Made by a program: the position numbers and the translations under genes
Notes under the pieces: model-generated
Seen by the model: the letters and a program-made list of their open reading frames with translations, nothing else
The model's database searches: none
Told to the model about the DNA's origin: nothing
Virus record (IMG/VR): IMGVR_UViG_3300032038_000283
Location: 1 to 37,695 of that record
DNA: 37,695 nt
Source of the DNA: a virus
Direction: 5' to 3' (one strand)
Shown: positions 1 to 37,695 of the stretch, piece after piece
Position numbering within the stretch: the stretch's first letter is position 1
How the letters are laid out: each line of letters opens with the position of its first letter

Positions 1-161
1 CTGAACTCGCAAGCTGTGCTCCATCGCCTGAACTCGCAAGCTTTGCTCCATCGCCTGAACTCGCAAGCTGTGCGTAATTGCCTGAACTCGCAAGCTGTGC
101 TCCATCGCCTGAACTCGCAAGCTTTGCTCCATCGCCTGAACTCGCAAGCTTTGCTCCATCG
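1..161 (-). repeat. 27-bp in-frame tandem repeat array (6 units at this edge; same array as 37470-37695)
   Basis: The unit CCTGAACTCGCAAGCT(G/T)TGC(TCCATC/GTAATC/GTAATT)G repeats head-to-tail with an exact 27-nt period. On the minus strand it reads as nonapeptides [D/N][G/Y]A[Q/K]LASSG. Confidence 0.95.
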
Positions 162-499
162 CCTGTTAACACTTTGCCATCGCTCTTTTCAAACGCAAAA
201 TCTATAGCCGCTTTTACAAACGCCGATAACGACAATTTAAAACCTATTTTTAATTTTTTTGTGCAATACTTTTTGTTGTCATCTGTTTGGCACTCGTCCA
301 GCGCTTCAACTTCTGCGACCTCAACTACATTCCCATTACTATCAACCAATGGGTAATAGTCTAACACGTCAAGTGGGTTTTCGCAAAAATGCATTCCACT
401 CCGACATATAACCGCTTCTTGTTCCTCGAACACTGTGTTTTCTTTGTACTGTTTACCTCTGCAAATCATGCCTTTCCCAAACGCTTTAAAACCTTTCAT
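1..499 (-). CDS. N-terminal part of the nonapeptide-repeat phage protein. It runs off the window start and continues at 37632 once the 63-nt end overlap is removed.
   Basis: ATG at 499 follows GGAGAAAGGAAAAG. Translation is MKGFKAFGKGMICRGKQYKENTVFEEQEAVICRSGMHFCENPLDVLDYYPL...KSDGKVLTG, then the DGAKLASSG repeats. This frame is absent from the ORF track because it has no stop inside the window edge. 499 nt + 368 nt = 867 nt = 289 codons, so it is in frame across the junction. Confidence 0.8.
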   Translation of the reverse strand, partial: MKGFKAFGKGMICRGKQYKENTVFEEQEAVICRSGMHFCENPLDVLDYYPLVDSNGNVVEVAEVEALDECQTDDNKKYCTKKLKIGFKLSLSAFVKAAIDFAFEKSDGKVLTGDGAKLASSGDGAKLASSGDGAQLASSGNYAQLASSGDGAKLASSGDGAQLASS

Positions 500-569
500 A
501 ACTTTTCCTTTCTCCCCGTGTTGCCGATAGGTCAGCCAAAATAAATTGATATTGATACGGCCCCTTTTA

Positions 570-740
570 TCAAAAAATGCCATACAAATCGGGGTCGTAC
601 CCACCGTTTTCAAACGCTTCTTCCGCTTCTTCCGGTGTTTCAAACTCTGCGACCGTTTCGATTGCGTCGTTTGCAAAGATTGTGTCCCAGTCCCAACCCT
701 CTTCGAGTGCCTTTTGGTTTGCTTTATAAATGGTGCTCAT
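570..740 (-). CDS. 56-aa strongly acidic small protein (15 D/E, 2 K), function unknown
   Basis: Not in the track because it is under 60 aa. ATG at 740 follows GGAGGCGGCAATT. Translation: MSTIYKANQKALEEGWDWDTIFANDAIETVAEFETPEEAEEAFENGGYDPDLYGIF. Confidence 0.6.
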   Translation of the reverse strand: MSTIYKANQKALEEGWDWDTIFANDAIETVAEFETPEEAEEAFENGGYDPDLYGIF

Positions 741-762
741 AATTGCCGCCTCCTCTTGATAA

Positions 763-1008
763 TTAAAATCTGTACTTGCTTAAAAATGTGTTAACGCAAT
801 CAATAACAACGTTGCGGTCAAACTTGCTCTCGCAAATATACTCGGGGGTTTCCCCTGCTACATCAATATAGCCTGCGCTATGTCCTTTGCTACCGTATGT
901 AACATAAACACGATCTTTTCCGTATTTTGTCCACCTTGAAAACGTTACATCTGATCTACCCTCAGTGTTGCTCATTGTCAATCTACCTTTAAATAATGTC
1001 TTTGTCAT
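763..1008 (-). CDS. hypothetical early protein (81 aa; the start may be the internal ATG)
   Basis: First ORF downstream of the near-consensus promoter at 1059-1087. An AAAGGA SD precedes it. Confidence 0.6.
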   Translation of the reverse strand: MTKTLFKGRLTMSNTEGRSDVTFSRWTKYGKDRVYVTYGSKGHSAGYIDVAGETPEYICESKFDRNVVIDCVNTFLSKYRF

Positions 1009-1058
1009 TTTTCATTATCCTTTCTTTTTGAGGTTTCCCCTCTCTTTATTACATCTAT

Positions 1059-1087
1059 ATTATAACCCTATGTGACACATTTGGCAA
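1059..1087 (-). promoter_or_regulatory. sigma-70/sigA-type promoter TTGCCA-17-TATAAT for early operon 1
   Basis: The minus strand reads TTGCCA aatgtgtcacatagggt TATAAT. It lies just downstream of the terminator at 1124-1152. Confidence 0.7.
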
Positions 1088-1123
1088 TAGTTTTTTTAAA
1101 AATTTTTTGAATTTTTTTCATAC

Positions 1124-1152
1124 AAAAAAGGCAGGTGCTTGACCTGCCTTTT
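1124..1152 (-). terminator. rho-independent terminator ending the late/accessory transcription unit
   Basis: Minus-strand GGCAGGU-caagc-ACCUGCC is followed by UUUUUU. It sits immediately after the stop codon at 1156. Confidence 0.8.
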
Positions 1153-1155
1153 CGT

Positions 1156-1464
1156 TCATTCAAATCGCCGTAATGTATTGGCGTATAACTGTGGATTCAA
1201 AGCTTTTAATGCTTCCATCAGCTCGTCTAAAACGCTGATCACCTTGTTTATGTCGTGCCCTTTGATTTTCTGTAAAAATTCGCTGCTCCCAAATTCTGTA
1301 TTTGTGATTTGAAATTGTGTGCTAATGCCATTTTTGAAATCTTCTTCCGGGTATAGCGAATTGAGCAAAATGTAAAATGTAGCAAGCTTTTGACATTTGG
1401 AATAAGTATCTGGTAGCCTTGATACCTCATCAATAGCTTCGAATAATTCTTCTTTTGTCGGCAT
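1156..1464 (-). CDS. hypothetical protein (102 aa), last gene of the post-lysin cassette
   Basis: The ORF is coupled to the upstream gene by a TAATG overlap. Confidence 0.6.
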   Translation of the reverse strand: MPTKEELFEAIDEVSRLPDTYSKCQKLATFYILLNSLYPEEDFKNGISTQFQITNTEFGSSEFLQKIKGHDINKVISVLDELMEALKALNPQLYANTLRRFE

Positions 1465-1892
1465 TATTTCTCGGCGTTGTTTTTCAACATCTCTGCCGCC
1501 TGCCTGAGCACTGACCTTTCGGTTTCGTTCTCGGCGTACTGCATTAACTCTTTGATTTCCTCTGCCATATCCTTTTTAGCTTCATCACGTGAATAACGGT
1601 AGGAATAGTCACGAGAATAACCGCCGCCACGGTTGCCGCCACGGTTACTGTAATTACCGCCGCTTTCTCGGCTGTATCTGCCGCGGCTGTCCCTTCTTGC
1701 ATAGCTCATACCGTCGGCGTATGAGTAATCGCCGTTCTCCATCTCCATAAGGATGGTTGCTTTATATAGACCGCTGATTGCTTCTTTTGCAAGTCTGAGG
1801 TCATCGGCACCGAATCTCTGCTTGCCCTCTACAATCTCCGCAAGCGCTTCGCAGAACTTTTCTTTAGCTTCCTCGTATAATCTATAGCTCAT
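1464..1892 (-). CDS. RGG/Tyr/Ser-rich low-complexity protein flanked by helical ends, function unknown
   Basis: ATG at 1892 lies 6 nt after GAGGTG; the track start at 1901 is a GTG. The central tract reads RRDSRGRYSRESGGNYSNRGGNRGGGYSRDYSYRYSRD. Confidence 0.6.
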   Translation of the reverse strand: MSYRLYEEAKEKFCEALAEIVEGKQRFGADDLRLAKEAISGLYKATILMEMENGDYSYADGMSYARRDSRGRYSRESGGNYSNRGGNRGGGYSRDYSYRYSRDEAKKDMAEEIKELMQYAENETERSVLRQAAEMLKNNAEK

Positions 1893-1907
1893 TTTCTTCA
1901 CCTCGCT

Positions 1908-2387
1908 TTAAGCAATTCTCGTCACGGTTAAGTTGGCATTTTGAACCAAAATGGTGGGTGCTGGCGTGGTGGTAGGTGTTGCGCTTTCGGATGTGTTCTC
2001 GACCGAGATGTTAAAGCAACAGCCCTTGGGAACTGTTATGATTGCAGTTGATGTAACATTCCCAAAACCGACACTTGTAGCAGGGTCTTCCGCTGTAACT
2101 GTGGGCTGATAGATTGCTTTACTTGTCAGAATAGGCTCCCCATCAACAGCTATTGCTACAGACAAAGGCGCTCCAACCGTGCCGCCGTTTGGGAGGGCAA
2201 TGTTGCCGTTAAATGTGACCTGATAGCGTGCAAAGCAGTTATTGCCGCAGACCTTACCTCTCAATACCAGAATACCGCTTTGTTCTCTGTGGTATACAAA
2301 CCCTTTGTTGCACGGAATTACAGTGTTTAAAATGACGGGAGCGCCCGCATTCACGCTCTGTGCAGGGTTATAGGCATATTCAGCCAT
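1908..2387 (-). CDS. Cys-containing beta-sandwich protein resembling the BclA C-terminal / C1q-TNF-like domain (tentative)
   Basis: An AAGGAGG SD precedes it. The alternating hydrophobic beta pattern (YQVTFNGNIALP...LSVAIAVDGEPI...NISVENTS...ANLTVTRIA) resembles exosporium BclA-CTD-type jelly rolls. Confidence 0.4.
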   Translation of the reverse strand: MAEYAYNPAQSVNAGAPVILNTVIPCNKGFVYHREQSGILVLRGKVCGNNCFARYQVTFNGNIALPNGGTVGAPLSVAIAVDGEPILTSKAIYQPTVTAEDPATSVGFGNVTSTAIITVPKGCCFNISVENTSESATPTTTPAPTILVQNANLTVTRIA

Positions 2388-2399
2388 TCTGTTACCTCC

Positions 2400-3212
2400 T
2401 TAACCTACACCACAGCCGCAATTACAACCGCAATTGTTCTGCGTAGGGCAACAGTTAGGATTCTGAACTACATACGCAGGAATCGGCGCAGGGTTCAGAT
2501 ACTGCTCAAGCGCCTGAGTCTGTGCCGCATTGTTGGCAAGAATCTGAGCAGTCTGCGCGGTCTGAGAAGCCGCAAGATTCTGCATGTTGAGCTGTGTTCT
2601 GAGATTTGCGATTGTCTCATTTTTAGCGTCAATTTCCTGCTGACAAAGCTTATCAAGGATTGCCTGTGTCTGTGCTGTGTTGCTTGCTATGATGTCTCGA
2701 ACACCATCGGAAAGCGCCTGGCGGTCTGCGCAGTTCTCGGTTGCCACTGTGTACTTCAAATCTGCAATAGCCTGTTTGGTATCACAGCAACACTGCTGGC
2801 GGTTCATCTCATTCTGCATGAGTGTAGACTGCAAGAGGTTTACGCCATTGTTAATAGTGCCCGTAACACCGTTAAAGCCCTGCATTGCGCCGATCTGTGA
2901 CTGTGTAATCGCATTCTGCAAAGTGGCGGTCTGGTTGCACTGTCCCGTTGTCAAGTTATTGATTCCTGACATAATTGCAGACTGGTCAAAACCTCTCTGA
3001 ATGTCAGCATTCGTACCGATGTAGGGAATGGCGCCACCGTTGCCGCCATTACCGCCCCAGCCACCGTTATTCCAACCGTTGTTTGCGGCAAAAAGAAACA
3101 GTACGAGCAGCCACCATGCGCCGCTGCCGTCGCCAAATCCTCCGTCATTTCTGTTGTTGCCTGTCACTGCGGCAATGTCCGCAGGTGTCATGCCTTCGCT
3201 TGTGATTGACAT
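2400..3212 (-). CDS. membrane-anchored Gly/Asn/Trp-, Gln- and Cys-rich protein, function unknown
   Basis: An AAAGGAG SD precedes it. The N-terminus reads GGFGDGSGAWWLLVLFLFAANNGWNNGGWGGNGGNGG (a TM helix in a G/N/W context). It has a Q-rich coiled region with a CCC motif, and the C-terminus reads NPNCCPTQNNCGCNCGCGVG. Confidence 0.6.
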   Translation of the reverse strand: MSITSEGMTPADIAAVTGNNRNDGGFGDGSGAWWLLVLFLFAANNGWNNGGWGGNGGNGGAIPYIGTNADIQRGFDQSAIMSGINNLTTGQCNQTATLQNAITQSQIGAMQGFNGVTGTINNGVNLLQSTLMQNEMNRQQCCCDTKQAIADLKYTVATENCADRQALSDGVRDIIASNTAQTQAILDKLCQQEIDAKNETIANLRTQLNMQNLAASQTAQTAQILANNAAQTQALEQYLNPAPIPAYVVQNPNCCPTQNNCGCNCGCGVG

Positions 3213-3264
3213 ATGTTTTCTCCTTTAAAAATTTATTTTTCAAAACCTCGCGAGTTGTTTTGAC

Positions 3265-3492
3265 TTATTTTATAAGGCTCTGGAACTGTTGAGCCATTTG
3301 CTGATACTGGTTAAACTGAGCTTGTGTCATTTGTCCGTTGTTCAACATTTTCATTACCTCGGCTTTCGGGTCGCCATTAAAATTTTGCCGAAATTGCTGA
3401 AACTGTTTCAACATTGCCATTGCGTTCCCCATCGGCGTATTAATCGGCATTTGTGCCGAATTGTTCAGCAAATTAAACAGAGGATTTGGCAT
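3265..3492 (-). CDS. Q/N/M-rich 75-aa protein, function unknown
   Basis: AAGGAGAAG SD. It overlaps the upstream gene by 20 nt. Confidence 0.55.
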   Translation of the reverse strand: MPNPLFNLLNNSAQMPINTPMGNAMAMLKQFQQFRQNFNGDPKAEVMKMLNNGQMTQAQFNQYQQMAQQFQSLIK

Positions 3493-3895
3493 TCGTTTTC
3501 TTCTCCTTTGTGGTAGTCTTAATCATTGATTTGATTTCTTCGAGCTTTTCTTCGAATTCTGCATGCGTGACAAAATTCTGCTCAGGCTGTTGTACTGGCA
3601 CCGGGTTTGCATTGCGCTCTGAATAATCAAAAATCCTCAGCGGTTGCGGCATTCCTGCATTATCTGCGGTTTTGATATAAAATGCGCTTTGTTCGCTGTC
3701 CATGAGCAACACCGATTGATTTGGCGCTACGGGATACCCTTTAGCCGCCTGTTCACCCTGTACCCAAATTATACCATTGCTTTGAGGTTGTGCCTGCTGA
3801 GGTGCATTTTGCTGGAATTGTGGAATAGTCTGTTGATACTGTGGTAAAATCGCAGGTTGATATCCTTGCGGAAACATATAGTTGTTATATGCCAT
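3473..3895 (-). CDS. protein with a Q/P/Y-rich N-terminal low-complexity region, function unknown
   Basis: AAAGGTGA SD. N-terminus: MAYNNYMFPQGYQPAILPQYQQTIPQFQQNAPQQAQPQ. Confidence 0.6.
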   Translation of the reverse strand: MAYNNYMFPQGYQPAILPQYQQTIPQFQQNAPQQAQPQSNGIIWVQGEQAAKGYPVAPNQSVLLMDSEQSAFYIKTADNAGMPQPLRIFDYSERNANPVPVQQPEQNFVTHAEFEEKLEEIKSMIKTTTKEKKTNAKSSV

Positions 3896-3898
3896 ATT

Positions 3899-4276
3899 TT
3901 AATCACCTTTCTTAAAAGCATAAATCGGGACTTCACCACCTGAGTCCCACGTGTCGTAGTAGTCGCCGTTAATAACGCAAACTGCGTGGTGTTCTGTACC
4001 AAGTACAAATGTACCGTTTGGGTTATCTTTGCAGAAATCCTTGATTCTGTAGCAAAGGGGGCAAGTATTTGGTATAGAAATATACTCATAATTTCTATCA
4101 TTCAGAAATCTGCCCCATACATTATTCCGTATTGGCAAATCAGCATAAATTAAACCATATATAGATAAGTCAAGATAGATCTTATCCCAGCTTGCGTTTT
4201 CAGCTATAGCGATAGCCCTTATTACACAATCGTCGGTTCTCAGGTGGTACGGATTCGGGTTACATTTAATAAACAT
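3899..4276 (-). CDS. conserved-looking phage hypothetical protein (125 aa); a Cys17...His pattern is present
   Basis: Uninterrupted ORF directly after the endolysin. It contains DDCVIRAIAIA...HHAVCVINGDYYDTWDSG. A papain-like fold is only a guess. Confidence 0.55.
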   Translation of the reverse strand: MFIKCNPNPYHLRTDDCVIRAIAIAENASWDKIYLDLSIYGLIYADLPIRNNVWGRFLNDRNYEYISIPNTCPLCYRIKDFCKDNPNGTFVLGTEHHAVCVINGDYYDTWDSGGEVPIYAFKKGD

Positions 4277-4316
4277 CTTATTTGTATTCTCTTAAAGTAT
4301 AAATATACTTTACATT

Positions 4317-5933
4317 TTACCCCGTGAGTTCTTCAAAAGTTGCTTTACCGGCTATGCCGTCAACAATCAAGCCGCGCACTGTCTGGAAAGTTTTGACCGA
4401 TTCCTCGGTTCTGCCGCCGAAGTCGCCGTCGAAGCCTCCCGTGTCGTACCCCATGCAGATTAAAAAGCCCTGCAGCACCTTGACATAATCGCCGTAGGCT
4501 CCGCGCTCGAGGTTGACCACAGCTTTTCTCGTCAATCTTCCGTAGATGCCGTCGACCTCCAGATCAGCGCCGTAATCGCGGTTGAGGACAGTCTGCAGCG
4601 CCATGACAAGAGCCGCTCGCGTCTGAGGACCGTACACACCGTCGATGTAGATGTCAAAGCCGAAATGACTGTTGAGCCACTGCTGGATTTCATAGACGTT
4701 TTTATCGCCGTAGACTGCGTCGGTGACGGTCGCCGCGGTGTCCTCTTCCCCGCCGTCTGCGTATGCAGGGCGGCAGCAGGCTGAAATGAAGGAACGGCTG
4801 CGCGTCTTGGTCTGGAAATCGTCGCACTCAATGCCGCCGTTGTTAGCTCCGACGGAGAGGATAGTTTCGTCAAACACCTTGAGGACCATTTCGACGTGGT
4901 CAAATGATTTGTAACCGAGATCGCGCAGCGGCTGTACAGACGTCCTGTTTCCGCTCCATGAGAATATAACGAGGTCGCCGGGCTTGACTTCATCGGGACG
5001 ATGCAGCTGTCCCGCGTTGTAGAAATTGCGAGCGAGAGAGCCGCAGTCCGCGACCTTGCCGCCGGGTATCAGATCAAGGGCATCGAGCTTGTAGAAAAGA
5101 TAGAACATACCCGCGCAGCAGCACGCAACCTTGTTGATATCGGTATCAAAGCCGCCGTACCATACCATGATGTCGCACTTGTCGGGATCCTCGTCCTTCC
5201 CTACCAAATTACGCGCGCCGCTCATTGCCTGAGCTGCAGTCAGACCGTGCCCGACTGTAGGCTCGCCGCCCCAGCCGTTGAAGCCTCCGTCCTTGATAAT
5301 AGTCGGATAATCCTTGTAGCAGAGGTTTTTGTCTATGACTCCAACGCCCGGGATAGAATTCGACTCAATAAGGTTGATTTCACCGCCGTACTGCCACATG
5401 CAGAGATTATCGCCCTTGTAGCCGCAGGAGCGTGCCCAGTGAGCGAACCACATATCGTAGTTCTGAGAAACAGCTTCGGAGATGTAATTCTCGACCTCCT
5501 CAAAGCCCGTGTACAGCATGGGATAATATCCTGCATCTTTGATACCCTTGAGAAAAATGCGGCAAACTTTGTCAATGTTCTGAAAATTCCAGCCGCCGTG
5601 TCTCTGATGATACCCGTCAGCGTCCTCGATATCCAGTGCAACCGGCAGCAGTGGCTTCTTTCCCTTGAGCAGTCTGAGAATATGCGCCAGCTCACTGCGT
5701 GCCGAAGCGTCGGAACAGGCATAGGAATAGAAGTAAGCGCCCCACGGCACGCCTGCAGCCTCGCACTTGCGGACGTTTTCTTCCCAGCGCGTGTCGTCCT
5801 GTTCGGTGGTGTCCTCGCCGAAGCCGGCGCGGATCATGACGAAATCATAACCCGCGTCCTTGATTTTTTCAATGCTGATCTTGCCGTTGTTGGAGCTGAT
5901 GTCAACGCCCTTGCGGTTCCTGAGGTTAATCAT
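4317..5933 (-). CDS. modular endolysin: GH25 muramidase + CHAP/NlpC-like domain + 2 PG_binding_1 repeats
   Basis: The N-terminus GVDISSNNGKISIEKIKDAGYDFVMIRAGFG is GH25-like. A mid Cys...His module follows. The C-terminal repeats are VYGPQTRAALVMALQ and FGGRTEESVKTFQ. The start overlaps the end of the holin gene. Confidence 0.85.
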   Translation of the reverse strand: MINLRNRKGVDISSNNGKISIEKIKDAGYDFVMIRAGFGEDTTEQDDTRWEENVRKCEAAGVPWGAYFYSYACSDASARSELAHILRLLKGKKPLLPVALDIEDADGYHQRHGGWNFQNIDKVCRIFLKGIKDAGYYPMLYTGFEEVENYISEAVSQNYDMWFAHWARSCGYKGDNLCMWQYGGEINLIESNSIPGVGVIDKNLCYKDYPTIIKDGGFNGWGGEPTVGHGLTAAQAMSGARNLVGKDEDPDKCDIMVWYGGFDTDINKVACCCAGMFYLFYKLDALDLIPGGKVADCGSLARNFYNAGQLHRPDEVKPGDLVIFSWSGNRTSVQPLRDLGYKSFDHVEMVLKVFDETILSVGANNGGIECDDFQTKTRSRSFISACCRPAYADGGEEDTAATVTDAVYGDKNVYEIQQWLNSHFGFDIYIDGVYGPQTRAALVMALQTVLNRDYGADLEVDGIYGRLTRKAVVNLERGAYGDYVKVLQGFLICMGYDTGGFDGDFGGRTEESVKTFQTVRGLIVDGIAGKATFEELTG

Positions 5934-6381
5934 CTTTATCTCCTGTTTTGGCTTCGACGCCGTCCTTGATTTTGTGAATTGACCTGCGGAGAAAATCGGG
6001 AATCGGCACGCCGAGCTCGCCGAGGTTCTCGAGAATAGATATCAGCTCGTTGACGATCAGCCATATGACGATGATCATAGCAAAGCAGTAATTTATCTGT
6101 ATCTCGATACCGACGTGCACAAGCGCCGAGGAAATCAGGTAATCGACAACCATACCGACGGCGACGAGAGCGAGGTACCCGACCTTTTTGGCGATGCCCA
6201 TAATGCCGATGCTGCTTGACAACTCGCCCGACTTCTTCGCCGAAGCCATGCCGGATATGTAGTCCGTCACCATGACGAACACGAGCACGACGATGGGGAT
6301 CATGAGCGCGTTAAAGTATGCCGCGATAACGCCGAGGGCGGTTATGATTGTGAGTTTTAGCATAGAGATTGATTCGTTCAT
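5926..6381 (-). CDS. holin (phage_holin_4 / TcdE-like, multi-TM)
   Basis: 151 aa with several hydrophobic helices. It lies immediately upstream of the endolysin and overlaps it. Confidence 0.8.
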   Translation of the reverse strand: MNESISMLKLTIITALGVIAAYFNALMIPIVVLVFVMVTDYISGMASAKKSGELSSSIGIMGIAKKVGYLALVAVGMVVDYLISSALVHVGIEIQINYCFAMIIVIWLIVNELISILENLGELGVPIPDFLRRSIHKIKDGVEAKTGDKDD

Positions 6382-6396
6382 TTTTGATTTTCCTTT

Positions 6397-6795
6397 CTAA
6401 TTAATATTCGTCCAGCCGTAAACACCCGGCTCCCAGACGTTGCTGTCTGCTTTCGATATCCACCTCAGTCCGTTATGCGTGACCTTGTCGCCCTTCTTGT
6501 ACGCGTCATGCGCTCCTGTGGGCTGTACCCATTCGGGGCATTCCTCGACCGAAACGCGAACGAACAGCGCGGGCACCTTGTCGGGCGTCCAGCCCTCTTG
6601 TGTGGTATGCGGCTGAATGCACTTGTAAATGTCCTCGCCGTAGCGGTATATCTTGTCCTTTTCGGCGTTAATTCCGGCACGCCAAAACTCAAACGCCGCC
6701 TTGTTGTCAATCAGCGTTTCGTCGCTTTGGTTCACCGCAAAGGTATCAATCGCCTTGCGAATTTCTTCGGCTTCTTTCATGTAAGGGTTACTCAT
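6397..6795 (-). CDS. protein with a C-terminal carbohydrate-binding (CBM5/12-like) motif
   Basis: YKKGDKVTHNGLRWISKADSNVWEPGVYGW resembles the chitin/carbohydrate-binding aromatic motif. Confidence 0.45.
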   Translation of the reverse strand: MSNPYMKEAEEIRKAIDTFAVNQSDETLIDNKAAFEFWRAGINAEKDKIYRYGEDIYKCIQPHTTQEGWTPDKVPALFVRVSVEECPEWVQPTGAHDAYKKGDKVTHNGLRWISKADSNVWEPGVYGWTNIN

Positions 6796-7087
6796 TTCCG
6801 TCGCTCCTTCCTGTCAAGTAATCATAGGCTTCTGCTTTTTGCTCCGTCACTTCGTCAATCGGTGCGGGTTCGCCCTCTGCCGGAATATCCGTTTCCGTGT
6901 AGGTGTACGGTGTGCCCCCAACGTCAATCGCTTCGTCATATAATGTGTCGGTTTGGTCTTGACGGATTTTGAATTGTGGTTTATTCCATTCATCATCGGT
7001 CTTTGTATTTGGAACGGCAAATCTGAATAATTCAATTCCGTCAGAACGTGTCGTGTAATAAACGCCTGTTACTTTATCACCTGCCAT
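6788..7087 (-). CDS. hypothetical protein (99 aa)
   Basis: ORF coupled to both neighbours. Confidence 0.55.
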   Translation of the reverse strand: MAGDKVTGVYYTTRSDGIELFRFAVPNTKTDDEWNKPQFKIRQDQTDTLYDEAIDVGGTPYTYTETDIPAEGEPAPIDEVTEQKAEAYDYLTGRSDGNE

Positions 7088-8164
7088 TTAGCTCGCCCCC
7101 TTATACGCACTAACATCCCAACCAAGATGTTCTAAAAGTTCAATGTTATCTTCTATTGCTTGAAAACGAGTTGAAGAATATCTACTCGACCAATTTGTTT
7201 CTGTTTCAAAGAACGATAAATTAGCTCTTGGAACATAAATAACTTGATTTGAAGGGTTGTTAATAAAACTACCCGTTCCACCAAGTGTAGGTGTTCCCTC
7301 TAATAATATAAATAATAAAGAGTCGCATCGCTCAAAAACATAATTTCCTAAATAAGTTATCGTAGAGGGAATATGAATTTTTTGCATTAAATAATTTCTA
7401 ATAAAACCATTATTGGTATCAATCTTATTGACCCCTTTATATATAATACCTTCTTTTAAATTAGCCATATTGGTTAATTTCATATTTTTACCACTTAAAA
7501 TTGTATAGTTTTCGGGTAAACTTATTCGTTTAAGTGAAAAGCAATTATTAAATACATTTGTGTTTAATTCAATATTTTGCGGAATCACAATTCCAATAAT
7601 ACAGTAATTTTGTTCCAGAAACGAATAACCAACCTTATTTACTCCATATGGAATATTTACAGCTTTAAGTCCAAACTTATTAGGATACGCATTATCACCA
7701 ATATTTGCTGTGCTACCCCTTTTTACAACCATTAGTCCAGCGTTGACATTACTTAATTCATCATCATAATAATAATTATGATCAGTCCCATCACTTGTAA
7801 TTACCATAGCTCCAACAATTAAATTTCCATAAGGCTCTTTTTGGACTTTTTCTTTAATTCCTGCTAAACTCCAATTCCAACCTTGAAACGTCATTCCTTC
7901 GTGATAAAATGGGTCGACTCTATAATTGATTTCACTATAATTTGGAAGTGATGTTAAAGCCATAACTTCACTATAAGTATAGGATTTTAGCAACGTACCT
8001 TCCCAATCCATAAACACAAGAGGAGCATTCTCGTCAACGGTTTCGAACAGTGTCTCAATTCTATCCGGCATTTCGTCAACCGTCATTTTCCCGCCGCTGT
8101 CCTTTGACTGGATAGCGACGGCGATGTTTTGCAATTTCGTATCGTCAATTACTCGCGTTGCCAT
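7088..8164 (-). CDS. BspA-type leucine-rich-repeat (LRR_5-like) protein, probable host-adhesion/fibre accessory
   Basis: Repeats such as FNNCFSLKRISLPENYTILSG and IHIPSTITYLGNYVFERCDSL. The gene is strikingly AT-rich compared with its neighbours. Confidence 0.65.
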   Translation of the reverse strand: MATRVIDDTKLQNIAVAIQSKDSGGKMTVDEMPDRIETLFETVDENAPLVFMDWEGTLLKSYTYSEVMALTSLPNYSEINYRVDPFYHEGMTFQGWNWSLAGIKEKVQKEPYGNLIVGAMVITSDGTDHNYYYDDELSNVNAGLMVVKRGSTANIGDNAYPNKFGLKAVNIPYGVNKVGYSFLEQNYCIIGIVIPQNIELNTNVFNNCFSLKRISLPENYTILSGKNMKLTNMANLKEGIIYKGVNKIDTNNGFIRNYLMQKIHIPSTITYLGNYVFERCDSLLFILLEGTPTLGGTGSFINNPSNQVIYVPRANLSFFETETNWSSRYSSTRFQAIEDNIELLEHLGWDVSAYKGAS

Positions 8165-8984
8165 AAAGCACCCCCTGTGTGGTTGGTAGCTCGCTCAAAA
8201 CAATGGCGGCTATATCGGATTTGTCCTGAGCGGTTAAGATGTAGTCGGAGCCGTTGACACCGTTGCTGATATTAGCCGTTGTTGTTCCGTTCTTATCGGT
8301 TATGCTGACAGTAGCGCCGTTCTGGGTCTGGGTAACCGTTGCCGTCGGGCTGTAGCCGGTAGCGCCTGTTGCACCGGTATCGCCCTTATCACCCTTATCG
8401 CCTTTGTCACCTTTGTCACCTTTCGCCCCCGGAGCACCTTGCGCACCGGGTTCTCCCTGAATGCCCTGCGGACCTGTAGCACCTTGGATACCCTGTGGAC
8501 CTTGCGGCCCGATGGCGCTCTCTCCCGTCGTCGTCACCGTCGAGCCGTCTGACATCGTAAATGTGATCGTGCCGTTTTGGTTGACAGCGGCGGAGGAAAC
8601 AGTTACTGACACACCACCGCTTGCCGAGATCACGCCGTTCTCGATCGTGACGTTATCGCCTGCGGTGAGCTGATTTTGCAATCCCAAATCACTGCCTGAT
8701 TGATCTCCGGACAGCTCATGACCGTTGATTTGAGGCTTATTCGTCAGCTCCTCATAATCATCCGTACCACCCGTCGCCGAAATCTCACCGTTCGCGTTAA
8801 TTGTGATATTCTCACCTGCGGTCAATTTGCCTTGTAATCCGAGGTCGTCAGACGATTTGTTCCCGACAAGCTCGTGGCCGTTGATTTGGGGCTTGTGAGT
8901 GAGATTGTCGTAATCATGAGCCGCCGCCTGCGGATTCGCGACAATCTGTGCCTTGGTGGGGTTTATCGGTTTTAATTTGCCCAT
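8145..8984 (-). CDS. collagen-like (G-X-Y) tail fibre protein
   Basis: GPQGPQGIQGATGPQGIQGEPGAQGAPGAKGDKGDKGDKGDKGDTGATGATG. The N-terminal module is duplicated: (H/N)KPQINGHEL.G...DLGLQ..LTAG.N.TI. Confidence 0.8.
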   Translation of the reverse strand: MGKLKPINPTKAQIVANPQAAAHDYDNLTHKPQINGHELVGNKSSDDLGLQGKLTAGENITINANGEISATGGTDDYEELTNKPQINGHELSGDQSGSDLGLQNQLTAGDNVTIENGVISASGGVSVTVSSAAVNQNGTITFTMSDGSTVTTTGESAIGPQGPQGIQGATGPQGIQGEPGAQGAPGAKGDKGDKGDKGDKGDTGATGATGYSPTATVTQTQNGATVSITDKNGTTTANISNGVNGSDYILTAQDKSDIAAIVLSELPTTQGVLYGNASN

Positions 8985-9304
8985 GGTACCGTCCCTTTCA
9001 CTCTGATTTTGCCGTCGGCGATCGTGTCGAGAAACGCGCCGTCACGGTACTGTTTGAAACTGTAATTAATTGCCGCGCGACGGCGAACCGCCGCCGCCGC
9101 GATGTTGATTGCTTCGGTTTTGTCAAATATCAAATCAAACGTGTAGCCGTCCGCGTCGACGGTGAATTCCTTCGGCGGAATAGGATTGTTTGAAATTACG
9201 AAAACAACCTTGTCCCCAACAGCAAAATCAACGGTTTCAAACACAATCGGCATACCATAATCGCCGTTGTAGATGGTAATGGTACCGTTTTCGTCAATCG
9301 TCAT
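8972..9304 (-). CDS. hypothetical structural-module protein
   Basis: The likely start is MTIDENG at 9304, overlapping the xkdX-like stop. The track start is at 9319. Confidence 0.55.
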   Translation of the reverse strand: MTIDENGTITIYNGDYGMPIVFETVDFAVGDKVVFVISNNPIPPKEFTVDADGYTFDLIFDKTEAINIAAAAVRRRAAINYSFKQYRDGAFLDTIADGKIRVKGTVPWAN

Positions 9305-9440
9305 CGCCGTACACCTCACCCGTTATCGTTTTGAATTCTTTCGCTGTGATCCAGCCCTTGACAACAGCGTTGTGCACTCTCTCAATGCTCCACAATCCGC
9401 TGTCGTAATAGCCCTTTACCTTTTTGAAGTGCTTACTCAT
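9294..9440 (-). CDS. xkdX: XkdX-family small protein (48 aa)
   Basis: Not in the track. Translation is MSKHFKKVKGYYDSGLWSIERVHNAVVKGWITAKEFKTITGEVYGDDD. It has an ATGA overlap with the upstream gene. Confidence 0.7.
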   Translation of the reverse strand: MSKHFKKVKGYYDSGLWSIERVHNAVVKGWITAKEFKTITGEVYGDDD

Positions 9441-9664
9441 TCAAGCTCCACCTCCGTCATCATGGCGATATACTCAAGGTCTGCCTGAGCCTTTTGGTTT
9501 GCTTCGTCCATCAGCTTGATGTACTCGTCCTTTGTGTATTGAACCATGTGATATTCAAAGCCTTCCTCCGTTTTTGTAATATCGGAATTAACCCAAACCG
9601 AATATTCGTCAACTATCTTTTCGTCGGGTCTGACCGCGCTTTTCACAATACCGTAATCTGTCAT
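9437..9664 (-). CDS. hypothetical protein (75 aa)
   Basis: ORF between the fibre gene and xkdX. Confidence 0.55.
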   Translation of the reverse strand: MTDYGIVKSAVRPDEKIVDEYSVWVNSDITKTEEGFEYHMVQYTKDEYIKLMDEANQKAQADLEYIAMMTEVELE

Positions 9665-9676
9665 TAAAATACCTCC

Positions 9677-12400
9677 TTAAACCGTCGCTGTCGGCACATA
9701 CAGGAGTCTGCCGCCGACGGCATTGTCAGCAAGCTCGACGTTGTTGGAACAGCTGTAGTCATAATCGCCGGAAGAGTCGCCGCTGTACCACGCGCCGCCA
9801 TGAAGGGCAATTTTATTACCGTTCAGATCTGCAGTGACATAGCATTTATCTCCGACGGGAAGCGCGTTGTTTCCCAGCGTCTCAGACGGAAGGAACAGCC
9901 AGTCGTATTTTTCGCTGCCGTAGCCTAACGCAGAAATATAATTGTTTGCGTTCGCAATTGAAAAGCCGGTAGACTTGTAGTTGCCGCTGTGCTTGCTCTC
10001 GTCGAAGTTAAAGTCGCTGCAGATGTACGCCTGACCGCCGTTCATTGTGCCGTCGCCCCAGATATTGATTCCATTGACCTGCTTCCAGATATTGCCCCAC
10101 GGGTTTTCCATTCCGCGATAACTGACCGCGACGTTGCCGTTAGTGTTGAACGGCGTTTCTGTTCCCTCGATGTCATATATTGTTTCGCTCGCCATGCCGG
10201 AAGCCGTATTAAATGTTTCCGCCGAGGTCGACCCCGTGAGTGATGAGCAGTTGATTGTATCACTGTCGGGATTATTAACAATGCCTAGTCCGATTGCCGA
10301 CTGAGTATTAAATGTTCCGTACTCAATCGCCATGAGCAGCTGATTTGCGGATACCGACTGAATCGTGTCGAGGTGCCAGTTTGGTGATTTTCTCAGAGCA
10401 CAATTCTCCAGATTGAATTTGTTCATCGCCTTGTACTGACCGGATATCGGCTTGACGCCCGGCAAGGATTTCAGAACCGCGCTTGTTTCAATCGTCGTAT
10501 CTGTGCCTACACCGTCGTGGAAAATGCTATCAACGTATCTGAAATCCGTACCGTTTGTGCTAACCTGCCTGCGCCACATATACGACGCTTCATACGCCGA
10601 AAACAGCACATAGTCAATCTCGTTTCCATTCTTGTCAAAAAACAGAGGGTGGAGCTTGAAGCCGGCATGCGGCGTCGAGCTGATGTAGTAATTCGCCTTG
10701 CGGATGTGATAGCCCAAGCCGCTTGACTGTTTCTCTAGCTTGAGCGGTACGACCTTGTAATAGAACTTCGGCTGATAGACCATGACGTCAACATCAGTAT
10801 CGGGTTCTCCAACATCTTCCGGAGAGTAGTTGTCAATTATCTCGCCGTCAGGATAGACCACGACGCGCCTGCGCTGACCGTACATCGGAAACGCGTTGAA
10901 ATCGCTGCCCGCGTTCAGACCGACAGCCGCACCCAGACGTGTAAACCGGTTATTCTCAAAGTCCGCATGCAGACCGAGGATATCGCCGCTTGTGTAGCCG
11001 ATATACGCCTTAACATCTTCAACAGCGCTTGAAATCTGCGAGCCGTAATCATACACGGCTTTGATGGACGGGTACAGCGCGGTGCTTGCTTTGTTGGCGG
11101 CTGTAATTGAGCTTTGCTTGTTGGATGCGCTTTCCTTGAGCACAAGGCGGGACTCAACGTTCGAAATATCATCGTTCACAAGGCCAATGATCTCTACGCC
11201 GAGGTCATAGACCGCCTTTGCGGAGGGGTACTCCGTATCGGTGGAACCACTGTCAATTCCCTTTTCTGAGGTCAGCTTGTTCGACAATGCCTCGTAATTT
11301 GCGGCGATGTAGTCGACAACTGCCTTTATCGACGGATAATACTGTTTGCTCGTTTCGTTGCCTGCAATTGCGTTTTTCTTATTGGCTAGGTTTTCCTTGA
11401 GCACAAGGTCGCCTGCTACATCGTCGAGAATATCCACGCCGAAGTTAAACACCGCCTTCGCGGAGGGGTACTCCGTATCGGTGGAATCCTCGTCAATACC
11501 AGCTTCTGAGGACAGCTTGTTGGATGCGCTTTCCTTGCCGTTGATCACCGTCTGCACCGCCGCCGCGAGATTCGCCCATGAAACGGTGTTGTCGCCGCTG
11601 CCGAGGTAATTAGCAGCAAGGTAATCGACTACCGCCTTGATCGTGGGGTAAAGAACGTTGCTTGTTTTGTTGGCGTTGGTGATTTCATTAGCCTTGTTTG
11701 ACGGCTTTTCTGTCTTATCATACCAGTCGCTGTAGCTTGTACCTCCTGTCCAATATCTCGTTTTGATTGAGCCGTCACGGCCGAGGAAATATTGGAAATC
11801 GTTGTCCTTTGCGGTGATAACGATTCCAGCCTTGCCGGCAACCGTCGCGTTGAGGTAGATTGTTTTCGGGTTGGCGGTGTTGTATGTCACATTCGCCGTC
11901 GTGCTGTCGAAGGTGTAGGCAGTGGATAATGGTGCTTTGGCGGCAATCGCGTCGTGCAAGGTGGTGTATGTGTCACGCGCTTCTGTTATCTCATGAACGA
12001 CCTCAGCATAACTTCCCAATGAATTTTCATCAATTTGCGCGTTTTCCGCAATGTTCGGAGTCACCCTTACTTGTATTGGAAACGGAATTGCTAAAACCTT
12101 TGTACCCTCAGTGACTGTTACTTGTACATCAAGATTACCGTGTCGCTGTAAGTCCTCCAACGGTACGGTTATAATGTTGTCTTGAATAGTACAGTTAACG
12201 CTATCATTTACAAGCACGTTATCTGTCACAAGTGACGCCGTTGCAGTTGCAGTATTACTAAGTGCAATAACATTGCCGTTTTGATATAACGTTATTTCAA
12301 GGTATCTTACGTTTAAATCTAAGACATTTGCTACATACACATTATACGGGATGATTGGATTGTTCACATCAACACTTACAGCATATGTTATATTATTCAT
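9677..12400 (-). CDS. large tail fibre / receptor-binding protein: BppU-like N-terminus, YPS(A/I)KAV repeats, C-type-lectin/FGE-like C-terminus
   Basis: AAAGGAGG SD. There are five YP(S/T)(A/I)KAV motifs in alternating approximately 80-aa modules. The C-terminus contains YRGMENPWGNIWKQVNG and HGGAWYSGDSSG. Confidence 0.8.
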   Translation of the reverse strand: MNNITYAVSVDVNNPIIPYNVYVANVLDLNVRYLEITLYQNGNVIALSNTATATASLVTDNVLVNDSVNCTIQDNIITVPLEDLQRHGNLDVQVTVTEGTKVLAIPFPIQVRVTPNIAENAQIDENSLGSYAEVVHEITEARDTYTTLHDAIAAKAPLSTAYTFDSTTANVTYNTANPKTIYLNATVAGKAGIVITAKDNDFQYFLGRDGSIKTRYWTGGTSYSDWYDKTEKPSNKANEITNANKTSNVLYPTIKAVVDYLAANYLGSGDNTVSWANLAAAVQTVINGKESASNKLSSEAGIDEDSTDTEYPSAKAVFNFGVDILDDVAGDLVLKENLANKKNAIAGNETSKQYYPSIKAVVDYIAANYEALSNKLTSEKGIDSGSTDTEYPSAKAVYDLGVEIIGLVNDDISNVESRLVLKESASNKQSSITAANKASTALYPSIKAVYDYGSQISSAVEDVKAYIGYTSGDILGLHADFENNRFTRLGAAVGLNAGSDFNAFPMYGQRRRVVVYPDGEIIDNYSPEDVGEPDTDVDVMVYQPKFYYKVVPLKLEKQSSGLGYHIRKANYYISSTPHAGFKLHPLFFDKNGNEIDYVLFSAYEASYMWRRQVSTNGTDFRYVDSIFHDGVGTDTTIETSAVLKSLPGVKPISGQYKAMNKFNLENCALRKSPNWHLDTIQSVSANQLLMAIEYGTFNTQSAIGLGIVNNPDSDTINCSSLTGSTSAETFNTASGMASETIYDIEGTETPFNTNGNVAVSYRGMENPWGNIWKQVNGINIWGDGTMNGGQAYICSDFNFDESKHSGNYKSTGFSIANANNYISALGYGSEKYDWLFLPSETLGNNALPVGDKCYVTADLNGNKIALHGGAWYSGDSSGDYDYSCSNNVELADNAVGGRLLYVPTATV

Positions 12401-12404
12401 TGCT

Positions 12405-13625
12405 TTACCTCCTTTTCTTTGATATCATATCTTGTAAAGTAAGCGGCTTATTATCAAGCTCGATTTTTACGATCCTTTCGTTCAGCGCATCGAACGTTAC
12501 CCCGTTGACTTTTGATGAAATTTCCCTACCTTTTTCAGTCACAAGAACAACAGGGTCATATAGACCAAGCTCCTGCACTGTTTTTGACTCATAATTCAAA
12601 TCGACTGTAACTGCTATTTCATATCCTCTCGAATGGTATTTGCTGCGGTAAAATGCACCTGAGAACACTGTATTGATTTGGTCAAACGCGTTCTTCATCC
12701 CGTCGCCTGTGGTAACATTAACACTTAATTCAGGCAAATGCTCTGACACGTCAACAGCTCTTAAGCGTGGGTATTTGTGGACTTCAACCGTATTCAAAAA
12801 AACCGGTGTCCCTCCGAGATAGAATTCAGCTCCGTCAGAAGTTCTAACTCTTCCATATGGGACAACAACGTTATAATTATTATCGCTTGAATATTCAATT
12901 GTTACGTTTTTTAAGTCATACCCGTATCTGAGCTTTACCGCGATGTCTTTACCGCGCTTTTTCTTTAATGTTAAATCAAAGTTATTATACAGCCATTCAC
13001 CGCCGTACTGCCCCATTCCGTACTCTTTATCCGTCAAGAGATCTCCGAGCTTTTTGCCTGTAAATTTACGCAAGTGAATTGTTTTCGCTTCGATACCAGT
13101 ATCAGCGGTGATATTGAATTGCTGTTGGTGTGTGATGGGTATTGTTGAATTTGAGTAATCTTCAATTAAAAAGAATCTGTCTTCTTTAAGAGATTCAAGA
13201 AAGTCATGCGCTGTGTCTCGTTGCGTTTGTGGCACCGCAAGGTATCTCTCCTCAGGTGGAGTTACACTTGCATAAGCATTATATCGAGATATCATATTAT
13301 TTTCCGCAAGATATTTTATGTGATACCCCGATACACTCAGCTTTTTTCCTTCCTCCTTAACGCGGTAAATCTGGAATAATTGGGGGTTGTGCACTTTGTT
13401 TGGTATGATTTTAACAAACATATTTGGCAGCACGTTCTCTGCGTATCGGTCAGTTGTTAAAAGTTCCATTTCAAGCGTGTATACGCCCGATGTTTTTTCT
13501 TTAACAAAACATTTTTGGCACGTGTTTAAAAACCCATAACCGTTATAATCTAAATTTCCACATCTTACTGACCCGCCGATAACATAATCTTCATCATATA
13601 GTTTAGGTATCACAGCATGCGCCAC
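12405..13625 (-). CDS. tail-associated (Tal / prophage-tail endopeptidase-like) baseplate protein
   Basis: Position directly after Dit. GTG start (13625 or 13613). 406 aa. Confidence 0.7.
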   Translation of the reverse strand: MAHAVIPKLYDEDYVIGGSVRCGNLDYNGYGFLNTCQKCFVKEKTSGVYTLEMELLTTDRYAENVLPNMFVKIIPNKVHNPQLFQIYRVKEEGKKLSVSGYHIKYLAENNMISRYNAYASVTPPEERYLAVPQTQRDTAHDFLESLKEDRFFLIEDYSNSTIPITHQQQFNITADTGIEAKTIHLRKFTGKKLGDLLTDKEYGMGQYGGEWLYNNFDLTLKKKRGKDIAVKLRYGYDLKNVTIEYSSDNNYNVVVPYGRVRTSDGAEFYLGGTPVFLNTVEVHKYPRLRAVDVSEHLPELSVNVTTGDGMKNAFDQINTVFSGAFYRSKYHSRGYEIAVTVDLNYESKTVQELGLYDPVVLVTEKGREISSKVNGVTFDALNERIVKIELDNKPLTLQDMISKKRR

Positions 13626-14392
13626 CTCGGTTCAATTAAAATATACGGAATTGTGCGTTCATGGTAGTGGCTAATTGTAACTTTGTTTTGCCCTAATGAA
13701 AAAACAGGTGGTCTGTTAAAATTGAGAATTAAGTAATTGTATGGTTGTCCATCAATTGTAACATCTCCAGTTTTCGAATCATAAACAACCTCGGCATTCT
13801 CCCCAAAATTTGGACTTGCAGGGACTGAAAATGACTGCACATTGGAGCTGTTGTCTGTAAACGAGAAGTCAAGCTTATTAGCATGCAAATTAGCCCTTAC
13901 CGTTATTTTGGGATAACTCAAAAATCCTGTAGGATTCTGTAACACAAACTCCCTACCATTAGGCGAGTTGTTGACCTCGATGTCGTTGTCAATGTACCAA
14001 AATGGTTCCATATCAAATGTTACCTCGGCTTCAACAACTCCATCCATGTGGTTTTGCACATTTGCAACTTTTGAGCAAAAAGCCTCTGTGTACAGTCCTT
14101 GATTAAAGGTATCGGTAAATTTACAATATCCTGTTGCCGCGTTGAGCCAGTAATTTAGCTTATTGACTAACTCCCGATTTGAGCAGTGCACACGGGTCGG
14201 AAGGCTCATAATAGTATATGTTGCGGTTCGGTTCTTATACCTTCCGTTATAAGCGATAATATTGCCGTCTTTTCCTGCGATTTCCTCAGACGTATAGTCC
14301 TTTTCGGCGATGATATATTGCGGTTTCTTCTTGACGATAAATCCAAAATCTTCAAGGTGCTGACCATTAAAAGTAAAATAATTAAAACTCAT
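13610..14392 (-). CDS. distal tail protein (Dit, siphovirus tail component)
   Basis: MSFNYFTFNGQHLEDFGFIV is a typical N-terminus. A TAATG junction links it to the TMP stop. Confidence 0.8.
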   Translation of the reverse strand: MSFNYFTFNGQHLEDFGFIVKKKPQYIIAEKDYTSEEIAGKDGNIIAYNGRYKNRTATYTIMSLPTRVHCSNRELVNKLNYWLNAATGYCKFTDTFNQGLYTEAFCSKVANVQNHMDGVVEAEVTFDMEPFWYIDNDIEVNNSPNGREFVLQNPTGFLSYPKITVRANLHANKLDFSFTDNSSNVQSFSVPASPNFGENAEVVYDSKTGDVTIDGQPYNYLILNFNRPPVFSLGQNKVTISHYHERTIPYILIEPRWRML

Positions 14393-16222
14393 TAGCCCAC
14401 CGCCATTCCTTCCACTACAAGTTTTTCAGCGATTCGTTCGGATACTTTATTTGCGACATCCTCGATATCATCATCATTTTTAACATTGACATTATCGAGG
14501 TAAAGGTTAATGTTGACAATCTTTCCGTTTGCTGTGTTCGCCGTTTGCGAAAGGTTATTGCCTTCATAAAATGAGGTCAAGCCATCCGCAAATGCATGCG
14601 CAAACTTATATATCCACTGGTTGTTATTTTCAAGCGGTATAACAGCCTCTGCTCCTGCTTCGCCTGCGATAAATGGAGTACCACCTTCAACAAAACCGCC
14701 TTTAGCAAGCTTTGCTATCTTAGGAATATTTACTCCCCAAGTCTGACCGCCGACGAACGGTACCCAATCGGGTATATCGACTTTCAGCGAGTTCAATCCG
14801 TCTATAACGGCGTTAATACCGTCTATAATCCAGTTAATCGGGGTTTTGATACCGTTCCAGATATTCTGCCATAAATTCGAAAACCATTGTTTTATTCCGT
14901 TAAACGCGCCCTTGACACCATCGACCGCATTGCGGAATACGTTTGAGAAGAACTCACCAACTTTCGAGAAAACACCCGTAATAGAATTCCAGATGTTCTG
15001 GAAGAAACCTGTTATTTTTGTGTAAATTCCAAGAGCCCAATTTCTCAGCCCTTCGAAAATGCTTTTGAACCATGCAATTATTTTTGTATAAACTGATACA
15101 GCCCACATTTTGAGCTTTTCAAAAATGTCTTTGAACCAATCAACAATGCCTGAAAAGATTTCCGTTATCTTTTCCCAGGCACCACCGAAAATTTGTCCAA
15201 AGGCTTCAAAGATTTTCGGACCTGCTTCGACAAGAGCTTTCGCAACTGCTACGATAATCTTCGGAATAGCTTCAATCAGCCCCAAGATAATCTCCGGCAA
15301 ATGCGCGACAAGCTCAATGACTAGCATAATCAAGCCCTCAATGAGCTGAGGTATGCACTCAATAAGTCCTGTTATAATCTTTTCGATTATTGTAGGCAAG
15401 GCTTCAATAATGCCTAAAATAATCTTTGGTATAGCCTTTACAAGACCTAATACCAAAGAAATTACGCCGTCAATTAAAATCGGTAAATTCGTAATCAGCG
15501 CGTCAACTACTGAAATTATTATTTCGGGTAAACTATTGATAATCGGCTGAATGATTTTATCAATATTTTTCATCAGGTAAACCGCCATAGCTACAACCGC
15601 GCTGACGATTTGCGGAATTAAAGTTGGTAACGCTGATACAATAGCGTCAATAAGTTGTGGTAAGGCATCAACTATTGCTTTGAAAATAGATTGAAAAGCC
15701 TTGATAATATCAGGCATTAGATCCATTATTAGCTTCACAAGTTGAGGAAGAACGGAAACAAAAGCTTGCAAAAGGGCTTGTGCGCCTTTTACAATTTCAG
15801 GCAAAAGGGTATTTAGAACACCGGGCAAGGCTTCAATGATTTTGGGCGCAAGTTTTTGAATCAGCCCGGTGATGCCGTTCAAAATAACACTGATTCTTGG
15901 AATAATGTTTTCACCAACGGTCACAATACTGTTGACGAAATTATTGACCAGTTCGTCAAGATTTGCATTACCATCCGCAAGACCTGTTATCAGGTTTTGC
16001 CACGCTGATTTTGCTGACTGAATGGACCCCTGAATGGTGGCTGATGCTTCCTTTGCGGTTGTACCGGTGATGTCCATTTCTGTTTGTACAACATGGATTG
16101 CTTCTGCAATATCGGCAAAGGAAGAAATATCGTACTTCACGCCTGAGAGTTTTGTTGCGTCATCGAGAAGGCGTTGCATTTCTTCTTTGGTGCCACCATA
16201 GCCCAGCTTTAAATTGTCTAAC
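14392..16222 (-). CDS. tape measure protein, exon 2
   Basis: The frame is open from 16222: (M)LDNLKLGYGGTKEEMQRLLDDA... It contains a long LPxII/helical repeat region. Exon 2 is in frame with exon 1 after removing 16223-17067. Confidence 0.85.
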
Positions 16223-17067
16223 CAAATTTACACCCTCGGTTTCCCGATATTTATTAGGGGTTTAGACTATATCTTTATCCAGCCTGAAAATCCAGCCTTT
16301 TTTATTCCCTTTTTTGTATTCCCAACCATATTTTATTCCTGATTTAGAACATTTAAAATATTTGGCTGCTTCATTTCGGGAATTGAAATGCAGTATTTCT
16401 GTTCCTTTAATAGCTGTGATTTTCTTCTTTTTGTTTTCAATCCTCTTTTGGTATCCATAGGATAAAGCGTTTTCGGATACCGTTACCCACCGCAAGTTTT
16501 CTACCCTATTATCAGTCTTATCCCCGTTTATATGGTCTATTTGTGGTAGGTTGTTTGGATTGTTCAGAAATGCTATTGCGACAATTCTATGCACATATAA
16601 TGGTGTTGTTTTTCTTCCTAACATCACTTGCATATATCCGCTTGTTCCGCAATGCAATTTCAATATTCGCCCTGTTTTGTCATTGCGAATATTTCCCTCA
16701 TTGCTTACGGAATAGTTCGGCTTGGCAATTATCTTTCTCCACTCCACATCAACACGCCCTTTCGATTTGTATATACTTATTATATTACAAATTCGTTCTG
16801 CTGTCAATGTATAGTTAGTTTTGTTTGCTGGATAGTGCGCACTTCCAATGCCGTATCAATAGGCATTGTACTGAGTAACAAACTCATAGTCGTTTGACCT
16901 TCCCTTTCGGGCTTGGCACAGGATAGCCATGTGCTTTCGCATTTAGGTTTCCCCTGTTAGCAAGAACATCTCATACCACCATTTCCTGTGGTCTTTTTAC
17001 TCTCACACCTCTGATAGAGTTCACGCACATTCACTGCACAATCACTTATGCAGCGGACATTAGATTT
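16223..17067 (-). mobile_element. group I self-splicing intron (IA-like core) carrying an HNH homing endonuclease ORF
   Basis: The 5' splice site follows U17068 and the intron ends in G16223. An R-like element GGUCAAACGACUAUGA lies at 16884-16899. An S-like element AAGAUAUAGUCU lies at 16264-16275. P7 is GACUAU/AUAGUC and P4 is ACAGG/CCUGU. There are two GAAA tetraloops. Confidence 0.8.
16262..16807 (-). CDS. HNH homing endonuclease (NUMOD4-like N-terminus, HNH_3 core, C-terminal DNA-binding helix)
   Basis: VEWRKIIAKPNYSVSNEGNIRND; QIDHINGDKTDNRVENLRWVTVSEN; NSRNEAAKYF. The start is uncertain: TTG at 16807 or an internal GTG. Confidence 0.85.
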   Translation of the reverse strand: MTAERICNIISIYKSKGRVDVEWRKIIAKPNYSVSNEGNIRNDKTGRILKLHCGTSGYMQVMLGRKTTPLYVHRIVAIAFLNNPNNLPQIDHINGDKTDNRVENLRWVTVSENALSYGYQKRIENKKKKITAIKGTEILHFNSRNEAAKYFKCSKSGIKYGWEYKKGNKKGWIFRLDKDIV

Positions 17068-17384
17068 ATCGTATAATTTTGTTTTGCAAAGCCTTGATAA
17101 GCCGTTTGGATTGAAGAAACATCCGTGCCGAGCTTATTGGCATTGTCCGACATGTCGCGGATAGCCATATCAGCCTTTTCAGCAGCCTTTTGAGTATCGC
17201 CGCCTAATGACTGCAACAAAGAAGCTGAGAATCCTGTGACCGTTTCCATGTACTCATTTGCCGACATTCCTGCTGTTTCATATGCCTTTGACGCATTTTT
17301 AATTACAGACTGAGAAGAATTTTTAAACAGAGTTTCTACACCGCCTGCAAGCTGTTCATAATCTGAATAGCCTTTGACTGACAT
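17068..17384 (-). CDS. tape measure protein, exon 1. The first ATG is at 17384, but the frame is open and TMP-like up to 17576.
   Basis: ...DVSSIQTAYQGFAKQNYT, then the intron. The unspliced ORF terminates at 17046. Confidence 0.8.
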
Positions 17385-17572
17385 TGTAGCAAGCGCACCT
17401 ACTGCGGTTGAAGCCGCCCCAATTCCAACGGCAACAGCCTTGCCGACTTTTGCAAAGCCTGCGCCGATTCGTGAGCCTATGTTTGAACCTGATTTTTCCG
17501 CTTCGTTGAGCCCTCGCTCATATTGAGATTTATCAAGCGATAATGTAGCAGCTAAATCAAATACTCCTATTT

Positions 17573-17884
17573 CTACTCACCTGCCTTTCCTCTTAACTTG
17601 TTTGTTATTCTCGTTATTATTTCTTTCGGATTTTCTTCTTTGACCTCTTTAAACAAATCAAAAAATCTGACGTTTAGTGACTTGCCGCCTGCGTAATTCG
17701 CAGTGTTTTCGGTCAAAGTCTTTAACCCATCCGTGAGATAGACTTTAAACGCCTTTTCCCTTTCGTATGCTTCTATATGCTGAGGGATGTAGTCATACCC
17801 GAACAAATCAAGCTTTTCAAGGTCAATGCTCGTTATCGCAAGCCCGTACTCTACTGCACCAAGCCGAGCAACGTGCCGAAAAAA
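17573..17884 (-). CDS. tail assembly chaperone, -1 frame extension (gpT-like part of the G-T fusion)
   Basis: The -1 frame is open from 17896 and overlaps the last 13 codons of the gpG-like ORF. There is no good independent start; the track uses TTG at 17806. Confidence 0.7.
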   Translation of the reverse strand, partial: FFRHVARLGAVEYGLAITSIDLEKLDLFGYDYIPQHIEAYEREKAFKVYLTDGLKTLTENTANYAGGKSLNVRFFDLFKEVKEENPKEIITRITNKLRGKAGE

Positions 17885-18240
17885 TCCATTATTTTCTTAT
17901 TTCCGAAGAGTTCCGCAGCTACCGCAATGAAATCTTCACCTTTCATCTGCTCCGCTTCTTCAAAGGTTTTAAAGCACATTAAGCCTACCATTTTGATTGT
18001 AGCGTCTGCGTTTTTTTCAAGGCAAGAATCAAGGATTTCACTAAAATTCTTTCTGCCCTGTTCCTTGAACATCTTTTCTTTTTCTTCCTCGGTTTCCTCG
18101 CCTGTAAGCGCAGGAACATGCTGCCGAATTTTAGAAATTTTCGTCAGTTCTAAAAATTCCGCAGCGTCCTTTCTTATTTTGTTTGTCTGCGCGAGGAATT
18201 CACGCAGAGAACAATTTGCAAGCGTTTTAATTTCAGCCAT
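17851..18240 (-). CDS. tail assembly chaperone (gpG-like)
   Basis: The start MAEIKT at 18240 follows GGAGGGTTGAT. The protein is acidic and lies between the major tail protein and the TMP. Confidence 0.75.
   Translation of the reverse strand: MAEIKTLANCSLREFLAQTNKIRKDAAEFLELTKISKIRQHVPALTGEETEEEKEKMFKEQGRKNFSEILDSCLEKNADATIKMVGLMCFKTFEEAEQMKGEDFIAVAAELFGNKKIMDFFGTLLGLVQ
17878..17884 (-). promoter_or_regulatory. -1 programmed ribosomal frameshift slippery heptamer U UUU UUC
   Basis: The zero frame reads GAU UUU UUC GGC near the end of the chaperone gene, in the canonical position between the major tail protein and the TMP. Confidence 0.7.
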
Positions 18241-18241
18241 A

Positions 18242-18802
18242 TCAACCCTCCGCGACGTAAAATTCCATCGGTACTGTATCAGTATCTTCAATACTGATGT
18301 GTCCTGTGAGTGTTACCGACAACTGACCTTTGCCCTTTTTAGTTGTCTGCAAAGACAAACCGCCTGTCGAAAGAGCATTAATAAGCTTTATTGCAATCAT
18401 GCCGCCGTCGGTGCGGTCACCTACCCACCAAATATTACTAAAATCTGCAAGGTGAAGCTTAGAACGGGGAGTAACCCTTGTGGTATCAGTCGTTCCGATG
18501 TCAGCCGCGCCAAGAGCCATTTTGATAACACTGGTTGTTACATTTAAAGCTGTAAACGCAAATGTACACTCGTAGCCGTCAAGTCTTTTAAGCTCCTTTG
18601 TGTTGTTTGGGACGTTGTCAATATCTTCGCCAAAATCAGTATAAGACGGCACACAATCCGCTTTGATTCCTCCGCTTGTTGCGCAGATAATATCATCATC
18701 ATCAATTGCGGCGGTTGACGCAGGGTCAAAACTGCTTAACAAAATACCAGCTTCAACTTGAAGCTGGTTAAAAATTTCAGGATTAACTTTATTAAATTTC
18801 AT
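18242..18802 (-). CDS. major tail protein
   Basis: 186 aa, AAGGAG SD, and a position upstream of the chaperones. Confidence 0.75.
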   Translation of the reverse strand: MKFNKVNPEIFNQLQVEAGILLSSFDPASTAAIDDDDIICATSGGIKADCVPSYTDFGEDIDNVPNNTKELKRLDGYECTFAFTALNVTTSVIKMALGAADIGTTDTTRVTPRSKLHLADFSNIWWVGDRTDGGMIAIKLINALSTGGLSLQTTKKGKGQLSVTLTGHISIEDTDTVPMEFYVAEG

Positions 18803-18812
18803 ATTTCGCTCC

Positions 18813-19175
18813 TTAAATCAAGGTCATGTATTCAACCTGTAGGTTGATGTATATTCTTCTTACGCTATCGTCGGTATCGGATAACCGTTGCATAAAGGGC
18901 GTTCCTCTTGTGATATAGATATACCCTTCATCTGTTTTCAGGATTATTCCGTTTCCAATGTCCTCTGCTATTTCGGCGGCTTTCCCTGATACTCCTAACC
19001 ATGATGTAGATTTGTACCAAACCGACGCGCTGAGCATTACAACGTTGTCGAGATTATCCCCCGCATATTCATAGGTGATATACGGCATTTGAGCGTCATT
19101 TGGTACGGTATACATATCATATGCAGGAATGCCGAAGGAGTTCCAAAAGCTGTTGATTGTTTGTGCTTTATTCAT
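18813..19175 (-). CDS. putative tail-completion / neck protein
   Basis: The start MNKAQT at 19175 overlaps the upstream stop. The call is by position only. Confidence 0.45.
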   Translation of the reverse strand: MNKAQTINSFWNSFGIPAYDMYTVPNDAQMPYITYEYAGDNLDNVVMLSASVWYKSTSWLGVSGKAAEIAEDIGNGIILKTDEGYIYITRGTPFMQRLSDTDDSVRRIYINLQVEYMTLI

Positions 19176-19533
19176 TCGGTATGCTCCATTCCTCTGCCGC
19201 TGCCAATCGCATATTAAGGCTTGCACTGTCAGGAGTAAAACTATCATCACCGTCAGAAGTTACGCGGAAAATCTTGCCGTCCCGTTCACGTCTCAAAACA
19301 TCGTGATATTGTAACACAAAGCTTCTGCCTGTTATGATCGTGTATAGACTTGTCACACCTTGCTTTTCGGCAGCTCTTGCTTCTATGCTTGAATCAAATC
19401 TAATCGCCGCAGAAAACTCAGCACCTTCGGTATATGTTGTTATGTAACCGCCATATCCGTCATTGGCTGTTTGCTTATTAAGCAATACACAATCTTCCAT
19501 TGATTCAGTTAGTAAGCTCGTAACTTTCGCCAC
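19168..19533 (-). CDS. head closure / head-tail joining protein (SPP1 gp16-like)
   Basis: Size, position and the ...IRFDSSIEARAAEKQGV...IFRVTS pattern. Confidence 0.55.
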   Translation of the reverse strand: MAKVTSLLTESMEDCVLLNKQTANDGYGGYITTYTEGAEFSAAIRFDSSIEARAAEKQGVTSLYTIITGRSFVLQYHDVLRRERDGKIFRVTSDGDDSFTPDSASLNMRLAAAEEWSIPNE

Positions 19534-19946
19534 CTATCTAATGTTTTGTGGAAATGCGATTGCCAGTTCGCGTTCTCGCCTTCATCTCCGCTCTTTTTAG
19601 TATAGCTATAGCCGCCGAAGCTTTCGGACTGGTAAGGCGAATTTAACGCGGACTGGTTTTCTTCAAGCCATTGATTAATTTCCTCCATCTTTGCTATGAC
19701 GGCAGAGGGAACCGCCATAGCCCAGACAGACCCGTTGAATGTTTCATCAACTAAGGTTTCATTAGGAGGAAATGGGTATGTATATACGCCGTCATTGAAA
19801 ACACTGCCGACTATTCTTATGTACTGCCCTTCGTGCACATTGTAATTACTTAAATCTATGCTGTTGTTAGAAATTTCAAACTCACCGTAAATTCTTAGGA
19901 CGTCAAAATAATTGTTCAATTCGCCGCAAAGGTCAGTTAAAGTCAT
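19509..19946 (-). CDS. head-tail connector (gp15/gp6-like)
   Basis: The SESFGGYSYTK motif and a position after the capsid gene. Confidence 0.55.
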   Translation of the reverse strand: MTLTDLCGELNNYFDVLRIYGEFEISNNSIDLSNYNVHEGQYIRIVGSVFNDGVYTYPFPPNETLVDETFNGSVWAMAVPSAVIAKMEEINQWLEENQSALNSPYQSESFGGYSYTKKSGDEGENANWQSHFHKTLDRWRKLRAY

Positions 19947-19947
19947 T

Positions 19948-20136
19948 TTATCCCTCTTTGTTTTTTCTCTCAGCTTTAATTAACGGCTTACCGATTTTAT
20001 TCTTTGCCGTTTTTAGTTCGTCTATTCGCTCCTTGTCAGCGTGTACACCATGCCTCGGATAAGTATCACCGACATTGTAGATGTGTTCGTTATCTTGCAG
20101 GTCTTTAAACGGGTAGATAACTTTATATATCCACAT
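19948..20136 (-). CDS. hypothetical small protein after the capsid gene
   Basis: TAATG coupling to the capsid stop. Confidence 0.5.
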   Translation of the reverse strand: MWIYKVIYPFKDLQDNEHIYNVGDTYPRHGVHADKERIDELKTAKNKIGKPLIKAERKNKEG

Positions 20137-21047
20137 TATGCGCCACCGGGAGTGGCTGCAGCAGATGTAATAGTACCCTTTACGACGCCGCCTGCGTACT
20201 CAACAAGGAACTGCACGCCGCTCATTACAAGGCTTTCGAGCTGCGCTCTCGCTTCGTTCTGATAACCGCTCTTGATACCGATGTAGCCGGTTTCGTCGGC
20301 TGTCAGCTCAAATGAATTAGCAATATCGCCGTTCATTGTGAGATAATAAAGAATGAGGTTTTCTTTTGCTGTCGCAATGTATGTACCCTGAGTTACCTGT
20401 GAGGACAGAATAACAGTACCGAGTCCGAGGAAGTTCTCAATGTAATTCAGGCCGAAGGCTGTCTGTACTGAAATCTGTGCTGTACCGAGGTAATCGGAAA
20501 TATCAAGCGGATTTACAAAATAGACAGTTTCTGCGGTATCGTCCTCAAATGCTACCTGCAGCTTGCCCCAGCCGTTAGCAAGAGCCGCCTGCAAGCCTAC
20601 GCCTGTTGCTGTAATTGCGCCTGTGATTGAACCATTCAAGAATGTAAACAGGTTGGTTCTGATACCTGCCTGCACCTTCTTTAAAAGCGCCGCGTCGGTT
20701 TCAACAAGAGCCTCCTGCAAACCTGATTTCTTGATTGCTTCGGCTGATACTGCTTTTCTCCATTTGCTGATTGTGATTTCGCCCACAGGTGTTTTCACTC
20801 TTTCAAACGCCGAAAGAGGAATAATTTCGCCTTCAGGAACATTGCCGGGCTGGAGCGTTCCCGTTGTGGTGTACACATACATGGTTGTACCTTCCATCAT
20901 CGGGATTTTTCGGGTTACGCCGAGTACCTCAACCAGCTTTTCAAGGCTGCCGTGAGTAAACTGGTTTACAAAATCAATTTCTCTAATTTTCTTCATTTTT
21001 GCCGCTGTAACAAGATTTGTTTCAGCAGTCGTTACAACATTTGCCAT
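20136..21047 (-). CDS. major capsid protein (HK97 fold, SPP1 gp13-like)
   Basis: 303 aa following the scaffold gene, with an AAAGGAG SD. Confidence 0.85.
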   Translation of the reverse strand: MANVVTTAETNLVTAAKMKKIREIDFVNQFTHGSLEKLVEVLGVTRKIPMMEGTTMYVYTTTGTLQPGNVPEGEIIPLSAFERVKTPVGEITISKWRKAVSAEAIKKSGLQEALVETDAALLKKVQAGIRTNLFTFLNGSITGAITATGVGLQAALANGWGKLQVAFEDDTAETVYFVNPLDISDYLGTAQISVQTAFGLNYIENFLGLGTVILSSQVTQGTYIATAKENLILYYLTMNGDIANSFELTADETGYIGIKSGYQNEARAQLESLVMSGVQFLVEYAGGVVKGTITSAAATPGGA

Positions 21048-21062
21048 AAATTCTCCTTTTCG

Positions 21063-21659
21063 TTACTTAATGCCGAAAAGCTCCGAATTCTCATACATAG
21101 CCTTTTGCCGTGCTGTCGGGTCTTTGATTTTCATAATATCATCTTTACTGAGTTTAGACCCTTCGGTTGCAGGAGGTGTAGCTGTTTTAGCTCCTTGCTG
21201 ACCCTCTGCTACAATGAAATCAGCCCATTCTTTCTTTATGGACTCTTTCAGCTTATCGACATCTTTGATTTTTCCATCTTCGTCGAGTTCAATCTTATCA
21301 AGCTCTGATTGTGAAGCTTTCAAAATTGAATCAACGTGACTTGCGTTAAGCTCTTTAAGTACCTGCTTATACGCTTTTGACTTTGACCGTGCAAGCTCTT
21401 TCGCTTCGACGCCTTTTTTATAGTCGTCAAACTCTTTGGCTTTTTTCTCATACTTTTCCTTGTACGGGTCTTCTCCGCTTTGGCTTGCCTTTAAATCGTC
21501 AAGCTCTTTTTGTACCGCAGGGAGCTTGTCTGCGTCTGCTTTGTAGCCGTCCCTCTGTTCCTTAAGGGCATTTACTGTGTCTGCGTGAGCTGAGATTATT
21601 TCGTCAATCTTTGCTTCTTCAATTCCTAACGCTGACAGAAATTTCCTTGTTAATGCCAT
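21063..21659 (-). CDS. capsid scaffolding protein
   Basis: Highly charged helical K/E/D-rich 198 aa protein directly upstream of the capsid gene. Confidence 0.8.
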   Translation of the reverse strand: MALTRKFLSALGIEEAKIDEIISAHADTVNALKEQRDGYKADADKLPAVQKELDDLKASQSGEDPYKEKYEKKAKEFDDYKKGVEAKELARSKSKAYKQVLKELNASHVDSILKASQSELDKIELDEDGKIKDVDKLKESIKKEWADFIVAEGQQGAKTATPPATEGSKLSKDDIMKIKDPTARQKAMYENSELFGIK

Positions 21660-21720
21660 TTCTTTGACCTCATTTCTTCAAGATTCTTTATGAATTTTAT
21701 TCGGAAATTCTTATAATTTT

Positions 21721-21749
21721 ATTATAGTCATTCGTATAATCTTTGTCAA
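21721..21749 (-). promoter_or_regulatory. consensus promoter TTGACA-17-TATAAT for the scaffold-capsid-tail-lysis unit
   Basis: The minus strand reads TTGACA aagattatacgaatgac TATAAT. Confidence 0.75.
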
Positions 21750-21757
21750 TAGGCTTT

Positions 21758-21784
21758 AAAAAAGAGGGCTGATTTAGCCCTCTT
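21758..21784 (-). terminator. rho-independent terminator after the gp10-like gene
   Basis: Minus-strand AAGAGGGC-uaaauca-GCCCUCUU is followed by UUUU. It overlaps the stop codon at 21774. Confidence 0.75.
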
Positions 21785-22097
21785 TTAATGTTGATTTTAC
21801 TATTTTCTTATATTCGTCAATGTGGTCTGTTACCGCAGGTTTTAAGTACGGCTGAGCTTTCTGCTTGCTTGTGCCAAATTCTACATACGGCGCGTATTCT
21901 ACATTAGTACCGATATATTCAGTATCTCCGCTTTGCGTATGTGAAATAGAGTTTCTTAACCGTCCCGTGTCAACAGGGCAATATTTTTTCGCGTGTGTTT
22001 CAGCCCGAAGCCCTATCTTTTCAAGCACAATTTCAACCTTTGAATCAAGCTCGTCTAATACTTCATCTTTATGGCTCGTCATTTTAAAGTTTTTCAT
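21774..22097 (-). CDS. HK97 gp10-family head-tail protein
   Basis: PVDTGRLRNSISH...VEYAPYVEFGTSKQKAQPYLKPA. Confidence 0.8.
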   Translation of the reverse strand: MKNFKMTSHKDEVLDELDSKVEIVLEKIGLRAETHAKKYCPVDTGRLRNSISHTQSGDTEYIGTNVEYAPYVEFGTSKQKAQPYLKPAVTDHIDEYKKIVKSTLKEG

Positions 22098-23080
22098 GAT
22101 TTCACCTTGCTTTTTTGCTTGTGTTCATTTTTCCATTCATTGTATGATTGATTATCAAGTTTGTTTGCTCTTTCTTTTACGTCTGTAAAATCTTCGTTTT
22201 CATCAAAACTTGTCACAAGTGTGCAGCGGCAATTCCACACCTCCTCGGCTCTGCCGTCAGGGTCACCAGGATAACGCAAACCGTTTGAAAATTTAACCTG
22301 TTTGCCCTTGATTACTTTGACTTTTTCACCGTCCATATGCCTGTGGCTGCTTCGTGTTCTGCTATCAAGCGCCGCAAGCCATACTTGATATAATTCTATG
22401 CCCATATTTACGGCTCGCTGATAACTTTGCGTTCGCCCTGCGTTTTGTGCGCAAGTCGTCGAGGTCCTTGCATTGCGGATCGCGGCATTCATATCTTGCT
22501 GTGTAGCCCCAAGCGCAACCCTTTTCGCTAAATTATCAATGCTTTCGCCTTGCAAGATTCCTTGCGTTATGTGCGATTGGAACAGCTTTTTGTTCCACCG
22601 CTTATCAAGGTTTTTGTCAAGCGACGGGCGCTTTAAAATATCAGGGTCGTTTTTTATTAGATTGGCAACTGTATCTCGGTCATAAAGCGTATATGACGTG
22701 TTAATGCTTAATCCGGTCTCAATCTCAAACGTCCCGTAATTGTGATTAATGGCAAAGGTATGAAGCATTGAATCCCTGACTAAATCATTTGCCATTACAT
22801 TAACGTTTGTTAAATCTTCGGAAAGAGTATCACGCATAGCCTCCCAACGTTTGGCGTTCATTACTTTGCCTTGATACCATTTTTTAAACCTTTCTTCGGT
22901 TATCTCTCCGCTATCAAGTTTTTTTCGCCATTCCTTTTCTTGAACTTTAAATTTCTTTAGATAATCGTCAAGTTTTTTTTGGATTTCGTCCCGTGCCTGT
23001 TTATACGTTTTTTCCAGTTCCGCTTCAAGGCGCTTTAATTCTGCCTCAGTTTCAAGCTGTCCTGCATTCACGGTTATCAC
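22094..23080 (-). CDS. head morphogenesis protein (SPP1 gp7 / Mu F-like)
   Basis: DSRTRSSHRHMDGEKV...VWNCRCTLV. Confidence 0.85.
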   Translation of the reverse strand: MITVNAGQLETEAELKRLEAELEKTYKQARDEIQKKLDDYLKKFKVQEKEWRKKLDSGEITEERFKKWYQGKVMNAKRWEAMRDTLSEDLTNVNVMANDLVRDSMLHTFAINHNYGTFEIETGLSINTSYTLYDRDTVANLIKNDPDILKRPSLDKNLDKRWNKKLFQSHITQGILQGESIDNLAKRVALGATQQDMNAAIRNARTSTTCAQNAGRTQSYQRAVNMGIELYQVWLAALDSRTRSSHRHMDGEKVKVIKGKQVKFSNGLRYPGDPDGRAEEVWNCRCTLVTSFDENEDFTDVKERANKLDNQSYNEWKNEHKQKSKVKS

Positions 23081-24450
23081 TCCTCAGTAGTTGAGGTATC
23101 ATCATTCTTAAAGCGTTTTGCTTCATCTTCGGTCATTTTGTCGAGCACGGCGGAAACTCTATCGCCGTCGCCTAAAATTGTCATTATCTTCTCCGTCACG
23201 TAATCTTCACTGAGATATGTTGCGGCTGATACAATCGTCTGTATTTCCTCGGTTGTGTTCACGAGCTTAGACCGTGTAAAAGTAGCTGTATTTTCCGCCT
23301 GAGCGATTTTTAGGAGCTTATCAATAAAAGATAACACCTGATACTCTAACTGGTCGCAGAGGGACTCTAGAGGCTCGTATGCGGCTTTTATTTGCGTTGC
23401 CGTGATACTGCCGTTAGCTATGTTCGTTATATCAAGAGCCTGAGCGTCTCTGAACAAGTCTTTTTCAAGCCTGTTCAGCAATGCTTCTCTGCTTGAATAC
23501 GGTACTTCTACTGTATGGCTCTCAGCCTTTGCGCCATCGTCACATACATACGCCTTTACCGTTTTCATACGCTCCACAAACTGCGCAAGGTCTACATCAT
23601 CCATACCGCCCGCATTTTGGATTGTCCAGTAGATTTGAGAAGCGTCGTCAACGTCATTTGCAAAGCCTGATTTGATTAAATCATAGCAGTCAATCTGTTC
23701 TCGGAGCCCTACAAGTCTGCTTTGCTTGTATTCGTTGCCATACATCGGGATAATGGGAAAGCTTTCATAATTTTCGCCGTCATAGATTCTCAGCCCGTCT
23801 ACCTGCGACATTTTGTATTTAAGCTTGTATGCTCTTTTTTCCTGCAAGACTTTCGCCTGTGCGGTATCGCTTTTGTTATTCCAGATATAGTCCGTAAAGC
23901 CGTCAATCTCATACAGTGTAGCCCTGAGCGGCTTGTTCGGCGATACTTGCCAGAACCTTATACCAGCCATTAAAGCGCCGTTTTCTTCATCATACAACGG
24001 CACAAATTCTGTTGCTTTAAACACTTCCACATGGTCAAGATTGAAGAAGCCATAACCCACGCCGCCGACAAGTGCTGCTTTTGTTAGCTCTACAAGTTTG
24101 TGGTCAAAATCATTGCCTATTTTGCTTTCGACGTTTTCATTTTCCCAGCTTACGCCATTACCGAGTAGGAGCTGTATTTCCTGTTCAATAAATGTGTGGA
24201 AAAAGTTTGATTTAATCTTGAAGTTAGCGGAGAAATTATCCGGAACCGCTCTGCCGGATATCGTGTACAGCAGCTTTTGGAACTGTTCAATAGTCGCGTT
24301 TTTGAACTTGTCATACCTTTCAGCTGTTGCGGCTGTTCTATACCCGTCTGAGCTTTTGTACTCCGATATACAACCTCTTACAAACTGCATTCTGTTCGTT
24401 TCATTTTCGCCAATCTGCTTTAAATCCTGGTACGTTTTAATCGGAATCAC
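23077..24450 (-). CDS. portal protein (SPP1 gp6-like)
   Basis: 457 aa. The GTG start overlaps the GIY-YIG stop. The position is after the terminase genes. Confidence 0.85.
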   Translation of the reverse strand: MIPIKTYQDLKQIGENETNRMQFVRGCISEYKSSDGYRTAATAERYDKFKNATIEQFQKLLYTISGRAVPDNFSANFKIKSNFFHTFIEQEIQLLLGNGVSWENENVESKIGNDFDHKLVELTKAALVGGVGYGFFNLDHVEVFKATEFVPLYDEENGALMAGIRFWQVSPNKPLRATLYEIDGFTDYIWNNKSDTAQAKVLQEKRAYKLKYKMSQVDGLRIYDGENYESFPIIPMYGNEYKQSRLVGLREQIDCYDLIKSGFANDVDDASQIYWTIQNAGGMDDVDLAQFVERMKTVKAYVCDDGAKAESHTVEVPYSSREALLNRLEKDLFRDAQALDITNIANGSITATQIKAAYEPLESLCDQLEYQVLSFIDKLLKIAQAENTATFTRSKLVNTTEEIQTIVSAATYLSEDYVTEKIMTILGDGDRVSAVLDKMTEDEAKRFKNDDTSTTEE

Positions 24451-25031
24451 ATCCTTTCATATTTCCAGATAAAACCTCCTGCGGTTTTTCTGTTTCCGTT
24501 GCAAACTTGTCCAATATTTCCTTTGCTAATTTTTAATTCTTTTGCCGCAAGGCTCATGTATTCCCATTCTTTTATGAACTCGCCATCTTTTGTGTATTGA
24601 AACACTTTTTTTGCAAAATGATGTCTTACACCTTGTTTTGATTCGCTTATATGCTTTTTATGTGTTTCGGTAAATCCATTCTTTTTTCGTGCTTTGCTTA
24701 TTTTTTCTTTTGATTCTTTCGTGTGATGTTTTTTATACATTCCACCACCATCTCCACCAAGCGTTTCATTATACCCCTTTTGCGGATTTGTTGAATCATA
24801 CGCTTTTATCAACAAGCGTTCCAATTCGCAAGCATCTTTTCTCGATAAACATTTTGCAATTATTAAATGTTCAAAAGAATCCCATCCGTATTTTTTAATT
24901 GCTCTTCCAAAATGTTGTGCTCGATATGTGCTACCTCTGCCCCATCTGTCTTTTACATTTTGACAAGTTATTCCTATGTAAACTTTTCCGTTTATTTTAT
25001 TTGTGTGTTTGTAAACCGTATATTGTTTCAT
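24447..25031 (-). CDS. free-standing GIY-YIG homing endonuclease (I-TevI-like, NUMOD3/IENR1-type DNA-binding repeats)
   Basis: YTVYKHTNKINGKVYIGIT...R...H. The repeats are HTKESKEKIS, THKKHISESK and AAKELKISKGNIGQVCNG. The start at 25031 follows GGAGG. Confidence 0.85.
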   Translation of the reverse strand: MKQYTVYKHTNKINGKVYIGITCQNVKDRWGRGSTYRAQHFGRAIKKYGWDSFEHLIIAKCLSRKDACELERLLIKAYDSTNPQKGYNETLGGDGGGMYKKHHTKESKEKISKARKKNGFTETHKKHISESKQGVRHHFAKKVFQYTKDGEFIKEWEYMSLAAKELKISKGNIGQVCNGNRKTAGGFIWKYERM

Positions 25032-25051
25032 TGCGTTTTTCCTCCACACTT

Positions 25052-25080
25052 ATTATATCTCATTTTTGATATGTTTTCAA
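25052..25080 (-). promoter_or_regulatory. candidate promoter TTGAAA-17-TATAAT in front of the GIY-YIG gene
   Basis: The minus strand reads TTGAAA acatatcaaaaatgaga TATAAT. The -35 element overlaps the terL stop codon. Confidence 0.5.
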
Positions 25081-26318
25081 TACATCACCCCGAATATTGA
25101 TTTATAAACTGTTTTTTCTTTAACTATATGTTTTGTTTTTACGAAATAGCGCATGGAATCCATTTCGTGATCGTTTTCTTTTACTGGACGTTCTTCACCA
25201 ACGTTATTTTCATCCCATACGTAGCCGCTCGCTTCAAACTTCCAATTTACGCAATCTGGATTGATTTTTATTAGCCCTTGCTTTATTGCTGAGGCTGTTT
25301 CTCTTATGCCGTCAAGTACATCGTTGTCGCCTGACCTGCACTTGCACCACGGCTTTTTTCTCAACAGCGCAATAAACGACGCCGCCGACGGGTCTATGAT
25401 TGTTTCAATGCGTTTTCCTGTCGGCAACTTTGCTATAATATCTGCAAGCCATTCTTCAAGGTCTTTCCCGTATTCACTATCGGTTTTTGTCTTGCCTTTG
25501 TCTCTGCCGCTGTAGTAATATTCCCGTTCCGCATACCATACATCTTTTATCTTGACCCATAATAGCGCCGCAAAAGCATTTAATGTTCCGTAGTCTATTG
25601 ATACGCAGTAATCTTGTATTTCGCCGTCAACCTTTTCAAGTGCCTGCTCGTACATGGGATATATCAAGCCCTCAGCCTTAGCCCATTTGCCGAGAATATA
25701 CCGCAGGAAATATACCGTGCCTTTGTATTCATTTTCAAGAGCCTTGATGTACTCAGCAGGTAGGAAAGGATTGTCATAAAGCGTGTATGTTTGGCAATAA
25801 ATATCAATACCGTTTTCAGCGCTATCGATAAACTGCTTGACGTAATGCGTAGGATAAGACGGGTTCGCAGCGGCATGACATACAGAATACGGCAAACTCA
25901 ATCTTGATTTTAAAATCTCGAATACTTCTTTGTGGATATCGCAGATTTCGTCACAATAGCAGAACTTTACCTCCGAACCTCTGAGCTTTGCAACCGCTCC
26001 GACATTATTTGCGCCAAGGCAATAAACTTCTTCACCAAATATGCGACATATAGAGCGGCTGTTAATGCTTGTAATATACGTATCGCCCCAAATCATACGC
26101 ATTGGTGTCAAAACGTTGCGTTCAATGTTTTCACGGCTTGCACCGAGAATGAGATTTATTCCCTTTTTGCCTTTGCGCTCTAAAACACATTGAGGAATAA
26201 CATACTGAATAGCTATGTGTGATTTACCCGAACGCACCGCACCGACCGCAAAATTCCACCGCTTATTTGCATTGCGGATATATTCGGCTTGCTTTTCTGT
26301 TATTTGTATCTCATTCAT
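25077..26318 (-). CDS. terL: terminase large subunit
   Basis: Walker A motif GAVRSGKS. The C-terminal nuclease motif is NDHEMDSMRYF. Confidence 0.9.
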   Translation of the reverse strand: MNEIQITEKQAEYIRNANKRWNFAVGAVRSGKSHIAIQYVIPQCVLERKGKKGINLILGASRENIERNVLTPMRMIWGDTYITSINSRSICRIFGEEVYCLGANNVGAVAKLRGSEVKFCYCDEICDIHKEVFEILKSRLSLPYSVCHAAANPSYPTHYVKQFIDSAENGIDIYCQTYTLYDNPFLPAEYIKALENEYKGTVYFLRYILGKWAKAEGLIYPMYEQALEKVDGEIQDYCVSIDYGTLNAFAALLWVKIKDVWYAEREYYYSGRDKGKTKTDSEYGKDLEEWLADIIAKLPTGKRIETIIDPSAASFIALLRKKPWCKCRSGDNDVLDGIRETASAIKQGLIKINPDCVNWKFEASGYVWDENNVGEERPVKENDHEMDSMRYFVKTKHIVKEKTVYKSIFGVMY

Positions 26319-26685
26319 TATTATCTGCTTGTTCTGCCGCTCGCTTAATCTTCACAAGAGCTTCACCTACTGCCTGCAATGTCTGTTCGTCTGTTTCGAT
26401 GATGTTGTCCTTTTGACCGAGGTAGTTCTTTCCGAGAAAAATTGCCATCGCCGCAGACTTTTCCGCAAGCTTAAACTGTGCCCTTCTCAGACTCATTTTG
26501 CCCTTTGCCGAGTGCTTTTTATATGTCTCCGCAAATGTTTCCCCATACTCACGTTTGCACCACCGCTCTATTGTATCTGCCGAGCAATCAAAAACCCCTG
26601 CGATTTCTTCAAGTGTACACTGCAAACCGCAAAGATTTTCAAATATTTTTTTGTCTATTTCTTTTTGCGGTCTGCCTGTTGCCAC
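26311..26685 (-). CDS. terS: terminase small subunit (HTH type)
   Basis: MATGRPQKEIDKKIFENLCGLQCTLEEIAGVF...TIERW. It lies directly upstream of terL and overlaps it. Confidence 0.8.
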   Translation of the reverse strand: MATGRPQKEIDKKIFENLCGLQCTLEEIAGVFDCSADTIERWCKREYGETFAETYKKHSAKGKMSLRRAQFKLAEKSAAMAIFLGKNYLGQKDNIIETDEQTLQAVGEALVKIKRAAEQADNNE

Positions 26686-26694
26686 TTAATCACC

Positions 26695-27864
26695 TCAGTT
26701 TACTTTTACTGCCGCTTTCCCTGTAAAGTTTTCATATCTCGAAATAATTACGTCGCAATAGTGTTCGTCTAACTCACACATATAGCATTTTCTGTTTAAC
26801 TGTTCACAGGCTATTAGTGTGCTACCACTACCACCGAATAAATCAAGCACCACGCTATTTTCTTTGCTGCTATGTGAAATAGCCATTGCAGGGACTTCAA
26901 CAGGCTTTTCTGTCGGATGCCCTGTTTTTCCGTTTATTTTATTGATTGTCCATGTTGATAACGCATGTCCTTCTTTTGGGAAGTTAAATGTGTGTTTTCC
27001 TCTTGTTGCATAACAAACAATCTCTGTGTTCCATGTCCAATGTCTTTTCATCAAACTCGGCATCGGATTTGGTTTGCTCCATATACAGTAAGAAAAATGG
27101 TCTGCCCACGTTTTCATCCACGTCCAAATTTCACCTGCAAGAAAATGTGATGTGCATATATAAACAGTGCAATCATTTTTTATAGTCTGTAATATAGATT
27201 CAAAAATATCTGATATCACAAAATCCTTATCCCATTCTGTTTTTGCAAGTTCTCTCATGCGTGGAGAATTGCTATCCTTTGTAACATTCTTGCTATCACT
27301 TGCAATATTATATGGCGGGTCAGTGAACACCATATCAGCCTTTACCCCGTCCATAAGCCTGTCAATAACCGCAGGGTCGGTGGAGTCACCGCAAATTAAA
27401 AAATGCTCTCCAAGTTGCCATATATTGCCCAACTTGCACCGTGTTTCAACTTCTTCGGGGATTTCATCTTCTTCGATTTCCTGCGGTTCGTTATCATCAA
27501 GATTTAACTCAAACCCAAACTCCGACATATCAATATCAAAAATACCGTCAAGCTCTTCGCCAAGCAAATCAAAGTCCCACTCTGCAAGCTCGCCGACCTT
27601 GTTGTCGGCAAGCCTGAACGCTTTAACTTGTTCCTCGGTCAAATCATCTGCAATAACGCAAGGGAGCTTTTCAAGCCCTAATTCCTGAGCCGCCTTATAT
27701 CTCGTGTGACCTGCTACAATCACACCGTCTTTGTCAATGACAATCGGCACCTTGAATCCAAATTCTTTAATGCTGTTTGCAACGTACTCAACAGCCTCAT
27801 CGTTTTTCCTCGGGTTCTTTTCGTATGGCGTTATTTCTGTTATGCTTTTCTCAATTATCTGCAT
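26695..27864 (-). CDS. ParB-like nuclease domain fused to a DNA methyltransferase (DPPY ... FGGSGST; N6A/N4C beta class)
   Basis: The N-terminus is YEKNPRKNDEAVEYVANSIKEFGF...AGHTRYKAA. The C-terminus has FTDPPY and DLFGGSGSTLIA. Confidence 0.85.
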   Translation of the reverse strand: MQIIEKSITEITPYEKNPRKNDEAVEYVANSIKEFGFKVPIVIDKDGVIVAGHTRYKAAQELGLEKLPCVIADDLTEEQVKAFRLADNKVGELAEWDFDLLGEELDGIFDIDMSEFGFELNLDDNEPQEIEEDEIPEEVETRCKLGNIWQLGEHFLICGDSTDPAVIDRLMDGVKADMVFTDPPYNIASDSKNVTKDSNSPRMRELAKTEWDKDFVISDIFESILQTIKNDCTVYICTSHFLAGEIWTWMKTWADHFSYCIWSKPNPMPSLMKRHWTWNTEIVCYATRGKHTFNFPKEGHALSTWTINKINGKTGHPTEKPVEVPAMAISHSSKENSVVLDLFGGSGSTLIACEQLNRKCYMCELDEHYCDVIISRYENFTGKAAVKVN

Positions 27865-27867
27865 ACA

Positions 27868-28482
27868 TTAAATCCCTTTCAATATAGGGTATTTTTCCAC
27901 AAAATAATCCCATTTTTTCTCATTGATAAGTTTCTGTTTGGCTTCTTCTCTGTCCTTTATGCATTGCTCTTTTGTTTTAAAAAACGCACAATTGGCGCAT
28001 TTTGTGTCAATCAAAATTCTGCATTGCTCACCGAGGAAACAACATTTGCTTTTTCCTTCATCTTCAAGAAAAAAGTCCTCACTTAAATTATACAGCTTTG
28101 CAATTCCTTTTGCAATACTTTTTGTAAAAACTTCCTTGCCTACGATGATTTCCCAAACTTGATTGTATTTCAAGTGCATTTTCTGTTCAATCTCGTTTGT
28201 GCTTATGCCATTGTCGGACATAAAATCAAATAACTTTTCTCGGCTATAATTCGGCTGATTGGTCGAGATGTATTCATCTGATAAAAACTCAGTAAGTGAG
28301 ATACCCGTGCCTGTTTCAATGTCTTTGGCAAGCCTTTCCGGAACTGCCCGTTGCCCCTTTAACACCTCGGCTACTGCGCTTGCATTCCATCTATACATAG
28401 CAGGGTGTTCAATCAAATCTTTAATGTTTATATGCTTTTCCTGCATTTTTGCTATTATCTTTTTGTAGTCATATTTTAACAT
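27868..28482 (-). CDS. hypothetical protein with two HTH-like segments and a C-terminal Cys cluster; possible regulator
   Basis: The Cys cluster is CCFLGEQC...C..C. The position is just before the methylase/packaging genes. Confidence 0.4.
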   Translation of the reverse strand: MLKYDYKKIIAKMQEKHINIKDLIEHPAMYRWNASAVAEVLKGQRAVPERLAKDIETGTGISLTEFLSDEYISTNQPNYSREKLFDFMSDNGISTNEIEQKMHLKYNQVWEIIVGKEVFTKSIAKGIAKLYNLSEDFFLEDEGKSKCCFLGEQCRILIDTKCANCAFFKTKEQCIKDREEAKQKLINEKKWDYFVEKYPILKGI

Positions 28483-28484
28483 TT

Positions 28485-28682
28485 TTAATCCCCGTAAACA
28501 ATCTTAAATAGTTCACTCATTTTGACGTTGAGCAATTTTGATAGCTTTTTTAAATGTATGGGCTTAGGACGTCGAAGTCCCTTACACCACTTATAAACCG
28601 TGTTATACGAAACTCCGCACAGTCTTGCTACTTCTGAGCGCCCTATTTGTGACCTGTCTATTAATTCTCCGAGTCTGTTCAT
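28485..28682 (-). CDS. small XRE-type HTH protein
   Basis: The start MNRLGEL at 28682 follows GGAGG. It contains RSEVARLCGVSYNTVYKW. Confidence 0.7.
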   Translation of the reverse strand: MNRLGELIDRSQIGRSEVARLCGVSYNTVYKWCKGLRRPKPIHLKKLSKLLNVKMSELFKIVYGD

Positions 28683-28897
28683 TAAATCCTCCCCTGCATG
28701 TTTGTTAACTCCGCGTCTTCCAGTTTGCAATAAATTAGGCTGCTATTAGCTATCGTGTCTTTCAATTCGAGCCGGTAATAAAATTTCTTTTCTTTTCTAT
28801 CGATTTTATAGATAGCCGCCGAGATTTCGTACAAACCTCCTTGATACTTAACAAGAGCATTATCCCACATTGCTCCCTTCAATTCTTCAACCAACAT
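28682..28897 (-). CDS. hypothetical protein (71 aa)
   Basis: ORF coupled to both neighbours. Confidence 0.5.
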   Translation of the reverse strand: MLVEELKGAMWDNALVKYQGGLYEISAAIYKIDRKEKKFYYRLELKDTIANSSLIYCKLEDAELTNMQGRI

Positions 28898-28899
28898 AA

Positions 28900-29256
28900 T
28901 TATATGCCCTCAATCACTATCTCAGTTCTCGGATTGTCTTTATCTACATTCCCGACCAATTTTAAGTCAATGCAAGAAAAGCAATCATCAATAATAATTC
29001 CGCTCCGAACAAGCCCGTCAAGGATAAACTTGCCTGAGTAGTTATCAGGGTCACGCCTGCGCTTGTCTTTGAAATAATAAATGATTGTTACTCTTGATTT
29101 TTTAAGCGGTTCCCGTGGGCGAGGAACACAAAATAATTGAATTACCCTCGCCCACTTTTTCTTTTCATTCTGATATTGCCACCGCTGATTTTTCCCGATA
29201 AACTTGTTGTTGCTTGGCGGTATCGCTTTGATTAAATATTTATAAATCAAGCTCAT
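28900..29256 (-). CDS. rusA: RusA-family Holliday junction resolvase
   Basis: RRRDPDNYSGKFILDGLVRSGIIIDD. Confidence 0.8.
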   Translation of the reverse strand: MSLIYKYLIKAIPPSNNKFIGKNQRWQYQNEKKKWARVIQLFCVPRPREPLKKSRVTIIYYFKDKRRRDPDNYSGKFILDGLVRSGIIIDDCFSCIDLKLVGNVDKDNPRTEIVIEGI

Positions 29257-29262
29257 CTTGAA

Positions 29263-29679
29263 TCACCGCTCAGCGTTTACTCCAAACTGAATATAATACA
29301 ACTGTTCGTCATAATCGTATACAAGTTTGTATACACCTTCAATCATATCCCAGTCAAGCAATTTTGAACTCGTACTTATGCATTCACTTAACATCCTATC
29401 CTTTGCAGATTTTGATATCTTGTATGAATCAGCGCTCTTCGGCGAATCCTCAAAGTATAGTCGGTTATCCTTTACGGAGTACTTCATCAAAATGTATCCT
29501 GAGTCTGATATAACACGTGCAGCCCCATTGTAGAAGAAAATGCTTGCTCTTACTCTTTGGCTTCCGTCATCTTTTTTCCCTGCTTTTTGAACCGAGATTC
29601 TGACTGTTTTCCCTTTGTATAATTGTCCGATTTCTCGTTTCCCTTTTTTGCCTTTTTCAATAACGATAAAGTCTTTCAT
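29263..29679 (-). CDS. hypothetical protein (138 aa)
   Basis: AAGGAGGAGGTG SD. Confidence 0.55.
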   Translation of the reverse strand: MKDFIVIEKGKKGKREIGQLYKGKTVRISVQKAGKKDDGSQRVRASIFFYNGAARVISDSGYILMKYSVKDNRLYFEDSPKSADSYKISKSAKDRMLSECISTSSKLLDWDMIEGVYKLVYDYDEQLYYIQFGVNAER

Positions 29680-29681
29680 AT

Positions 29682-29978
29682 TTACACCTCCTCCTTAAAA
29701 TCCAGATATATATTCGGCTGTATCTGTTCCGCCATCATCGGCGGTTTTATCCTATCAGCTTTAGGCTGGTTGCAAATCTCCTCGGCAAGTTGTTTAATAA
29801 CCCGGTTGAGCTTTTTAAAAAACCTCTTTATTCTCAACATCTTTGTCGGCTTGATTTCTCCAAGCCTCAGCTTCTGCGCCATCAGGTTAATGTGGTACTT
29901 GCTTTCGGGGTTCCCTTTGATTCTGATAACATTTTCCCCGTTTACTTTTTTAATTTTAATTACAACTTTTTCTGCCAT
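29682..29978 (-). CDS. hypothetical basic protein (start at 29978 or 30017)
   Basis: ATG at 29978 follows AAAAAGAAAGGAT. Confidence 0.5.
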   Translation of the reverse strand: MAEKVVIKIKKVNGENVIRIKGNPESKYHINLMAQKLRLGEIKPTKMLRIKRFFKKLNRVIKQLAEEICNQPKADRIKPPMMAEQIQPNIYLDFKEEV

Positions 29979-30000
29979 TTTGATTATCCTTTCTTTTTTA

Positions 30001-30201
30001 TTATTTTTCTTCGACAATTTGCTGTTCGTAAATACCTACCGCATTTTGACACCCACATTGTGGGCAGTCAAACATTTCAAATATCGTAGGTTTTTCGGTT
30101 AATGCCCCAACAACAGAAGAGCCTCTCCGCACTAAATACCTGTTTTCTTTTTCAAGTCGGAACTTAAATCCGCACGCTCTACATTTTTTCTTTTTTATCA
30201 T
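30001..30201 (-). CDS. small zinc-ribbon protein (66 aa)
   Basis: The start MIKKKKCRACG at 30201 follows GGAGGTG. The Cys pairs are CxxC...CxxC. Confidence 0.6.
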   Translation of the reverse strand: MIKKKKCRACGFKFRLEKENRYLVRRGSSVVGALTEKPTIFEMFDCPQCGCQNAVGIYEQQIVEEK

Positions 30202-30300
30202 TTTTTCACCTCCACCCCTCGCCGCACCGAGGGTATGTATTCGCACGCTGCAGAAATTGTATGAATGATTATTAAAAGCAGAGGCGCGGTGCTTTGTGGG

Positions 30301-30545
30301 TTAATTTGTCCAGTCAAGCGCCTGCCCGCAGTTAAAACAATAGCTCTCAGAATCAAACTCATCAATTGACATGCCACAGGTGGGCATTTTAGTAATGGCT
30401 TTCCGCCGTCAACCGGCTTCCGCTTGATCATACAGCAGTTGATTGCCCTGATCGCCATATCGATCTCAGGCGGGCGCTCGCCCTTGTCCGTGCGGATACG
30501 GTTCAATTTGATTAATGCGGACTCGGGTGTGATATCATTCGGCAT
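30301..30545 (-). pseudogene. zinc-ribbon small protein with a 1-nt frame break at about 30380-30386
   Basis: The zero frame gives ...PLLKCP followed by a junk hydrophobic tail to 30198. The -1 frame gives TCGMSIDEFDSESYCFNCGQALDWTN and a stop at 30301, completing a CPxCG...CxxCG ribbon. Confidence 0.6.
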
Positions 30546-31023
30546 TGAAACACCTCCGATTAATGATTTCGTACAAGTAGCTATCTATGTAGTTACCTTT
30601 TTCGTCCTTTGTCGTTTCGTGAAAATGGTGTATGTACCCATTGTGACGCTTGCAGTATTTATCATAATGGCGTTTTACGGGGTTAGTACCTACCACGCGC
30701 CACTCGATTCGGTGGTGTTTTTTTACAAGCTCTTCGAGCTTACTAAACAAGTCGCGCCCTAAAAGCGGATTACCCTTATCGAAAGAGAAAAGTCCGAAAT
30801 CTTGCGCGGTGTCGTTATAATCGTTGACTCTGTATCTGAGAAATCCAATGACATTATCAGTACTATCAACGATTGCGTATTGATAAAGATCTTCTTCCTC
30901 CTCGATCTTCGGCAAACTGTTCCCGCAGTAATATCCGCAATAGTAGAAATAGTCCGTTGTGTATAGGTATTCGGCAAACTTTCTTGTGATCTCATTTGTA
31001 TATAAGAGTGCCGGCTTAAGCAT
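30535..31023 (-). CDS. GNAT-like acetyltransferase-fold protein (tentative)
   Basis: ATG at 31023 follows AAGGAG. The segment RIEWRVVGTNPVKRHYDKYCKRHNG resembles a GNAT core. Confidence 0.4.
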   Translation of the reverse strand: MLKPALLYTNEITRKFAEYLYTTDYFYYCGYYCGNSLPKIEEEEDLYQYAIVDSTDNVIGFLRYRVNDYNDTAQDFGLFSFDKGNPLLGRDLFSKLEELVKKHHRIEWRVVGTNPVKRHYDKYCKRHNGYIHHFHETTKDEKGNYIDSYLYEIINRRCFNAE

Positions 31024-31363
31024 TGCTTTCACGCTCCTTCAAGGCTTGTTCGTCCATTTTGGCACCGCAATTTGGACAGTAAGAATAACAATTATCGGTC
31101 GGAGTTCCTTCCTCTAAAACAAAATGTTCATTGCAATTAGAGCAACGATAAATAGGATCGCCATACATATCTTCATCTTCAACCCATTCTGCATGTGACA
31201 ACTCCACGAACCGGGAGCGGTCTTTGAAGTAGTGACATTCGTCACACTCAATATTCTTTAATAGTTTAAAATCAGGTGTAGCAAGTTTGCATTTATTATA
31301 TGCGATAGATAAATACGAACAGCACACCTCAACATGTACGCAATCTTTACAAGTTGCCATCAC
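31016..31363 (-). CDS. Cys-rich zinc-ribbon protein (115 aa)
   Basis: Multiple CxxC pairs, including CSNC...CPNCG. Confidence 0.55.
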   Translation of the reverse strand: MMATCKDCVHVEVCCSYLSIAYNKCKLATPDFKLLKNIECDECHYFKDRSRFVELSHAEWVEDEDMYGDPIYRCSNCNEHFVLEEGTPTDNCYSYCPNCGAKMDEQALKERESNA

Positions 31364-31602
31364 TCGCTCACCTCCGCTTCGATGATTGTTTCGGCTTCTG
31401 TGACTATGTTATACGCAACATTGTAATCATATCTCTCAGCAAACGTAACTCTATTGATTTCGTCGGTCAAATCATCTCGCTCAACTAAATCTCCGTGCGG
31501 TGTGGGGATTTCAATGATGGGATAACGCTTGTATGCGGTGTCCTTCTCTCCGTTAACGGCTGCATGTTGCGGCAGCTCCATGCCTTTAATTATCAGGCTC
31601 AT
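31360..31602 (-). CDS. hypothetical protein (80 aa)
   Basis: GGAGGTG SD and ATGA coupling to the upstream gene. Confidence 0.55.
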   Translation of the reverse strand: MSLIIKGMELPQHAAVNGEKDTAYKRYPIIEIPTPHGDLVERDDLTDEINRVTFAERYDYNVAYNIVTEAETIIEAEVSE

Positions 31603-32027
31603 TTTGTCACCTCCAGCATTTCGGGGTTGTCGTGAATGTTGCCGATGACTTCATATTCAACTGTAACATTGTCAACCACGCATAAAAAGGGGCTTTTTCC
31701 GTAAGAAAAGCATAAGCCTTCATCATCAAAAAATACGACATCAGTAGTGATATCTGTATATTCTTTCGTATCATCGTCAAATGGGGACTGATATTTTTGA
31801 ATTATTTTCAAAATATCCCCCTCAAAAATCTTCTTGCCGTTCTTGTCGGTCAAGCCTGTATACTGCCCGACGGTCTCTTTCTTAACCGCTATCGGTTCCC
31901 ATGCACCATCTGATTCTGGTACAATAGCAGGTTTGCAAGGGAATCGCCCAAAGCAAACTGGCACATAATACCCGTAAACCCACTCGCCGTTACCAACCCG
32001 TTTACCACGGAATAATATTTTTCTCAT
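31599..32027 (-). CDS. YopX-family protein
   Basis: The start MRKILFRGKRV...GEWVYGYYV at 32027 follows AGGAGG. It also contains GQYTGLTDKNGKKIFEGDIL. Confidence 0.75.
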   Translation of the reverse strand: MRKILFRGKRVGNGEWVYGYYVPVCFGRFPCKPAIVPESDGAWEPIAVKKETVGQYTGLTDKNGKKIFEGDILKIIQKYQSPFDDDTKEYTDITTDVVFFDDEGLCFSYGKSPFLCVVDNVTVEYEVIGNIHDNPEMLEVTK

Positions 32028-32212
32028 TCCGTTGCCTCCTTTTGATTTAACCACCCGTTTAACTTCTCCTCGCATTTTGGGCACAAGTCAACTGGCTGCC
32101 ATCCCGTTATAAAATTATCCAGTTTCCTGATTACAAATGACGGGAATACTACGTTTGACGCAGGGTTTATATTTATTTTACCTCCGCATTTATCGCATGT
32201 TTTTATAATCAT
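32024..32212 (-). CDS. small zinc-ribbon protein (62 aa)
   Basis: CDKCG...CPKC. Confidence 0.55.
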   Translation of the reverse strand: MIIKTCDKCGGKININPASNVVFPSFVIRKLDNFITGWQPVDLCPKCEEKLNGWLNQKEATE

Positions 32213-32254
32213 TATTTCCTACCTCCGCATACCGCCGCCAAAATTCCAAATCCC

Positions 32255-32410
32255 TCACTGCTCTGCCTCCAATTCTTCAATTCCTACCTCTGCGCGATCG
32301 TCGCCGTGTTTGAGGTGTACAATGGTCTGACCGCCTTTTTCGGTCATTTCTTCGATATCCCACATCTTACCGTCGTGCTTGACTTGCTGGTCTGCCATAA
32401 ATAACATCAT
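32255..32410 (-). CDS. hypothetical 51-aa acidic protein
   Basis: Not in the track. GGAGGGG SD. Translation: MMLFMADQQVKHDGKMWDIEEMTEKGGQTIVHLKHGDDRAEVGIEELEAEQ. Confidence 0.45.
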   Translation of the reverse strand: MMLFMADQQVKHDGKMWDIEEMTEKGGQTIVHLKHGDDRAEVGIEELEAEQ

Positions 32411-32490
32411 TTTTCATCCCCTCCATTCGCCGCAGCCATGAGCGCCATTATAACAACGCCTACAAAAACGCCAATAATAAATCCTATCAT
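32407..32490 (-). CDS. 27-aa single-pass membrane peptide
   Basis: Not in the track. AAGGAAAGGAG SD. Translation is MIGFIIGVFVGVVIMALMAAANGGDEK. It has an ATGA overlap with the next ORF. Confidence 0.4.
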   Translation of the reverse strand: MIGFIIGVFVGVVIMALMAAANGGDEK

Positions 32491-32518
32491 GTTGTGTTCT
32501 CCTTTCCTTGAATGTCTA

Positions 32519-32839
32519 CTATCTTATTGCTTTACCACGATCTGTGTAATCCCTGCCGAGCTCGCTAAAACCATATGTGTCAATAATCACTTTGTCGAGT
32601 TGCTCCCAAAATACTTCATTGTCGTCGGCTGTTGCCATAAATTCACCGCACCGATTATAGAAATCTGTCAACCGTTTCTTGCCAAATCCGTAATCTCTGT
32701 TTAACACATAAAGGTAAACTTTCAAACACCGCTGAGCCATTTCCAAGGCTTTTTCTTTTTGGATTTTCTTCCACTCAGCCGCTATTTCTGTTTTTACTGC
32801 CGATTTTAAATCATTCGGCAGCGGTATTCTTGCTTTCAT
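32519..32839 (-). CDS. hypothetical protein (106 aa)
   Basis: GGAAAGGAG SD. Confidence 0.55.
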   Translation of the reverse strand: MKARIPLPNDLKSAVKTEIAAEWKKIQKEKALEMAQRCLKVYLYVLNRDYGFGKKRLTDFYNRCGEFMATADDNEVFWEQLDKVIIDTYGFSELGRDYTDRGKAIR

Positions 32840-32862
32840 TTGTTGTTACTCCTTTCCTCTCT

Positions 32863-32966
32863 CCGCACCGCTTTGGCAAAGCGACAGCGCGTTTACTGCC
32901 GCTTGCCAAGGTGATAAATGAAAGAAAGGAAATTTCGAGGCTTGTCGCCTCGCCAAAACGGTGCGG
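32863..32966 (-). promoter_or_regulatory. GC-rich structured element (about 104 nt) in the 159-nt gap upstream of 32839
   Basis: A 15-nt closing stem CCGCACCGUUUUGGC / GCCAAAGCGGUGCGG forms on the minus strand, where the single mismatch becomes a G-U pair. It encloses two hairpins at 32936-32952 and 32873-32909. Confidence 0.35.
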
Positions 32967-32998
32967 TTATAACTTTAGTTTTTGTTCATCTGCATTTA

Positions 32999-33787
32999 TC
33001 AAACTTCGTCCAACGTATTGATTTTTTCAAGCTCATCAATATCATATGAGCTATTTGCTTTAGCCTTGCCTGAATAATTGCCCTCGATTATTTTTACAGC
33101 ATTTGAAGGATTGATTATCCAATCAAAAGTCGCTCTCCACTGTCCGCTCCTGCCTGTCAAGAAATCAGAACTTTCAACTTTTTTCAAATAATCTATTGTT
33201 GTTAATCCTGCTTTTTCTAAAGTTGACAAAAGCGTTTTGATATGCGCCACCCTTACTTTTGTTAGCAACCTGACTTCCGGCAATGAAACACAAATCGCAT
33301 TGAAGAGAAGTTTGAACTCTTCGACTCTATCTTTTATATTTTGTTTATTAATATTTTTATTATTAATATTTTGTTTTTTATTATTATATTGCATGCGATC
33401 TTCAACCGATTGATTTTCAAGAGGTTGATTTTCTACCTCTTGTTTTTCTATCTCTTGTTTTTCTATAGGTTGATTATCAACTACTTGATTTTGGGGATAT
33501 TCATACACGTTGTAAACGTATTCAATCCTGCCGGAGCTTGACTTGTCAGGATAGAATTTTTCTATAATCAGATAGCCAAAATCCTGTAACTCTGCCAATG
33601 CTGATTTTATGCTTGTAACTGATTCTTTGTTGATAGCCGCAAGCCCTGCGATTGAGTAATCCCAATCATCAGGGAGCGACAGCATTTCCGATAACAGCCC
33701 TTTCGCTTTGAGTGACATGTTTTTTTCGCGAAAATGCCTATTGCTCATAACAACATAGTCACTGGTCTTGTTTACACGAAAAATCAT
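32999..33787 (-). CDS. replication initiator / replisome-organiser-like protein (N-terminal winged-HTH, repeat linker, C-terminal domain)
   Basis: The N-terminus is NRHFREKNMSLKAKGLLSEMLSLPDDWDYSIAGLA. The position is after the SSAP gene. The call rests on motif and position. Confidence 0.6.
   Translation of the reverse strand: MIFRVNKTSDYVVMSNRHFREKNMSLKAKGLLSEMLSLPDDWDYSIAGLAAINKESVTSIKSALAELQDFGYLIIEKFYPDKSSSGRIEYVYNVYEYPQNQVVDNQPIEKQEIEKQEVENQPLENQSVEDRMQYNNKKQNINNKNINKQNIKDRVEEFKLLFNAICVSLPEVRLLTKVRVAHIKTLLSTLEKAGLTTIDYLKKVESSDFLTGRSGQWRATFDWIINPSNAVKIIEGNYSGKAKANSSYDIDELEKINTLDEV
33410..33493 (-). repeat. six 15-bp-spaced TTG(A/T)TT(T/A)T(C/G) repeats (iteron-like) inside the replication gene
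   Basis: The repeats start at 33410, 33425, 33440, 33455, 33470 and 33485, including a perfect tandem 15-mer CTCTTGTTTTTCTAT x2. An AT-rich tract at 33330-33400 is adjacent. Confidence 0.6.
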
Positions 33788-33795
33788 AGTTCACC

Positions 33796-33930
33796 TCAGA
33801 ATGGCAAATCTTCATCAGCCAACCCTGACAACTCAGCCCATGGGTCAGGCTGTGGCGTCTGCACTTCCTTGCTTTGCTCCGATGGCTTATTCTCCTGTTT
33901 TGCTCCACAAAAATCAATGTTGTTCGTCAT
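33796..33930 (-). CDS. 44-aa ORF ending in the SSB C-terminal-tip-like motif ADEDLPF
   Basis: Not in the track. GGAGGAAAACA-ATG, with an ATGA overlap with the SSAP stop. Translation: MTNNIDFCGAKQENKPSEQSKEVQTPQPDPWAELSGLADEDLPF. Confidence 0.5.
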   Translation of the reverse strand: MTNNIDFCGAKQENKPSEQSKEVQTPQPDPWAELSGLADEDLPF

Positions 33931-34625
33931 TGTTTTCCTCCGTTCATTGCCTTGAACTGCTTATAACAGTCAGTACAAAGTCCTTGTGTCATGTTGTATA
34001 TCTCTCTTGGACTGTAACTTACGCCGTTTTTGCCTATATTGCCCTGTATCGGCTTTTTACAGTTACGGCATATAATTTCATTGGTTTTTGCTTTTGGCTC
34101 GTTCTCGGCTAATCTCTGCCCGTTTGCGCGCATTTTATAAACGATAACGCCTGTACGCTCGTTTACAATTGCCAAATCAGTAATGACACCGTCCTGAATC
34201 TCGATTGAAGATACTACAAACTTATCGTAAGTTGTGTATTTGTTATTCTTTTGAGTTAGCCGGAATTTATCTGCGCCAATCCAAATGAATGGCGCAGTGT
34301 ACAACTCCCTGCCGATTCCGATGTTGAAGCAAGCCCTTTTGAAACTGTCGCTCGCCTGCCCCTTCTCCTTCTCAGTGTAGCTCTCAACTCCTACATCCTG
34401 CTTAGATATCCACTGCTGTTTTTCAGAATCCCAGATCGACACTGTGCAGTACAAGTTACCGCCGATAATCTCATGTTTACGCTGCCAACCGGTCACACCG
34501 AAAGTTTCATCGAGGATATTCATATCGACTCGCGCGTCCTTATAAAGCAGGAGCGTCAGCCCCTTTTCGTTTATAGTTGCAACACGGCAATCAATTTCGC
34601 TTGCCTTCAAAGGTCTGAATTTCAT
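33927..34625 (-). CDS. Rad52/Sak-type single-strand annealing protein with a C-terminal zinc ribbon
   Basis: GVTGWQRKHE...QASDSFKRACFNIGIGRELY. The C-terminus has CRNC...CTDC. Confidence 0.75.
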   Translation of the reverse strand: MKFRPLKASEIDCRVATINEKGLTLLLYKDARVDMNILDETFGVTGWQRKHEIIGGNLYCTVSIWDSEKQQWISKQDVGVESYTEKEKGQASDSFKRACFNIGIGRELYTAPFIWIGADKFRLTQKNNKYTTYDKFVVSSIEIQDGVITDLAIVNERTGVIVYKMRANGQRLAENEPKAKTNEIICRNCKKPIQGNIGKNGVSYSPREIYNMTQGLCTDCYKQFKAMNGGKQ

Positions 34626-34634
34626 TTAATCACC

Positions 34635-35114
34635 TCATTTTATTGTAATACTTTGATTTGTCTGTAAATGAGCGCCTGCAATTTCCTTTCCTGCTTTTAT
34701 GCTCTCTTTTATCAAAGTTTTGTTAGGCGTTTCCGACACCCTTGTTTTCAAGAACTCAGCAGGGATTTTCTGCAAATCATCAATAATAATCTGTTGTGTT
34801 TCTCTGCGGTATACCGTGTACGTGCCCGCATTATATTTTGTCGTGTTCATCGAGTACAAACAATCGCCTAGCCGCAGATTTAACCTTTTGATGTTGTTTT
34901 CAATCGCTGTTTTCTTTGCGGTCAGCCGCTTGATTTCGGATTCGATTTTCTGTAAATCGCCTGCAAGCTCATTTTCTACAACGCAGTAGCCTTCTATTTT
35001 TTCGGCTATGCCGATACCCTCTAATGTATCGGCATAAGCCTCTCCGTCTATTTCACCGCTCGTCATGAGCTCGTATAGCTCTTTCTGAGCTGCGGTCATT
35101 TCATATAAAGTCAT
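34635..35114 (-). CDS. siphovirus Gp157-like protein
   Basis: The start MTLYEMTAAQKELYEL at 35114 follows GAGGAGG. It is a coiled-coil protein paired with the SSAP. Confidence 0.65.
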   Translation of the reverse strand: MTLYEMTAAQKELYELMTSGEIDGEAYADTLEGIGIAEKIEGYCVVENELAGDLQKIESEIKRLTAKKTAIENNIKRLNLRLGDCLYSMNTTKYNAGTYTVYRRETQQIIIDDLQKIPAEFLKTRVSETPNKTLIKESIKAGKEIAGAHLQTNQSITIK

Positions 35115-35311
35115 GCTTCTTCCTCCTCGATATCGAAATGCTTTTTCAAACAATCTTCCGAGCAGAACGCCGCCCAGCGGTGATTATAATCTATTGCGGT
35201 AAAATATTTACTGCCTTTTCTTATTTTCTCATCACACCGCGAACAGAATAACTCAGGCTCAGCGTTCGGGCAAGCCGGCGCACAAGGGTTTCTCCTGCAA
35301 ATATCACACAT
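35111..35311 (-). CDS. small Cys-rich (zinc-finger-like) protein
   Basis: MCDICRRNPCAPACP...CSRC...C. Confidence 0.5.
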   Translation of the reverse strand: MCDICRRNPCAPACPNAEPELFCSRCDEKIRKGSKYFTAIDYNHRWAAFCSEDCLKKHFDIEEEEA

Positions 35312-35684
35312 AATCAACACCCCACTTATCGGCTATCTTTTGAAGCTCAGCAAGTGCAGCCTTCGCCTCTGATAACTGTTTGCACTCTTTCTCTTCCGGA
35401 TACGGCTCGTATTCGTCTACACATGCGGTAAAACTTTCATCATCAAGGTAGATAAAATATGAGATACTCGGGGGGTATGGCAATGCGCCGGCGTCCCAAC
35501 CGGTAGGATAAATCTTAACCTCAACGCCTGCGATAGTTCCGCTAAATCTGACAGTTACGGTCGGTTTATTGCCGGTTGTGTCTTGCTTGGTGTCGTTTGG
35601 GTTGATCGCAAGCGCGAGATTAAATATCTGCTTAACAATCTCCCTTGTTTCCTGTTGTTGTTCTTTTAACACTTTCTTTGTCAT
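35304..35684 (-). CDS. hypothetical protein, first gene of early operon 2
   Basis: The start MTKKVLKEQ at 35684 follows AAAGGAG. It lies downstream of the consensus promoter. Confidence 0.6.
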   Translation of the reverse strand: MTKKVLKEQQQETREIVKQIFNLALAINPNDTKQDTTGNKPTVTVRFSGTIAGVEVKIYPTGWDAGALPYPPSISYFIYLDDESFTACVDEYEPYPEEKECKQLSEAKAALAELQKIADKWGVDYV

Positions 35685-35727
35685 TGTGTTATCTCCTTTC
35701 TTTTTTAAGGGTTTCCCCCTATATATA

Positions 35728-35756
35728 ATTATATTATATTCTTGACTATTTGTCAA
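35728..35756 (-). promoter_or_regulatory. consensus promoter TTGACA-17-TATAAT (early operon 2)
   Basis: The minus strand reads TTGACA aatagtcaagaatataa TATAAT. The -35 element lies within the palindrome TTGACtatttGTCAA. Confidence 0.8.
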
Positions 35757-35776
35757 TATTTATTTTGATTTTTAGC

Positions 35777-35805
35777 TTGACAATTTTATTTGTCTATGGT
35801 ACTAT
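35777..35805 (+). promoter_or_regulatory. plus-strand promoter TTGACA-17-TACTAT with an extended -10 TG, divergent from 35728-35756
   Basis: The plus strand reads TTGACA attttatttgtctaTGg TACTAT. The spacer contains the palindrome GACAAttttatTTGTC. Confidence 0.65.
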
Positions 35806-35811
35806 ATAAAC

Positions 35812-35889
35812 ACAACCACTTGTTTTATTAAACAAGTGCTCCTTTCTTTTTACAACCTGCGGTTTGGCTACACCGCAGGTTGTTTTTTT
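35812..35889 (+). ncRNA. candidate approximately 78-nt small RNA, the only plus-strand transcription unit
   Basis: It runs from promoter to terminator with no ORF. Hairpin 1 is at 35817-35838. A single-stranded CUCCUUUCUUUUU tract is at 35839-35851. The terminator hairpin is at 35853-35882, followed by U7. Confidence 0.45.
35853..35889 (+). terminator. rho-independent terminator (plus-strand orientation)
   Basis: CAACCUGCGGU-uuggcuac-ACCGCAGGUUG is followed by UUUUUUU. The minus-strand reading has no U tract after the stem. Confidence 0.7.
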
Positions 35890-36070
35890 ATTCCAAATAT
35901 CCTTCTTTGCTCAAATAATAAATGATAAGGTTATAAATCCATTCTTTGCATTCACGGTGATTTTTACCGCTTTGCTCCCAACTTCGCAAGGCTCTTAATG
36001 GAACCCCTATTGTTTTTGAAAATTCAGTTTGCGTCATACCGCACATTACCCTTAGCTTTTTTATATCCAT
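35888..36070 (-). CDS. small XRE-type HTH regulator (60 aa), last gene of early operon 1
   Basis: LRVMCGMTQTEFSKTIGVPLRALRSWEQ. AAAGGAGGTGG SD. Confidence 0.75.
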   Translation of the reverse strand: MDIKKLRVMCGMTQTEFSKTIGVPLRALRSWEQSGKNHRECKEWIYNLIIYYLSKEGYLE

Positions 36071-36133
36071 TTAAACCACCTCCTTTGCTGTATCTTTCAG
36101 TTTCACACACGTCAATGCTTCATTCCATCCTGT

Positions 36134-36316
36134 TCACATATAAGCCATCTGCCAAGCATCCGGCTCATTCATTTCTTCATCCTCGTGCTTTACTATCGGT
36201 TTCCATTTTTCAATAAAATCTGAATAGGCTTTTTTAGTATACACTTTCGGTAATTCTTGACACATCCTTTTTGCTAAATATTCTGCATATGATATCTGCT
36301 TTTCAGTCGGTTTCAT
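36134..36316 (-). CDS. hypothetical protein (60 aa from MKPTEKQ)
   Basis: ATG at 36316 follows AGGAGGAATTAAGG. Confidence 0.5.
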   Translation of the reverse strand: MKPTEKQISYAEYLAKRMCQELPKVYTKKAYSDFIEKWKPIVKHEDEEMNEPDAWQMAYM

Positions 36317-36372
36317 CCTTAATTCCTCCTGTGTCATTCCACATCTTAAACTAAGTTTTTATATCCAATTGA

Positions 36373-37263
36373 TTAATCTTCCATTTTTGTATCTTTCAGA
36401 ATTTCAAGCACTTTTTTCACAGCATATTTTCCGTTTGAATTTAAATGCCTTTGCCACGCTGAATAACTCGGTGCCCAGCGGAACCCGTAGCTTTTCAACA
36501 CATCCCTTACTTCTGCCGAGGGTTTATCGTCAAAAATGAACTGAATGCGCATTGCTTCGGTATTTTCAACGACTTTTAGCCCCTCTATTCCTGTTTCGAT
36601 ATCCTCCCCATGTGCAGAGGCTTTCGCTTCTTCAAGCTCTTTTATTCTCTGTTTCGCTGCTCTGATCTTTGCATTGTTGTTGGATAAACAATAAGAAGGG
36701 AACGGTACACCATACATGTTATCAATAGTGACGTTGTCATATTCTCCGTCGCCGTAGCCCTTCAAAGTGCCGTGCTTTCGGTAATAAGCGTTTACCGCTT
36801 TCATAGTCGCCTGCAACTCCTGAGCTTTCTCAATTTTCGCTTTGAGCTTATCAATCGCGTCTGAATCGCTTGACTTGATTATGTTTGCAGAATTCGCAAG
36901 CTTTTTGATTTTTTCTTTGTAATCTTGCAGCTCGCCGTAAAGGGCGTAATGCTTGTCTAATGCGGCAACCTGTTTTTCTTTCTTTCGAACTGGAAAATTT
37001 GTGCCGCCTGCAATCATAATCGACGGGCAACGCATATCGATTGTAAACTGCTTGTTGTACCAGTCTGCAAGCCTTTGTGCGTACTTGTCAGCCATATAAA
37101 GCCCTTTTTCTTTTACTTCTTCCGGCAGTGACTCAGCGTAGCTGTATGCTTCGTCAACCTCGGATTTGTATTCAGCTGTTTTCGTACCGTGCTTGTATTC
37201 AAAAAATGAATACATTTCTTTAGCTCTTGCCGCTGCTTCCTCGTTAATTGTGTAGTATTTCAT
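36373..37263 (-). CDS. DUF3560-like protein
   Basis: The start MKYYTINEE at 37263 follows AAGGAGG. The C-terminus RIQFIFDDKPSAEVRDVLKSYGFRWAPSYSAWQRH is typical of that family. Confidence 0.7.
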   Translation of the reverse strand: MKYYTINEEAAARAKEMYSFFEYKHGTKTAEYKSEVDEAYSYAESLPEEVKEKGLYMADKYAQRLADWYNKQFTIDMRCPSIMIAGGTNFPVRKKEKQVAALDKHYALYGELQDYKEKIKKLANSANIIKSSDSDAIDKLKAKIEKAQELQATMKAVNAYYRKHGTLKGYGDGEYDNVTIDNMYGVPFPSYCLSNNNAKIRAAKQRIKELEEAKASAHGEDIETGIEGLKVVENTEAMRIQFIFDDKPSAEVRDVLKSYGFRWAPSYSAWQRHLNSNGKYAVKKVLEILKDTKMED

Positions 37264-37264
37264 G

Positions 37265-37695
37265 TTATGCCTCCTTAAATTCTCCGTTTTCAAGTTTATA
37301 AAATGTGTCTTCTTTGATTATCACTCCGTCTATCTGTGCCGCCTTAACACAAACGGGGACATATTTTTCTTCTATATCGTTGTACACCCATTCGGCGAGA
37401 ACTAACCAACTGCCTTTCTTCCCCTTTGCTGTATTACATCGTCCAATTCCGGCAATAACTGCGTACTCGCCTGAACTCGCAAGCTTTGCGTAATCGCCTG
37501 AACTCGCAAGCTGTGCTCCATCGCCTGAACTCGCAAGCTTTGCTCCATCGCCTGAACTCGCAAGCTGTGCGTAATTGCCTGAACTCGCAAGCTGTGCTCC
37601 ATCGCCTGAACTCGCAAGCTTTGCGTAATCGCCTGAACTCGCAAGCTGTGCTCCATCGCCTGAACTCGCAAGCTTTGCTCCATCGCCTGAACTCG
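37265..37695 (-). CDS. C-terminal part of the nonapeptide-repeat protein (enters from the window end)
   Basis: The repeat frame continues as ...DYAKLASSGEYAVIAGIGRCNTAKGKKGSWLVLAEWVYNDIEEKYVPVCVKAAQIDGVIIKEDTFYKLENGEFKEA, with the stop at 37265. The track shows only an alternative frame. Confidence 0.8.
   Translation of the reverse strand, partial: SSGDGAKLASSGDGAQLASSGDYAKLASSGDGAQLASSGNYAQLASSGDGAKLASSGDGAQLASSGDYAKLASSGEYAVIAGIGRCNTAKGKKGSWLVLAEWVYNDIEEKYVPVCVKAAQIDGVIIKEDTFYKLENGEFKEA
37470..37695 (-). repeat. 27-bp tandem repeat array (8.4 units), continuous with 1-161
   Basis: Same unit as at the window start. Five-unit (135-bp) blocks repeat exactly. Confidence 0.95.
37633..37695. 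repeat. 63-nt terminal direct repeat identical to positions 1-63 (circular closure / assembly overlap)
   Basis: Base-by-base identity was read from the sequence. Confidence 0.9.

Follow-up and report, generated by a model that had tools for sequence, protein, structure and literature searches.

The window analysed here is the whole 37,695-nt stretch of IMG/VR virus record IMGVR_UViG_3300032038_000283. It contains two minus-strand reading frames that both resemble a phage tape-measure protein (TMP) and are separated by 845 nt carrying an HNH endonuclease gene. This arrangement raises the question of whether the locus encodes two proteins or a single TMP whose gene is interrupted by a group I intron, as had been proposed in a preliminary description of the sequence.

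The interrupted TMP gene and its junction

Read on the minus strand, the first frame ends ...AYQGFAKQNYTINLMSAA and is closed by TAA at 17048-17046, and the second frame is open directly after TAA 16230-16228. Joining U17068 to G16222 connects the two in frame (317 + 1831 nt, 716 codons), and the joined exons read ...QNYTMLDNLKLGYGGTKEEMQRLL, i.e. ...GFAKQNYT-M-LDNLKLGYGGT..., with a predicted ligated junction of ...CAAAATTATACGAT|GTTAGACAATTTAAAG. The insert, 17067-16223, follows U17068 and ends in G16223. The frames, junction, insert length and codon count of the preliminary description were all re-derived from the minus-strand read. Exon 1 (17068-17570, minus strand; frame open from 17572) matched the TMP profiles phrog_6900 and phrog_3981, and exon 2 (14392-16222, minus strand) matched TMP PHROGs at positions that continue those of exon 1; on the phrog_3981 profile, the two exons cover positions 40-168 and 179-458, respectively. 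A Pfam and NCBIfam search with the spliced TMP recognised no TMP domain spanning the junction. The neighbours of the gene are the major tail protein gene, two chaperone-sized ORFs, Dit and Tal, and its identity as a TMP gene is indicated both by the PHROG matches of the two exons and by the gene order, with the tail chaperone genes on one side and Dit/Tal on the other. It belongs to a siphovirus-type phage or prophage of a Gram-positive host, probably one of the gut Clostridia.

The length of 715 aa previously given for the spliced TMP is too short. Upstream of ATG 17384, the frame stays open to about 17570, and a non-canonical ATA at 17570-17568 is probably the start codon; an ATA/ATT start position was found to be common to TMP relatives in a comparison of homologues. 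With this start, the product would be ~777 aa long.

When the spliced N-terminal region was compared with annotated phages using tblastn, many TMPs covered the junction in one aligned piece, and the intact homologues were 59-71% identical. Direct reading of four loci that lack the intron (Flavonifractor phage Chenonceau, an Acutalibacteraceae phage, a Ruminococcus phage and Lactococcus phage phismq86) gave GFAKQNYTMLDNLKLGYGGT across the site in every case, which equals the predicted product to the residue. The junction sequence restored in the preliminary description is thus the one present in uninterrupted TMPs. Both boundaries of the insert fall within a codon, and its removal restores the intron-less sequence to the nucleotide. 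A second possible in-frame junction, displaced rightwards by one base (A17067|...G16222, with the product NYT-I-LDN), was rejected because all intron-less homologues have M at this position; it would also put A, not U, before the 5' splice site.

If a free-standing HNH gene had instead split the TMP gene into two separately translated, functional polypeptides with no RNA splicing involved, exon 2 would have to be translated on its own, but it has neither a start codon nor a ribosome-binding site at 16222, and its first ATG lies 14 codons in, at 16179. Two 'tape measure protein' CDSs and an HNH gene are indeed annotated in the records of related Lactococcus phages, and phrog_6900 (235 aa) seems to be made of exon-1 products. 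Such a split nevertheless appears extremely unlikely, given that boundaries lying inside a codon restore the intron-less sequence exactly, that the non-coding flanks of the HNH gene constitute a conserved, covarying ribozyme fold (see the next section), and that these flanks are kept in ORF-less copies without any endonuclease gene.

A split terminase gene was also suspected in the window and was dismissed, both TerS and TerL being of full size. A second homing-endonuclease gene, which is free-standing, is located between the TerL and portal genes of the window.

Ribozyme core and splice sites

At the gathering score, Rfam gave no match on the window (RF00028, Intron_gpI; cutoff, 50 bits). A permissive search of the narrow region yielded two minus-strand Intron_gpI pieces flanking the ORF, one of 18.3 bits at 16957-16887 (P4-P6 and the 5' strand of P7) and the other of 21.9 bits at 16369-16242 (the 3' strand of P7, AAGAUAUAGUCU and P9). 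An ORF-less relative inserted at the same site (L153:8895-9199), whose ribozyme parts share ~75% identity with those of the window, scored 54.7 bits end to end against the cutoff of 50. The covariance-model check suggested for the insert therefore succeeded with a same-site copy and fell short with the window intron itself, whose score is depressed by the ORF-bearing loop of P8 (543-560 nt) and by an insertion, P3.1/P3.2.

Relatives of the intron were collected with a DNA pattern of the core (GTCAAACGACTAT N30-50 GGAAGTG), which matched about 100 viral contigs. In total, 64 copies in phages and viral contigs, including the window and three GenBank phages, are located at the identical TMP nucleotide (ACGAT|...G|GTTrGAyAA). 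The HNH protein was a poor query for finding the locus, as it retrieved mostly unrelated HNH genes and only one close locus (L010), and the ribozyme-core pattern performed far better. Among the same-site copies, 16 of 64 have no ORF, and the P8 region of the ORF-less relatives is 17-48 nt long. The P8 inserts at this site are of several different lengths, and ORF-less and ORF-bearing copies coexist, which fits the usual gain-loss cycle of homing-endonuclease genes.

A fold model comprising 80 pairs in 17 helices was drawn on the window intron and tested on 12 dereplicated, ORF-deleted copies (alignment A1). All 80 pairs are canonical in the window. Across the 12 sequences, 98.3% of cells are paired, a share that falls to 32-41% once the partners are shifted by 1-3 columns; 44 of the 80 pairs change on both sides, and none of 500 shuffles reached the observed values. 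Covariation was detected in P2, P3, P4, P5, P5a, P6, P6a, P7.1, P7.2, P8 and the P9 hairpin, whereas P7, P9 and most of P1 are invariant, so that covariation is silent for or against these helices. The minimum free energy (MFE) fold of the ORF-deleted window intron, computed with no comparative input, has a z-score of -5.2, a stability matched by none of 100 shuffles, and reproduces most of the helices. The P3/P7 pseudoknot is present, as expected for a group I core.

The pairing of P1 with its guide, which could not be resolved by eye in the preliminary description, can now be placed together with P10. P1 (17054-17071) pairs CGAU|A at 17071-17067 with UGUC[C]G at 17059-17054 and places guide G17058 opposite U17068, the last base of exon 1, in a U.G wobble at the 5' splice site. 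The helix is short (4-5 pairs with one bulged C) and invariant in A1; its top pair, in which intron position +1 faces the nucleotide 5' of the guide G, shows covariation in a set of 84 copies (A-U in 75, U-A in 7, G-C in 1 and G.U in 1). An alternative P1, in which exon UACGAU pairs with AUUGUG at 17041-17036, was discarded: it has A-U in place of U.G, is broken in relatives (AUUAUG) and lies within the P2 loop. For P10, the guide part UCUAAU (17059-17064) pairs with GUUAGA of exon 2 (16222-16217) in a helix of 5-6 bp, the five inner pairs of which are 100% paired in the 12 sequences, compared with 8-50% after sliding, and show one-sided changes only. G16223 is the last intron base (omega-G) in 64 of 64 copies, but the extraction pattern demanded a G at this position.

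P2 (17034-17053; CUGCA/UGCAG), with two-sided changes in 4 of its 5 pairs, contains in its loop the in-frame stop UAA 17048-17046, and this stop is conserved in relatives. The 5' strand of P3, GUGCGU (17023-17028), pairs with GCGCAC at 16840-16835; the helix is 100% paired, with changes on both sides in 3 of 6 pairs. A P3 built from the strand directly 5' of J3/4 was considered and abandoned, since that strand covaries with 17006-17000 as the stem of P3.2 and GUGCGU/GCGCAC covaries as P3. Between P3 and P4 lie two further hairpins (16960-17019), provisionally named P3.1 (17019-17009) and P3.2 (17006-16960); their helices (helices 4-6) all covary, and P3.2 includes, besides an inner stem, a bulge (UGAGAU) and a conserved loop of sequence AGGAAAUG.

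The P4-P5-P5a-P6-P6a domain (16897-16957; helices 7-11), which is covered by an RF00028 partial match, carries two GAAA tetraloops. The motifs pointed out earlier by eye were all found in place: P4 (ACAGG 16957-16953 with CCUGU 16922-16918), the GAAA hairpins GCGAAAGC (16940-16933) and CCCGAAAGGG (16911-16902), the R-like element GGUCAAACGACUAUGA (16899-16884), the S element AAGAUAUAGUCU (16275-16264), which shares sequence with the final codons of the HNH ORF, and two P7.1/P7.2-like hairpins (16885-16873 and 16868-16846). P7 pairs GACUAU (16886-16891) in the R-like element with AUAGUC (16270-16265) in AAGAUAUAGUCU; these pairs, also proposed previously, are canonical, invariant in all copies and in agreement with the Rfam consensus. 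P7.1 (16885-16873) and P7.2 (16867-16847), which together span 16847-16885, both covary (helices 13 and 14). The P8 stem joins 16834-16827 (UAUCCAGC) to 16283-16276 (GCUGGAUA), 7 of its 8 pairs change on both sides, and its loop contains the promoter and the HNH gene described below (whole element, 16276-16834). P9 (CCC/GGG), surrounding the hairpin UCGG-GAAA-CCGA, is followed by a 3' tail to omega-G16223 (16223-16260; helices 16 and 17).

The insert at 16223-17067 on the minus strand is thus very probably a splicing-competent, IA2-like group I intron carrying an HNH homing endonuclease. This assignment draws on the RF00028 partial matches, the covariation, the ORF-less relative and the exact restoration of the coding sequence, and it agrees with the preliminary interpretation: the core is complete, with 98.3% of cells paired, a U.G wobble, an omega-G and a P10. 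That the core is intron-derived but the copy no longer splices, the TMP gene being a pseudogene of a decaying prophage, is very unlikely. The window alone does score below the Rfam cutoff and its TMP has no canonical start codon, but the ATA/ATT start position is shared by relatives, 80 of 80 modelled pairs are canonical, the invariant bases of P7, the J regions and the S element are intact, and both exons, the HNH ORF and the adjoining structural genes are all open and of full length.

P7.1 and P7.2 lie between the 5' strand of P7 and the 3' strand of P3, which places the intron in the IA2 subgroup of Michel and Westhof. The P3.1/P3.2 region is an insertion in the alignment to the Rfam model, and in the literature nothing relevant was found on named elements or insertions between P3 and P4, an absence that is no proof of novelty. 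Hairpins of this kind are not known to be part of the IA2 definition. The orf142 ribozyme of Staphylococcus phage Twort and related introns of Staphylococcus, Listeria and Enterococcus phages have the same IA2 layout with P7.1/P7.2 as the window intron; in the Twort ribozyme, P3 probably adjoins J3/4 directly, whereas in the window intron the two additional hairpins intervene. It is conceivable, although rather doubtful, that P3.1/P3.2 are an undescribed peripheral domain defining a distinct IA2-like subclass specialised on a TMP hot spot, where pairs of different introns often lie only 22 nt apart. Such a subclass, if real, would raise questions about the recognition of mini-exons, exon skipping and the mobilisation of both introns by one endonuclease.

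The intron-encoded endonuclease and the proposed splicing and mobility

The HNH gene in the loop of P8 (16262-16747, minus strand; 161 aa with a GTG start) encodes NUMOD4, HNH_3 and NUMOD1 domains (Pfam E-values of 5e-9, 1e-11 and 1e-3, respectively) and matched phrog_59 (5e-40). The protein aligned with I-HmuI (PDB 1U3E; E = 4e-12) from residue 1 (MEWRKI vs MEWKDI), and the motif DH...N...NLRWVT is conserved between the two. It is an HNH protein of the I-HmuI type, as judged from the motif and the NUMOD homology, and the HNH ORF that the preliminary description had placed in a peripheral loop is accordingly located in P8. The final codons of the ORF extend over the 3' strands of both P8 and P7. 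A start at GTG 16747, behind AAAGGG, fits the I-HmuI alignment, which begins at residue 1. Upstream of the gene and still in the P8 loop, a promoter scan detected a sigma-70 consensus promoter, TTGACA-17 nt-TATAAT (16779-16807, minus strand), with 12 of 12 matches. The start of the mechanically called ORF, TTG 16807, was not accepted, as this TTG belongs to the -35 box of the promoter.

These features also bear on whether the insert could be an intein, a group II intron or a translational bypass element, readings that share with the group I assignment only the insertion at a conserved site and the presence of an HNH gene. An intein is contradicted by the stop that the exon frame meets 7 codons into the insert and by the separate start and promoter of the HNH ORF. 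Neither a reverse transcriptase ORF nor a group II match in Rfam is present, and 845 nt far exceeds the known bypass gaps. Together, these alternatives have a negligible probability.

As a group I intron, the insert would be expected to act as follows. The TMP gene would be transcribed through the intron, and ribosomes translating exon 1 would stop at UAA 17048-17046 in the P2 loop. After folding of the RNA into its P1-P9 core, P7 would bind an external guanosine, which would attack after U17068, which is held in P1 by its wobble with G17058, and P10 (UCUAAU with GUUAGA) would align exon 2. The free 3'-OH of U17068 would then attack after omega-G16223, ligating the exons to ...ACG AU|G UUA GAC..., and the spliced message would specify a single TMP of about 777 aa reading ...QNYTMLDNLKLGYGG... 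The gene in the P8 loop, probably transcribed from its own promoter, may produce an HNH endonuclease resembling I-HmuI. If it acts as I-HmuI does, the enzyme would nick or cut intron-less TMP alleles near the conserved site, either during co-infection or in a lysogen, and repair of the cut allele would copy the intron in (homing). What the sequences show is the anatomy of the locus, the covariation of the fold, the exact recovery of the intron-less reading and the homology of the endonuclease; self-splicing, endonuclease activity and promoter use are inferred.

Relatives of the intron in phages of Gram-positive bacteria

The preliminary description regarded introns in TMP genes as uncommon, which is only partly right, given that they have been documented since 2008 and that the family of the window intron is widespread. 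According to Tourasse & Kolsto 2008 (PMC2504315), the TMP genes of prophages from the Bacillus cereus group harbour group I introns of classes IA1 and IA2 at three sites. The introns named there are TMP-IVS1, -IVS2, -IVS3a and -IVS3b, of which TMP-IVS3a encodes an H-N-H endonuclease, and a TMP intron of Lactobacillus phage JCL1032 is listed in the same study (PMC2504315). As described there, the B. cereus-group introns resemble the window intron in residing in a prophage TMP gene, in their IA1/IA2 classes, in their site-adapted P1 and P10, in the presence of several sites per gene, and in the coexistence of ORF-less versions and versions bearing a homing-endonuclease gene (PMC2504315). They differ in host and in TMP family, and the likeness is one of description. 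The core pattern matched no B. cereus-group genome in a collection with one genome per species. In metagenome-assembled genomes, the core was present in Oscillospiraceae, Gemmiger, Faecalibacterium, Lachnospira, Bacilli, Collinsella and Saccharibacteria, and the intron belongs to a family widespread in phages of gut Firmicutes.

The closest parallels in GenBank are Lactococcus phage 38502 (KX160204) and Streptococcus phages Str-PAP-1 (KP208803) and Javan271 (MK448723), which share the identical insertion nucleotide (ACGAT|...G|GTT), a homologous ribozyme and an HNH gene in P8. Identity over the whole insert is 67-68% for 38502 and Str-PAP-1, and the ribozymes of the three phages are only about 57-63% identical to that of the window. 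Javan271 has a second intron 22 nt downstream, which is absent in the window, and Str-PAP-1 has a further intron upstream (82 bits in Rfam). The nearest introns of all are about 72-82% identical to the window intron, and no compared sequence is close over the whole window.

In the records of these three phages, the pieces are called separate TMP genes, and only the HNH gene of Javan271 is noted as 'Phage intron'. The annotation due at the window locus is one spliced TMP (~777 aa) together with an intron-encoded HNH gene, not two TMP fragments. The same annotation error occurs in several GenBank phage records and apparently also in a PHROG family of exon-1 fragments; since TMP length sets tail length, it misleads predictions of the latter.

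Outside TMP genes, the DNA-polymerase intron of Bacillus phage SPO1 likewise belongs to group I, comes from a Gram-positive phage and codes for an HNH/NUMOD endonuclease, I-HmuI, but its host gene is different and the similarity of the proteins is modest; the nicking activity and target of I-HmuI are known, whereas those of the window enzyme can only be predicted. Over about 60 nt, the 3' segment of the intron (from the 3' strand of P7 to P9) shares 87-99% identity with inserts in 265 phage records. These inserts interrupt terminase and other genes in many phages of Gram-positive bacteria, e.g. the split terminase gene of Enterococcus phage EH93P1. These comparisons support well the view that the window intron is a new but ordinary addition to a family known from TMP genes of Gram-positive phages. 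It adds a covariation-supported example of mobile introns whose target is the best-conserved part of a phage structural gene and leaves the general knowledge of group I introns unchanged.

A second intron, located after a 22-nt mini-exon, was observed in 20 of 64 relatives. In L153, both introns pass the Rfam cutoff.

Multiple introns in tape-measure genes

A second group I intron site lies in the tape-measure protein (TMP) genes of relatives of the window, 22 nt downstream of site 1 (the window's site) and after ...LDNLKLG, and is occupied by a different intron. In 20 of the 64 same-site relatives (including the window and three GenBank phages), e.g. in Streptococcus phage Javan271 (2585-3830) and in the related locus L153 (8895-9463), the two introns occur together, with a mini-exon of 22 nt between them. 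Copies of this tandem type account for 13 of the 16 site-1 introns that lack an ORF. The window contains the first-site intron only, and Lactococcus phage 28201 contains the second-site intron only. In Streptococcus phage Str-PAP-1, an additional, unrelated group I intron (1458-1744; 82 bits in Rfam) that has an endonuclease of its own lies farther upstream within the same TMP gene, which thus contains at least two introns.

Peripheral elements of the intron

Two covarying hairpins are located between the P3 5' strand and J3/4 (16960-17019, minus strand), one of which carries a loop of conserved sequence (AGGAAAUG) together with a UGAGAU bulge. The Rfam consensus lacks both hairpins and handles the region as an insertion. 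They were also found in L156, a relative residing outside TMP genes, and no description of them was found in the searchable literature. The 3' strand of P8, GGCUGGAU, occurs in two copies 14 nt apart (16297-16290 and 16284-16277, minus strand), both of which fall within the end of the HNH ORF. Because of this duplication, P8 may pair in an alternative register.

The P8 loop of the window also holds a perfect sigma-70 consensus promoter immediately 5' of the HNH gene (16779-16807, minus strand; TTGACA, 17 nt, TATAAT; 12/12 matches). The TTG at 16807, which is the mechanical ORF start of this gene, is part of the -35 box, and the gene likely starts at the GTG at 16747. In several relatives, a TTGAC...TATAAT element is placed in an extended P6 loop rather than in the P8 loop.

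Start codon and exon-1 product of the TMP gene

No ATG, GTG, or TTG is present at the conserved TMP N-terminus in the window. An ATA (17568-17570, minus strand), situated behind AGGCAGGTGA and three codons ahead of F-D-L, occupies the position at which relatives carry GTG or ATG, and the same position is ATT in Flavonifractor phage Chenonceau and ATA in the related locus L112. The TMP start codon of the window is probably non-canonical. The exon-1 product (17049-17570, minus strand) matches phrog_6900 (E = 1e-64; 235 positions), annotated as 'tail length tape measure protein'. The members of this family are probably exon-1 pieces of TMP genes split by introns, each annotated as a protein in its own right.

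Other genes of the window

A second homing-endonuclease gene (24447-25049, minus strand; phrog_314, E = 1e-39, with weaker matches to GIY-YIG-type families) is free-standing between the large terminase (25077-26318) and portal (23077-24450) genes, neither of which appears split. Directly upstream of the small terminase gene is a fused ParB-like nuclease/DNA methyltransferase gene (26695-27864, minus strand; phrog_498, E = 1e-112).
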